Shown: positions 1 to 64,000, numbered from the stretch's first letter. The stretch is 64,000 bases of DNA from an uncultured SAR86 cluster bacterium (GCA_902627595.1 CACOJO010000001.1:117590-181589), one strand, 5' to 3'. Numbers and translations: made by a program. Notes: generated by a model from the letters alone, not told the origin.

Positions 1-544
1 CTCTAACTGCGAAAGAAGAATATCTTTTTTTTACCCATTTATTGAAGCCTTTGTATTCATTTAAGTTTCTATCTTGATACTTCCAGTCTTGGCGCCAGTG
101 CTTTACTACCATTGGCTCTGATAATGAGCCATCTTCCTTCTCAGTGAAAATTACTAAGATATGCTGCAGGCTAATAAAATCTCTTTTATCTTCCACAAGA
201 GTCACAAACTCTGTTGCCCAAGATTGATAAGGCCTGCTAGGACTGTAACCTTCTGTGAAACCCATGGTTTCCATGAAATCAAAATAAACTCTGTATTCGC
301 CCAACATCGCCAGAATAGCTCTTCTATCCTTTTCAAACTTACTGATACCTTTTTGTTGAAGTTTCTCCCATGCAGCACTTGAGGAAAAGTCGAGATCAAC
401 AGCCGGACCTTTTGTGGAACCACCTCTTGGGGTTTTAAGTTTTTCATCTTCTATTTGAGACCAGCCAAAAACATAATTTTTATCACTCAAAGATAGTGAT
501 GAAAAAGAAAGTAACAAGACTAATAGAGCATTGAGTAATTTCAT
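1..544 (-). CDS. Secreted DUF6607-like protein, partial (runs off the left edge); absent from the ORF track
   Basis: Hand translation from ATG at 544: MKLLNALLVLLLSFSSLSLS (signal peptide)...KDRRAILAMLGEYRVYFDFMET...YQSWATEFV...ISLQHILV...VVKHWRQDWKYQD. Open to the window edge; motifs recalled as DUF6607. Confidence 0.75.
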   Translation of the reverse strand, partial: MKLLNALLVLLLSFSSLSLSDKNYVFGWSQIEDEKLKTPRGGSTKGPAVDLDFSSSAAWEKLQQKGISKFEKDRRAILAMLGEYRVYFDFMETMGFTEGYSPSRPYQSWATEFVTLVEDKRDFISLQHILVIFTEKEDGSLSEPMVVKHWRQDWKYQDRNLNEYKGFNKWVKKRYSSFAVR

Positions 545-562
545 AATATTTAATTCCTTTGT

Positions 563-585
563 TAAATGATAACGATTATCATTTA
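563..585. promoter_or_regulatory. Fur box (iron-responsive operator) between divergent genes
   Basis: TAAATGATAA-CGA-TTATCATTTA: perfect 10-bp inverted repeat closely matching the Fur consensus GATAATGATAATCATTATC, directly upstream of a siderophore-interacting protein. Confidence 0.85.
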
Positions 586-601
586 TGATTCAATTAGTTT
601 T

Positions 602-1672
602 ATGAAATTACCTGTGAATGATTCTAAGGAAATAACACTCTTCGTTGATAATTATAATAGCAACCATAGCGATGCTGTCCTTTTAGTGGCAAATTATTTG
701 TCAAAAAATCACAACTTATCTGCAGAAATAATAATCTCTGAAAATAAACAATTAAATTTAAAAACAACAAATAAAAACAAGAAGGAAGAGTATTTAGTTT
801 TAGATTTAGATCTGAATTCAAAAACACTTGATTTTAAAACTTTTTTTATAGGGCTCATTTATCAGGCTCGAGAAAAATTAGGATCTGATTTTCCCAAAAC
901 AAAAATCGAAAAAGATATTGAAAAGTCATTGCACTCATTATCTTTTTACTCAGAAGTTAATGAGACAAAATTCATATCTAAAAATATAAAAGAAATTTCT
1001 TTTAGAGGAGATTTCAGGAATCTTGAAACTCAAAATAATGATGAATTTTTGTTTGTTATCGTTCCCTTAGATAAAAGAAAAACTTTTTTAGATAAAGATT
1101 ACTCGATGGAGGATTATAGAAAACAGATGTCTCAGGAGAAAAAAATAACTGCTGGTGCTTATTACACTATAAGAAACTTTAGTCAGGATGAAATAAAAAT
1201 GTGGTTTGTCTTGCACAGTCATTCAGGAAATTTAGGCAATTGGGCTGAAAAAGCTAAGAAGGGCGATCAGGCAATTCTGTGGGGCCCAAGGTCAATGTTT
1301 AGTCCATCTAAAAAATTTAGTCATTTGATTTTAATAGCAGATGAAACAGGGATACCTGCAATGAAAGTCATTAGTGAAAACAATAAAAATTTTTCCAAAT
1401 GTACAACTTTTTATGAAGTTATCGATGAAAGCTGCCAAATACCATCAAAAGGAGAAAATAATATTTTAGAAAATTGGATTTATCGAGAAGGCGATGAACC
1501 CGGCGAAGGAGAGAAATTATTAGACAGTTTGAAAGTGTATGAGCTTCCAAAAAATGATTTTTATATTTTTGGAGCAGGCGAGGCTAGACAGATGATGAAA
1601 ATTAGAAAATTCTTCAAAAATGAAGGTGTTGCAAAAGAACAAATGCACATAACTGGCTATTGGAAAAAATAG
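602..1672 (+). CDS. Siderophore-interacting protein (FAD-binding ferric reductase, ViuB/YqjH family) with N-terminal DUF2470-like domain
   Basis: YYTIR, FVLH, WGPR, ADETGIPA, GAGEA and C-terminal TGYWK motifs; N-terminal YNSNHSDAVLLVA resembles DUF2470. ATG 602 preferred because ATG 566 lies inside the Fur box. Confidence 0.8.
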   Translation: MKLPVNDSKEITLFVDNYNSNHSDAVLLVANYLSKNHNLSAEIIISENKQLNLKTTNKNKKEEYLVLDLDLNSKTLDFKTFFIGLIYQAREKLGSDFPKTKIEKDIEKSLHSLSFYSEVNETKFISKNIKEISFRGDFRNLETQNNDEFLFVIVPLDKRKTFLDKDYSMEDYRKQMSQEKKITAGAYYTIRNFSQDEIKMWFVLHSHSGNLGNWAEKAKKGDQAILWGPRSMFSPSKKFSHLILIADETGIPAMKVISENNKNFSKCTTFYEVIDESCQIPSKGENNILENWIYREGDEPGEGEKLLDSLKVYELPKNDFYIFGAGEARQMMKIRKFFKNEGVAKEQMHITGYWKK

Positions 1673-1682
1673 ACTTTAAATT

Positions 1683-2816
1683 TTAAAGCTCAGTGGCAAG
1701 CTCAATAAATTTATTTTTTAGAAAAGTTAGTTTATTAGTAAGACTAAAAGCATGATTTCTAATAAGTCTTATCCAGATATTTTTTTGCTCGAAACCTCTT
1801 TTGAAAGCTTCCATAGCAGCTGCTAGGGCTAAATTGATTGGAATTCTTTGTCGGTTGTATTTATCTTCAATTTGTTTAACTTGAAGCAAACCATCAGGAC
1901 TAATTAAATCTGATAGAGATTTCACATCACCGATTCCTGCGTTTAATCCCAATCCCGCTAACGGATGAATATGGTGTGCAGCATCTCCCACAAGAAAAAC
2001 ATTACCTCTGGCAAAAGTTTTTGCAGAGAGGTGTTTTAGGGGAAATGACTGCCTTTTGGCTGAGAATTTTATTTCTGGCAGTTTTTCTCCGAATGATCGA
2101 TGAATTTCATCTATAAAGTCATCCTCATTCATACCCAAGTAATCAAAGGCCCTGCTATCGTCAATAGACCATATCATGGTAAGTTCAGTCTCATTCATTG
2201 GTAGCAAAGCAAGCGGTCCCACCGAGGTGAAAGTTTGTCTAATGCATGAGTCTGTTTTGGGTACAGAAAAGTTAGCAACTATTGCTGTCTGATTGTAACT
2301 CCAAGTTCTTGAAGAAATCGAAGAAAGGTTTCTTACACTTGATTGAATGCCATCTGCGCCTATTAAAATTTTTGTCTCCAATTTTCCTTTTGATGTTTCG
2401 CAATGAATATCTCCGTTAATTTTCTCTATTTTTTCTAAATTACAACTCCACAAAAGATTTTTTGAATCGGAAACGAGAGATAACAGAGAATTTTGAATGT
2501 CTCCTTCTTTGACTATGAAACCAATATTCGGAATATTTTTTTCCAATTCATTTACATTGAAATCTATGAATCCAGTACCTTCTTGATCCCAAACCTTTAT
2601 CTGGTTGTATTCAAAAGCATTTTTACTTATGACATTCCATGCATCTAGCTCTTTAAGAAATGACATGCTCTTATTATTCAATGATAGATGGCGGTAACTG
2701 TTGGGCGCTTTGTCTCGACCGTCTATTAGACCGACATTTATATTTTTATTCTTCAACGCAAGAAAAAGGAGGGCACCAGTTACTCCAGCACCAACAATGA
2801 GGACATCATATTTCAT
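1683..2816 (-). CDS. UbiH/UbiI/VisC-family FAD-dependent ubiquinone hydroxylase
   Basis: GAGVTG FAD motif, IGADG, GDAAHHIHPLAGLGLNAGIGD; directly downstream of pepP. Confidence 0.88.
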   Translation of the reverse strand: MKYDVLIVGAGVTGALLFLALKNKNINVGLIDGRDKAPNSYRHLSLNNKSMSFLKELDAWNVISKNAFEYNQIKVWDQEGTGFIDFNVNELEKNIPNIGFIVKEGDIQNSLLSLVSDSKNLLWSCNLEKIEKINGDIHCETSKGKLETKILIGADGIQSSVRNLSSISSRTWSYNQTAIVANFSVPKTDSCIRQTFTSVGPLALLPMNETELTMIWSIDDSRAFDYLGMNEDDFIDEIHRSFGEKLPEIKFSAKRQSFPLKHLSAKTFARGNVFLVGDAAHHIHPLAGLGLNAGIGDVKSLSDLISPDGLLQVKQIEDKYNRQRIPINLALAAAMEAFKRGFEQKNIWIRLIRNHAFSLTNKLTFLKNKFIELATEL

Positions 2817-4096
2817 TAACTCGCCATCAGTTGTTGAATGTCATCAAGCTCTTTAATGGCTGAACTAAGAACTTTAGGCTGATTATTTTCAACCAGCACA
2901 TCATCTTCGATTCGAATTCCAATTCCTTTAAATTTTTCAGGTACGTTTTCTTCATTACTGATGTAGATCCCTGGCTCGATCGTGGTAATCATCCCATTTT
3001 CATAAGACCTTACTTTGCCATCTTTTTCATAGCCACCGACATCATGCACATCAAGGCCTAACCAATGACCGACGCGGTGCATGTAGAACTTTGAATAGGA
3101 TTTAGTTTCAATCACCTCTTCTTTAGAGCCCTTTAACAAACCCAAGCTCAATAGTCCTTCAACAATGACTTCTAAAGATTTTTTATGCGTCTCAAGAGGA
3201 TTAGATTTTTCTGAAATGCTTTCAATAGATTGCTTTTGAGATTCCAAAACGATCTCGTAGATAAGTTTCTGTTCTGACGAAAATTTTCCATTCACAGGAA
3301 AGGTCCTTGTGATATCGCTCGCGTAGCTCTTGTATTCGCAGCCTGCATCGACCAGAACCAAATCACCGTCTTTTAGCAAATCTGTATTCTTGCTGTAATG
3401 AAGAATGCATGCATTTTCTCCTCCTCCCACGATAGAAGGATAGGCACACTCCTTTGCTCCATTGACCATAAATTCATGCAGATATTCTGCTTCAAGTTGA
3501 TATTCGTACATTTCTGGTTTTACAGCTTTCATTGCTCTTTCATGAGCCGAAGATGAGATATCACATGCTTTTTGAATAATACTGATTTCTTCTTTTGATT
3601 TTAAAAGTCTTAATTCGTGTATAAAAGAATCAACACTCTTAATGTTTTTTGGATTTAAATCAAAGTTGATCTTTTTTCCTTTTAGCCCCTTGGTTAATGA
3701 AAAGAATAATTTTTTTTGACTTTTGTTTTGACAAAATAAATGATCTGCACCTTCAAGAAATTCAGTGGTTTTTAAAATGAGATCATCTATTTTAAAACCG
3801 CTTTCAAAACCCAGTTGGGACACATTTTCAGGACCCAATCGGGGTCCCTCCCATTTTTCTCTTACTTCATCTCTTTCCGCACAGAAGAGATGAAAAATCG
3901 TACTCCCTTTTTTTTCAATAACTAACGCAGCATCTGCTTCATTAAAGTTAGTTAAGTACAAAAAATCACTATCTTGTCTAAAAGAATAGTCAGTATCACC
4001 ATTTCTGGTTTTTTGATTGGCTGAATGAATGACTGCTACCGATCCATCAGGCAACAGATCAGCTAATTTTTTTCTTCTTTCTAGAAAAATGTCCAT
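2816..4096 (-). CDS. pepP: Xaa-Pro aminopeptidase
   Basis: FRQDSDFLYLT, DAGCE, SDITRTFP, GHWLGLDVHD, TIEPGIY, GIRIEDD. Confidence 0.95.
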   Translation of the reverse strand: MDIFLERRKKLADLLPDGSVAVIHSANQKTRNGDTDYSFRQDSDFLYLTNFNEADAALVIEKKGSTIFHLFCAERDEVREKWEGPRLGPENVSQLGFESGFKIDDLILKTTEFLEGADHLFCQNKSQKKLFFSLTKGLKGKKINFDLNPKNIKSVDSFIHELRLLKSKEEISIIQKACDISSSAHERAMKAVKPEMYEYQLEAEYLHEFMVNGAKECAYPSIVGGGENACILHYSKNTDLLKDGDLVLVDAGCEYKSYASDITRTFPVNGKFSSEQKLIYEIVLESQKQSIESISEKSNPLETHKKSLEVIVEGLLSLGLLKGSKEEVIETKSYSKFYMHRVGHWLGLDVHDVGGYEKDGKVRSYENGMITTIEPGIYISNEENVPEKFKGIGIRIEDDVLVENNQPKVLSSAIKELDDIQQLMAS

Positions 4097-4163
4097 ATGT
4101 TGATTTTACTTCAATATAAAGTCTTTATAGAAACGTTATTGATATAAGAATAAAATAATAACT

Positions 4164-4352
4164 GTGTCGCAGAAGGAATTAGAGAAAAATCTAAAGGAAC
4201 TTTTAGAACTATCTAAAAAACTTAGAGAGGCAAATAAAGATTTAAGAAACAAAAATTTAAGACTCAAAAAAGAGAATAATCGACTAAAAGATAATATAGA
4301 ATTATCAAGAAATAAGTTAGAAATATTGATTTCAAAATTAGAAGCTTTATGA
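4164..4352 (+). CDS. Small coiled-coil protein (TIGR02449/ZapB-like)
   Basis: 62-aa heptad pattern; conserved position upstream of zapA with 4-nt overlap. Confidence 0.7.
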   Translation: MSQKELEKNLKELLELSKKLREANKDLRNKNLRLKKENNRLKDNIELSRNKLEILISKLEAL

Positions 4353-4717
4353 GTGAAGACGATCAAGACATAGTAACCCTGAAAATAGCAGGCATCGAGT
4401 ATCAGTTATATTGTCCTCCCGAGGAACAATCTACCTTGATCGAAGCTGGTGAAATCTTGGATAAGCGTATCAAATCCATCAAACGCAAAACTAGAAATCT
4501 TCCAATTGAAAAAGTTGCCGTATTAGCAGGCCTTGACGTAGTGAATGAATTCCTCTCAAACGAGGGAGCTTCTTCAACCGAGACAAATGATGAATCATCG
4601 GCAGCTACAGATGAAAAATCAGCCGTAAATGTTTCAGAAGAAAAAGTAGATTCATCTGAAGAAGAAAATTTAAGTCTTAAGTTAGTAGACGAGATTTCTG
4701 AATTATCTAAGCTTTAA
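4349..4717 (+). CDS. zapA: Cell division protein ZapA with acidic C-terminal tail
   Basis: IAGIEYQLYCPPEEQSTL...KVAVLAGL; zapA-ssrS-ygfA synteny. Confidence 0.85.
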   Translation: MSEDDQDIVTLKIAGIEYQLYCPPEEQSTLIEAGEILDKRIKSIKRKTRNLPIEKVAVLAGLDVVNEFLSNEGASSTETNDESSAATDEKSAVNVSEEKVDSSEEENLSLKLVDEISELSKL

Positions 4718-4722
4718 AATAT

Positions 4723-4731
4723 TGCTATAAT
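4723..4731 (+). promoter_or_regulatory. Extended -10 promoter for 6S RNA
   Basis: TGCTATAAT about 6 nt upstream of the predicted 6S 5' end. Confidence 0.6.
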
Positions 4732-4736
4732 TTTCA

Positions 4737-4910
4737 AAGCTTCCTGGCTTATTTGCTAGTTATATAACACTTCGAGCCGATGCAAAATAAATAGGGAATT
4801 TGATACTTCTCTTGTTGAGCGCCCCTAGGGCAGCCTGATAGATGGTGATTATTCCCGACCTGAACTTTACGGTTCGGGTTTTATTTAACGGCGGTAATTT
4901 GGGAAGCGCT
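4737..4910 (+). ncRNA. ssrS: 6S RNA (ends approximate)
   Basis: About 175-nt GC-enriched non-coding stretch between zapA and ygfA. Termini are complementary (GCTTCC / GGAAGC) and it contains CCTGAAC...GGTTCGGG typical of the gammaproteobacterial 6S 3' side. Confidence 0.85.
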
Positions 4911-4911
4911 T

Positions 4912-5469
4912 TTGAGTATGAATAAAACTGAAGCAAGAGATTTAATTTCAGATGGCTTCAAAAGCCTAACTGCTTCTTCCAAAAGTTACCAAGAAAAAGT
5001 CCACTTAGATTTTATAAAAAACCATATAGAGGAAAAAAGTTTTTCACATGTTGCAAGTTATATGTCTCTACCTTACGAAGTTTCAACTGAGAAAATAAAT
5101 GAATTTCTTAGCGACTTCAAAACTCATTTTTACCTTCCAAAAATTAACTCCATCAGCAACACATTGGAATTTGTACGTTGTAATAAAAAAACAAAATTTA
5201 AAAAAAATTCTTTTAATATTCTTGAGCCTATCAGTGAGGAAACTATTAAGCTGGAGAAATTAAATGCGGTTATTGTTCCTTTACGCGCCTTCAATGAAAA
5301 CTTTCAAAGATTGGGTTTCGGAGGGGGATTTTATGACAAAACTTTCTCAGGAGTCTCCCAACCACAATTAATTGGCTTAGCCTATGAGTTTCAATACTTA
5401 AAAAAATTGAAACTTGAAGACTACGACTTAAAGTTAGATACAGTATTTACAAATAAGCAATTACTTTAA
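4912..5469 (+). CDS. ygfA: 5-formyltetrahydrofolate cyclo-ligase
   Basis: IVPLRAF, RLGFGGGFYDK; follows 6S RNA. Confidence 0.92.
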   Translation: MSMNKTEARDLISDGFKSLTASSKSYQEKVHLDFIKNHIEEKSFSHVASYMSLPYEVSTEKINEFLSDFKTHFYLPKINSISNTLEFVRCNKKTKFKKNSFNILEPISEETIKLEKLNAVIVPLRAFNENFQRLGFGGGFYDKTFSGVSQPQLIGLAYEFQYLKKLKLEDYDLKLDTVFTNKQLL

Positions 5470-6993
5470 AAAAGCTTGATACCCTAGATTTTCAGTCTCT
5501 CTTGTAAATGGATAGGATATTCTAAGCAGGTCTCTTTCCAGAGTTTTTACTTGGTTTTGCCTTATTGTAAAACCTACTAAAGCACCACCATAGATTGCAC
5601 CTTGATTTTTGTAATGAAAAAGGGAAATGTCCCATTTATCTTTTAGCAAAGTTAAAAAATCGAGAAGGGCTCCTGGTTTTTCAGGAAAATCGACACTATA
5701 AACCTCTTCTATGAAATCTCTTTCCAATTGAGGCCCTCTGCCACCATGCATAAATTTAAGATGTTTTTTGGAAATTTCGTCATTGCTTAAATCTGTAAAA
5801 AAATATTTTTTATTTTTCAAGGCTTTTAAAAAAACATCCTTACTTTTTTTTGAATCTTGAAGTTCTAATCCCAAAAGAATTTTTGCCGAAGAACTATTAT
5901 CTTTTCGATAACTAAACTCGGTGATATTTTTTTGGCCGATGTCTCTACAAAGTTTTCTGAACGATCCTTTTTTTTCTTCTATAGAAATGCTTATTATAAT
6001 TTCCTTTTTTTCTCCAATTTTAGATCTTTCAACAATGTGCCCTAAAGACTCAAAATTGAGATTAGACCCACAATAAGTAGCGATAAGATTTTTATTCTTA
6101 ATTCTTTTTTGTCTCACATATTTTTTCAATCCAGCTAGAGCTAATGCCCCTGTTGGTTCAGGAACAGTTCTAGTTTCTAAAAAGGTATCTTTTACAGCAG
6201 CACAAATTTCATCGGTATCGACAGTTATTGAGTCGTCCAAGAATTCTTTAATAAGTTCGTAGTTATTCTTACCAATTTGTTTTGCTGCAGCTCCATCGGC
6301 AAACAATCCAACTTCTTTGAGTTTTACTCTTTTACCTGCATTCATAGAGGCATGTAATCCAGCCGAATCCGCTGCTTCAACACCTATTATTTTTACATTA
6401 GGATGAGCCACATCTAAGTATGCTCCAATTCCAGCAATCAACCCGCCGCCACCAACAGCGACGAATACAGCATAAAGATTTTCAGGAAATTGTTCAGAAA
6501 TTTCTAGACCAACTGTACCTTGACCTGCTATTACCAATGGATCATCAAATGGATGAATGAAATTCACTTTATTTTTTTTACAAAATTTCTTTGACTCGTT
6601 AAGAGCATCATCAAAGTTATTACCAACTAAAACTACTTTAGCTTTTAAATCTCTCACTGCATTTACTTTAATTAAAGGAGTAGTCTTTGGCATGAAAATA
6701 GTTGCCTTAATTCCTAGCTCTTTTGCTGAATAAGCTACACCTTGAGCATGATTTCCAGCAGACGCCGTTGCCACCTCAACAATCTTTTTTGATTGGTATA
6801 GATGAGCAATCTTATTGTAAGCGCCTCTAATCTTAAAAGAGTGGGTAGGTTGTAAATCTTCTCTTTTTAAATAAATACTATTTTTTAGTTCTTTTGATAA
6901 GAAATCAGCTTTACTTAGCGGTGAAATATTAGCGACCTCGTAAACTTTAGAGTTCTCTATTTTATTTATGTAGTTTTTGATTACTTTTTTCAT
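5461..6993 (-). CDS. ilvA: Threonine dehydratase, biosynthetic
   Basis: KREDLQPTHSFKIRGAYN, ASAGNHAQG, two C-terminal regulatory domains. Confidence 0.95.
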   Translation of the reverse strand: MKKVIKNYINKIENSKVYEVANISPLSKADFLSKELKNSIYLKREDLQPTHSFKIRGAYNKIAHLYQSKKIVEVATASAGNHAQGVAYSAKELGIKATIFMPKTTPLIKVNAVRDLKAKVVLVGNNFDDALNESKKFCKKNKVNFIHPFDDPLVIAGQGTVGLEISEQFPENLYAVFVAVGGGGLIAGIGAYLDVAHPNVKIIGVEAADSAGLHASMNAGKRVKLKEVGLFADGAAAKQIGKNNYELIKEFLDDSITVDTDEICAAVKDTFLETRTVPEPTGALALAGLKKYVRQKRIKNKNLIATYCGSNLNFESLGHIVERSKIGEKKEIIISISIEEKKGSFRKLCRDIGQKNITEFSYRKDNSSSAKILLGLELQDSKKSKDVFLKALKNKKYFFTDLSNDEISKKHLKFMHGGRGPQLERDFIEEVYSVDFPEKPGALLDFLTLLKDKWDISLFHYKNQGAIYGGALVGFTIRQNQVKTLERDLLRISYPFTRETENLGYQAFLK

Positions 6994-7047
6994 AAAATTT
7001 CTTGAAAGCGAGGTATTATACGTAGAGTTCTCTTATAAGCCATAGAC

Positions 7048-7725
7048 ATGGAAAATTCTAACTCAGAAATCAAACAAGCTGTTGCACGTAAAGCCTTTGA
7101 GCACTTGGCATCAAAGCTTAATAAGGATTGTATTCTGGGCATAGGTACAGGTACCACCACTAATTTTTTTATCCAAGAACTTATCAATCAAAAACCTGAA
7201 ATTAAAGCCATCGTGTCTAGTTCAGTCGCAAGCACGCAATTATTGGAAGCGGCAGGCTTGGAAGTTTCTGAATTAAACGACGTTGGTTCTCCAGATTTTT
7301 ATATTGATGGTGCTGATGAAATCAATGATCGTTTTGAAATGATTAAAGGCGGAGGTGGGGCGCTTACTCGAGAAAAGATTATTGCCTCTGCGTCTAAAAA
7401 ATTTATATGCATTTGTGATTCTTCAAAAAAAGTAAAACTACTTGGAAAATTTCCAGTTGCCATTGAAGTCATTCCAATGGCAAGAAGTTATGTCGCTCGA
7501 CAGATGGTGGTAAAAGGAGGAACTCCAGAATACAGAGTAGGATTTTTATCTGACAATGGAAATCAAATAATAGACGTCCGCAACTTAAAACTTAACGTGC
7601 CTTATGACTTTGAAAACGAAATCAATAACATTCCTGGGGTGGTAGCCAATGGCATATTTGCTGCAAGAAAAGCAGATTGTTTGATTATTGATAAAAATGG
7701 AGTTCCGGAAGTTTTAGAGCAGTGA
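7048..7725 (+). CDS. rpiA: Ribose-5-phosphate isomerase A
   Basis: GIGTGTT, DGADE, IKGGGGALTREK. Confidence 0.96.
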   Translation: MENSNSEIKQAVARKAFEHLASKLNKDCILGIGTGTTTNFFIQELINQKPEIKAIVSSSVASTQLLEAAGLEVSELNDVGSPDFYIDGADEINDRFEMIKGGGGALTREKIIASASKKFICICDSSKKVKLLGKFPVAIEVIPMARSYVARQMVVKGGTPEYRVGFLSDNGNQIIDVRNLKLNVPYDFENEINNIPGVVANGIFAARKADCLIIDKNGVPEVLEQ

Positions 7726-8316
7726 TTCAATAGCGGAAATTATTTCCTCGCTATCAGGTTCAATATTCTTAGAGAAAGGTTTTAGAACTTCACCATCTTT
7801 TGATATCAAGTACTTGGTGAAATTCCAATCGGGGGATTTTCCAGTAATCATGGCTAGGTTTTGATAAAAGCTATTGGCTTTTTTTCCTTTAACACTTGAT
7901 GTAGCAAACATAGGAAAGGTGACACCATATTTTGAATTACAAAATTCTTTAACTTGACCCTCATCGCTATATTCTTGAAACATAAAGTCCCGGGAAGGAA
8001 AACCTAAAATGACAAAATCTTTGTCTTGGTAGATTTCAAATAGAGATTGCAGCGCCTCATATTGATAAGTGAAGCCACATCGACTAGCAACATTTACTGC
8101 AAGTACTACTTTATCTTTATGTTTGCATAAGTTAATGATTTCTTTTGAGTCTAGCACCCGTATGTCGTGATTTAGAATAGCTGGACAGCCTTCTACAGGT
8201 ATTTTATTTAAATCGGGTTGAAAATTGACTGCGTTTAAACTTTCTATTTCTGCACTTCCTTGGGAACAACTAACTAGGAGGAAGGAAAAAACAATTGAAA
8301 TAAATCTCATGATCAT
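7714..8316 (-). CDS. Glutathione peroxidase-family protein, predicted lipoprotein (Cys-type)
   Basis: NVASRCGFTYQY, LGFPSRDF, WNFTKYL; lipobox LLVS-C. Confidence 0.88.
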   Translation of the reverse strand: MIMRFISIVFSFLLVSCSQGSAEIESLNAVNFQPDLNKIPVEGCPAILNHDIRVLDSKEIINLCKHKDKVVLAVNVASRCGFTYQYEALQSLFEIYQDKDFVILGFPSRDFMFQEYSDEGQVKEFCNSKYGVTFPMFATSSVKGKKANSFYQNLAMITGKSPDWNFTKYLISKDGEVLKPFSKNIEPDSEEIISAIESLL

Positions 8317-8333
8317 AAGTTAAATAATAAATT

Positions 8334-8942
8334 TTAGTAAATCAATACTTGTGTACCTTTTCTTACTCTATTGAATAACTTTATAACGTCTACATTTCTC
8401 ATTCTAATGCAACCCAAGCTTGCAGGTTCACCAATTAGCCCTTCTTCTGCAGTACCATGAATATAAATATAACGACTTTTAGAGTCTACATTCCCTCCTT
8501 TATTTTTACCAACTTCCAAACCATCCAACCATAAAATTCTAGTAGTTATGACATCTTCTTTGATATCAATTTTTTCTGTGATTGGCTTAACCACTTCCCC
8601 AGTGAATTTTCTGGCTTTAAAAACAGAACCTATTTTTGCACCTTTGCCGATCTTTTCTGAAATAACATGTGCTCCGAGAGGAGTTTTTAAACTATTTCGA
8701 ACACTGCCGATTCCATAAGCAGAAGAAGAAATAGGATAAGTTTTACTTGAATAAGGATTTTTTATTGTAAGTTCTTGTTTGGCTAAATTTATTAAAACAT
8801 GAGTTCGGTTTTTATTAATTTCTCCAAACTCCTGAAAATTTATATTCTCATAAGATGAAAAATTTATTGGAAGTGAACTACAACTATAGAAAAAGGCAGA
8901 ACTAAAAATTAAATAAACTAAATATTTAAAGAAATTTTTCAT
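8334..8942 (-). CDS. L,D-transpeptidase (YkuD) family protein, possible lipoprotein
   Basis: SLKTPLG, YIYIHGT, ASLGCIRM catalytic motif; FFYS-C lipobox-like. Confidence 0.85.
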   Translation of the reverse strand: MKNFFKYLVYLIFSSAFFYSCSSLPINFSSYENINFQEFGEINKNRTHVLINLAKQELTIKNPYSSKTYPISSSAYGIGSVRNSLKTPLGAHVISEKIGKGAKIGSVFKARKFTGEVVKPITEKIDIKEDVITTRILWLDGLEVGKNKGGNVDSKSRYIYIHGTAEEGLIGEPASLGCIRMRNVDVIKLFNRVRKGTQVLIY

Positions 8943-10452
8943 TTCTCTTTAATTTTAATATTGCAGATGTAAAAAAGATAATAACTAATATGAATAAGAA
9001 GGGAGTTTTTCCAACACCTGCATAAGGAGTTTGCCCTGATTTAAGAATTAAATCTTCTTGAAAACTTTCTAAATTAGTTTCTTTGGTAGAAGTTTCAATC
9101 TTTTGAATAATCTGACCTCGATGATTGATCAAAGCACTGATGCCAGTTGACGTAGATCTGACCAAATATTTTTGGTGTTCGGCTGCTCGAAATCTAGCAA
9201 TCTGTAAATGTTGATGTGGCCCTAAACCAGTTCCAAACCAATTGTCATTACTTGCATTGAATAAAACATTGGTCTCTTTACTATTAGATAAGAAGGTATT
9301 CTGATAGGCAATTTCATAACAAATTGCTGAGGATATTTTAATTTGATTATTGCCGATAATATCGTGACTTTTACCAGGAAATATTTGCGGACGATTAAAA
9401 TCAAAAAAATCAAAAAATAAGCTGAAAAACCCTGAAAAAGGAATGTATTCACCAAAAGGCACTAAGAACTTTTTATCGTAAGTGCCTGATATATTTCCAA
9501 GCCCAACTAATGAGTTATTTATCTCCTCTGATTTAGTTTCTGATAAGGTTCCCATGACCATTCCTAGCATTTTATTTTCATTGACAATATTGTTTCTAAA
9601 TTCATCAATTTGTTCTTTTTGAATTAATGAAGTTATGGTTACCTCTGGCCAAAACAAAATAGTTGGTAGAGAAAGATTTTGTATTGGATTTTGAGTTATT
9701 TTTATTTTTATTTCCTTTTCAATTTTTTTTAATCCTTTTTGCGTCCATTTTTCTTTGATATCGATATTAGGTTGAATAATTATTGCGGAGATTTTTTCAG
9801 TTGTTTTGGTCCAATTGATATTTTCAAGAGACTGATTCCCAATAAAAATGATAGTTAAGATTAATGAAGATAAATATAAAGATTTCTTTTTAGTTAAATC
9901 TTTCAAAGCACCTAAAAAAGAAAAGAATATTTGAGAGACCAAAACAATAAAAAAGCCTATTCCAAAAACTCCAAGTACGGGAATATAGCCTTGTAAAAAG
10001 GGGTTATCTACGGCGGTGTAACCAATGTATAGCCATGGGAAACCAGTAAATAGAAATTCCCTCAACCATTCGCTCAATACCCAAGTGGCTGGAAAAAGCA
10101 AAAAAATCTCATAATTTTCTCTTTGGTTTGTGACAAGTCTAAATAAGGTAAAACTTATAGCCTGAAACAAACTTAAAAAAGCTGCCAACAATAGTGTTAA
10201 AAAACTCCCTAATATTAAAGAAGCTCCTCCATAAACAGTTATGCTATTTTCTATCCAGAAAATTCCAAATGCCCAAAGACCAAAACCAAAAAAGTAGGAA
10301 ATAAAAAAAGTATCTTTAATGCTTTCCTTTTTTATTAATTGATATAGAAGTCCTGGGATAAGAAGAGTTAAAAACCAATAATTAAAAGGTTGGAAAGCTA
10401 AGATAATTAGAGACCCTAAAATAAATCCAGCGAAAAATTTAGAAAAATTCAC
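8926..10452 (-). CDS. lnt: Apolipoprotein N-acyltransferase
   Basis: FTGFPW, QPNI, WPE, KKFLVPFGEYIP, ICYE, SNDNWFG. Confidence 0.95.
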   Translation of the reverse strand: MNFSKFFAGFILGSLIILAFQPFNYWFLTLLIPGLLYQLIKKESIKDTFFISYFFGFGLWAFGIFWIENSITVYGGASLILGSFLTLLLAAFLSLFQAISFTLFRLVTNQRENYEIFLLFPATWVLSEWLREFLFTGFPWLYIGYTAVDNPFLQGYIPVLGVFGIGFFIVLVSQIFFSFLGALKDLTKKKSLYLSSLILTIIFIGNQSLENINWTKTTEKISAIIIQPNIDIKEKWTQKGLKKIEKEIKIKITQNPIQNLSLPTILFWPEVTITSLIQKEQIDEFRNNIVNENKMLGMVMGTLSETKSEEINNSLVGLGNISGTYDKKFLVPFGEYIPFSGFFSLFFDFFDFNRPQIFPGKSHDIIGNNQIKISSAICYEIAYQNTFLSNSKETNVLFNASNDNWFGTGLGPHQHLQIARFRAAEHQKYLVRSTSTGISALINHRGQIIQKIETSTKETNLESFQEDLILKSGQTPYAGVGKTPFLFILVIIFFTSAILKLKRNEKFL

Positions 10453-10477
10453 AACTTATTTTATCTGATTTAAAAAG

Positions 10478-11143
10478 TTATGGACTCAACCAATAGGCTA
10501 TGTTCTTTTCTTTGAATATCTTACAAGTCTCAACAATTGGTAAGCCTACAACATTGCTATAGCTACCCTCTAAAGATTCAACAAACAAAGCACCAAAACC
10601 CTGAATACCATAAGCGCCTGCTTTATCTTTTGGTTCATTGGTTTCCCAATATTTTGCACATTGATTAGCAGTTAAGTTTGCAAATTGAATTTCGGTTTTG
10701 ACAAGATCAAACATCATTTTAACTTCGGCATTAGACTGTGATTCGGTTTCGCCTAAGCAAACACATGTCATGACCGAATGTCTCCTTCCAGAAAACTCAA
10801 GGAGCATTGCAATGGCATGGTCTTTGTTTTGCGGCTTTCCAAATATTTTGTCATCCATAGTAACAATAGTATCAGCCGTTAAAATAGGTTTATTGGGCAA
10901 CTTCTTTTTTTGTCTAATCGCATGAGCAGCAACACATTTTTGATGAGTATTTTTTATAACAAAATCTTCAGGACTTTCATCGGTAAAATTGGACTCATCG
11001 AAATCACATTTAAGGATTTCAAAATTTACTTTTAGATTTTTAAGAATTTCGGATCTTCTAGGCGAACTAGAAGCGAGATAAATATCGAAATTATTTGATT
11101 TTTTCTTCTTTGTAGATAACGTGCTTTTTGACTCTAGGGTCAT
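10478..11143 (-). CDS. maf: Maf/YhdE nucleoside triphosphate pyrophosphatase
   Basis: [34 protein letters not shown]; start uncertain because it overlaps rpmG. Confidence 0.92.
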
Positions 11144-11246
11144 ATTTTTTAAATTCTATTTTGTCTGGAGTTTTGGTCTTATTTTTATCTGTTGTGTAGA
11201 AGTGGCCCGTTCCAGCTGAGGAAACTAGTTTAATTTTTTCTCTCAT
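11091..11246 (-). CDS. rpmG: 50S ribosomal protein L33 (absent from the ORF track)
   Basis: Hand translation: [51 protein letters not shown]. Confidence 0.96.
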
Positions 11247-11479
11247 ATCTTTTCACCTCGGTCCCTAATTTCTTTTAAAACAACATCAATGCCTTTTTTA
11301 TCAATGATTCTCATCCCTTTAGCAGAAAGAGTAAGGGTCACATATTTATTTTCAGACTCTACCCAAAACTTATGACGATGCAAATTAGGCATAAATTTTC
11401 TTTTAGTTTTATTTACTGCCTTAGAAACATTGTTCCCTGCCATTGGCGTTTTTCCTGTTACTTGACACTCTTTACTCAT
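11243..11479 (-). CDS. rpmB: 50S ribosomal protein L28
   Basis: [19 protein letters not shown]...[13 protein letters not shown]. Confidence 0.96.
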
Positions 11480-11553
11480 AATATTCCTTTACAAGAAGTG
11501 CTTTATACCAGAATCCTAAGTTCAAAGAAACCTATCTGAGTTATAATTTTTGT

Positions 11554-12756
11554 ATGGAACAATTGGCCAATAGACAAATTTTGCTTTGCGTCACAGGAGG
11601 TATTGCTGCATATAAAGCAGCTGAGTTAATCAGGCTATTTAAAAGCTCTGGCTCTGAAGTTCGAGTACTCATGACTGAAGCAGCCAAAGAATTCATTACA
11701 CCTCTTACCATGCAGGCATTGTCTGGTAATGAAGTTCATTCAGATCTTTTAGATACTAATGCCGAATCAGCTATGGGACACATAGAATTAGCAAGATGGG
11801 CTGATGCCATAGTAATTTCTCCTTGTTCAGCAGATAGCCTTGCAAAACTTGCTGCTGGAAGAGGTGACGACTTAATGTCTGCGGTATGTCTAGCTGCAGA
11901 CTCTAAAATATTTTTTGCTCCTGCAATGAATCAAGGCATGTGGAAGGATAAACGTACAAAAAAGAATCTTTCATTACTAAAAAAACCTGTTTTTCACCAA
12001 ATCGGCCCTAACGAAGGCGATCAAGCTTGTGGTGATGTGGGTCCTGGCAGAATGTCAGAACCCAAGGAAATTATTGAGGAAGTAGCTAAAGAATTTTCTA
12101 CTGGATTGTTAGCAGGCAAAAAAGTACTAATCACTGCTGGACCCACAAGAGAAAAAATAGATCCCGTTAGATACATCTCTAACAAAAGTTCTGGAAAGAT
12201 GGGGTTTTCGCTTGCTAAAGCTGCTGTTGATGAATCTGCAAAAGTGACTTTGATTTCTGGTCCAGTAACTTTAGATACACCAGAGAGGGTTAAAAGAATA
12301 GATATCGAATCTGCCGAGGAAATGAAAGAACTCGTTACCTCAAATCTATCTGACATCGATTTGTTTATATCAACAGCCGCAGTTGCAGATTTCAAAATGA
12401 AAAATGCTGAACCTCAAAAAATAAAAAAAGATCAATCCAAAAACATTAGCTTGAGTTTAGAAAAAAATGAAGACATTTTGAAATACGTTTCCGATAACAA
12501 TCCCAATTTAAAAATAGTAGGTTTTGCAGCAGAAACTGAAAACATGATTGATAACGCTAGAAAAAAATTATCTTCAAAGAATTTGAATTTAATTGTCGCC
12601 AACGATGTCTCAGATAGTTCTATAGGTTTTGACTCAAACAATAATGAGGTGACATTAATTACTGAAAAAGAAGAATTAAAAATACCTAAAACTTCTAAAG
12701 AAAAGATTGCCAGAAAAATAGTTCAATTTATTTCAAAAAACATCCTTAATGATTAG
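11554..12756 (+). CDS. coaBC: Phosphopantothenoylcysteine decarboxylase/ligase
   Basis: [55 protein letters not shown]. Confidence 0.96.
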
Positions 12757-13300
12757 ATGGATTTTGCTCAAATTAGTAGGAATATTCCTGCCTTCCTTAA
12801 TATCAAAAGCGGTTAGTCCCGGACAACAAGCAACCTCGAATATAGCACTTAACGTTGAATTTAAAATTCTTGATAACGAACTTGGCGACAAAATTCCTTT
12901 ACCTAAATTTAGCACCGCAGGATCTGCAGCATTAGACTTGAGGACTAATATCAAAGAAAAGAAAGTTCTCCAGCCCGATGAGACTTTTCTTTTTTCTACT
13001 GGATTTTCAATACATATTAAAGACTCTAAATATGCGGCCTTGATTCTCCCTAGATCAGGCTTAGGGCATAAACATGGAATTGTCTTGGGAAACCTGGTGG
13101 GCCTTATTGACTCAGATTATCAAGGAGAAATCATGGTCTCTTTATGGAATAGATCCAAAGAATCATTCGAGATTATCCCTGGAGATAGGATTGCCCAGAT
13201 GATGTTTTTTGCTGTTACTTCACCTAACTTTAAGTTGGTTTCTGAATTTGATTTCTCAGAAAGAGGCTCTAAGGGTTTTGGTTCCTCAGGAACTAAATAA
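12749..13300 (+). CDS. dut: dUTP diphosphatase (start uncertain)
   Basis: [37 protein letters not shown]; follows coaBC. Confidence 0.93.
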
Positions 13301-13301
13301 A

Positions 13302-15089
13302 TTAAAATCTGAAAGCTTTTTTTCTTAACCTAATCGCTGAAGGAGTTACTTCTACTAATTCATCTTCTTCGATAAATTCCAATGCCTGTTCTAAAGAATG
13401 CTCAATATGTGGAACCAAAATAAGATTTTCATCAGTACCAGAGGCTCTGATATTGGTTAACTGTTTTGCTTTTGTTGGGTTAACCGGTAAGTCGTTGTCT
13501 CTGGAATGTAAGCCAACAATTTGCCCTTTATAAACATTCAATCCATGTCCTACAAAAAGCTTCCCCCTGTTTTGTAAGTTGAATAATGAATAGGCTAAGG
13601 TTTTGCCTTCAGCCATAGAGACCAGGACACCATTTTGACGTGTAGTAATCTCACCTTTTTTTGCAGGACCGTAATGATCGAAGATACTAGTTAGAATTCC
13701 GGTGCCACTGGTCAAGGTAAGAAACTGAGACCTAAATCCAATCATGCCTCTGGAAGGCGCAATAAAATCCAATTTTATTCTTGCCGTTTCGCTCGGTTCC
13801 ATATTTTTCAGTTCCGCCTTTCTTGAACCCATCTCTTCCATTACAGGTCCTTGATGTTGCTCCTCAATGTCAATTACTATTTGTTCAAAAGGTTCATGAA
13901 TTTCGCCATTCACTTCTTTTTGAATGACCTCAGGTTTTGAAACTCCCAATTCGAACCCTTCTCGACGCATGTTTTCTATCAAAACCGATAAATGCAATTC
14001 ACCACGGCCAGAGACTTTGAATTTATCAGCACTTTCACCTTGCTCAACTCTCAAAGCAACATTACTTAATAATTCTTGTTCAAGACGGTCTTTGATGTTT
14101 CTTGACGTTACAAATTTACCTTCTTTACCAGCAAACGGGGAATCATTCACTTGAAAGGTCATACTCACAGTCGGCTCATCTACAGAGAGAGGAGGGAGTT
14201 GTTCTATTTTCTCTGGGTTACATAAAGTATCTGAGATATACAAATTTTCAATACCGGTCACACAGACAATGTCACCTGCTTCAGCTTTGTCGACCTCAAC
14301 TCTTTCCAAACCTTCATGACCCAAAACTTGTAGAATTTTTCCTGTTTTTTGTTCTCCTTCAACATCGATCACTACAACTTGATCGTTTGGCTTAACGTTT
14401 CCGCGAGATATTCTACCGATACCAATTACACCCACATAGCTATTACTATCTAAAGCACTGATTTGCATTTGAAAAGGTTCTTCCAAACTCACAGGGGGTT
14501 CGTTCACTTTGGTAATGATGAGGTCTAAGAGCGGAGACATATCTTCTTCAATATTCTCCAAATCTAAGCCGGAAGTTCCATTCAATGCAGAGGCATAAAT
14601 TGTAGGAAAATCCATTTGTTGATCATTCCCACCCAACCTATCGAAAAGATCAAAAACTTGATCTTGTACCCAATCGGGTCTAGCACTTGGACGATCAATT
14701 TTATTTATAACTAAAATGGGATTTAGCCCTTTTTCAAAAGCTTTTTGAGTCACAAATCTGGTTTGAGGCATGGGACCATCGACGGCATCAACTAGCAACA
14801 AAACCGAATCCACCATAGACAAAACTCTCTCAACTTCTCCACCAAAATCAGCATGTCCTGGAGTGTCTACGATATTGATTTTATGATCTTTCCACTTGAT
14901 GGCAGTGTTTTTAGAAAGAATCGTTATTCCTCTCTCTCTTTCTTGATCGTTGGAATCTAAGATTCTTTCCGAGCCAATATTTTTTCGATCCAAGGTGCCG
15001 GAATGTTCTAGTAATTTATCGACTAAAGTAGTTTTCCCATGATCGACGTGTGCAATGATGGCGATATTTCTAATAAATTCAGGATTCAT
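13302..15089 (-). CDS. typA: Translational GTPase TypA/BipA
   Basis: [41 protein letters not shown]. Confidence 0.97.
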
Positions 15090-15131
15090 ATAAATGGCTG
15101 ATTAGGAGCCTAAACAATCAAGTATGAAAAA

Positions 15132-15608
15132 TTATTTTTCTTCAGAAGAATTAGAAGATTCATCACTGACTTCTTCAACAGAAGTTTCTTCTTTAGGAGC
15201 TTCAGAAGGAGCTGCTTCAGAAGCTTCAATGGTTTCTTTAGCTGAGGATTCAGGAGCTTCTTTCGTTACTTCTTCAACCGGAGCTGAGGTTTTTACATCT
15301 TCTTCTACTGGAGGAGTCTCTTCTTGAAGATTTTCTTCAACAGGAGCAGCTTTAACAGCAGCTTTCTTTTTTGAAAAACGTTTTTTGAACCTTTCAACTC
15401 TTCCACCAGTATCAATAATTTTATTCTGGCCTGTGTAAAAAGGATGAGAGGCTGAAGATACATCAAGAGGGCAGTAAGGATAAGTATTGCCATCTTCCCA
15501 TTCTTTTGTTTGGTCTGTTTCCAATGTTGATGGTATGAGATAGTACTTATCTACACTCACATCATGAAATAAAACAATTCTGTATTCTGGATGAATTTCT
15601 TTTTTCAC
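15132..15608 (-). CDS. rpmE2: 50S ribosomal protein L31 type B with long acidic extension
   Basis: MKKEIHPEY...WEDGNTYP...[12 protein letters not shown]...[10 protein letters not shown]; no CxC/CxxC zinc ligands. Confidence 0.92.
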
Positions 15609-15678
15609 TATTCTTCTTGATTAAAAAAATATGCTGCCGCACTATACCAGAAGACTATTTATTCTCAAATAAACTTAA

Positions 15679-17844
15679 ATGGAAAATTTATATTATGAAG
15701 TAGCGCTTCCTTTACCTCTTAGAAACTCTTTTACTTACAGTTCAAATGTCAAGATTTCCAATGGCTCCAGAGTTCAAGTTTCATTTAGAAACCGAGAAAT
15801 TATCGGATATGTTTTAAGTAAACAATCCAACCCAAATGTAAAATCTATTAAACCCATAATCAAAGTTTTAGATAGAAATTCTTTAATAGATAAGTCCTCT
15901 TACGACCTCATTCATTGGATAGCCAACTACTATAAAGCACCTATTGGAGAAATTTTTAAATCCTATTTCCCGCCTTTTTTGAGAAAAGGCAAAGAAATAA
16001 ATGATTCCATAGAGGTGTACGCAATTACAAACTTGGGTAAATTAGCGAGCAAAGAATCCTTTGGACGTGCAAAAAAGCAATTTGAAGCACTAGAAGTTTT
16101 TCAACACAAATCAGAGTTATCCCGTATAGGTTTAAAAGCAAACAAAATCTCTAAAGCCATCTTGGATGCTTTAATTTCAAAAGGTTATCTTGAGATAAAA
16201 AGCCTTAATCGAAATGAATTGAAAACTAACAAAGAACTTAACTTAGAAGCTTTTTTTGAATTAAATGTTGAGCAAAATAAAATTTATAAGTCCATTAAAA
16301 ATTCATCAACCAATCTTACTCATCTAATTTTTGGAGTTACAGGAAGTGGTAAAACCGAAATATATTTTCATCTTATTAGAGACTTTTTAGAAAAGGGTAA
16401 ACAAGTATTAATTCTTGTTCCAGAAATTGGTCTGACTCCAAATCTAAAAGCCGAAATCGAAAGGAGATTTGGCGATGACAATGTCGCTCTTTTGCACTCT
16501 GAAATGTCAGAAAAAGATAGAGCTCACGCCTGGAATGATATTAACAAAGGCTATAAGTCAATTTTGATTGGAACAAGATCAGCAATTTTTACCCCCTTCA
16601 AGGATTTAGGCTTGATAGTGGTAGATGAAGAGCATGATTCTTCATACAAACAAATTGATGGCTTTAGATATTCAGCTAGAGATGTTGCAGTCTATCGAGC
16701 AAATCTTGAAAAAATTCCTGTCATCATGTGCTCAGCAACGCCTAGCCTGGAAAGTCTTAAAAATTGTCAGGATGAAAAATACAGCTTACACAAACTAACG
16801 CGAAGGGTAAAAGATGCCAGACAGCCTAAGTTTGAAATCTCTGATTTAAGATCATCCGAGTTAAAGTCAGGTTTAACCGAATATAGTCTTAATGAAATTT
16901 ACAAAGAATTAAGTAAAGGCAATCAAGTTTTAGTCTTCCTCAACAAAAAAGGCTACGCACCAATGGTCTTTTGCAACAAATGCGGCTGGACTCCGGAATG
17001 CAGTAATTGCGACGTATCAATGGTTTATCACATCAATCCTAAAAGATTAGTCTGTCATCATTGTGGAACCAAGCATCCAATGCCAGTTGCTTGTCTGAAC
17101 TGTGACGAAGAAAGTTTGGAATTTTTTCATACGGGAACTGAGAAACTCGAAGAATTTTTAAAAGAGCATTTCAAAAATACTTCTGTGATCAGAGTTGACC
17201 GAGAAGCTCTAGGTAAGGAGAAATTAAGATCCAACTCGGTGCTACCAGATTCCAAAGAGCCTCTCATATTGGTGGGAACGCAGATTTTAGCCAAAGGTCA
17301 TCACATGCCCAATTTGACTCTAGTGGTAGTAGTAGACGCTGACAGTGGCCTTTTTTCAGTTGACCACAAAGCTTCTGAAAGGTTGGCTCAGTTATTGATT
17401 CAGGTTTCAGGAAGAGCTGGCAGAGAAGATAAAGAAGGCAGGGTCATTTTGCAATCGTTTGTACCTGAACATCCTTTTTTAGAAAAAATTTCTTCTTTTG
17501 ATTACGAGAAGATTGCCAACGAAATTTTAGAAGAGAGACAAACCAATAAGCTTCCGCCTTTTGTTTATCAAATTAACATTCATGCGGAGTCCCTAAAACG
17601 ACCTCTTCCAGAGAAGGTTTTGATGGAAATCTGTCGTTCGTTAAACTTAAATGACGATGAATTTATAGGACCAAAACCAGAGCTTATCGAAAAAAGAAAA
17701 AATTACTTTCGATGGGTCCTAACCCTGAAATCTGAAAATAGAAAATATATACATGCTCTTGCAAATCAAGTTATCAAGATGATCGATCAAAGCGATTATT
17801 CAAAAAACGTCAGAGTTGGAATTGATGTGGATCCACTCAACTAG
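15679..17844 (+). CDS. priA: Primosomal protein N'
   Basis: GVTGSGKTE, VDEEHD, SATPS, four CxxC pairs, QVSGRAGR, DVDP. Confidence 0.96.
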   Translation: MENLYYEVALPLPLRNSFTYSSNVKISNGSRVQVSFRNREIIGYVLSKQSNPNVKSIKPIIKVLDRNSLIDKSSYDLIHWIANYYKAPIGEIFKSYFPPFLRKGKEINDSIEVYAITNLGKLASKESFGRAKKQFEALEVFQHKSELSRIGLKANKISKAILDALISKGYLEIKSLNRNELKTNKELNLEAFFELNVEQNKIYKSIKNSSTNLTHLIFGVTGSGKTEIYFHLIRDFLEKGKQVLILVPEIGLTPNLKAEIERRFGDDNVALLHSEMSEKDRAHAWNDINKGYKSILIGTRSAIFTPFKDLGLIVVDEEHDSSYKQIDGFRYSARDVAVYRANLEKIPVIMCSATPSLESLKNCQDEKYSLHKLTRRVKDARQPKFEISDLRSSELKSGLTEYSLNEIYKELSKGNQVLVFLNKKGYAPMVFCNKCGWTPECSNCDVSMVYHINPKRLVCHHCGTKHPMPVACLNCDEESLEFFHTGTEKLEEFLKEHFKNTSVIRVDREALGKEKLRSNSVLPDSKEPLILVGTQILAKGHHMPNLTLVVVVDADSGLFSVDHKASERLAQLLIQVSGRAGREDKEGRVILQSFVPEHPFLEKISSFDYEKIANEILEERQTNKLPPFVYQINIHAESLKRPLPEKVLMEICRSLNLNDDEFIGPKPELIEKRKNYFRWVLTLKSENRKYIHALANQVIKMIDQSDYSKNVRVGIDVDPLN

Positions 17845-17845
17845 C

Positions 17846-18298
17846 TTAAAGATTTAAGTTTAAAGAAGTTTTAATTTCACATTTTCTTGCAGTTTCTCCT
17901 TGATGGAATAATGAAATGGCAATGTCAGGCTCTTTTAAAAAACCAGATCCTTTTTCAGGCCATTCTATAAAGTTGATTGAATTCGCTTCTTGCAGATATT
18001 CTTCTAAACCGATTGCGCTTAGCTCGGTAATTTTTTCCACACGGTATAAATCGATATGAAAGATTTTTAAATCTTCGATTTCATAAGGCTCAATCAAAGT
18101 AAAGGTTGGACTATTGATGAAATTTTCTATGCCAAGATAATTTAAAACTTCTTTTACCAAAGTGGTCTTTCCTGTGCCTAAGTCTCCAGAAAGATGAATA
18201 GAAATCGGATAATTATTTTCTTTTATTAGAAAAGAAGAGAGTTTTTCTGCAAGTTGTTTAGTTTCATCTAGGCTTGATAAGACAAGTTCTTTATTCAT
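17846..18298 (-). CDS. tsaE: tRNA threonylcarbamoyladenosine biosynthesis ATPase
   Basis: GDLGTGKTT, SPTFTL, HIDLYR, IEWPE. Confidence 0.95.
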   Translation of the reverse strand: MNKELVLSSLDETKQLAEKLSSFLIKENNYPISIHLSGDLGTGKTTLVKEVLNYLGIENFINSPTFTLIEPYEIEDLKIFHIDLYRVEKITELSAIGLEEYLQEANSINFIEWPEKGSGFLKEPDIAISLFHQGETARKCEIKTSLNLNL

Positions 18299-19166
18299 TC
18301 TTCATTTTCATAAAGTTAAATAAATCAGAAGGCATCAAAGATTTCATATCGTGCTTTTCAATATAACTATCTGCTGCTCTTGCATGCATATCCACTCCTA
18401 AGCAAGCAGCATCTATGGACGATAAACCTTGAGCAATTAATCCAGAAACTAGTCCAGAAAGTACATCGCCCATGCCTCCTACTGCCATACCAGCATTGCC
18501 TTTTTTACAAACAAATGCAGTTCTTTTGTTGCCTATCATTGTTTCATGACCTTTAAGAATTACCGTTGCATTGTATTTGTCACAAAGCTCAGCTAAAGCT
18601 CGTGGTCTATTTTTTTGAATGGTCGAGACCTTTGTCTTGAGCAATCGAGCTGCTTCTCCTGGATGAGGCGTAAGGATTAATTTTTTTGGCAATTTAATTT
18701 TCAGTCTGTTTTCAGAGAGGATATTTAATCCATCTGCATCAATCAAAATCGGCAGATTTTCTTTTACTGCAAAGTTTGTTGATTTATAAAGCATCTGATC
18801 AGCCCAAAAATTTCTACCCAATCCCGGACCGATACAAATGACTGTTTTATTGGGCAAGTGATTTTCTAAGTCAGAGATGCTTTCCACAGTTTTCGTCATA
18901 ACTTCTGGACAATATGCCAAAGCAGCTGACAGATGGTCTTTTCTCGTCGCCAAGGTCGCCAAACCTGCACCGCTTGCTAGAACTGCCTTTGAGGAAAGAA
19001 GGGCGGCACCACCAAAACCAAGATTTCCTGCAATGACTAAAACATGACCATAGTCTCCCTTATTAGAATTAGGGTTTCTGATGAGCTTTTTTTCGATATT
19101 TTTTGATTTAAATTCTTTGATTTTCAATTTGTATAAAAATTTATTAAATATATTATGTACAAACAA
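18291..19166 (-). CDS. nnrD: ADP-dependent NAD(P)H-hydrate dehydratase, stand-alone (no epimerase domain)
   Basis: NKGDYGHVLVIAG, IGPGLG, IDADGL, LTPHPGEAARL, GGMGDVLSG; the true start may be about 40 nt downstream. Confidence 0.9.
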   Translation of the reverse strand: MFVHNIFNKFLYKLKIKEFKSKNIEKKLIRNPNSNKGDYGHVLVIAGNLGFGGAALLSSKAVLASGAGLATLATRKDHLSAALAYCPEVMTKTVESISDLENHLPNKTVICIGPGLGRNFWADQMLYKSTNFAVKENLPILIDADGLNILSENRLKIKLPKKLILTPHPGEAARLLKTKVSTIQKNRPRALAELCDKYNATVILKGHETMIGNKRTAFVCKKGNAGMAVGGMGDVLSGLVSGLIAQGLSSIDAACLGVDMHARAADSYIEKHDMKSLMPSDLFNFMKMKNE

Positions 19167-19186
19167 TCCTGAAATCTAAAATTTAT

Positions 19187-20056
19187 ATGTCGGAAAAAGA
19201 TTCTAAAGATATCAAAGTAAAGAGAAATCCTAAGATCAACATTCAAGAGGCTGATCCCTCTTTACCACCTTCAAAACCTAAACCTGCAGCTACGGTGTTG
19301 CTGGTTAGAACTATCGAAGAAGCAGTAGAAGTATTTATGATACAAAGATCAATCAAAACAAATTTTGGCGGTGCGTGGGTATTTCCTGGAGGGAAGCTCG
19401 ATGAATATGATTTAAAAGATGACATCAACAATTACTGTCGTGGTTTAACAGATGAAGTTGCATCGCAATTATTGGGTGTCAAATCAGGAGGACTCAACTA
19501 TTGGATTGCTTGCATAAGAGAGTGTTTTGAGGAATGTGGCGTCTTGCTAGCTTATAGAAGCAGTGGAGAAGTCTTTGGCTCTTCAGATGAAAGTGAAAAA
19601 GAAATTCTTAAAAAGTATCGAAATAAATTAAATCAAGGCGAACCGGTCTTATTGGAATTATGTCAAAAGTTGGACTTGCAACTTGCTGTTGATCGTCTGG
19701 CTTACATCTCACATTGGGTTACACCAAAATCCGAAGCTAAAAGATACAGTACGCATTTTTTTATTGCGCTATTTCCAGAAGGGCAAACTGCCAAGCATGA
19801 TGGCAGCGAAGGAGTAAAAAGCATATGGATTAAACCCGAGGATGCTCTTGCTCAAGGAGAAAAGGGCGAGTTTCCAATAATTTTCCCAACCATTAAAAAT
19901 TTAGAATCCATTAAAGGGTTCACCGATACTGAAACACTGCTTAAAAACAAAGTAGAAGACCAAAATAATATCGTTACTGTAGAGCCTAAAATTTTCATGC
20001 AAGACGGAAAAATGGTTTTACTGATGCCAGGAGATGAAGGTTATGACGATCACTGA
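19187..20056 (+). CDS. NUDIX hydrolase (NUDT19-like subgroup)
   Basis: PAATVLL, VFPGG...IRECFEECG split Nudix box, HWVTP...RYSTHFF, FPT. Confidence 0.8.
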   Translation: MSEKDSKDIKVKRNPKINIQEADPSLPPSKPKPAATVLLVRTIEEAVEVFMIQRSIKTNFGGAWVFPGGKLDEYDLKDDINNYCRGLTDEVASQLLGVKSGGLNYWIACIRECFEECGVLLAYRSSGEVFGSSDESEKEILKKYRNKLNQGEPVLLELCQKLDLQLAVDRLAYISHWVTPKSEAKRYSTHFFIALFPEGQTAKHDGSEGVKSIWIKPEDALAQGEKGEFPIIFPTIKNLESIKGFTDTETLLKNKVEDQNNIVTVEPKIFMQDGKMVLLMPGDEGYDDH

Positions 20057-20858
20057 GCTATCTCCATTAGTAAGAAGAATCACGGCAGGTAATTCCAGCG
20101 TCTTTACAGGCCCTGGAACAAATACTTATCTTGTTGGCAAAGAAGAAATCACAGTGATTGATCCAGGTCCTGCAATGCCAGAGCATATAGAAAATATTAC
20201 CAAAGCTTGTGGAGAAGATATCAAGCAAATCTTAGTTACTCATACTCATCCCGATCACTCTCCAGGCGCTAAGTTACTTCATCAGAGAACTGCTGCACCA
20301 GTGATGGGAATGTATGCATTACACAAGCAAACTCAAGATAAAACATTTAAAGCTAATAAAGTTTTAGAAGATGGTGATGAAATCAGAGAAATTGAGTACA
20401 CCTTAAAAGCTATTCACACGCCAGGACATGCTTCTAATCATCTGTGTTACCTCTTAGAAGAAGAGAAGATGATTTTTACTGGTGATCATATTATGGAAGG
20501 CTCTACAGTAGTCATAGGTCCACCCGATGGGAACATGAAGCAATACATTGACTCTTTGGAAAAACTCAAACAATTCGATATTTCTTTGATTGCACCTGGA
20601 CATGGCAATCTCATGAAAGATCCTAAAAGTGTTGTAGATTGGATTGTCAGTCATAGAATGTTTAGAGAAAAGAAAGTAGTGGATGCATTGACTGAATTTT
20701 CAAAAGCCAACTTGGATGAACTGGTGGAGAAGGTTTATGACGATGTTGATGAAAGACTCCATGGCATTGCTAGAGCTTCGCTATTAGCTCACTTGAATAA
20801 ATTAGTTGAAGAAGACAAAGCCATCAGCAAAGGTGACGAGTTTTTCTGGAAAGGTTAA
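20043..20858 (+). CDS. MBL-fold metallo-hydrolase (LACTB2-like, with C-terminal winged helix)
   Basis: TGPGTNTY, IDPGP, THTHPDH, HTPGH, TGDH, PGHG; ORF track start is 20034. Confidence 0.85.
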   Translation: MTITELSPLVRRITAGNSSVFTGPGTNTYLVGKEEITVIDPGPAMPEHIENITKACGEDIKQILVTHTHPDHSPGAKLLHQRTAAPVMGMYALHKQTQDKTFKANKVLEDGDEIREIEYTLKAIHTPGHASNHLCYLLEEEKMIFTGDHIMEGSTVVIGPPDGNMKQYIDSLEKLKQFDISLIAPGHGNLMKDPKSVVDWIVSHRMFREKKVVDALTEFSKANLDELVEKVYDDVDERLHGIARASLLAHLNKLVEEDKAISKGDEFFWKG

Positions 20859-20863
20859 TTTTT

Positions 20864-21259
20864 ATGAAAAAACCACCAAAAAAAGTTCCATATACTTGGT
20901 GGTTTTTATTAGCACTCTTTTCTTTGATATGGCCTATGTTTTTAGGTCCTTATCTAGCTATATATAATCCATCATTTTTTGAAGGACCAAATGTTTCCGA
21001 ACTAACACTTAGTTCAGGGCTTTATGTCGCTAGAAATCTTGCAGTTGGACTAGCATTTCTTTTAGCTATTTATTTAAGAAATGCTTCTATGCTTTTTATT
21101 CTGATTATCGTTAGATTAATAACGGATTTAATTGATGCCCCTATGTTCTTTATCTTCAAAGACTCTAATCTGATAGGTTTAGTTATTATTTTTACAATAT
21201 TTTGTTACCTACCGGCATATATTGGATTACGTTATCTCTGGAATCAAACTAAAAAGTGA
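20864..21259 (+). CDS. Hypothetical membrane protein (about 4 TM segments)
   Basis: Four hydrophobic stretches; RN and R-x3-D motifs; co-oriented with the upstream pair. Confidence 0.7.
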   Translation: MKKPPKKVPYTWWFLLALFSLIWPMFLGPYLAIYNPSFFEGPNVSELTLSSGLYVARNLAVGLAFLLAIYLRNASMLFILIIVRLITDLIDAPMFFIFKDSNLIGLVIIFTIFCYLPAYIGLRYLWNQTKK

Positions 21260-21348
21260 AAGCTTGCATCAACTTAAACAGCTTTAGTTAAATTAAAAAA
21301 ATATTACATTTTCCCAATAAAATGGCGAAGAGACTTTTTCTTAACTTT

Positions 21349-21975
21349 TTACTTGAACTTTACCCCACAACCACCATGTCCACAGTAACCGTTAGGGTTT
21401 TTTGCTAAGTATTGTTGATGATAATCTTCAGCATAGTATTCTTCTGAAACAGGTAAGATTTCTGTAACAATTTCGCCAAAGCCATTGGTATCCAATTTTG
21501 CTTGATAAATTTCTTTGGTTTTGACTGCCAGTTCTTCTTGAGTTTTATCAAAAAAATAAATTCCGGAGCGGTATTGTGTGCCTACATCACCACCTTGGCG
21601 CATGAATTGGGTAGGATCATGTCCTTCCCAAAAGACTTGCAACAATCCTTCTAAATCAGATGCATCTTCATAAGTCACAAAAACAATTTCAGAATGCGCA
21701 GTTAATCCAGAACAAACTTCTTCATAAGTAGGGTTGGGCGTGTGTCCAGCAGCATAGCCAACACCGGTAACCTTGACACAATCCAAATCCCAAAACATTT
21801 TTTCTGCTCCCCAAAAGCAGCCCATACCAAAGAGTATTCTGGGATCGTCTTGAGACATACACTCAGACATAGGTGCTCCAGTCACAAAGTGATTTTCTGG
21901 ATTGTAAATTGCCTGAGTTCTACCAGGCAGACAATCTTCTTTAATGGGTATTTCTAAACTTTTAAATCCAAACAT
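21349..21975 (-). CDS. msrA: Peptide-methionine (S)-S-oxide reductase
   Basis: GCFWGAE, NPTYEEVCSG, GTQYRSGIY, AEDYHQQYL. Confidence 0.96.
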   Translation of the reverse strand: MFGFKSLEIPIKEDCLPGRTQAIYNPENHFVTGAPMSECMSQDDPRILFGMGCFWGAEKMFWDLDCVKVTGVGYAAGHTPNPTYEEVCSGLTAHSEIVFVTYEDASDLEGLLQVFWEGHDPTQFMRQGGDVGTQYRSGIYFFDKTQEELAVKTKEIYQAKLDTNGFGEIVTEILPVSEEYYAEDYHQQYLAKNPNGYCGHGGCGVKFK

Positions 21976-23904
21976 TTATTTATTTAATCTTTCTTTGATC
22001 AAGATGTCTATGATACTGGGATCAGCAAGGGTGGTGGTATCTCCCAAATTGTCCAATTCGTTTTCTGCGATTTTTCTTAAAATCCTACGCATGATTTTTC
22101 CTGATCGGGTTTTGGGTAAATCGTAACAGAATTGAATGGAATCCGGTTTTGCAATGGGACCGATTTCTTTGACGATGAGTCCAATTAATTCTTGATGGAT
22201 TTCATCAGAAGCTTTTGCCTCTTTCATAAGGTTCACGTAACAATAAATTCCTTGTCCCTTGATCTGATGTTCAAAGCCAACTACCGCAGCTTCTGCGACT
22301 GCTTCGTGTAACACTAAAGCACTTTCTATCTCTGCAGTACCCAATCGATGCCCAGAGACATTTAAGACATCATCAACTCGTCCTGTGATTCTATAAAAAC
22401 CGTCTGCATCTCGCTCAGCACCATCTCCGGTAAAATAAAAACCTTTGTAAGTTGAATAGTAGGTTTCGACACATCTTTGATGATCTCCATAAACCGTTCT
22501 GATTTGCGATGGCCAAGAACTTTTGACGACTAAATTACCCTTACCAGGTCCTTCGATTTCATTACCTTCTTCATCCACAAGCGCAGGATTGATCCCAAGG
22601 AAAGGTTTACCAGCACAACCTGGTTTTTGATCAGAAAAACCTGCCAAACCAGAAATCATGATGCTACCGGTTTCGGTTTGCCACCAAGTATCAACTATTG
22701 GGCATTTGCCTTTACCAACCTCATTGTAATACCACTCCCAGGCTTCTGGATTTATAGGCTCTCCAACTGTACCCAATACTTCCAAAGAGTCTCTCGAAGA
22801 GGATTGCAAAGGCTCATTGCCATGGGCCATAAGCGCTCTAATCGCAGTAGGGGCTGTGTAGAAAATATTTACTTGATGTTTATCAATCACGTTCCAGAAT
22901 CTAGAAACATCGGGAAATGTTGGTATGCCCTCAAACATCAAAGTAGTTGAGGCATTTGCTAAAGGACCATAGACAATATAAGTGTGACCTGTAACCCAGC
23001 CAACGTCTGCAGTACACCAGTAAATACTGTCTTCTTTTAAATCGAAAATGTATTTGTGGCTTAAGGCTGCACCCAACAAATATCCTCCGGTGGTATGCAG
23101 TACCCCTTTGGGTTTTCCTGTTGAACCTGAGGTATAAAGAATGAAAAGTGGATCTTCGGCATTCATTTCTTCGCAAGGACAATCTGCATCAAATTTTTCA
23201 ATGTTTTGGTAATAGTCGACTTCCACTTCATTTTCGTTAATAAGTGAGTTTTCCGTTCGATTAACGACTATTACACTGTGCACATTAGGACAGTCCTTTA
23301 GAGCTTCATTCACATTATTTTTTAGCGGGACGAGTTTTCCTCCTCTGATTCCTTCATTTGCAGTTATTATTGCGGTGCAATCCGAGTCCAAAATTCTATC
23401 TTTTAGGGATTCGATGGAAAACCCTCCAAAGACCACTGAGTGAATGGCACCAATTCTGGCACAAGCCAACATCGCATAAGCTGCCTCAGGAATCATCGGC
23501 ATGTATATGCAAACTCGATCGCCTTTTTTTACATTTCTGGATTTTAAAAGATTGGCAAACTGGCAAACATTTTTGTATAGATCTTGAAAAGAAATTTCTT
23601 TATTGTCGTTGGGATCATCTCCTTCCCATATGATAGCAGTTTTGTTTGCATGCTTTTCTAGATGACGATCAATGCAATTGAAACAGGCATTCAATTTTCC
23701 TGTTTTGAACCAGGCTACTTTGCCTGACTCCAAATCGGATGCAGCCACTTCATTCCAATTGGAAAACCAGTCCAAGGTTTCTTCAGCTTTGTTTTGCCAG
23801 AAGCTCTCTGGATTATTTATCGACTCTTGATATTCAGCATTGAAATCTTCTTCAGAGATTATGGAATTTTTCTTTTTTACTTCGCTTACCAAATAAGTTT
23901 TCAT
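21976..23904 (-). CDS. acs: Acetyl-CoA synthetase
   Basis: [37 protein letters not shown]. Confidence 0.96.
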
Positions 23905-23927
23905 TAAATAATTCTATCTTGAAAACT

Positions 23928-24368
23928 TTAGTCAAAGTTAAAGTTTTTAAACTCTTGAGCTTGGCAATTTATTTCTTTCAATGGGTTTATGAAAAAGTCC
24001 CGATTTTGCCAATCGTAGTGTGGCACTTTCAAAAGGGGCGTATCTATTGTTTCGTCATCAAAAAATACAATGTCGATATCAATGGTTCGAGGTTTCATGT
24101 GAGAGTCTTTTTTGCGTTTGAGTTTCTTTTCAATTTTTTGCAGATGCTCAAGAAATTCGAAAGGAGTGAATTTTGTGTCAACTTCCAAAGCAAGATTGAA
24201 GAAAAATGGCTGCTCGATTGGACCATAAGCAGGAGATTTATGGATTTCGCTTGCTTTTAGAATTTTTGTTTCAGAAAGGGCGCTTATTTTTATTTTAGCA
24301 TTTTCAAGATTTGTTGACCGATTGCCTAAGTTAGAGCCTAAAATCAAGTACGCAAGATGAGATGACAT
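23928..24368 (-). CDS. folK: 2-amino-4-hydroxy-6-hydroxymethyldihydropteridine diphosphokinase
   Basis: LGSNLG, PRTIDIDI, VPH. Confidence 0.92.
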   Translation of the reverse strand: MSSHLAYLILGSNLGNRSTNLENAKIKISALSETKILKASEIHKSPAYGPIEQPFFFNLALEVDTKFTPFEFLEHLQKIEKKLKRKKDSHMKPRTIDIDIVFFDDETIDTPLLKVPHYDWQNRDFFINPLKEINCQAQEFKNFNFD

Positions 24369-24976
24369 TAACCGAACTGTTGTTTTTCTTTAATTTCATC
24401 GACGGTTTTGCAATCGATACATTTGGTTGCAGTAGGTCTGGCTTCCAATCTCTTGATACCAATTTCAACACCACAGGATTCACAGTAACCGTAAAGACTA
24501 TCTTCTATATCCTTCAAAGAAAGATCAATCTTTCCTATAAGTTTTCGTTCTCTTTCTCTTTTTCTCAATTCCAACATAAATTCTTCTTCTTTTGCAGCAC
24601 GATCCAAAGAATCTGGAAAATTACTTTGATCTTGTTGAATTAACTGTTCAGTTTTTTCTTGTTCTTCTATGAGAGCGTCTTTCCAAGCGGTAAGCATTCC
24701 CAGAAAATGTTTCTGTTGATTTTTATTCATGTATTTTTCTGATTTCTTTGACCTATAAGGCTGAAAATTCTTCAAGAAAGCTGAAAAATCCGTAGGGGAG
24801 ACGCTTACTTTGACTGCAGCTTTTTTTGGCGTCTTTTTAGTAACGGTTACTTTTTTTACTGGTTTACCTGTCTTTTTTGCAGCTGGTTTCTTTACCGGTT
24901 TTTTTTGTACCTTAGTAACTTTTTTAGCAGCAGGCTTTTTTGTTTTGGTTGGTTTTTTTGAATTTTTAGTAGCCAT
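24368..24976 (-). CDS. dksA: RNA polymerase-binding protein DksA with Lys-rich N-terminal extension
   Basis: FPDSLDRAAKEEE, YGYCESCG...ARPTATKCIDCK zinc finger. Confidence 0.95.
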   Translation of the reverse strand: MATKNSKKPTKTKKPAAKKVTKVQKKPVKKPAAKKTGKPVKKVTVTKKTPKKAAVKVSVSPTDFSAFLKNFQPYRSKKSEKYMNKNQQKHFLGMLTAWKDALIEEQEKTEQLIQQDQSNFPDSLDRAAKEEEFMLELRKRERERKLIGKIDLSLKDIEDSLYGYCESCGVEIGIKRLEARPTATKCIDCKTVDEIKEKQQFG

Positions 24977-25029
24977 AATTTAGAAGAGCAAAATTTATCA
25001 AAAGAAGATGAAAGTATCCAGTTATTTTC

Positions 25030-26010
25030 CTATTTTTTAGAGAACTCCTTTAAATATTCTGGGTATTTATTTTTTTTAAGTCTTGGTCCAATTTCAGAAA
25101 CTCCTTTTGAAGCCAAAAAGTTACCAAATTTTGCCGATTCATTATTTTCCCAGCCTTCGCTCAAACCATGAATTACACCACCCGCAAACATATCTCCAGC
25201 GCCATTAGTGTCAACTGCCTTTGCTTCATAAGCAGGTATCTCATAGGTTTGTTTTTCCTCAAGAACAATAGTTGGGTTAACTCCATTGGTGATAAAAATT
25301 GTTTTTGCACAGTCTCTTAAGTCTTCGAAGTTATCGGAACCACAAAAAGTTTTTGCTTCTTCATGATTGCAAAATAAATAATCAATTTGCTTATCCATCC
25401 AAGATTTCAAATCGTTTTTAAAGCCAGCAACAATTCCAGGATCGGAAAGACTCAAAGCTATTTTGATATCGGATTCGCGACAGCTTTCGACGAGTTTCTT
25501 TGCGGTATCCTTTGTATCTGGAGAAGTAACCACATAAGCTTCCATAAACAGAAGATTTGTCGAAGAAACCTGATGGAAATTTATTTCAGAGAATTTTGTT
25601 TCAGAACTAACGCCAAGATAAGTATTCATTGTTCTTTCTGCATCGGGAGTGATCAAAACAATACAGTTACCGGTTTTACCATCTGATGATGTGACGCAAT
25701 TTGATATTTCAATATTATTGTCTTTTAAATCGGCGTTATAGATCTCACCATCTTCATCTTGCGCAACTTTTCCAATGAAACCAGCAGTAGTTCCCAAAGC
25801 TGCAGCTGCATAAATGCTATTTGTTGCTGACCCTCCACATGAAGAAATTTGATTGTAATTCTGGTCTCGCAGAAAAGTTAGCAACTCATTCTGTTCCTCT
25901 TCAGAATTTAAAGTCATCAAACCTTTTTCTATGCCCAGATCATTAAGCACATCATCTTTGATAAGAAATTGTTTATCGACTAGTGCTGCTCCAAAACCAA
26001 TAACTTTCAT
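25030..26010 (-). CDS. PfkB-family adenosine/nucleoside kinase
   Basis: GAALVD, CGGSATN, ITPDAERTMNTYLG, DTNGAGDMFAGG. Confidence 0.87.
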   Translation of the reverse strand: MKVIGFGAALVDKQFLIKDDVLNDLGIEKGLMTLNSEEEQNELLTFLRDQNYNQISSCGGSATNSIYAAAALGTTAGFIGKVAQDEDGEIYNADLKDNNIEISNCVTSSDGKTGNCIVLITPDAERTMNTYLGVSSETKFSEINFHQVSSTNLLFMEAYVVTSPDTKDTAKKLVESCRESDIKIALSLSDPGIVAGFKNDLKSWMDKQIDYLFCNHEEAKTFCGSDNFEDLRDCAKTIFITNGVNPTIVLEEKQTYEIPAYEAKAVDTNGAGDMFAGGVIHGLSEGWENNESAKFGNFLASKGVSEIGPRLKKNKYPEYLKEFSKK

Positions 26011-26633
26011 AACTTTTTATACTCATCTAAAACATGTTTAGGATTTTTATAAAGGGCTTCACTTAGGGCAAAACAAGAATAGCCGCAATTTTTTACTTCC
26101 TTGATGTTTTTTTTGTTGATACCTCCAATAGCTACAAGAGGCTTATCAGTATAGCTTAGGAATTCCCTTTTTACGTTTTCATTTGTCTCCGAAATAGTCG
26201 ACTTAGTATTTGAAGGATAAAAAGACCCAACTGCCAAATAAGTCCATCTGATTTCATCTTCAGGAGGATTGACCACCAGTTCCTTATTCCATTTACAAGA
26301 TAAACCGCTTATCAAATTATTTGTAATAAAGTCTTTGTTCTTTTTTAAGATTTCTAAGTTTTCTTCAGATGAGTAATCTTCTAAACCGAGGTGAAAGCCA
26401 TCGGCACTTATTTCCAAACAAATTTCGATATGATCATTGATAAGTAACTTGGCCTCATACTTTTTAGTCAACTTCAAAAGCGCATTTGCTTTTTCTTGAA
26501 AAGTCTTTTTATCAAGACTTTTGTCTCTGTACTGTATGAGTTTAATACCTTCTTTAAGCAAGACTTCGGTTTTAGAAAGTAAATCGTTTTCTTTCAAACC
26601 ATCGGGCGTAATTGCATAAACTCCTTGAATCAT
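26007..26633 (-). CDS. thiE: Thiamine phosphate synthase
   Basis: GVYAIT, IQYRDK, INDH, PSNTK, VAIGGI. Confidence 0.85.
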   Translation of the reverse strand: MIQGVYAITPDGLKENDLLSKTEVLLKEGIKLIQYRDKSLDKKTFQEKANALLKLTKKYEAKLLINDHIEICLEISADGFHLGLEDYSSEENLEILKKNKDFITNNLISGLSCKWNKELVVNPPEDEIRWTYLAVGSFYPSNTKSTISETNENVKREFLSYTDKPLVAIGGINKKNIKEVKNCGYSCFALSEALYKNPKHVLDEYKKL

Positions 26634-26635
26634 TA

Positions 26636-27397
26636 TTAAATTTTAAAAATATTCTGATGAAGATGATTTCTTGAATTTTTTACTAAAACTTTCATTAGGT
26701 TTTGTGATTTCGAACAAGCATCCTTCAAACTTTTTTTATTTACCAAAAAGCATAAGATGGATGTCGATAAAGCACATCCACTACCGTGCATGATATTTTT
26801 CAACTTAGGAACTTCGTCAATGTTTACTAACTCGCCTTTTGAGTAGAGATGACTTCTAATCTTTCCTTTTTTTAACTCTCCAGTTACGTAAACATTTTCA
26901 ATGCCTTTATCTTTTAAAAACAAAATGCCATCTAAAATATTTTTTTTATTTGTAAGCGTTTTCAACTCATAAATGTTTGGTGTCAACAGAGTTGCTTTCG
27001 TATAGAGCTTTTGTATTAGTGAGTCCAAATCTTTTTTCAGAAAAAACTTTTTTCCAGTGCCGGATTTCAAAATGGGATCAATCACTACAATTTCAGGTTT
27101 GTTTGAAGCAATTAAGTTACCCAATTTACTAGCTATTTTGATATTAGGAACCAAGCCAACCTTGAAGTACTGCAGTGAAAAGTTTTTTAAAAGATTCTTA
27201 AAAGTTTCATGAATATATTTTTCATCTTGAGGAATTATTTTTTCAAAACTTTTCAAATTTTGAACAGTCTCACAAGTAAGAATTGAGAGACAATGCTTGT
27301 CGTGATGATTTGCGATTAGTGCATCAACTTGAATTCCGGCTCCACCAGTAGGATCGTGTCCGGCGATAGATAGAATAAGGTTGTCTTCCTTGATCAT
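26636..27397 (-). CDS. thiD: Hydroxymethylpyrimidine/phosphomethylpyrimidine kinase
   Basis: IAGHDPTGGAGIQVD, IDPIL, LTPN, HGSGCALS. Confidence 0.87.
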   Translation of the reverse strand: MIKEDNLILSIAGHDPTGGAGIQVDALIANHHDKHCLSILTCETVQNLKSFEKIIPQDEKYIHETFKNLLKNFSLQYFKVGLVPNIKIASKLGNLIASNKPEIVVIDPILKSGTGKKFFLKKDLDSLIQKLYTKATLLTPNIYELKTLTNKKNILDGILFLKDKGIENVYVTGELKKGKIRSHLYSKGELVNIDEVPKLKNIMHGSGCALSTSILCFLVNKKSLKDACSKSQNLMKVLVKNSRNHLHQNIFKI

Positions 27398-27438
27398 GCT
27401 TTAAAGTATAATGTTTTTGAAAAATTAAAAATAAATAA

Positions 27439-28419
27439 ATGTCTTTGAATATTGGAATAGTAGGCGCTACAGGCTATGTGGGAGAGGAGTTAGCTTCAAT
27501 CGTTGAATCTAGAGAGGATTTGAGCCTTGCCTTTGTATCTTCTTTTTCGCATGAAGGGAAGGAATACAAAGAAGTCAATTCAAAAACGAATAGTAAATTA
27601 GTTTTACAAACGATAGATCAAATGCCCGATGATCTTGATTATGTTTTTTTTGCAACCAAACATGACTATTCAATGGACTATGTTCCAGAAGTTTTAAAAA
27701 AAGGGGTAAAAGTCATTGATCTTTCTGCAGATTTTAGACTTTCAAATGGAAAACTTTGGCAGGAAACTTATGACAGCAAACACAGAGCAGACGATCTTTT
27801 ACCTGAAGCAATTTATGGTTTACCTGAATATTCCGCAAAAAAAATCAAAGCAGCTAATTTAGTCGCAGTACCCGGATGTTATCCAACTGCCTCCATTCTT
27901 GGATTGCTTCCAGTAATTCCTTACTTGCAAAAAAATTCAAAGATCATTTTGGATGCCAAATCAGGCATTAGCGGAGCTGGAAAATCTTCAGTAGAAAATG
28001 GCCTAGCTGAGGAAATTAAAGAAAATTTTAAGTCTTATAACGTTGGTTTTCATAGACATCAACCTGAAATAAAAGATTTTTTGAAGACAGAATTCAATAT
28101 TGACCATGAGATTATTTTTATCCCACATCTTTTACCGCTCTTCAGAGGAGAATACGTGACTATATACTGCGAAGTTACTCAAAGCGATTTGAGTCTTGCT
28201 CATTTATACAAAACTTATTACGAAAAGCATCAACTAGTAAGAATCAAAAAAAAGGGAGACATTGCTCAAATTAAAGATGTAATTAATACATTCTTTTGTG
28301 ATATATCGGTTTCATATGCTTTCCAAAGTAATACAATTGTGATTAATTCAACTATAGATAACCTGTTAAAAGGTGCCGCAAGCCAAGCAATACAATGTTT
28401 GGATATAATGACTAATTGA
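27439..28419 (+). CDS. argC: N-acetyl-gamma-glutamyl-phosphate reductase
   Basis: [37 protein letters not shown]. Confidence 0.95.
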
Positions 28420-28420
28420 T

Positions 28421-28768
28421 ATGGTAGAAAAATTTGTTCCAAAAGAACTTAACATAACAGAAAGCGCTGTTTTAAAGGTTAAAAAATTAATCGCTGAAGA
28501 AAATAAAAAAAATCTGTATCTTAGAGTTTTTGTTACTGGCGGCGGCTGTTCAGGCTTTCAATATGGTTTTAAGCTAGATGAGAATACAGAAGATGACGAT
28601 ACTGTCTTGAAAGAGGATAGCGTGTCTGTATTGATAGACTCTTTGAGTATTCAATATCTTTTTGGCTCAACTTTAGATTATGTTGAAAATCTTGAAGGTT
28701 CAAAATTTGTAATTGAAAATCCAAATGCAACAACAACCTGTGGTTGTGGAGCATCTTTTTCCATTTAG
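28421..28768 (+). CDS. erpA: Fe-S cluster insertion protein ErpA
   Basis: [25 protein letters not shown]; argC-erpA synteny. Confidence 0.93.
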
Positions 28769-29886
28769 TTTATTATTTCTCCCATTAAACAAGGCTTGGA
28801 ACCTGTGACACTGGTAAGTCTAATTTTTTGTTTTTCCAATCTCTTTTTTGCTAACCAAGCGAAAGTCATTGCCTCAACATCAAGAGGATCAACTCCTATA
28901 TCTGATGTTTTGAAAAATTTAAGATTTTCATATTTTAGATCTTCAAACTTACTCATTAAATAATCGTTTTTCGTCCCACCACCACAAAAATAAACTTCGT
29001 AAAATCCCGAACAGTATTTTTGTAGATCTTTTAAGATTGCTTGAAAAGTAATTTCGGTCAAACCAGATATTAAATCTTCATCTTTAAGTTTCTTCTTTTC
29101 ATTAATTTCAATTTTAAACTTTCTTAAATCATAATTTTCTACAGACTGACTCTTAGGAATTTCCTTTTTAAAGTAACTTGTATTTAAAAACTTTTGAATT
29201 GAATTTTTTAATGCTAGAGGATTTCCTTTCTTGGCTAAAGCTCCTTTATTGTCATAATGTTTTTTACCATTAGTTATTTTTTTTACAGCTTGATCTATAA
29301 AGCAATTACCCGGTCCAATATCCCAACCAAGTATTTTTCCTTTTGAAGGGAGCAAAGTTATGTTGGCTATTCCACCAATATTTACTATTGCACGATTTAC
29401 TTTTGCTTTAGACATAAATTCGTTATGGAATGCAGGAGTAAGCGGAGCACCAATTCCACCATTTGCTATATCGCTTTGACGAAATCCATAAATTACTTTT
29501 ATGCCTGTGAGCTTACTAATCAATTCTGGATTACCAATCTGTAAGCTAAAGGGGTTTTTTATCGAAGAATTATGCTTAATAGTTTGTCCATGACTTCCTA
29601 TTGCTTTTATTTTTTTCCTATCTATTTTGGTTTTTTTGATTAATTGGTTTATACATTTACTAATGAGCTCTCCTAAAATGAGATCTAATTCTTTTTGTTT
29701 TTTAGAATAGTTAAGGACTTGATCGTTTAATACAAGTTCAAATATTTTATTTTTTATTTCTACAGGTATTTTCTTTGAAAAACGATTGATAACTTTATCC
29801 GATTTTGAAAAATCAATTAATAAAGCATCAATTGAATCTGCCGATGTTCCAGATAGGACACCAATATAAATCTCAGATTTGGGCAT
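28765..29886 (-). CDS. anmK: Anhydro-N-acetylmuramic acid kinase
   Basis: [43 protein letters not shown]. Confidence 0.93.
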
Positions 29887-31159
29887 AAAATTTTAAGAAT
29901 AGCTCATCAAGTCGATTGATCATCTTAATTGCATGATCAAGAAATTCTTTTTTTTCAATTTCTGAAATGGGTTTTGCATCAGGCAATTTTACTGTTAGAG
30001 GGTTTGTATGATTTCCTCCAACTCTAAATTCATAGTGCAAGTGCGGCCCTGTCGCCAATCCTGTTTGACCTACATAACCAATAGTTTCCCCTTGATCCAC
30101 TTTTGATCCATTGCTTAACCTAGGGTTAAATTTCGATAAATGTGCATAGCGAGTGGAATAATCCTCTGAGTGTTTAATTTCAATTAGTTTTCCATAACCT
30201 CCTTTATTTCCTATAAAGGAAACGGTTCCAGAGCTTGTTGATCTGACTGGAGTTCCTGTTGGCGCTGCATAATCTACACCGGTATGAGCTCTAATTTTAT
30301 TTAGCACAGGATGTTTTCTTTTTAGATTATATCTTGAGCTTATGTAAGAAAATTCTACAGGAGTTCGCAAAAAAGCCTTCTTAACATTCTCACCACGTGT
30401 TGAAAAATATTCCTTGGAACCAGAAACTTTCGAAAAAAAGCGAATTGCTGAAAAAATATTTTTTCCTCTTTTAAATCTAGCTGCTTTTATGTCTCCATTT
30501 TTAATTTTTTCTCCCTTATAAAAATATTCTTCATAAAGAATTTCAAAACTGTCTCCCGATCTGATATCAAATACGAAATCTATATCCCAACCAAATATAT
30601 AAACTAAATCCATTATTACACTATCAGATATCCCTTCTTTCAGGGCAGATTGGTATAAAGACTCATCAATTGTCACAGAAGCAAATCTCTCCAAAACTTC
30701 GGGGACTCTTTCGTGATTTTTAATCGAATAACTTTTATCTTTTAATTCTGCTAAAACACCTTTCAAACCATTTCTTGTAACAAAAATTTCTATAGGGATT
30801 TTATTTTTAGAAAATGATATCTCAATAAAATCTCCTGTTTTTATATCAGCAAGTTTTTCTGACCCTTTTGTTTTGATTAAAGCTTTTATAAACCTATTAT
30901 CTACTTCATTTGATGCCAATATCTTTATCAAAGTATCGTTTTTATCTACTTTAATTTTTTTTGATAATGCTCCTTTATAAATTTCTGTTTCTGAGTCGCT
31001 TTCTAAAACCATTTGATCTCGAAAAGAAGTATCTGAAATTATTTCCGGAGCATAATTTTTTCCAAAATTAGCCCCAAAATTCAGATAAAGATAAAAGGCA
31101 ATTGTTATGACCAACAGGAAAAGCAAATAATATTTAATATCAAGAATTAAATTTTTCAT
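29873..31159 (-). CDS. M23 peptidoglycan DD-endopeptidase (MepM/OapA-like)
   Basis: N-terminal TM, HTGVDYAA, YAHLS, TGPHLHYEF. Confidence 0.9.
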   Translation of the reverse strand: MKNLILDIKYYLLFLLVITIAFYLYLNFGANFGKNYAPEIISDTSFRDQMVLESDSETEIYKGALSKKIKVDKNDTLIKILASNEVDNRFIKALIKTKGSEKLADIKTGDFIEISFSKNKIPIEIFVTRNGLKGVLAELKDKSYSIKNHERVPEVLERFASVTIDESLYQSALKEGISDSVIMDLVYIFGWDIDFVFDIRSGDSFEILYEEYFYKGEKIKNGDIKAARFKRGKNIFSAIRFFSKVSGSKEYFSTRGENVKKAFLRTPVEFSYISSRYNLKRKHPVLNKIRAHTGVDYAAPTGTPVRSTSSGTVSFIGNKGGYGKLIEIKHSEDYSTRYAHLSKFNPRLSNGSKVDQGETIGYVGQTGLATGPHLHYEFRVGGNHTNPLTVKLPDAKPISEIEKKEFLDHAIKMINRLDELFLKFYAQI

Positions 31160-31224
31160 CTGCGTTTTAGAGTATCATTCCAAGAAATATTTAAATTTTA
31201 TTGAGAAATAATTAATTATATTTT

Positions 31225-32448
31225 ATGAGTTTATCAATTTCAGAAAAATTAGAAATATTAAAAAGGGGAGTAGAGGAAATCATCCCAGAAAAAGGTTTAG
31301 AAAAAAAACTTAGTAAAAATAAACCACTTATCGTAAAAGCTGGATTTGATCCAACTGCTCCTGACTTACATCTTGGGCATACGGTTTTGATAAACAAATT
31401 GAAACAATTCCAAGATCTTGGTCATATAGTTATTTTTTTAATAGGAGACTTTACAGGTATGATTGGTGATCCCTCTGGAGTAAGCGAAACTCGACCAATA
31501 TTGACTTTAGAGCAATTAAAGAAAAATTCTAAAACCTACCAAGAACAGATTTTTAAAATTTTAGATAAGAAAAAAACAAAGATTGAATTTAACTCTTCAT
31601 GGTTTAAAAAAATGACAAGTGCGGACCTTATAAACTTAAGTTCAAAGATGACTGTTGCTCGAATGTTAGAAAGAGATGATTTTAATAATAGATATAAAGG
31701 AAACAAACCCATCTCAATCCATGAGTTTATTTATCCTTTGGTTCAGGGTTATGACTCTTATGAACTCAAATCTGATATCGAGTTGGGTGGTACTGATCAA
31801 AAATTTAATCTATTGGTAGGTAGAGATATACAAAAATCTTTTGGTATGGAAGAGCAAATAATTATGACATTGCCAATTTTAGAAGGGACGGATGGCGTAA
31901 AAAAAATGTCTAAGTCTTTGAATAACTATATAGGCTTGAGAGAAGATCCAAATCATATGTTTGGCAAGATAATGTCAATTTCAGATGACTTAATGTGGCG
32001 ATACTTTGATTTGCTGAGCTTCAAAACGTCTGAAGAAATCAGAGAAATTAAGAAAAAAACTGAGAAAGGACTTAATCCGATGGAGGCAAAAAAAATGCTT
32101 TCAACTGAAATTGTTGCAAGATTTCATGGAGAAGAAGAAGCGGTTTCAGCTGATAAAGAGTTCACAAATAGGTTTTCCAAAGGCAACAATCCTAAAGAAA
32201 TTAAAGTTGTTACTTTAAAGACAAAATCGTCTGAAATTTCTTTAGTAGATTTATTGTCTAGAGAGGATTTTGGAAAAAATAAGCTTTGTAAGAGTAAATC
32301 AGAGGCAAGAAGAATGATATCTCAAGGAGCAGTAAAAATAGATGGCAATAAGATTTTAAATGATGCTATTTTGGTCCCAAATCCTTCTGAAAATGTCTAT
32401 CAAGTTGGCAAATTAAAACACTTGAAAATTAAGCTGAAAAAAGGCTAA
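31225..32448 (+). CDS. tyrS: Tyrosine--tRNA ligase
   Basis: [27 protein letters not shown]-terminal S4 domain. Confidence 0.97.
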
Positions 32449-32478
32449 AACTTAGCTTTCTTATTATTAAAAGCCATG

Positions 32479-32491
32479 TATAATCGCTCGC
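32479..32491 (+). promoter_or_regulatory. rRNA operon promoter: -10 hexamer plus GC-rich discriminator
   Basis: TATAAT followed by CGCTCGC, upstream of boxA and 16S. Confidence 0.65.
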
Positions 32492-32517
32492 TCGTGCCTA
32501 AGAAAAATAGGTTCGGG

Positions 32518-32529
32518 TGTTCTTTTAAA
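32518..32529 (+). promoter_or_regulatory. boxA antitermination element (rRNA leader)
   Basis: TGTTCTTTTAAA, repeated identically in the ITS; resembles TGCTCTTTAACA. Confidence 0.7.
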
Positions 32530-32654
32530 ATACAAACAAGTAATTCGTGCGGGCACTTACCATTATTAATAAAGGTTAGTGTCAATTTTTAGATTATCGA
32601 AATTCGATAGTCACCTATTTTTATTATTTTTTTTAAAAAAATAATCGTTTAATT

Positions 32655-34187
<1,533 letters not shown>

Positions 34188-34264
34188 AACAAATTACACG
34201 ACTTTTATTGTGAGTGTCCGTTCGAATTACTTGTCTTACTATTTTCATAGGAAAATAAGTGATG

Positions 34265-34276
34265 TGTTCTTTTAAA
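34265..34276 (+). promoter_or_regulatory. boxA antitermination element (ITS)
   Basis: TGTTCTTTTAAA, identical to the leader copy. Confidence 0.7.
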
Positions 34277-34290
34277 GTATTGTTGATCCA

Positions 34291-34374
34291 GTAACTAAAT
34301 TTATTTAGTTACGACACTAATAATTAATGTTATCAATTATTAGTGCACCAAGTTTTAAGATAATTATCTTAAAA
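34291..34374. repeat. Three tandem AT-rich inverted repeats in the ITS
   Basis: GTAACTAAAT/ATTTAGTTAC (34291-34312), CACTAATAATT/AATTATTAGTG (34315-34345), palindrome TTTTAAGATAATTATCTTAAAA (34353-34374). Confidence 0.85.
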
Positions 34375-34437
34375 TGCTAATGGCAAATTTTGGCGCTTAT
34401 TATTCGAAAGACTTAACTTTATTAATTTAAAGTATTT

Positions 34438-37341
<2,904 letters not shown>

Positions 37342-37409
37342 AATACTTTATATTAATAAAGTTTTATAACGCCAAAATTAAAAGGATCTACAATACGAAA
37401 CTAGAATTC

Positions 37410-37526
37410 TGCCCGATGACATTAGCAAGTGTGTCCCACCTGACTCCATCCCGAACTCAGAAGTGAAACCACTTAGCGCCGATGGTAGTGTGGCTCGTCC
37501 ATGCGAGAGTAGGACATCGTCGGGCT
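37410..37526 (+). rRNA. rrf: 5S rRNA
   Basis: CCCACCTGACTCCATCCCGAACTCAGAAGTGAAAC, GCCGATGGTAGTG; terminal helix GCCCGATG/CGTCGGGC. Confidence 0.97.
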
Positions 37527-37531
37527 TCTAG

Positions 37532-38335
37532 TTAATTCTCAAGGGTTCCCAATGCAGTTGCAAACTCTCTGTTCTCAGGAAAAATCACTTCTAGACCGGA
37601 ATATTCTATCCATCTTGTAAGAAGCTCTTTATACAAAAAGTAATTGGGAGACCTGCCTACAACAACTATTTTTTTTAACTTAGCTGCCAGGGCTGTTGAA
37701 GCAGCTAGTCTTGCAACGTTTGTTGCAACAAGATAGATAATAGATTTACAAATATCCTCTTTTTCTAACTTATCCATCATATCTAAATTTCCAAGATGAA
37801 CCGCAATACTATCACTTGGCAAGTTACCTATAGGTCCAGATATAACGTCCTTCAATAAATAGTCTCCTATTTGACTTCCTCTTTTAGATAATTCGTTAAT
37901 TTCCTCTGGGTCATCTATTTGAGTAGCTAACTTACACAATCCTTTAATAGTTCCTCCTCCAAGACCACTTCCACCAAGGTGAGTAGAGGTTTCGTTATTA
38001 TAACCAACACATGCAGTTCCTGATCCACAACTTAACACCAGAAAACTTGTATCTAATTGAGTAAGTTTCTGTGCTCCTAAACCAATACAGTCTATTTCAT
38101 TTTTTTTCAGTATATCCAGACCATCAAAATTGTCTGGAAGATCTAAATGTTTTCCTCCTGTTACAGATATACTTTTGATTTTTGAGTCTTTTTGAAAGTT
38201 TTTTAATATATTATTTAAAGAAAGATGAATATTCTTTTCACTTTTGATTGATTTAAATGACAAATCGTTATTGGAATTGATAACGATATCAGAATTTGTT
38301 ATCCCAAAATCAATTCCTAAGTCAATGTTATTCAT
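37532..38335 (-). CDS. Type II pantothenate kinase-like (Fumble/CoaW, ASKHA fold)
   Basis: GIDFGITN, SVTGG, NEIDCIGLGA, SCGSGT, GGSGLGGGTIKGL, ATALGTL. Confidence 0.75.
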   Translation of the reverse strand: MNNIDLGIDFGITNSDIVINSNNDLSFKSIKSEKNIHLSLNNILKNFQKDSKIKSISVTGGKHLDLPDNFDGLDILKKNEIDCIGLGAQKLTQLDTSFLVLSCGSGTACVGYNNETSTHLGGSGLGGGTIKGLCKLATQIDDPEEINELSKRGSQIGDYLLKDVISGPIGNLPSDSIAVHLGNLDMMDKLEKEDICKSIIYLVATNVARLAASTALAAKLKKIVVVGRSPNYFLYKELLTRWIEYSGLEVIFPENREFATALGTLEN

Positions 38336-38366
38336 TCACGGGATATATTAGATACAAAGTTCAAAC

Positions 38367-38403
38367 TCATCTCTTTGAAAAAGAATATAAATCAAAGAGA
38401 TGA
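38367..38403 (-). terminator. Hairpin downstream of the ferritin-like gene (probable terminator or stabiliser)
   Basis: Perfect 12-bp inverted repeat TCATCTCTTTGA / TCAAAGAGATGA with a 13-nt loop; weak U-tract. Confidence 0.5.
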
Positions 38404-38423
38404 AAATGTAATAATTTTTAAAA

Positions 38424-39572
38424 TTAATGATTGTGGAACATTTCCTTTATAACTTCAGCTTGTTCTTCTGCTTGAGTTTCAATCTCGTCAGAAGACTCTA
38501 AAGGTTTGGAAATTTCAGCCCAATCAATTTCAAAATCGCTCGGTGCGACTTCATATTCTAATAAACCAAGCTCATCATACAAAGGACGAACAGACTCGGT
38601 TAAAAGACCAATCTTTTTTAAATTAGGCATAACTCTATTGAACAGGAGTCCCCTAAAGTCATCGTTAACACCTGATTTGAGAATAGCTTCTCTAGCTTCT
38701 TGTTCAGAATATCCAAAGAATTTTTTACCTAACTCATAATTTTGAATTCTATCTCTCATGATTACACACGCCTCGTATGCAAATCTAGCTCGATCTTCAA
38801 TTTCATCTTTAGATAATGTCTTATTGAAATCTTCTAAGTAATTAATTCCAAACGTAACATGTCTTGCTTCATCTCGAATAACATAATGAGTTAGATCTCT
38901 TAATAAAGGACAACTTGTACTCATTTTTGTTGATTGAAAAGCTGCAAGCGCAAGGCCTTCAATGATTATTTGCATTGCTATAAATTTTAAATCCCATCTA
39001 GGGTCAGTAAGGCCTTTATCTAAGAGAGCTTTTAAACTTGGTGATATAGGATAGGACATACCCATCACATCTTGTAAGTACCTATTAAATACTTCTACAT
39101 GTCTTGCTTCATCAAAGCATTGAGAAGCCGCATAAAGCTTTGCTTGATAGGTTGGAGCACAAGAAACCAATTGAGAAGCAACAAGGAGAGCCCCTTGCTC
39201 GCCATGTAAAAATTGACTTAGTCCCCAAGCAGACGCATGCCAGCTTACTTCTCTTTTTTCTTCATCAGACATATCATTATATTCAGGATATACGTTACCT
39301 AAGTCATCGAATTCTGGTTTTACAGGAAGATCCCCTCGTTTTATGTGATTTGACCAGTCTAGATCAATTGATCCATTCCAATTGAGTTCCTTTCCTAATT
39401 CATACAATCTCTTAATTCTATTATCAGCTACTGTATAGTCCCAATTATATGATCCTGTTAGCGGCGTATTGAAAATTTCTCTTACATCCTCAACATGCTC
39501 TGAGGTCATACGATCTTCAATATCATCAAATTCCTGAAATCCAGGAGGTCCATCTACGTTTGTAATTTTCAT
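38424..39572 (-). CDS. Ferritin-like diiron-carboxylate protein (AurF-like superfamily), function unknown
   Basis: SQFLHGEQGAL, DEARH (twice), IIEGLALAAF: E...ExxH...E...ExxH ligand set. Confidence 0.82.
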   Translation of the reverse strand: MKITNVDGPPGFQEFDDIEDRMTSEHVEDVREIFNTPLTGSYNWDYTVADNRIKRLYELGKELNWNGSIDLDWSNHIKRGDLPVKPEFDDLGNVYPEYNDMSDEEKREVSWHASAWGLSQFLHGEQGALLVASQLVSCAPTYQAKLYAASQCFDEARHVEVFNRYLQDVMGMSYPISPSLKALLDKGLTDPRWDLKFIAMQIIIEGLALAAFQSTKMSTSCPLLRDLTHYVIRDEARHVTFGINYLEDFNKTLSKDEIEDRARFAYEACVIMRDRIQNYELGKKFFGYSEQEAREAILKSGVNDDFRGLLFNRVMPNLKKIGLLTESVRPLYDELGLLEYEVAPSDFEIDWAEISKPLESSDEIETQAEEQAEVIKEMFHNH

Positions 39573-39609
39573 AAGTAAATTATAAGCGTCTTTTTCTTAA
39601 ATCTAAACC

Positions 39610-41361
39610 CTATTTCTCTTTAAATAAGTCGGTTAGTTGTTCTAACATAACATTTCCCAATTCCTCAGCTCTATGGATGGTCACAGCTTTTTTGTAATAT
39701 TTTGTAACATCATGACCTATTCCAATTGCAATTAATTCAAGTTCCGTTCTGTTTTCAATTTCTGAGATGACTTGTTTCAGATGATTATCAAGGTAACTAG
39801 TTGAGTTGGTTGACAGGGTACTGTCATCTACTGGAGCTCCATCTGAAATAACCATAAGAATTTTTCTTTGTTCCGGTCTTTTCATTAGTCTTGAAGAGGC
39901 CCATAGCAAAGCTTCGCCGTCGACATTTTCTTTTAACAAACCTTCTCTGAGCATTAAGCCAAGATTTTTCTTTGCTCTTCTCCACGCAAGATCTGCTGGT
40001 TTAAAAATAATATGTCTCAAATCATTTAACCTTCCTGGCGAGCTAGGCTTTCCGCACTCAACCCATAGTTTTCTGCTATCCCCGCCTTTCCAATGTTTTG
40101 TAGTGAAACCTAAAATTTCAGTTTTTATATTGCATTTGTCTAAGGTTGATCCAATTATATCTGCAGAAATGGCTGCTGTTGTCATCGATCGTCCTCTCAT
40201 TGACCCTGAACTATCTACTAACATGGTTAAGACAGTATCCTTAAAAGAAGTTTCTTTCTCAGTTTTAAAGCTTAGTGGAGTCAATGGATCAGTAATGATT
40301 TTATGTAACTTAGAGGAGTCTAAAATACCTTCCTCTTTATCAAATTCCCAAGACCGTCCTTGTTGAGCTAATAATAATCTTTGCAATCTGTTTGCCAATT
40401 TTGCTATGACGGATTTTGAAGGATCTATCAATTGATCCAGTCTATCCCTTAACCTTTTTAGTTCCTCTAGAGAACATAAGCTATCTGCATCAACTATTTC
40501 ATCAAAATCTCTGCAAAAAACTTTGTATTCTTGATTTTGATTTAATGCAATCAACTCTTCTAACTTAGATCTATTTTCTACCCAATCATCGGTGTCTTCT
40601 ACATCTCCATCCTCGATTTCAAAGTCTTCAATTTCTGTCTCACTTTCATTATCTGTTTCAGAAGCATCATTGTCGGGCTGTTCTTCTTGTTCTTGATCTG
40701 AAGAGCTGTCGTCTTCATCGTTATCATTATTTTCTTCTGTCTCCGACTTCGGCTCTTCTTGCTCTGGATGTTCAAATTCAAAACCTAATTTTTTAAATAA
40801 TGAAATTAAATATTCATTAAACTTTTCTTTATCATTGATATATTTATTTGCAAGCTTTAAATCAGCATTTACTTCAGAAAGGTTCTGACTCCAAGGTTTT
40901 AAAAAAACTTCTTCCAATTTATTATTTTTTTGATTTAAGAGAGTATTTTTTAAACTTATCTCTACAGCAAGTTTTAAAGCATCTTGTTTGTTCTCTATCG
41001 TTTGCTGAGATAAATTTTTTAAGAATAAAGTTCTCAGATTTTGCTTTATTCCTAAAAAGTCTCGCGAACCAAGTATTTCTGACCTAACTACTTCAAAATC
41101 TCTTAGGAGAAAATCCAATTCAGATATACCAGTACTTTTTAAAGGTTTTTCTAATAATTTATATTTTTGGAGAAGAGCTTGTTTGTCAGCATCTCCTCTA
41201 GAAAGTTGAATGGACTCGATGTTCTCTTGATGATTATGTCCAGGTTCAGCAATTTGTGGCAGATAATTAACGTCTAGTTGAAGGTCTTTATCTTTAGATA
41301 TTGCTCGACTAGAAGCGTTGATCACATCTTTGATGTTTTGTTCTGGAGATTTTTGACTCAA
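39610..41361 (-). CDS. cobT: CobT-like vWA protein
   Basis: RGDAD, acidic linker, [57 protein letters not shown]. Confidence 0.9.
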
Positions 41362-42344
41362 GCTTTATCTACTAAATTTATAATGGAGTCACTTGTTTCA
41401 GAGTCGAAACATCTTTGGAAGTATTCTGCAATTATTGATTTTTCCGTTTCGTCGCATTTATTTAAAAAGCTTAATTCAAAAGAGTTTCCAATATCATTAA
41501 AAATTGAATAATTTTCAGCCCAACTTATTACTGTTCTAGGGGACATTAAATTTGAAATGTCACCATTTTTGAAACCCTCTCTTGTAAGATTTGCAAGAGA
41601 AATCATTGCTTTTACCATGGATTGACCTTTTTTATTATTTAAATCTTTAACTTTTGAAAGAATAACTTTAAGCTCTAAGTCTTCAGTAAGATAATTTAGA
41701 GGAGAAACGATATGCCATCTATCCATTTGTCCTTGATTAATTTGTTGGGTTCCATGATATAAACCAGTACTGTCGCCTAATCCTACGGTATTTGCTGTTG
41801 CAAAAAGTCTAAAGTAAGGATGCGGTGTCAAAACCCTATTTTGATCTAATAAAGTTAATTTACCCTCTACCTCTAATACTCTCTGTATGACAAACATTAC
41901 ATCGGGTCTTCCAGCGTCATATTCATCAAATACTAGGGCTACAGGATTTTGGATAGCCCAAGGCAATATACCTTCTTGAAACTTTGTTATTTGCTTACTA
42001 TCTTCGATGGCAATAACATCTTTACCTAACAAATCAATTCTGCTGATGTGACTATCTAAATTGATTCTTATACATGGCCAATTCAATCTAGCCGCAACTT
42101 GTTCAATATGTGTCGATTTTCCTGAGCCATGAAGTCCCTGTACCATAACTCTTCTGTTATTTTGAAAGCCCGCTAGAATTGATAGAGTGGTGGCTTTATC
42201 AAAACAATAGTCTGAGTCTAATTTAGGAACATATTCATTGTTTGTTGAAAAGGATTTTACTTTTAAATCAGAGTCAATTTCGAAGGTATCCTTAACCTTA
42301 ACATCGGCATCAGGTTCTTGAATTGAAAAATTATCTAGATTCAT
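41358..42344 (-). CDS. cobS: CobS-like AAA+ ATPase
   Basis: [54 protein letters not shown]. Confidence 0.92.
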
Positions 42345-42459
42345 ATTTTTATTGGTTTCTAAAGTGAAATGTAATTATCCTTTTTTAAAAAAAAACAGCA
42401 AGAAAATATATAAATTTGGCTTAACTTGCCTTAGACTTGCGTCTTAATTTTTTTATCTT

Positions 42460-43242
42460 ATGACTATTGTAGAAGATATTTGGAATGATATTCTTTCAGA
42501 AAGTGAAAATAAAATTTCCTTAGAACCAGAATCAAAAAGTCTTTTTCAAAAGAGGATTTTATCTCACGATGGCTTAGACGGTTCTTTGTCGGCAAAACTT
42601 GCCGATGATTTGTCTACAAAAGAATATTCCTCAGAGATTTTAGAAAAAAAATTTAATGAGGTTTTTTCTAAACCAGATTTTCTAGAAAAAGCCGTCATTG
42701 ACTTAAAAGCAGTAAAGGAAAGAGATCCTGCATCTAGTGGATTTGTATTTACATTGCTATTCTCAAAAGGTTTCGCAGCTCTTCAAGCACATCGGGTTGC
42801 AAATTTTTTTATAAAGTCTAGACAAGAAGTTTTCGCTTTTTTTATTCAAAGTAGAAGTTCTGCTATCTATGAAGTCGATATTCACCCAAAAGCAGAGATA
42901 GGTCACGGAGTCATGTTAGATCATGCAACGGGTATTGTTATAGGAGAGACTTCTGTAATTGAGGATGATGTATCAATTTTTCAAGGAGTTACTCTTGGCG
43001 GTACAGGAAAAGAGACTGGAGACAGACATCCAAAAGTTCGTGAAGGAGTCCTAATTAGTTCTGGAGCTCAAATTTTAGGAAATGTAGAAATTGGAAAAGG
43101 AGCTAAAGTTGCTGCAGGAAGTGTGGTTCTCTCAGATGTTGAGCCAAATACGACTGTTGCAGGAGTCCCGGCTATTGTTGTTGGCAAACCATCATCTGAG
43201 AAACCAGCAACGGATGTTGATCATACAATTGAAGAGGCTTAA
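42460..43242 (+). CDS. cysE: Serine O-acetyltransferase
   Basis: ERDPA, DIHPKA, LDHATGIVIGET, TLGGTGKETGDRHPK. Confidence 0.95.
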   Translation: MTIVEDIWNDILSESENKISLEPESKSLFQKRILSHDGLDGSLSAKLADDLSTKEYSSEILEKKFNEVFSKPDFLEKAVIDLKAVKERDPASSGFVFTLLFSKGFAALQAHRVANFFIKSRQEVFAFFIQSRSSAIYEVDIHPKAEIGHGVMLDHATGIVIGETSVIEDDVSIFQGVTLGGTGKETGDRHPKVREGVLISSGAQILGNVEIGKGAKVAAGSVVLSDVEPNTTVAGVPAIVVGKPSSEKPATDVDHTIEEA

Positions 43243-43245
43243 ATA

Positions 43246-44133
43246 ATGTCAACCCAAAAAAGTTTAGATGATCTTGTTGAAACCTTAAATTTAGAAAGGC
43301 TTGAGGAAAATTTATATAGAGGAGAATGTGAAAAAACTGCTTGGGGAAGAGTGTTTGGAGGTCAGGTTTTAGGTCAGTCTCTGAGTGCGGCTTACAACAC
43401 CATTGAGGAAAAAAGATATGCTCATTCTTTTCACGCATATTTTTTGAGACCCGGCAGAATAGACATGCCTATTGTCTATAACGTCGTTAGAATTCGAGAT
43501 GGTGGAAGTTTTACAACTAGAACCGTTGATGCAATTCAAAACGGAGAGGTAATATTTAATATGATTGTTTCTTTTCAGATTGATGAAGGAGGTTTTGAAC
43601 ATCAATTTGATATGCCCGATGTACCAGGACCAAATGATTTGCAAAGTGAAAGAGAGCTAAGAGAGTCAATGATTGAAGAAATACCAAAAGAGTTCAGAGA
43701 TGGGTTTCTTAGAGAAAAAGCTGTTGAGTTAAGAACTGTAGAACAATATAGTCCTTTAAATTCAGAAAAAAAACCTCCCTATAAACATACTTGGATGAAA
43801 GCTAATGGCAAGTTACCTGATGACATTTTGGTGCATCAAAATATTTTAGCCTACGCTTCAGATTTCGGTCTTTTGAGTACCGCTCAACTTCCTCATGGTA
43901 TTAGCTGGGGAGGCATGAATAGAAGAGTTATGTCAGCGAGCATTGATCATGCTATGTGGTTTCATAGACCTTTTAGAGCAGATGAATGGCTCTTATATGT
44001 TACAGATAGTCCAAGTGCTAGTAATGCAAAGGGCTTTAACAGAGGGACAGTTTATACAGAAGATGGAAAGTTGGTAGCCTCAGCCATTCAAGAAGGACTG
44101 ATGAGGCAAATCAAATCTAATAAAGAAAAATAG
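43246..44133 (+). CDS. tesB: Acyl-CoA thioesterase II
   Basis: VFGGQVLGQ, SFHAYFLRPG, RDGGSF, YASD, SIDHAMWFHRP, QEGL. Confidence 0.94.
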   Translation: MSTQKSLDDLVETLNLERLEENLYRGECEKTAWGRVFGGQVLGQSLSAAYNTIEEKRYAHSFHAYFLRPGRIDMPIVYNVVRIRDGGSFTTRTVDAIQNGEVIFNMIVSFQIDEGGFEHQFDMPDVPGPNDLQSERELRESMIEEIPKEFRDGFLREKAVELRTVEQYSPLNSEKKPPYKHTWMKANGKLPDDILVHQNILAYASDFGLLSTAQLPHGISWGGMNRRVMSASIDHAMWFHRPFRADEWLLYVTDSPSASNAKGFNRGTVYTEDGKLVASAIQEGLMRQIKSNKEK

Positions 44134-44136
44134 TTT

Positions 44137-45588
44137 TTAGACAAGAGTAGTTTTACCCATAATCTTTCTATCGATTTCTCGTGCTGCCGCTCGTCCTTCG
44201 TTGATAGCCCACACGACCAAAGATTGGCCTCTGCGACAATCACCAGCTGCAAAAACTTTAGGATGAGAAGTTTGGTGGATATTATGTTCTGCCTTGAAGT
44301 TAGACCTTTCATCTAATTCCAGCTTTAATTTTTTATTAAGATAGTCTTCAGGTCCAAGAAAACCCATAGCCAAAAAGATTAAGTCAGCTTTCCAAGTTTG
44401 CTCAGTTCCTTTGATTTCTTTGAAATCTTTATCAACTTTTACAGTTTTGATCCCGATAAGCTTTCCATTTTTGTCTCTCAAAAACTCTTTTCCGGAAACA
44501 GAATATTCTCTGGGATCTTTACCGAATACTTCTCTGGATTCTTCGTGGCCATAATCAATTTTGTAAACTCTGGGAAAGATAGGCCATGGATTACTTTTCA
44601 ATCTTTCTTTTGGAAGTTCAGGAAGTATTTCAAAGTTAGTAAGACTTTTGCAGCCATGTCTTAAAGATGTGCCTAAGCAGTCGTTACCAGTATCTCCACC
44701 ACCAATAACAATTACATCTTTGTCTTTAGCATTAATAAAACTATCGTCTTTCAAATCGCTATCCAAAAGACTTTTTGTATTTTGACCTAAAAACTCCATA
44801 GCAAAATAAACACCCTCACCATCTCTATTCTTTATAGGCAGATCCCTTGGCTTGGTTGCTCCTGTAGTAAGTAAAACAATATCGTTTTCTTTGATGAGTT
44901 TTTCCATCGACACAGAGTTTTTTCCTTTGCCACCAACGTCGCAATTGGTGTGGAACTTTATTCCTTCTTCTTCCATGATGTCCACTCGCATATCAATAAT
45001 GGACTTATCAAGCTTCATGTTGGGTATTCCATACATCATGAGACCACCAATTCTATCTGCTCTTTCATAAACGTTTATGGAGTGACCAACGCTATTAAGT
45101 TGTTGTGCGGCTGATAGGCCTGCGGGACCTGAACCAACGATGGCTATCTTTTTATTGGTTCTTTTATTAGGAATAACTGGTTTTATCCAGCCTGATTCTA
45201 TCCCTTTGTCAGCAATTGCAAATTCTAGATTTTTAATGGTAACTGGAGTTTCTGTAATACCTAAAACACAAGCACCCTCACATACTGCCGGACAAACTCT
45301 ACCAGTAACTTCTGGAAAGTTATTGGTTTTTAAGAGTCTTGCAAAAGCTTCTTCCCACTTTTCGTTATAAACCAAATCGTTCCATTCTGGAATCAAGTTG
45401 TAAACAGGGCAACCTTCGCCAGACTGGCAAAACGGAACTCCACAGTTCATACATCTCGAAGCTTGAGTGTTTAACAATGATTCATCGTGATCGGTATAAA
45501 TTTCTTTGAAATCCAATACTCTTTTCTTGGGACTACGATAAGGCTCAACCTCTCTATTGAATTCTTTAAAGCCTGTTACTTTACCCAT
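44137..45588 (-). CDS. gltD: Glutamate synthase small subunit
   Basis: [47 protein letters not shown]. Confidence 0.96.
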
Positions 45589-48500
45589 TAGCTTACTTTT
45601 AATTTTTGGTTATTTGTTTCCATCAATACTCTTTTGAAGTCTATTGGCATAACTTTTCTAAAGTTGGCCAATTCCAAGTTCCAATTAGACAAAATCTTCT
45701 TGGCAACATCTGACTTAGTATATCTGTGGTGTTTTGTAATGAGGGTTTTTAATTCTTCTTTGTCTTCGTTTATAACAAGTTTTTCTAAATCGAAAGTACT
45801 CATGTTGCAATTCTTTTTAAAATTATTTTTTGGATCATAAACGTAAGCAATACCGCCGCTCATTCCAGCACCAAAATTTCTACCAGTTGGACCTAAGATT
45901 ACTGCTCTTCCACCAGTCATATACTCACAGCCATGATCGCCAATCCCTTCAACAACCACTTTTGCGCCACTATTTCTTACACAGAATCTTTCTGCAGCTA
46001 TTCCTCTAAAATAGGCTTCGCCATCGGTTGCCCCGTAGAGCGCAACGTTACCTAAAATTATGTTTTCATTTGGAGTGAAACGACTATCAGCTGGAGGATA
46101 GATGATTAATTTACCTCCTGAGAGACCTTTACCTACATAATCATTTGCATCTCCTTCTAAAGAAAGAGTCATGCCTTTGGTTGCCCAAGCTCCAAAGCTT
46201 TGTCCAGCAGAACCGGTGAGATTAAATCTTAAGGTATCATTGGGTAGGCCAGCAGCCCCCCATGATTTGGCTACCTCGTTGGAAATAATTGTGCCAAATA
46301 CGCGATTGGTATTTCCAATTTTAGAGTTAATAACAATTCTTTTTTTTGTTTTGATGTGATTCTTGATTTTTTTTAGTAGTTTCATATCAAGAGATTTTTC
46401 TAAATTATGATTTTGCTTTTGAGTATTGAAGACCTCAGTATCTTTGTAAATTATTTCGGCTGGAGAGAGAATTTTTGAAAGATCCAATCCATCCCTTTTC
46501 CAGTGATCTATAGCTTTATCCATTTCAAGAAGATCAACTCTACCAATCAAATCATCTAGTTTGGTTACTCCAAGATTTGCCATGATCATTCTTAATTCTT
46601 TTGCCACCATGAAGAGGTAATTTACGACATTTTCTGGACTACCTTTAAATTTTTTCCTTAGTTCTTTATCTTGGGTAGCAATTCCAACTGGGCAGGTATT
46701 TAGATGACACTTTCTCATCATAATGCATCCTAAAGTTACAAGTGGAGCAGTAGAAAAGCCAAATTCTTCAGCGCCTAATATAGCTGCTATAGCAACATCT
46801 CGGCCGGTTTTAAGCTGACCATCGGTTTGCAGAACAACTCTTGATCTTAAGTTATTCATGACCAGAGTTTGATGAGTTTCCGCGATTCCCAGCTCCCAAG
46901 GAAGGCCAGCATGTTTGATGGAAGTTAGAGGTGACGCACCTGTGCCACCGTCATGTCCAGCTATCACTAGATGATCTGTTTTTGCTTTCACAACTCCAGC
47001 GGCAATAGTACCTACACCAATTTCAGAAACGAGTTTTACGCTAATTCTTGAGCTTCTGTTAGCATTTTTCAAGTCGTGAATTAATTGAGCAATGTCTTCT
47101 ATTGAATATATATCGTGATGAGGAGGAGGGCTAATTAATCCAACTCCAGGTGTCGAATGTCTAATTTTTGCAATGTATTTATCAACCTTTGTACCAGGAA
47201 GCTCTCCACCTTCTCCAGGCTTTGCACCTTGAGCTATTTTGATTTGCAATTCGTCGGCATTTGTCAAATACCACATGGTGACACCAAACCTGCCAGAGGC
47301 TACTTGTTTGATTGCGGATCTTTTGGAATTACCATCTTCAAGAGGTTTAAATCTGATTGGATCTTCTCCACCTTCTCCTGTATTAGATTTTCCACCCAAT
47401 TTATTCATGGCAAGAGCAAGAGACTCGTGAGCTTCGGTTGAAATTGATCCGAGTGACATCGCTCCTGTCGCAAATCTTTTTACAATCTCTTTTTCTGGTT
47501 CTACTTTATCTAAAGGTAAAGGATTTTTAGAAAATTTAAACTTCATTAAGCCTCTCAAAGTACTATTTTTTGTAGTTTCTTCATTGGCATGATTTGAGAA
47601 GTTCCAGTATGCAGATTCATCATTATTTCTTGCTGCAATTTGAAGGGCTGAAATAGACTTGGGATCCCACATATGAGAATCACCCCCGTTCCTCCAGTGA
47701 AAATCACCAGGATTTGGCAAAGAAGTAACATTGTTTTCTAGGCTTTCAGGAAAACCCATCAGATGACGTCTTTCCATTTCTTCGGACAAAATGTCGAAGG
47801 TAACACCCTGAACTCTACTTGGAGTACCTGGGAAAGACTTTTCAATAATTTCATCTGAAAGTCCTACAGCCTCAAAAATTTGTGCTCCCTTGTAGGATTG
47901 TAAGGTTGAAATCCCCATTTTTGCCATGACCTTTAACATTCCTTTGGCCACTCCTTTTTTGTAAGCCTTAACAAGATCAGAAGAATTATTTAGATTTTTA
48001 TCTTCTAGAGCCCCATCTTCTAAAGATTTTTCTAGAACTGCAAAGGCCAGATAAGGATTTATTGCGTCAGCACCATAACCTATTAATAAACAATGATGAT
48101 GTACTTCCCTAGCTTCACCGGATTCTAAAACAATGCCTATTTGAGTTCTTTTCTCTTTTTTAACTAAAAAATTATGAACTGTTGAACAGGCAAGAAGGGT
48201 ACTTAAAGCCAATTTATCTGAAGTAATGTTTTTATCAGACAGAATAATAAATGAGTATCCTTCGTCGATCGCCTTTGAGGATTCTTTGCAAATTGAATCT
48301 AAAGCTTTTGTAAGTCCTTTTTTCCCCAAACCTTTTTTGTAAGTTATATCTATGGTTTTTGATTTGTATCCTTTAGTTTTTATAGACCTTATTTTTTCTA
48401 GTTCTTGATTTGAAAGAATAGGATGCTCTAGTCTTAATCTTTTGACATTATTTTCATCAGTAGAGAGAAGGTTGCCTTCAGGACCTACCAAGCATTCCAA

Positions 48501-50147
48501 AGACATGATGATTTCTTCTCGAATTGAGTCTATTGGGGGGTTGGTAATTTGGGCAAATAGTTGTTTAAAGTAATCGTAAATCATCCTAGGCTTATCAGAT
48601 AAACAAGCCAATGCTGCATCATTTCCCATAGACCCTAGGGGATCTCTTAACTCTGTTACTAAAGGAAGCAGCATGAATTCCAAGGTCTCAGTTGTATATC
48701 CAAAAGCTTTCATTTTTGAAATCAAATCAGAAACTGCATATTTTTTTGATCTATCTGGCAGATCGTCTAATTCAATGATTTGATTGCTATTCCAATCTCC
48801 GTATGGATGCTGATTAGCGACTTCTTTTTTTATTTCTTCGTCAGAAATTAATTTTCCTTTCTCAAAGTCGATTAAAAACATTTTACCTGGTTGCAACCTA
48901 CCTTTTCTTAAGACGGTTTTAGACTCAACTTCAAGGACGCCAACTTCAGAAGCCATGATTACTTTGTCGTTGTCTGTAACATAAAACCTGCTTGGTCTAA
49001 GACCATTTCTATCTAAGACCGCTCCAACCTGTGTGCCATCGGTAAAAACTATTGAAGCTGGCCCGTCCCAAGGCTCCATTAGAGAGGAAGAGTATTGATA
49101 AAAGTCTTTTTTAGCTTTTGCCATATTTTTATCGTTTTGCCATGCTTCAGGAATCATCATCATGACAGCCTCGGGCAGTTTTCTACCAGTCATAATCAGG
49201 AGTTCTAAAACATTATCGAAACTTCCAGAATCTGAGCAATCCGGTTCGGCTATTGGAAAAAGTTTACTTATTTTATTCTTATAAAAATTGCTAGACGCCT
49301 TGCCTTGCCGAGACTGCATTAGATTCATGTTGCCTTTTAATGTATTTATTTCTCCGTTATGACACATATATCTGCATGGCTGAGCTCTATCCCAAGATGG
49401 AAAAGTATTTGTGCTAAATCTTGAGTGCACCATCGCTAGATGGGTTTCAAAAGATTTATCTTCTAAGTCTGGGAAAAAAGGAAAAAGTTGAGAGGGTGTT
49501 AGCATGCCTTTGTAAACTATTAGTCTTGAAGACAAGCTGCATGCATAAAACATCAAAGCTTGAGAAAGATTGCTTTCCTGTCTTAATTTTTTAGTAAATA
49601 TTTTTCTTACAAGATAAAGTTTTCTTTCAAAGTTATTTTGGTCGATATTCTTTGGAGCCTTGATAAAAATTTGCTCAATGCCGGGCTTGCAATCTAAGGC
49701 GGCTGGACCCACGTCTGCTTTTTTTGAATCAGTTGGAACTTGTCGCCAGCCTAATAATTCAAGTTTTTCTTGTTTTAAAACATTCTCAATAGTTTTTTTG
49801 CAGAAATTTTTCTCAGACTGTTTCTGGGGTAAGAAAATATTTCCTACAGCATAATTTCCTTTTTCAGGAAGATTTATCTTCAGTTTTTTTGCCTCTTCTT
49901 TAAAAAACTCATGTGGCAAAGCTAAGAGAATCCCTGCGCCATCTCCAGTATTTTCTTCAAAACCACAACCGCCTCTGTGATCCATTCTTGAATTGATGAT
50001 GTATGCGTCATCCATGATTTCCCTGGAAGGCACACCTTTAATATTTGCAACAAGGCCAACTCCACAAGAGTCTTTTTCAAACTCTGGATCATAAAGACCT
50101 TGCTTTTTTGGCCTGACGTCTAAATTTTTAATATTTTTTTTCAGCAC
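45588..50147 (-). CDS. gltB: Glutamate synthase large subunit
   Basis: DSCGVG, HSRFSTNTFPSW, EPWDGPA, QGAKPGEGGELPG, CIMMRKCHLNTCPVG. Confidence 0.97.
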   Translation of the reverse strand: MLKKNIKNLDVRPKKQGLYDPEFEKDSCGVGLVANIKGVPSREIMDDAYIINSRMDHRGGCGFEENTGDGAGILLALPHEFFKEEAKKLKINLPEKGNYAVGNIFLPQKQSEKNFCKKTIENVLKQEKLELLGWRQVPTDSKKADVGPAALDCKPGIEQIFIKAPKNIDQNNFERKLYLVRKIFTKKLRQESNLSQALMFYACSLSSRLIVYKGMLTPSQLFPFFPDLEDKSFETHLAMVHSRFSTNTFPSWDRAQPCRYMCHNGEINTLKGNMNLMQSRQGKASSNFYKNKISKLFPIAEPDCSDSGSFDNVLELLIMTGRKLPEAVMMMIPEAWQNDKNMAKAKKDFYQYSSSLMEPWDGPASIVFTDGTQVGAVLDRNGLRPSRFYVTDNDKVIMASEVGVLEVESKTVLRKGRLQPGKMFLIDFEKGKLISDEEIKKEVANQHPYGDWNSNQIIELDDLPDRSKKYAVSDLISKMKAFGYTTETLEFMLLPLVTELRDPLGSMGNDAALACLSDKPRMIYDYFKQLFAQITNPPIDSIREEIIMSLECLVGPEGNLLSTDENNVKRLRLEHPILSNQELEKIRSIKTKGYKSKTIDITYKKGLGKKGLTKALDSICKESSKAIDEGYSFIILSDKNITSDKLALSTLLACSTVHNFLVKKEKRTQIGIVLESGEAREVHHHCLLIGYGADAINPYLAFAVLEKSLEDGALEDKNLNNSSDLVKAYKKGVAKGMLKVMAKMGISTLQSYKGAQIFEAVGLSDEIIEKSFPGTPSRVQGVTFDILSEEMERRHLMGFPESLENNVTSLPNPGDFHWRNGGDSHMWDPKSISALQIAARNNDESAYWNFSNHANEETTKNSTLRGLMKFKFSKNPLPLDKVEPEKEIVKRFATGAMSLGSISTEAHESLALAMNKLGGKSNTGEGGEDPIRFKPLEDGNSKRSAIKQVASGRFGVTMWYLTNADELQIKIAQGAKPGEGGELPGTKVDKYIAKIRHSTPGVGLISPPPHHDIYSIEDIAQLIHDLKNANRSSRISVKLVSEIGVGTIAAGVVKAKTDHLVIAGHDGGTGASPLTSIKHAGLPWELGIAETHQTLVMNNLRSRVVLQTDGQLKTGRDVAIAAILGAEEFGFSTAPLVTLGCIMMRKCHLNTCPVGIATQDKELRKKFKGSPENVVNYLFMVAKELRMIMANLGVTKLDDLIGRVDLLEMDKAIDHWKRDGLDLSKILSPAEIIYKDTEVFNTQKQNHNLEKSLDMKLLKKIKNHIKTKKRIVINSKIGNTNRVFGTIISNEVAKSWGAAGLPNDTLRFNLTGSAGQSFGAWATKGMTLSLEGDANDYVGKGLSGGKLIIYPPADSRFTPNENIILGNVALYGATDGEAYFRGIAAERFCVRNSGAKVVVEGIGDHGCEYMTGGRAVILGPTGRNFGAGMSGGIAYVYDPKNNFKKNCNMSTFDLEKLVINEDKEELKTLITKHHRYTKSDVAKKILSNWNLELANFRKVMPIDFKRVLMETNNQKLKVS

Positions 50148-50171
50148 ACATTACCTACATCTCTTTTAGTA

Positions 50172-50217
50172 ACATGCCCTTTTAACGCATGGACGATGCG
50201 CCACTTTTAAGGCATGT
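50172..50217 (-). promoter_or_regulatory. GC-rich hairpin in the gltB 5' leader (candidate cis-regulatory RNA)
   Basis: On the minus strand ACATGCC...CGCAT-CGTCC-ATGCG...GGCATGT: nested stems about 25 nt upstream of the start codon. Confidence 0.5.
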
Positions 50218-50272
50218 GATATGCCCCCCATTTAAAAGGAATATCAATTTATCAGAATATAGAAGTGAATTT

Positions 50273-50289
50273 TGCACCAAAATAGTGCA
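50273..50289. promoter_or_regulatory. NtrC-type binding site upstream of gltBD
   Basis: TGCACCAAAATAGTGCA versus consensus TGCACCA-N3-TGGTGCA (one mismatch). Confidence 0.7.
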
Positions 50290-50300
50290 TATAACTTTTG

Positions 50301-51389
50301 CTAATAAAATAAGCTATTTTTTATAGCATTTTCTATTTTTGAGTTATTAGCAATACCCATAATTTGAGCTTTTCCTAATTTCTCTAAAAGAATAAATCTA
50401 AGAAGATTTCTTTTCTTTTTTTTATCTGATTGCATCAACTTAATGAGCCTTTTAGGATTTATTTTTTTCTTAAGTTTTGTAGCGATACCTGATTTTTTGA
50501 TAATAGAATGAACCCTTTCATAGGCATCTGGCTCTAAATTGGAATTAATTTCTGAAAGTTTAACTGCTGCAAGCATACCTAAGGCTACTGCTTCTCCATG
50601 ACTATAAAGTTTATTGTCTCCAATAGTTTCCAAAGCATGCCCAAAAGTATGTCCAAAATTTAAAATTGCGCGAAGTCCTTCTTCTTTTTCATCTTTAGAA
50701 ACAACAGCAGCCTTAATTTCAATCGATCTTTTTATGGCATGTTCTAAAAATTTAGGTTTTAAAGCTAAAACTTGTCTTAGGTTTTTTTCAAGCCAAGAAA
50801 AAAATCTTTTATCTGAAATAAGCCCATGTTTGATTACTTCCATTAGACCACACTGAATTTCTAACTTTGACAATGTTTTTAGAAATTTTGTATCTACAAT
50901 TACTTGTGATGGTTGGTTGAAAGTTCCGATCATATTTTTAAATCCTTTATGATTGACCCCTGTTTTTCCTCCAATGCTGGCGTCGACTTGGGATAACAAA
51001 GTAGAAGGGATTAAGACAAAATCAACTCCTCGTAAAAAAGTTGAAGAAATGAAACCGGCTATGTCGCAAGTAATTCCTCCACCTACACCAAAAATAATAC
51101 AATCTCTAGAATAGTTATTTCTAATTAGAAAGTCATAAACTCTAGTTAGATATGCCATATTTTTATTGCTTTCAGATGCATTAATTTTTATTGAATTAAT
51201 TTTTTTTGAGGAAGAATTTTTTAAATTTCTTTTCAATTTATTTATTAGAAATTCCGGGACTTTACTATCCGTTATCAAAAAGACATCCTTTCGAGATACT
51301 AATTTTTTTAGCGGTATTGAACCAAGAAGATCATGACCAATCTTGATATCATAATTTTTTGAATTCGTTTTTACTCTGATGATTTTCAT
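50301..51389 (-). CDS. aroB: 3-dehydroquinate synthase
   Basis: GGGITCD, QVDASIGGKTGVN, LNFGHTFGHALE, HGEAVA. Confidence 0.95.
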   Translation of the reverse strand: MKIIRVKTNSKNYDIKIGHDLLGSIPLKKLVSRKDVFLITDSKVPEFLINKLKRNLKNSSSKKINSIKINASESNKNMAYLTRVYDFLIRNNYSRDCIIFGVGGGITCDIAGFISSTFLRGVDFVLIPSTLLSQVDASIGGKTGVNHKGFKNMIGTFNQPSQVIVDTKFLKTLSKLEIQCGLMEVIKHGLISDKRFFSWLEKNLRQVLALKPKFLEHAIKRSIEIKAAVVSKDEKEEGLRAILNFGHTFGHALETIGDNKLYSHGEAVALGMLAAVKLSEINSNLEPDAYERVHSIIKKSGIATKLKKKINPKRLIKLMQSDKKKKRNLLRFILLEKLGKAQIMGIANNSKIENAIKNSLFY

Positions 51390-51889
51390 TTTCTTAAAAA
51401 ATTAATTATTTTTTTCAAAATTTCTTCCTCTTTTAGATTATCCATAGAAATTTGTATCTGCGATACTTCTTCATACATATTAAATCTCTCTTTATATAAT
51501 TTTCTTAATGTATTCAAAGCATCGCCATTATTAAGTAAGGGACGTTTTGAGCTAGCCTTGGTTCTTTCATGTTGTCTTTCTACAGAAGAGTCTAAAAAAA
51601 TAACTTTGCTTTCCTTTTTTAAGAATAAACGATTTATATCTTTTTCAACTATTCCACCTCCAGTAGCAATCACAACATTATTCAATGGATGAGTATTATT
51701 TAAGGCTTCTGATTCTTTCAAACGAAAATAATTTTCACCTTTTTTTTCAAAAATCTCCTTTATTTTCAGTCCTTCAGCTTTCTCAACCAATTTATCAGTA
51801 TCGTAAAATTCATATCCCAACTTCTCAGATAAATCTTTTCCGATTGTGGATTTACCTGTTCCCATGGGACCTACTAAAAAAACCTTCAT
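51386..51889 (-). CDS. aroK: Shikimate kinase
   Basis: GPMGTGKSTIG, GENYFR, ATGGG, RPLL. Confidence 0.95.
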   Translation of the reverse strand: MKVFLVGPMGTGKSTIGKDLSEKLGYEFYDTDKLVEKAEGLKIKEIFEKKGENYFRLKESEALNNTHPLNNVVIATGGGIVEKDINRLFLKKESKVIFLDSSVERQHERTKASSKRPLLNNGDALNTLRKLYKERFNMYEEVSQIQISMDNLKEEEILKKIINFLRK

Positions 51890-51933
51890 AAACTAATCTC
51901 TTAGACTAAAATATTGAAATAAGTTTACCTTAA

Positions 51934-54333
51934 ATGATGCTTTATCTATTCAAATCAAAAATCTTTTATTTGCTTTTAGTTGTGGTACTTCTTCCAATTC
52001 AGTTTTCCTTAGGAGTTTATTTGTATTTTGCATCAGAAATTCCATCATCTACCGAAGTTGCATCTGTTGAGTTACAAGTTCCTTTAAAGATTTTTACAAA
52101 AGATGAAAAGCTTATTGGTGAATTTGGAGAAATTCACCGTACTAAATTAAGATTTGAAGAAATACCTGACACCTTTGTAAAAGCATTTCTAGCTGCAGAA
52201 GATAGTGACTATTTCAATCATACAGGCGTTGATCTTTTTAGTTTAATTAGAGCTGCTTACCAGTTTCTGAGAGAAGGAGAAATTGTAAGCGGAGGTGGCA
52301 CTATTACTATGCAGGTTGCAAGAAATTATGTTCTTACTAAAGAAAGAACTTTTGAGAGAAAGCTAAAGGAAATTTTTACTGCTTTGAAAATAGATTTTTC
52401 GTTTACTAAAGAAGAGATATTTGAGCTTTATGTAAATCAAATTTTTCTTGGTAATAGAGCCTATGGTATTAAAGCCGCGGCAGAAATTTACTACGATAAA
52501 AAATTAGACGACCTAAATCTTGCTCAATATGCAATGATAGCCGCTCTTCCAAAAGCGCCATCAAGAATTAATCCACTTATAAATCCAAGAAAGGCTATCA
52601 ACAGAAGGAACTATGTCCTAAGAAGAATGCTTGCATTGGAGTTTATTGATCAAACGCAATTTGAACTTGCATCAAGTGCACCAGTTACAGCCTCATATTC
52701 TGGAATATCTCCAGAAGTAGAGGCCGATTATTTAGCAGAAGAAATAAGAAAATATATTATTCAGAATTATGGTCTTTCAGCTTATAAAGACGGTTATCAA
52801 GTTTTTTCTACACTTGATTCAAAATATCAATCTGCTGCAAGAGAGGCAGTAGAAAAGGGAATTGAAGATTATGAGGATAGACATGGATTTTCAAAACCTG
52901 AAAATCATGAATATTTAATACCAAAAAGCTTTAAAAATAGATCAGAATTTTTTTATGCATTTGCATACGACCCATTTTCTTATTTAGATGAGTTTGGAAT
53001 AGAACTTGAGACTAAAAATCCCTTTTATAAAACTATGAAGTTCTTAGAAGGACAGGCTGACTTTAAAAGTTATAAACCAATAATTTTGATTTCTGTTGAG
53101 AATGAGAGGCTTCTTGCATTAAACAAAGAAGGACAAATAGAGAATATTCTTTTTAATGATTTAAAAAAATCAATAAGACCAAGAATTAATGAAAATAGAA
53201 AAGATAAAAAATTGACTAATTTTTCAGATTTTTTTGAGAGTGGAGACCTTATTTGGCTTGCTAGAGAAGAAAATCAAGAAAATTCGGTTAAGATATCCAT
53301 TCACCCAAAAGTCCAATCTGCTTTGGTTAGCCTTAATCCATCTTCAGGCGAAATTTTGGCTTTAGTTGGCGGTTACAATTTTAGAAATAGTCAATTTAAT
53401 AGAGCGATTCAAGCAAAACCTCAATTAGGTTCAAATTTTAAACCATTCTTATACGCAGCAGCATTTGAAAACGGCTTTAGTCCAGCATCAATAATTATTG
53501 ACTCTCCTTTGGTATTTGATGATCAGAATTTAGAAGAAATATGGAGACCAAGAAATGCAAGCGGTAAATTTTATGGACCTACTAGGCTCAGAGAGGCTCT
53601 AGTTCAATCGAGGAATGTTGTCAGCGTTAAACTTCTTCAAGAGGTTTCAATTAAAAATACTAAAGAAGCTCTGGAAAAATATGGATTTCTTAGTGAAGAA
53701 CTTCCAGATGATTTATCTCTAGCTTTGGGCTCTTACGGGGCAAGTCCTCTAAAGAATGCTGAGATGTTTTCTATTTTTGCAAATGGCGGCAAGAAAATTG
53801 TTCCTTATTTCATAGACAGAATACTTTTTCCAGATGGAAGTGAGATTAATTTTTCAGAAGAAAATAAATTTGAAACAGGAGATTATTTATCTCAATGGCA
53901 TGGAACTTATAAAAATGAAAGTGAGAATTTTGACATAGACCCCAGAATTGCTTTTATGGTTAATGACATTTTAAAAGAGGCTGCACAAAGAGGTACAGGA
54001 AGAAAGATAAATGATTTAGGAAGAAAAGATTTTGCGGCTAAAACAGGAACTTCTAATGATGCTGAAAGCACATGGTTTACTGGATTCAATGAAAACATTT
54101 TAACTACTGTTTGGTTTGGATATGATAATCCATCTAGCTTGGGAGATAACGAATTTGGCAGCACGACCTCTTTACCGATTTGGCTCGAATATAAAAAACA
54201 AATTATTGACAGCATACCAAAAGGAAAATTCAAGAAGCCTGCAGGTCTAATCGCAAGAAAAATAAATTTAGAAACTGGAGAGCTTGCAAAACCAGAGGAT
54301 AAAAAAGTTAAATTTGAGCTTTTTCTCAACTAG
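51934..54333 (+). CDS. mrcA: Penicillin-binding protein 1A
   Basis: AEDSDYF, TITMQVARN, RKLKE transglycosylase motifs; SNFK, SRN, KTGT transpeptidase motifs. Confidence 0.95.
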   Translation: MMLYLFKSKIFYLLLVVVLLPIQFSLGVYLYFASEIPSSTEVASVELQVPLKIFTKDEKLIGEFGEIHRTKLRFEEIPDTFVKAFLAAEDSDYFNHTGVDLFSLIRAAYQFLREGEIVSGGGTITMQVARNYVLTKERTFERKLKEIFTALKIDFSFTKEEIFELYVNQIFLGNRAYGIKAAAEIYYDKKLDDLNLAQYAMIAALPKAPSRINPLINPRKAINRRNYVLRRMLALEFIDQTQFELASSAPVTASYSGISPEVEADYLAEEIRKYIIQNYGLSAYKDGYQVFSTLDSKYQSAAREAVEKGIEDYEDRHGFSKPENHEYLIPKSFKNRSEFFYAFAYDPFSYLDEFGIELETKNPFYKTMKFLEGQADFKSYKPIILISVENERLLALNKEGQIENILFNDLKKSIRPRINENRKDKKLTNFSDFFESGDLIWLAREENQENSVKISIHPKVQSALVSLNPSSGEILALVGGYNFRNSQFNRAIQAKPQLGSNFKPFLYAAAFENGFSPASIIIDSPLVFDDQNLEEIWRPRNASGKFYGPTRLREALVQSRNVVSVKLLQEVSIKNTKEALEKYGFLSEELPDDLSLALGSYGASPLKNAEMFSIFANGGKKIVPYFIDRILFPDGSEINFSEENKFETGDYLSQWHGTYKNESENFDIDPRIAFMVNDILKEAAQRGTGRKINDLGRKDFAAKTGTSNDAESTWFTGFNENILTTVWFGYDNPSSLGDNEFGSTTSLPIWLEYKKQIIDSIPKGKFKKPAGLIARKINLETGELAKPEDKKVKFELFLN

Positions 54334-54910
54334 GAAAAATAGCTTTTTTTAAAAAACTCCATTGATCTTGCCATGATGAGCTAAGATCTTTTTTGAATTT
54401 ACTCCTTACAAAAGATTGAATTTGGCCTTCTAAACAAGATAAAAGCAAGTCACAAGATGAAGCTAAATTTAAATTGAGTTTCTTCTTAGTTTTTCTTTCA
54501 TAATCTTGAAGAGACTGCCTTATTTCTATGTTTATTTTTTCAAAACAATTAGAAACTTTATCTATTATTTTTATTTCGTCGGCCGTAAATACTTCTCGGG
54601 TGAGAATTCGAGAAAAGCCTTTGTTAGTTTCACAAAATTTCAATACAAGCGAGATTAATTGGCCCGGAAAATCTTCTGGCTTGGTTTCCTCCCTCATTGC
54701 TACTAATCGTGTAAAGATACTCTCTTCAAAAAAAATCACTAATTCTTCATATATTTTTCTTTTACTTGGAAAGTGTTTGTAAATGGCTGCTTCGGTAATT
54801 TCTGATCTTTTGGCTAACTCTGCAGTTGTGATTTTCAAAAGATCTCTCTCTTCAAGCATGGCTGCTAGAGATTGCATTATTATAAGTTTTCTTTGTTTTT
54901 TCTTTTCCAT
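54326..54910 (-). CDS. slmA: Nucleoid occlusion factor SlmA (TetR family)
   Basis: IMQSLAAMLE, KITTAELA, EAAIYKHFPSK, FVRSKFK; follows argB. Confidence 0.88.
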   Translation of the reverse strand: MEKKKQRKLIIMQSLAAMLEERDLLKITTAELAKRSEITEAAIYKHFPSKRKIYEELVIFFEESIFTRLVAMREETKPEDFPGQLISLVLKFCETNKGFSRILTREVFTADEIKIIDKVSNCFEKINIEIRQSLQDYERKTKKKLNLNLASSCDLLLSCLEGQIQSFVRSKFKKDLSSSWQDQWSFLKKAIFPS

Positions 54911-55771
54911 TTACTTACTTATCCAAGTACCGACTCCTTTATCAGTCAAAAGCTCTATCAATACAGAGTGAGGCACTCGACCATCAACGATGTGAGCATT
55001 TTTTACTCCTTTCTCTAAACAATCAATCGCTCCTGTTAACTTAGGGTACATACCTCCTTTTATATTTTTTTTGTCTTTTAAAATCTTTTTTGCCTCTTTT
55101 AAAGTCATTGTAGATATTTTTTTTCCTTCCAGATCTTTTACTCCTGAAATATCTGTGAGCAGAATTATTTTTTCAGCTTTTAATGAAGCTGCAATTTCAC
55201 AAGCTACAAAATCGCCATTAATATTCATCGGTTTCTTTTTAGAGGTCCATCCTATAGGAGAAATAATAGGAATTTTTCCTTCTTTGATGCAAGCTAAAAT
55301 TTTTTTTCTGTTTATTTTTTTAATTTTTCCTACTTCGCCAAGATTTTTTTTATCATCTTTTACTGCATTGATAGGAGAATTTTTCTTACCTACAAGTCTG
55401 CTAGTTTTTCCTCCCCAAAATTGAATTAAATCTGAAATACTCTTATTTATTTTGTTATCAAGAACTTTTTGTACAATATCTATCATTTCTAAGGAGGTTT
55501 TTCTTATTCCATTAATAAATTCGAATGAAATTTTTTTAGTATTGAGTTCTAAATCTATTTGAGGACCTCCACCATGAATTAAAACTGGATGAATTCCTAC
55601 AGTTTTCATAAGCACTAAGTCTCTTGCAAAGTTTTTTTGTAAAACTTTATTTTCCATGGCATTTCCACCATATTTAATGACAACAATTTTGTTATTAAAT
55701 TTTCTTATATAAGGTAAAGCTTCAGTCAAAACCTTAGAGATATTTATTGCATTTTTCTCAGAAATACTCAT
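54911..55771 (-). CDS. argB: Acetylglutamate kinase
   Basis: EALPYI, VIKYGGNAM, HGGGPQI, GGMYPK, DGRVPH. Confidence 0.95.
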   Translation of the reverse strand: MSISEKNAINISKVLTEALPYIRKFNNKIVVIKYGGNAMENKVLQKNFARDLVLMKTVGIHPVLIHGGGPQIDLELNTKKISFEFINGIRKTSLEMIDIVQKVLDNKINKSISDLIQFWGGKTSRLVGKKNSPINAVKDDKKNLGEVGKIKKINRKKILACIKEGKIPIISPIGWTSKKKPMNINGDFVACEIAASLKAEKIILLTDISGVKDLEGKKISTMTLKEAKKILKDKKNIKGGMYPKLTGAIDCLEKGVKNAHIVDGRVPHSVLIELLTDKGVGTWISK

Positions 55772-57144
55772 TAAAAGTTAAGTTGCAGGTCATAATCTAT
55801 TTTAGACAAAATTTCTTTGAAATAATTTTTTATTTCCAACAAATCTTTTTCTGTATTACCTTCAAACCTTAAAACTAAATTTGGAGATGTATTTGAAGCT
55901 CTAACAAGACCCCAAGAATTTTTACTTTCCAGTCTAATTCCATCGATATCAATTAGCTTGTAATTATTATCTTTAATTAAGGGTTTAAGTTCATCAATAA
56001 TCTTAAATTTCTGTTGTTCCGTGACTTTTAGGTTTATTTCAGGTGTGGAGTAGCTGAATGGATAAGATTCAAAAATTTCACTAGAGGTTAATTTTTTTTT
56101 AGATAAAATTTCTATAAGTCTAAGAGCTGAATATATGGCATCATCAAAGCCATACCAATCATCATTAAAAAATATGTGGCCACTCATTTCTCCACCCAGA
56201 AGAGCATTAGTTTCTATAATTTTTGATTTTATATAGGAGTGACCAGTTCTAGAGAGCACAGGAGTTCCATTAAAGTCTCTTATTTTTTTTTCTAAAATTG
56301 TTGAGCACTTTACGTCATAAACAATATTTCCTTTAGAATTTTTCTTTAAAACATCTTCGGCTAAAAGAATCATGTACAAATCTGGGAAAACTATTTTTCC
56401 TTTGTTATCAACCAAGCCCACTCTGTCTCCATCACCATCAAGTGCAATTCCTAAATCTGAATTTGTTTCAAGAACTTTATTTTGAAGATCTTCCAAGTTT
56501 TTAGGATCGCTGGGGTCGGGATGATGATTTGGAAAATTACCATCAACTTTTGTATGCAACTCAATAAGATCTATTCCTGCGACTCTAAAGGCTTTAGGTG
56601 CAATAACTCCTCCAACTCCATTGCCACAATCCAAACAAACTTTTATCTTCGAGCCTATGTTAATTTTATTTTTTATTTTTCTTAAATAATCCTCTTTAAC
56701 ATCAAAGGAAGAAATATTGCCCGCACCGTTTAGATAATTTTCTTCTTCTATAATTAGTTTTATTTTTTTGATTTCTTCACTTGTCATTGATTTTTTATCT
56801 ATGACAATTTTTAAACCATTATAATTTTTTGGATTGTGACTGCCGGTGAGTATGACTCCATCGGATACATTTGTTTCAAAAGTAGAAAAATAAAGAAGCG
56901 GTGTGGGCACTTCTCCAATATCTATTACATCACATCCTGAAGACATGACTCCTTTTTGAAACTGCTTTAAAAGCCTAGGCCCAGAAATTCTTCCATCTCT
57001 TGCAGTAACTAATGAATTTCTACCTTCAGAAAGGAGATAAGAACCTAAAGCTTTACCAATATAGAATATACCTTCTTCAGTAAGCTCTTCGTCAACTATT
57101 CCTCGAATATCATATGCTCGGAAAATTTGAGAATTAACTTTCAT
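55771..57144 (-). CDS. algC: Phosphomannomutase/phosphoglucomutase
   Basis: FRAYDIRG, TGSHNP, DGDGDR, GEMSGH, RASNT. Confidence 0.94.
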   Translation of the reverse strand: MKVNSQIFRAYDIRGIVDEELTEEGIFYIGKALGSYLLSEGRNSLVTARDGRISGPRLLKQFQKGVMSSGCDVIDIGEVPTPLLYFSTFETNVSDGVILTGSHNPKNYNGLKIVIDKKSMTSEEIKKIKLIIEEENYLNGAGNISSFDVKEDYLRKIKNKINIGSKIKVCLDCGNGVGGVIAPKAFRVAGIDLIELHTKVDGNFPNHHPDPSDPKNLEDLQNKVLETNSDLGIALDGDGDRVGLVDNKGKIVFPDLYMILLAEDVLKKNSKGNIVYDVKCSTILEKKIRDFNGTPVLSRTGHSYIKSKIIETNALLGGEMSGHIFFNDDWYGFDDAIYSALRLIEILSKKKLTSSEIFESYPFSYSTPEINLKVTEQQKFKIIDELKPLIKDNNYKLIDIDGIRLESKNSWGLVRASNTSPNLVLRFEGNTEKDLLEIKNYFKEILSKIDYDLQLNF

Positions 57145-57181
57145 ATTAGCTGATCCACTTTATAATGAATTTTTTTTAATT

Positions 57182-58105
57182 ATGACAAGTTTGGCGGAAA
57201 AAAAAGGTTTTATTTGGTTTGATGGGAAGATTGTAAATTCTGAAAAAGCCAATGTACATGTGTTAACACATACTTTGCATTATGGGCTTGGTGTATTTGA
57301 GGGAGTAAGAGCTTATGAAACACCAGAGGGTACAAAAATATTTCGATTGAATGATCACACTGAGAGACTATTTTCTTCAGCTAAGGCTGTTGATTTGGAA
57401 ATCCCTTTTTCTAAAGAAGAAATTAATCGAGCTCAAATAGAGATTGTGAAATTAAATGAGTTAAACGAAGCTTACATAAGACCAATGTGTTTTTATGGTT
57501 CAGGTAGCTTAGGTCTTAGAGCAGATAATCTTAAAGTCCATACGATAGTGGCTGCATGGGAGTGGCCTAGTTACATGGCTCCTGAAGTTTTTGAAAGAGG
57601 AATAAAAGTAAAGATATCCTCTTATAAAAGAGAGCGTGGAAATTTAGTTTCAAGATCTAAAGTAAATGGAAATTACGTTAAATCTATGATGGCTTTAAAA
57701 GAAGCACTCAGAGAAGGATATGATGAAGCTTTGTTGCTCGATAGCGAAAATTTCATCTCAGAGGGCTCAGGTGAAAATCTTTTTGCAATAAAAAATAAGG
57801 AACTTTTTACACCAAATTTAGAAGCCTCACTAGATGGCATAACAAGAAAGGCAATAATATCTCTCGCAGAAGAAATAGGTATTAAAGTGAATATTACTGA
57901 TTTGACAGTAAATGATATTTCTTCTGCAGAGGAACTTTTTTTTACTGGAACTGCTGCTGAAGTTGTTCCAATCACACAAGTAAATGATCAAATAATCGGT
58001 TCAGGAAAGAGAGGCAAGGTTACCGAAATCCTCCAAAAAAACTATTTTGATCAAGTAAGAGGAAAAAGATCTTCTTTTCCAGAATGGCATACACTTGTTA
58101 GTTAA
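57182..58105 (+). CDS. ilvE: Branched-chain amino acid aminotransferase
   Basis: THTLHYGLGVFEGVRAY, SEGSGENLF, LDGITR, FTGTAAEV. Confidence 0.95.
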   Translation: MTSLAEKKGFIWFDGKIVNSEKANVHVLTHTLHYGLGVFEGVRAYETPEGTKIFRLNDHTERLFSSAKAVDLEIPFSKEEINRAQIEIVKLNELNEAYIRPMCFYGSGSLGLRADNLKVHTIVAAWEWPSYMAPEVFERGIKVKISSYKRERGNLVSRSKVNGNYVKSMMALKEALREGYDEALLLDSENFISEGSGENLFAIKNKELFTPNLEASLDGITRKAIISLAEEIGIKVNITDLTVNDISSAEELFFTGTAAEVVPITQVNDQIIGSGKRGKVTEILQKNYFDQVRGKRSSFPEWHTLVS

Positions 58106-58114
58106 AGGATAAAC

Positions 58115-59362
58115 TTGAAAAAACTTAAGATTGCTTTTCTAAGCTATAGAAGCAAGCCGTTTTCGGGGGGTCAGGGTATTTATGTAAAATATTTATCCAA
58201 GGCTCTAAATGATTTGGGGCATGATGTAGATGTCTTTTCAGGACCTCCTTATCCTGATTTAGATCCTGAAATAAAGTTAATTAAAATTCCAAGTTTAGGT
58301 TTGTACGAAAAAAAAAGTAAGTTTTATGATGTAAACCTATCTCAATTGCTAAACCCAATAAATTTATTTGAATGGATAAGTGTAAATTCTGGCGGTTTTC
58401 CAGAACCTTATACTTTTGGTAAAAGAATTAAAAAAATTCTAAAACAAAATTTAAATGCTTATGACGTGATTCACGACAATCAAAGCCTTTCATACGAGTT
58501 GCTCTTTTTTCAGAAACAAAAACCATTAGTTACTACAATTCATCATCCAATTTCTAAAGATCTTACTTATCAACTTCAAAGTACAGATGATTTCTTCTTA
58601 AAGTTGTTAATGAGAAGATGGCATTCTTTTCTGGTAATGCAGAAGTTTGTAGCAAAAAGACTCAATAAAATTGTGGTTCCATCATGGTCTTCAATAGAAG
58701 ATATTTCTAATGAATTCAAGGTTGATAAAGGCAAAATGGAAAGGGTTATGAACGGTATAGATCTAAACATTTTTTATCCAGATCCTAAAATAAAAAAAGT
58801 ACCATACAGACTTGTTACTGTTGCAAGCGCAGATGTTCCTCTCAAAGGATTAGATTATCTTCTAGAAGCTCTGTCTGATTTAGCCAAAGTTTATCCTGAT
58901 ATTTCATTATCGATCATAGGCGAGCAAAAGAAAGGAGGGCATACCGAAAGACTCATAAAAAAACTTTGCCTTGAAGATCGAGTGAGCTTTTTTTCAAATA
59001 TAACGCGGAAAGAATTAAGAAAAACATATTGTGAAGCCGAAATAGCAATAATACCTTCCTTGTATGAAGGTTTTGGATTTGCTGCAATTGAAGCAATGGC
59101 TTGCGGAGTGCCTTTGATTTCAACATCTGGCGGAGCTTTACCTGAGGTTATCAAAGATGTAGGAATTATAATTCCACCAAAAAATTCTAAAGAAATTTAT
59201 AATTCAATAGATCTGCTTTTGTCTTCTTCGGGGCTAGCTAGCCAATTGGCCTTAAAAGCATCTGAGAGAGTTAAATCAAAATTTTCTTGGAAAGTAATTG
59301 CAAAAAAATTGGAAAAGGTCTATTTGAATGAAATAGAAATTTATAAGAATGCAAACAATTGA
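58115..59362 (+). CDS. GT4 glycosyltransferase, ManT-like (putative alpha-1,4-mannosyltransferase)
   Basis: LSYRSKPFSGGQGIYV, SGPPYP, GGFPEPYTF, HDNQSL, TIHHPI, ASADVPLKG, PSLYEGF...EAMACG, GGALPEV: matches the actinobacterial family clustered with MeT1 (from memory). Confidence 0.8.
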   Translation: MKKLKIAFLSYRSKPFSGGQGIYVKYLSKALNDLGHDVDVFSGPPYPDLDPEIKLIKIPSLGLYEKKSKFYDVNLSQLLNPINLFEWISVNSGGFPEPYTFGKRIKKILKQNLNAYDVIHDNQSLSYELLFFQKQKPLVTTIHHPISKDLTYQLQSTDDFFLKLLMRRWHSFLVMQKFVAKRLNKIVVPSWSSIEDISNEFKVDKGKMERVMNGIDLNIFYPDPKIKKVPYRLVTVASADVPLKGLDYLLEALSDLAKVYPDISLSIIGEQKKGGHTERLIKKLCLEDRVSFFSNITRKELRKTYCEAEIAIIPSLYEGFGFAAIEAMACGVPLISTSGGALPEVIKDVGIIIPPKNSKEIYNSIDLLLSSSGLASQLALKASERVKSKFSWKVIAKKLEKVYLNEIEIYKNANN

Positions 59363-60053
59363 CATTAAATATATAAATCCAAAAAAAGGATCTAAAGTTC
59401 TAGATCTTGGGTGCGGCGAAGGCAGACATTGTTTTGGGGCTTACATGCATCAGGATTTGGATGTTTTTGGCTTTGATATGAGCCTAGATGACGTATCTAA
59501 GGCCAAAATGAATTTCAAAGAATTCGATGAGTCATCAACAAATAAAAGTTGTTCATTTGGCGTTACTGATGGAAGAAAGCTCCCCTTCAAAAATAATTCT
59601 TTTGACTATGTTATCTGCTCAGAAGTTTTAGAACATATTATTGAATTTGAAGAAGTTATTGAAGAAATCAATAGGATATTAAAGCCTGGGGGAATTTTTG
59701 CTGCTAGTGTCCCTAAATTTTTTCCTGAATGGATTTGTTGGAAATTAAGCAAAGCATACCAAGAGATGCCGGGCGGACATGTCAGAATTTTTAAGTATCA
59801 CAAATTTAAGAAGGCAATTGAACAAAGAGGTTTTATTTTTAAAAAAAGACATTGGAATCATGCTTTGCATTCTCCTTATTGGTGGTTGCAATGCTTATTT
59901 TGGGATACTAAAGAAGACTCCTGGATTATAAGAAAATATCATGACTTTTTAGTTTGGGATATGATGAAGAAACCTTTGTTGACAAAGGTGTTAGAATTTC
60001 TTCTTCAACCAGTTATCGCCAAAAGTGTCGTTGCATATTTCAAAAAAAAATAG
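59349..60053 (+). CDS. Class I SAM-dependent methyltransferase (putative sugar 3-O-methyltransferase)
   Basis: LDLGCGEGRH, SEVLEH, ICWKLSKAY...GGHVRI, HALHSPYWWL, LVWDMM; overlaps both neighbours. Confidence 0.8.
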   Translation: MQTIDIKYINPKKGSKVLDLGCGEGRHCFGAYMHQDLDVFGFDMSLDDVSKAKMNFKEFDESSTNKSCSFGVTDGRKLPFKNNSFDYVICSEVLEHIIEFEEVIEEINRILKPGGIFAASVPKFFPEWICWKLSKAYQEMPGGHVRIFKYHKFKKAIEQRGFIFKKRHWNHALHSPYWWLQCLFWDTKEDSWIIRKYHDFLVWDMMKKPLLTKVLEFLLQPVIAKSVVAYFKKK

Positions 60054-61050
60054 AACCAAAAGTATTTTCGATAAACAGATTTATCTGAACTTTGCTAAAT
60101 ATATTCTGTCTTGTCAGGACTCAGATGGGGGAATTAGATGGGAGCCTGACTCAAAACTTGATCCATGGGATCACATTGAAGCTGCTATGGGCTTGGATGT
60201 TTTAGGCTTTGAAAAAGAGTCAAAAAAAGCATATGAATGGTTAAAACTCCATCAAGAAAATGACGGATCCTGGTTTTCTTCATATCATTCACAAGAAAAA
60301 AATCTTCTAAAAGAAACCAACTTTTCTTCCTATATTGCAGTTGGAATGTGGCATCATTATTTGAATTTTTCAGATATAAATTTTCTAGAAAATTTTTGGC
60401 CAGTTTTAGACTTGGCGATTGAGTTCACTCTATCCGCTCAAACTGAACATGGAGATTTTTTTTGGGCTAAAGAAAAAAATAGTTGGCTGGATGACTCATT
60501 AAAAACTGGGTGTTCGTCAATTTATATGAGTCTGTTTTTTTATAAGAAAATTGCCAAAGAACTTAATCTTCAGGATAGAGTTTCAGAGTATCAAATTAAA
60601 AATTTAAGAGAGTGTTTGTTAAGTAACCCGAATAGATTTGATAGAAATTGGGAAAGTAAATCAAGATACAGTATGGATTGGTACTATCCAATATTGACTG
60701 GAGTTTTAAACAAACCTGAATCTATCGAAATACTTAGACGTAAATGGGATAAATTTGTTGTGGAAGGATTAGGCTGTAAGTGCGTTGAAGAAGAGCCTTG
60801 GGTAACTGCTGCAGAGTCATCTGAATTAGCAATTGCGTTATCTAGACTTGGTTTAAAGAAAGAAGCGGAAGAAGTCTTGCAAAATACTTTTAACTTAATT
60901 GACGAGGACGGCCTATTGTGGACTGGTTACGTTTTTAAAGACAAAAAATTTTGGCCAATAGAAAAACCAAGCTGGACGATGGGAGCTGCGATACTAGCAG
61001 GTAATTCTATAAACAAATTCAGCCCATCTCATAATTTTTTTAATTTTTAA
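60025..61050 (+). CDS. (alpha/alpha)6-barrel protein, putative glycoside hydrolase (MmpH-like; commonly auto-annotated as prenyltransferase)
   Basis: QDSDGGIRW, DPWDHIEAAMGL, QENDGSW, ETNFSSYIAVGMWHHYL, RYSMDWYYPIL, PWVTAAESSE, WTGY, WPIE. Confidence 0.7.
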   Translation: MSLHISKKNRTKSIFDKQIYLNFAKYILSCQDSDGGIRWEPDSKLDPWDHIEAAMGLDVLGFEKESKKAYEWLKLHQENDGSWFSSYHSQEKNLLKETNFSSYIAVGMWHHYLNFSDINFLENFWPVLDLAIEFTLSAQTEHGDFFWAKEKNSWLDDSLKTGCSSIYMSLFFYKKIAKELNLQDRVSEYQIKNLRECLLSNPNRFDRNWESKSRYSMDWYYPILTGVLNKPESIEILRRKWDKFVVEGLGCKCVEEEPWVTAAESSELAIALSRLGLKKEAEEVLQNTFNLIDEDGLLWTGYVFKDKKFWPIEKPSWTMGAAILAGNSINKFSPSHNFFNF

Positions 61051-61639
61051 TTTTTTTTAGAATTCCCAAGCTTTCGTATATTCCTAAATCTTCAAATTCG
61101 TCTGAATTTTTTGCTAGAGAATATATTTCAAATGGGGGTCGACCTCCGTCTTTAGGATCAGGAAAAACATCATGGATGACAAGCAAACCATCTCTTTTTA
61201 TTTTATTTTTCCATGAATTGTAATCCTTTAAAGCCGCATCTAAAGTATGTCCGCCATCTATAAATAACAAGCCTATCTTTTCCGAAAATGTTTTAGAGGC
61301 ATTATGAGAATTATCAATTATGGGAATCACGAACTTTCCAACTTTAGAGGATAATAGATTTTCTATAAGTTCGGGAAGGGTGTTGAATTTTTTAATTCTT
61401 AAGTCAAACAAATCTTCATCATGATATTCCTCTCCGAGCTGATGTTCTTCTGATCCTGTATGGTGATCTATTGTATAAACCAAACCATTTACTTTTTCTG
61501 CTACAGAGGCAAAATTTAACGCTGACTTGCCGCAGTAAGTTCCAATTTCTAAAACAGATCCTAAGTGGTGGACATTTAGAAATAATTCTTGTAATTTTTC
61601 AGCTTCTTTCTTACTGAGAAAGCCTTTTATATCTTTCAC
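61040..61639 (-). CDS. meT1: MeT1-like 1-O-methyltransferase (Methyltransf_24)
   Basis: EIGTYCGKS, TIDHHTGSEEHQLGEEYHD, FIDGGHT, VIHDVFPDPKDGG: near-identical to motifs I recall for mycobacterial MeT1. Confidence 0.8.
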   Translation of the reverse strand: MKDIKGFLSKKEAEKLQELFLNVHHLGSVLEIGTYCGKSALNFASVAEKVNGLVYTIDHHTGSEEHQLGEEYHDEDLFDLRIKKFNTLPELIENLLSSKVGKFVIPIIDNSHNASKTFSEKIGLLFIDGGHTLDAALKDYNSWKNKIKRDGLLVIHDVFPDPKDGGRPPFEIYSLAKNSDEFEDLGIYESLGILKKIKN

Positions 61640-61654
61640 TAAATTAGTTTATCA

Positions 61655-62569
61655 ATGCAATTAATAAAAAGAAAAGAAGTTAACATTTCAAAAGATACGT
61701 TCTCTTATCTTCATCTTGAGAATGAAATCAAAGGTAAAAATATCTTTTTCTTTCATGCAACTGGTTTTAATGCGGAAACCTATTCTCCTTTTTTTCTTAA
61801 ATTAGATGAATTATTAGCTCACGAATACTCAATATATGCTCTTGACCAAAGGGGCCATGGATTGTCTAGAGCTTCTGCTATTCCTTCTGATTTAACATCC
61901 TGGAGAACGTATTTCTCAGATGCAAAAGAATTTGTAGATAGGTTTAAAACTTCAGAAAATATTGTGATGGGACATTCTATGGGAGCTGTAGTGGCATCAA
62001 AAATATCTTTTGATTTTGAAAATAGTATAAAAAAAAGTATTTTAATCGATCCTGTTCTTCAACCTCAGAGCCTCAGTTTTCAGCTTCCTTTTTTTAATAT
62101 TTCCAATAAATTATTTATAAGGTTAATGAGTTATTTAAAAAAAAATCGAGCTACAGAAATGATCAATAATGCGAAAAAAAGACGCTCTATATTCACTGAT
62201 AAGGATGATATTTTTAATCATTACACTGGAAGAGGCGCATTTAAAAATTGGCCAGAAGATTTTTTAAGGGCTTATATTAATGGAGGTACAAAAGTAATAA
62301 ATAACCAAACTAATTTAAGTTGTGTTCCAGAGTGGGAGGCAAAAACTTTCGCAGTTTCTTATGTAGCGAGAACTAAATTTATTTCAAAAATAAAAAAATC
62401 AACTTATGTACCTTACGCTTCAGAGGGATCTACTTTTTCATTAGATGTGAGAGAGCGGCTTAAAAGAAATCCTAATTATATTTTTGAGGAAATAAATGGA
62501 AGTCACTTTTTTCCAATGGAAAAAAAAGATTTAATATGTGAAAAGATTTCAACTTTCATAAGTTCATAA
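61655..62569 (+). CDS. Alpha/beta hydrolase (serine esterase/lipase-like)
   Basis: FHATGFN, ALDQRGHG, GHSMG nucleophile elbow, GSHFFPME catalytic His. Confidence 0.85.
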   Translation: MQLIKRKEVNISKDTFSYLHLENEIKGKNIFFFHATGFNAETYSPFFLKLDELLAHEYSIYALDQRGHGLSRASAIPSDLTSWRTYFSDAKEFVDRFKTSENIVMGHSMGAVVASKISFDFENSIKKSILIDPVLQPQSLSFQLPFFNISNKLFIRLMSYLKKNRATEMINNAKKRRSIFTDKDDIFNHYTGRGAFKNWPEDFLRAYINGGTKVINNQTNLSCVPEWEAKTFAVSYVARTKFISKIKKSTYVPYASEGSTFSLDVRERLKRNPNYIFEEINGSHFFPMEKKDLICEKISTFISS

Positions 62570-63366
62570 TGAACAAAAATATTACGATAGAAGATTTTAG
62601 AGTACATAAAAAAGCTAAAACAAAATTTGCTTGCTTAACAGCATACGATTCTTCTTTGACACGGCTAATGTCTGAGGCTGGAGTAGAACTTATCTTAGTA
62701 GGAGATAGCCTTGGCATGGTAGTCCAAGGCCATGACTCAACAATACCAGTTTCTATGGAAGATTTACTCTATCATTTAAGATGTGTAAAAAGAGGAAATT
62801 CAGGTAGTCATCTAATGGCTGACATGCCTTTTATGAGTTATGCAACGGAAAAACTTGCATATGATAATGCAATGCGACTCATGCAGGCTGGAGCTAATTC
62901 TATAAAGGTTGAAGGAGGGGAGTGGATCCTTAAAACAACAGAACTCTTATCTGAGCGAGGCATTCCGATTTGTGCTCACTTAGGCTTAACTCCGCAGTCA
63001 ATAAATAGACTTGGCGGGTATTATGTTCAAGGTAGAGATCTTGAAGACAAAAATAGAATTTTATCCGAAGCCAAACAGCTTGAAGATGCTGGAGCAGAAT
63101 TAATATTACTTGAATGTGTCCCAGCAATCTTAGCTGAAGAAATTTCTCAAACACTTAAAATTCCAACTATAGGTATTGGAGCAGGTTCATCTACAGATGG
63201 ACAAATAATGGTTTGTTACGATGCGATCGGGGCATATTCTTGGGAAAACCAACCTAAATTTGTAAAAAATTTTATGAATGATGCAAATTCAATTTCAGAT
63301 GCATTTAAAAAATACGTTTCTGAAGTTAAAAATCTAGAGTTTCCTTCAGTTGAAAATTCTTTCTAA
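62569..63366 (+). CDS. panB: 3-methyl-2-oxobutanoate hydroxymethyltransferase
   Basis: LTAYD, LVGDSLGM, ADMPF, KVEGG, HLGLTPQS, IGIGAG. Confidence 0.96.
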   Translation: MNKNITIEDFRVHKKAKTKFACLTAYDSSLTRLMSEAGVELILVGDSLGMVVQGHDSTIPVSMEDLLYHLRCVKRGNSGSHLMADMPFMSYATEKLAYDNAMRLMQAGANSIKVEGGEWILKTTELLSERGIPICAHLGLTPQSINRLGGYYVQGRDLEDKNRILSEAKQLEDAGAELILLECVPAILAEEISQTLKIPTIGIGAGSSTDGQIMVCYDAIGAYSWENQPKFVKNFMNDANSISDAFKKYVSEVKNLEFPSVENSF

Positions 63367-63373
63367 TTTTTAA

Positions 63374-64000
63374 ATGAAAGTTATAAATTCAAGCAAAGAA
63401 TTTGATTTGATTAGTTTTGATAGTCCTGTTGCTTTTGTTCCTACTATGGGCAATCTACACGAAGGCCATCTTACATTGGTTAGATATGCAAAGAAAAATT
63501 ATTCAGATGTCATTACATCAATCTTTATTAATCCTTTGCAATTTGGAAAAAATGAGGATTTTTCGAGTTATCCAAAAACATTAACTCATGATATAAAGCT
63601 TTTAGAAAATTTAGATTGCGATTATTTATTTTTACCAGAAGATAATTTTGCTGAAAACCTAATTAGTATCAAGCCAAAATTTGCTGATGTATTGTGTGGT
63701 ATTTCAAGACCAATTCATTTTCAAGGAGTATTAACAATAATCGATAAATTTATAAAAGTCATAAAGCCTGATGTGTGTTTATTTGGATTGAAAGATTATC
63801 AACAGCAATTGATCATTAAAGATTATGTAAATACAAAGAAAATTAGAACAAAAATTATTTCTCTACCAACCGTAAGAGAGAAATCCGGATTGGCAATGTC
63901 TTCTAGAAACAATTATCTATCTCCTTCAGAAAGGAAACATTGTGGAAAAATCTTTGCTTGTATTGAAAATCTTTCAAAAGATTTAAGAGAGTCCAAAACA
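63374..64000 (+). CDS. panC: Pantoate--beta-alanine ligase, partial (runs off the right edge); absent from the ORF track
   Basis: Hand translation: MKVINSS...AFVPTMGNLHEGHL...SIFINPLQFGKNEDFSSYP...FGLKDYQQ...REKSGLAMSSRN. Confidence 0.95.
   Translation, partial: MKVINSSKEFDLISFDSPVAFVPTMGNLHEGHLTLVRYAKKNYSDVITSIFINPLQFGKNEDFSSYPKTLTHDIKLLENLDCDYLFLPEDNFAENLISIKPKFADVLCGISRPIHFQGVLTIIDKFIKVIKPDVCLFGLKDYQQQLIIKDYVNTKKIRTKIISLPTVREKSGLAMSSRNNYLSPSERKHCGKIFACIENLSKDLRESKT

Follow-up and report, generated by a model that had tools for sequence, protein, structure and literature searches.

The question raised by this locus is whether four adjoining genes of a small-genome marine gammaproteobacterium encode a pathway for methylmannose polysaccharide (MMP), a polymer that is treated in the literature consulted as a mycobacterial or actinobacterial speciality and whose physiological role is debated. 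The window, i.e., the whole stretch of DNA that was analysed, comprises 64,000 nucleotides. Our answer, to which we give a probability of roughly three in four, is that the genes form a vertically inherited MMP-type pathway that would make a cytoplasmic O-methylated alpha-1,4-mannan, of which we infer the product, the donor and the role. Such a pathway would provide a second, very different system for asking what polymethylated polysaccharides do.

Gene content and layout of the locus

The four genes described in the initial annotation are present as ORFs that span exactly the coordinates given there (58115-61639; Table 1), and the PDB matches, with E-values from 1e-46 to 1e-86, lie far beyond chance. 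The whole set spans 3.5 kb with zero intergenic gaps. The tight overlap reported earlier is real, amounting to 14 nt between the ManT- and pMeT3-type genes, 29 nt between the pMeT3- and MmpH-type genes and 11 nt at the convergent stops of the MmpH- and MeT1-type genes; what needs correction is the orientation of the fourth gene, which is on the opposite strand and converges on the third. The flanking genes are of housekeeping type (PBP1A, argB, phosphomanno/glucomutase, ilvE, panB, and panC). A scan for promoters and terminators was uninformative, with 14 promoter-like sites against 21.2 expected.

Table 1. Predicted features of the four-gene locus and its neighbours (positions in the window).
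Feature	Position	Strand	Product	Basis or remark
Phosphomanno/glucomutase	55774-57144			flank of cluster
ilvE				ends 9 nt before the ManT-type gene
Predicted ManT orthologue, GT4 (GT-B fold) glycosyltransferase	58115-59362	+	415 aa	ORF list, Pfam, PDB match
Putative 3-O-methyltransferase (pMeT3) orthologue, class I SAM methyltransferase	59349-60053	+	234 aa	Pfam, reciprocal best hits
MmpH orthologue, Trp-rich (alpha/alpha)6 protein	60025-61050	+	341 aa	PDB match
MeT1 orthologue, Methyltransf_24 SAM methyltransferase	61040-61639	-	199 aa	Pfam, PDB match
Alpha/beta hydrolase	61655-62569			start 15 nt past the start of the MeT1-type gene

The mycobacterial MMP cluster (meT1, mmpH, pmeT3, and manT), as presented by Maranha et al. 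(2023; PMC9883506), consists of the same four protein families in a compact four-gene unit, and its three structurally solved enzymes are the top PDB matches of three of the window proteins. When the cluster genes of four genomes (two of Streptomyces and one each of Parvibaculum and Azotimanducaceae HTCC2089) were used as queries in a reciprocal tblastn search, the window genes came out on top in the source genome, and those of ManT, MmpH, and MeT1 type were the sole matches there. The proposal that the locus is the orthologous set of ManT, the putative 3-O-methyltransferase, MmpH and MeT1 is thus upheld by both the PDB matches and the reciprocal hits. Unlike in mycobacteria, MeT1 is convergent here and overlaps the MmpH stop. 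The order ManT-MeT3-MmpH is identical in Streptomyces, a genus in which S. griseus makes an acetylated MMP (PMC9883506), and the loci of Streptomyces, Embleya, and Actinacidiphila contain the full trio where the contig permits. However, MeT1 is found 2.4-5.7 kb off in Actinobacteria, with unrelated genes between, whereas it adjoins MmpH in 11 proteobacterial loci.

Enzyme families, conserved residues and sugar donor

The first protein matches Glycos_transf_1 (8.8e-32) and Glyco_transf_4 (3.4e-20) in Pfam, and its top PDB match is 7QSG (E 5.5e-86 over residues 4-404; runner-up 2.3e-25), the ManT of M. hassiacum (Maranha et al., 2023; PMC9883506). A role for ManT residues K240, E313, and E321 was shown by mutagenesis (PMC9883506), and the equivalents of these three, together with those of G314 and F315, are invariant in 92/92 aligned homologues. 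The gene is predicted to encode an alpha-(1->4)-mannosyltransferase involved in chain elongation.

The second gene product matches Methyltransf_31/11 (1.4e-23) as well as Methyltransf_23/25 in Pfam, while the PDB yielded no specific relative (top match 53 bits). It was assigned as a pMeT3 orthologue by comparison with the Streptomyces genes and by its position between manT and mmpH. It forms reciprocal best hits with the Streptomyces genes (177-178 bits; next match at most 47 bits), and in 78 of the 80 loci fetched from outside the order, the gene located between ManT and MmpH is 41-51% identical to it (181-281 bits). The other two are a short contig with a 50-residue fragment (66% identity) and a locus devoid of a homologue; counting the fragment, the position between manT and mmpH is kept in 79/80 loci. 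At least 98% conservation among 103 sequences is seen for 39 columns, including G21-x-G23 of DLGCGxGRH and E92/E95/H96 of SEVLEH, and the C-terminal extension is conserved too. Even in mycobacteria, the activity of pMeT3 is called putative (PMC9883506).

For the third protein, which contains 15 Trp among 341 residues (4.4%), Pfam gives a weak alpha-alpha toroid match alone (0.0084) and NCBIfam a weak "oligosaccharide amylase" match (1.7e-08). The top PDB match is nevertheless 7QSJ (E 2.5e-69 over residues 24-339; runner-up 0.0094), i.e., MmpH of M. hassiacum, in which E262 and D47/D50 are catalytic and W49, F102, T163, M215, Y219, and E265 line the subsites (PMC9883506). The residues D46, W48, D49, F100, T161, M217, Y221, E264, and E267 of the window protein correspond to the published D47, W49, D50, F102, T163, M215, Y219, E262, and E265, so that all nine named positions are kept, seven of them being invariant across 105 homologues. 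This single-copy gene of the source genome is predicted to be an MmpH orthologue, a putative endo-alpha-(1->4)-mannosidase that would cut the polymer into primers. The GH15 glucoamylases and GH125 exo-mannosidases of clan GH-L resemble MmpH in their (alpha/alpha)6 fold and in the catalytic base, which is conserved among them (PMC9883506). A glucoamylase identity was considered for the third gene and rejected, since the protein is of MmpH type and the Pfam GH15 model has no match in any of the five own-order genomes tested.

The fourth protein, again encoded by a single gene in the source genome, matches Methyltransf_24 in Pfam (5.1e-20) and has 6G7D/6G80/6H40 as top PDB matches (E 2.7e-46 over residues 4-196; runner-up 4.2e-07). 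Of the 193 positions in this alignment, about 80 are identical by hand count. The motifs EIGTYCGKS, DHHTGSEEHQ, FIDGGHT, and HDVFPDPKDGG, from which MeT1 had first been recognized, are all found in its translation, and D58, H59, H60, G62, S63, E64, E65, Q67, G69, F126, D128, G129, H131, H156, and D157 are conserved to at least 98% in 75 sequences. It is predicted to be the 1-O-methyltransferase that caps the reducing end, the known MeT1 being specific for the 1-OH of 3-O-methylated mannosides.

With regard to the donor, which would be GDP-mannose or another NDP-mannose, the locus may also depart from the mycobacterial system. Canonical ManC (TIGR01479) was not found in the source genome, which is 84.7% complete, and a full-length ManC occurs in only 7/41 own-order genomes, four of these being above the curated cut-off; a supply of GDP-mannose (from fructose-6-P by way of mannose-6-P and mannose-1-P) is therefore hypothetical. 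In ManT, L291 and D293 have been proposed as guanine contacts on the basis of modelling (PMC9883506). Their equivalents in the window protein are I296 and R298, and the position of D293, which is Asp in 55/55 actinobacterial ManT sequences, is not conserved outside Actinobacteria, 0/16 own-order sequences having Asp (R, F, H, E, K, N, or Q instead). In a closed relative genome, moreover, the NTP_transferase enzymes that were classified are limited to GalU, RmlA, MurU, and GlmU. All this would suit the same enzymology applied to other chemistry, either with another hexose or donor (e.g., an ADP-, CDP-, or UDP-sugar) or yielding short, methylated, solute-like oligosaccharides that are not lipid binders. 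We consider this unlikely, because every mannose-subsite residue of MmpH is kept, hydrophobic ones included, and the invariant E313, G314, and F315 of ManT are on the sugar side. Furthermore, 32/41 genomes encode a phosphomannose-isomerase cupin domain, which is either part of ManC or joined to a cytidylyltransferase-like domain (the latter, a 260-aa fusion, in 25/41), and the phosphomanno/glucomutase gene is located two genes upstream in 12/15 loci.

Cellular setting and inheritance

A membrane or signal segment is predicted in none of the four proteins, where no 19-residue stretch reaches a Kyte-Doolittle value of 1.6, and by this measure all four are soluble. Neither the cluster nor its flanks contain transporter, polymerase, lipid-carrier, or export genes. 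Envelope-glycan loci often contain GT4 enzymes and sugar methyltransferases, and methyl caps end some E. coli mannan O-antigens, which would favour the synthesis of, e.g., a methyl-capped O-antigen or capsule mannan. This is very improbable and is rejected, not only on account of the soluble proteins and missing export functions but also because the three best matches are cytoplasmic MMP enzymes, with no O-antigen enzyme among them, and because the locus, which has amino-acid and cofactor genes around it, does not vary within the order, in contrast to the sugar island, a variable region at the end of contig C1 of the source genome. Hardly credible, and likewise rejected, is a catabolic module processing methylated mannans imported from seawater. 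The module does include a hydrolase and SAR86, if this is the order concerned, has been described as a scavenger of glycans and lipids (Dupont, 2012), but the other three enzymes (one glycosyltransferase and two SAM methyltransferases) are biosynthetic, neither a transporter nor a periplasmic signal is present, and the mycobacterial hydrolase is needed for synthesis (PMC9883506). A search of the literature on methyl sugars in marine DOM yielded no report.

The co-occurrence of the genes in relatives, which the initial annotation had suggested checking, is almost complete. All four are present in the same 38/41 genomes of the order (four families, 12 genera) and in 28/29 of those at least 90% complete, and MeT1 adjoins MmpH in 36 of the 38. 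In the three remaining genomes, the seeming lack of the cluster is due to gaps in the assembly: in two of them, the flanking ilvE and hydrolase genes are missing as well, and in the third, where the hydrolase is missing, a contig ends with ilvE. Genome sizes in the order range from 0.9 to 1.8 Mb. That virtually all assembled genomes keep the complete module, although they have shed much else, suggests that the predicted polymer is worth its cost.

In 11/15 loci drawn from 12 genera, ilvE adjoins ManT. A 51-row tree of ManT, MeT3, and MmpH separates the order from all other rows by a branch with an SH-aLRT of 100 and groups it by family, with the Actinobacteria in a clade of their own. Since gene order and ilvE anchor are the same over four families, and the tree is congruent with these families, the module is, by sequence comparison, vertically inherited, long-resident among core genes and not mobile, as first supposed. 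The genes are also as AT-rich as their neighbours, with a GC content of 0.32-0.35 against 0.28-0.34 in the flanks. The alpha/beta hydrolase gene following MeT1 was considered as a further member of the module and rejected, as it takes this position only in families f1 and f2 and in 0/80 outside loci. Among 17 ORFs from Azotimanducaceae, Pseudomonadales, Parvibaculum, and Streptomyces loci, no shared accessory neighbour of the module was found.

The claim that MMP is known only from Actinobacteria holds for the literature searched, where no report of the module outside this phylum was found, but fails for genomes, because the module is also present in other Gamma- and Alphaproteobacteria and in Thermodesulfobacteriota, besides many Streptomyces. 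A recent horizontal gain from Actinobacteria or a metagenome binning contamination, for which one could cite the description of the system in Actinobacteria alone and its patchiness in the class (6/396 sampled genomes outside the order), is effectively refuted by the GC content, family-congruent tree and ilvE-adjoining position just given, by an identity to Streptomyces of just 36-45%, and by the location of the cluster on the same 247-kb contig as the rRNA operon. As regards the 16S gene (32655-34188), the FISH probe SAR86-1245, as tabulated in PMC8701031, has no match at up to two mismatches and one match at three, at the cognate 16S site (33892-33908). The SAR86-like identity first supposed is compatible with the data but, given these three mismatches, tentative.

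Proposed cycle and possible role of the polymer

In the MMP-type pathway favoured here, short chains of O-methylated alpha-(1->4)-mannan would be kept up as a pool in the cytoplasm through "partially conservative replication", in analogy to the mechanism shown for M. hassiacum and M. smegmatis (PMC9883506). The MmpH homologue would make internal cuts in existing chains, and the 1-OH of each reducing end so created would be methylated by the MeT1 homologue. Extension of the non-reducing end from nucleotide-mannose would fall to the ManT homologue, and O-methylation of the added residues to the second methyltransferase.

As to its role, the polymer may preferably be seen as a buffer for hydrophobic chains (acyl-CoA or fatty acid), or as an aid to life at low temperature, the host being a heterotroph that would oxidise lipids. 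With respect to temperature, a delta-mmpH mutant of M. smegmatis grows slower at 15 degrees C (PMC9883506). Sequestration of acyl-CoA has also been proposed for methylglucose lipopolysaccharide (MGLP), the other cytoplasmic polymethylated polysaccharide of mycobacteria, although its sugar, linkages, and enzyme set are different and the likeness is conceptual. The proposed target of MMP in mycobacteria is the type I fatty-acid synthase, which is not expected in Proteobacteria; the role may thus differ from that in mycobacteria. If the order is SAR86, the buffer idea is directly testable, since a cultured isolate exists and beta-oxidation is described as central to its carbon metabolism (PMC11582366).

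A broader version can be offered tentatively, and with considerable doubt. The polymethylated mannan might be an ancient core cytoplasmic lipid-handling device of an order that ranks among the most abundant heterotrophs in the ocean (if SAR86/Magnimaribacterales), buffering acyl-CoA or free fatty acids for a lifestyle centred on beta-oxidation. Its supply might come from a non-canonical route to NDP-mannose in which the cytidylyltransferase-like/PMI fusion replaces ManC in most genomes, the donor nucleotide possibly not being GDP.

The present assignment also corrects public annotation, in which MmpH homologues now appear as "hypothetical protein" or "prenyltransferase", and the "glucoamylase" of a SAR86 survey may correspond to such homologues.

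Gene layout and protein identity

The four open reading frames of the cluster can be found at the coordinates that the initial annotation had assigned to them, with head-to-tail overlaps of 14 nt between genes 1 and 2 and 29 nt between genes 2 and 3. While coordinates and overlaps were confirmed by the ORF listing, the orientation of gene 4 had been overlooked: it is convergent with gene 3, which its stop overlaps by 11 nt. The MeT1-type motifs quoted earlier are present in its translation, and the description of gene 3 as encoding a Trp-rich (alpha/alpha)6 protein agrees with 15 Trp among its residues and with its weak toroid match.

Coordinates of the cluster genes and of other features discussed (window positions unless a locus or contig is named)
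Feature	Position	Strand	Remarks
Gene 1, ManT orthologue	58115-59362	+	415 aa; GT4 domains (Pfam, NCBIfam)
Gene 2, MeT3	59349-60053	+	234 aa; generic class I SAM-methyltransferase domains (Pfam, NCBIfam)
Gene 3, MmpH orthologue	60025-61050	+	341 aa; weak alpha-alpha-toroid and 'oligosaccharide amylase' matches
Gene 4, MeT1 orthologue	61040-61639	-	199 aa; Methyltransf_24; without NCBIfam model
Alpha/beta hydrolase	61655-62569	+	Hydrolase_4/Abhydrolase_6
Phosphoglucomutase/phosphomannomutase	55774-57144	-	PgmG-like, 446 bits, under the 600-bit cut-off
rRNA operon	32655-37525	+	complete 16S, 23S and 5S
SAR86-1245 probe site in 16S	33892-33908		3 mismatches
CobT-like and CobS-like genes	39613-42344	-	557 vs 759 bits and 518 vs 558, both under curated cut-offs
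PF01467/PF01050 fusion, genome G011	L095:1489-2274	-	
PF01467/PF01050 fusion, genome G017	L094:1280-2053	-	
MmpH match, same-genus genome G008	G008:C1:23322-24330		two pieces
Sugar island L091, window's own assembly	G000:C1:243000-247240		broken off by contig end

Each of the four proteins was compared with all PDB sequences. The best matches of gene 4 are 6G7D, 6G80 and 6H40 (E 2.7e-46; runner-up 4.2e-07), and 6G7D, the PDB title of which reads merely 'Methyltransferase domain protein', is presumably MeT1. No specific relative of gene 2 was found among PDB structures. Gene 1 matches 7QSG best (E 5.5e-86 over residues 4-404; next 2.3e-25) and gene 3 matches 7QSJ (E 2.5e-69; runner-up 0.0094), which are ManT and MmpH from M. 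hassiacum, respectively (Maranha et al., 2023, PMC9883506).

The residues named for MmpH, namely the catalytic E262 and D47/D50 together with W49, F102, T163, M215, Y219, and E265 (PMC9883506), all have their equivalents in the window protein (D46, W48, D49, F100, T161, M217, Y221, E264, and E267; 9/9). In an alignment of 105 homologues, seven of these nine positions are invariant. The D50 position (window D49) is N in all 11 alphaproteobacterial sequences, and variation is also seen at the F102 position in part of the own-order and other sequences, six own-order ones having His there. These 11 homologues come from Parvibaculum, Rhodobiaceae and relatives, D50 being one of two candidate catalytic acids. 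Regarding ManT, K240, E313, and E321, the mutation of which lowers or abolishes activity (PMC9883506), show no variation in any of the 92 aligned sequences, and the same holds for G314 and F315. Since no 19-residue window exceeds a Kyte-Doolittle value of 1.6 in any of the four proteins, they are read as soluble, cytoplasmic enzymes.

Residence in the order and distribution beyond it

Forty-one genomes of the order (four families, 12 genera, 0.9-1.8 Mb) were sampled. The co-occurrence expected in relatives was found, all four proteins being encoded by the same 38 genomes, including 28 of the 29 that are at least 90% complete; MeT1 adjoins MmpH in 36 of these 38, lying 10 kb off in one genome and on a separate contig in another. 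The absence from the remaining three genomes does not reflect loss: ilvE and the downstream hydrolase are missing from two of them as well, and in the third, from which the hydrolase is missing, ilvE occupies bases 6-926 of its contig, so that the contig stops where the cluster would start. Among 15 loci from the 12 genera, 11 have ilvE as the direct neighbor of ManT, and 12 have a phosphomanno/glucomutase on the far side of ilvE, the exceptions belonging to family f2.

This conserved position beside ilvE, together with the tree described below, bears out the proposal of a long-resident cluster, as do two further points made initially: the cluster is as AT-rich as its neighbors (GC 0.32-0.35 vs 0.28-0.34), and the remainder of the window consists of housekeeping genes and one rRNA operon, i.e., a core-gene setting. 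A quick IQ-TREE run (LG+G4, SH-aLRT only) on concatenated ManT, MeT3, and MmpH used 51 rows: all 16 from the order and all 21 other non-actinobacterial ones in which ManT, MeT3, and MmpH were all present, plus a one-in-four selection of the 55 actinobacterial ones, the other 41 being left out for speed. The order forms one side of a branch (SH-aLRT 100), and its sequences group by family; Actinobacteria, Alphaproteobacteria, and the remaining Gammaproteobacteria each form a group of their own, the two Thermodesulfobacteriota/'Delta' rows standing beside Actinobacteria. Since IQ-TREE issued warnings about long branches and heterogeneous composition, and since the tree is unrooted, the claim is limited to there being no apparent sign of recent transfer in these sequences.

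In the same-genus genome G008, the MmpH match is interrupted by in-frame stops (one TGA, one TAA) and the MeT1 match carries one TAA, which could reflect a decaying copy or an assembly error. The hydrolase of the window starts 15 nt past the MeT1 start and weakly matches an intracellular short-chain PHA depolymerase. Its place after MeT1 is kept in f1 and f2, with 34-72% identity; it was not found there in f3 or f4, nor in any of the best 80 loci from other lineages.

These 80 loci are the best of at least 584 confirmed MmpH relatives from a pattern scan with one genome per species, 56 being from Streptomyces, Embleya or Actinacidiphila and 24 from Proteobacteria or Thermodesulfobacteriota. 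By tblastn with the window proteins, ManT was found in 77 of the best 80 and the second methyltransferase in 79, those missing either being contigs of just 2.4-3.8 kb, and the order ManT-MeT3-MmpH is kept without exception. MeT1 lies within the extracted stretch in 53 of the best 80 loci; a whole-genome search for five of the other 27 found it elsewhere in all five. In 11 proteobacterial loci MeT1 adjoins MmpH convergently as in the window, whereas it lies 2.4-5.7 kb away in Actinobacteria. The proposed reciprocal comparison gave a consistent result: with cluster genes of two Streptomyces, one Parvibaculum, and one Azotimanducaceae (HTCC2089) as tblastn queries against the window's own assembly, the window genes are the top matches, no second match being found for ManT, MmpH or MeT1, and MeT3 scoring 177-226 bits vs at most 50 for the next match. 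Within the class, the module is rare outside the order: 10 of 400 evenly sampled genomes are positive, four of them in the order, which leaves 6 of 396.

The survey by Maranha et al. (2023, PMC9883506) is actinobacterial, and the word 'proteobacteria' does not occur in it. The initial statement that methylmannose polysaccharide (MMP) is known only from Actinobacteria holds for titles and abstracts on methylmannose (with SAR86, polymethylated polysaccharides or proteobacteria), in which no cluster outside Actinobacteria was found, the 2019 MeT1 paper and supplements being outside this scope; it does not hold for genomes, since Proteobacteria and Thermodesulfobacteriota carry the module. The cluster is a known module in a new phylum, in which it belongs to the core gene content of an entire order. 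Public names of close MmpH homologues are 'hypothetical protein' and 'prenyltransferase' (3341 clusters, E <= 1e-20). A comparative study of SAR86 reports 'glucoamylases (sga1)' from most of its members (PMC11582366); as the Pfam GH15 model has no match in the five own-order genomes tested, this call may refer to the MmpH homologue, provided that the window's order is SAR86.

Proposed pathway and nucleotide-mannose supply

In mycobacteria, MMP is cleaved internally by MmpH, and the fragments serve as MeT1 substrates and as primers for ManT, the donor of which is GDP-mannose, while 3-O-methyl groups are presumed to be added by pMeT3; an M. smegmatis mutant lacking mmpH is devoid of MMP, and its growth at 15 degrees C is slowed (PMC9883506). 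Transferred by orthology, this scheme would have the MmpH orthologue cut existing chains internally, the fragments being capped by the MeT1 orthologue and extended as primers by the ManT orthologue, with putative 3-O-methylation by the gene 2 product. Fatty acyl-CoA sequestration has been proposed for MMP and for methylglucose lipopolysaccharide (PMC9883506). The Streptomyces cluster type can be tied to a product, since S. griseus is given as a maker of acetylated MMP in a figure legend (PMC9883506, Fig. 1).

With regard to the donor, the canonical GDP-mannose pyrophosphorylase/isomerase ManC (TIGR01479) was not found in the window's assembly (1.14 Mb, 25 contigs, 84.7% complete), which tells little because GlmU and GalU are likewise missing from it. 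The assembly has two NTP_transferase genes, of which one is MurU-like and the other encodes a CBS-domain enzyme within a NeuC/NeuB sugar island at the end of a contig. This nonulosonic-acid-type island comprises a NeuC-like epimerase, a NeuB-like synthase, a formyltransferase, and the CBS-domain nucleotidyltransferase. Full-length ManC occurs in seven of the 41 genomes (four above cut-off), none of which has the fusion of about 260 aa found in 25 of the 41, which joins a cytidylyltransferase-like domain (PF01467) to a phosphomannose-isomerase cupin (PF01050) and is a candidate non-canonical route to nucleotide-mannose. The fusion was not found in the window's assembly; one copy elsewhere is an N-terminal part only and one is interrupted by stops. 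Nine genomes (67-97% complete) have neither ManC nor fusion at the thresholds used. In Atlas, this architecture occurs in clusters dominated by tailed-phage records. At the position of the proposed guanine-contact Asp of ManT, D is found in all 55 actinobacterial sequences and R in the window, and the residue varies among the 16 own-order sequences. The rarity of ManC and the variability at this position call for caution on the donor nucleotide in the order. The phosphoglucomutase/phosphomannomutase could be a source of mannose-1-phosphate, as its location two genes away from ManT is kept in 12 of 15 loci across the order, but these genomes are highly syntenic throughout.

Genomic setting

SAR86/Magnimaribacterales have been described as comprising four families, with genomes of 1.05-1.66 Mb and a GC content of 31-40%, and as having a carbon metabolism in which beta-oxidation is central (PMC3358033, PMC11582366). 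These descriptions are fitted by the single rhodopsin gene and the nine TonB-receptor matches (in seven open frames) of the window's assembly, by the 'marine metagenome' label of the associated sequencing runs, and by the genome sizes of the families sampled here (f1 0.9-1.3, f2 1.4-1.8, f3 1.2-1.3, and f4 0.9-1.1 Mb). The contig that carries the cluster also carries the rRNA operon, the 16S gene of which, however, has 3 mismatches to the classical SAR86-1245 FISH probe at its site; an assignment to SAR86 is regarded as likely. The window further contains the CobT-like and CobS-like genes.
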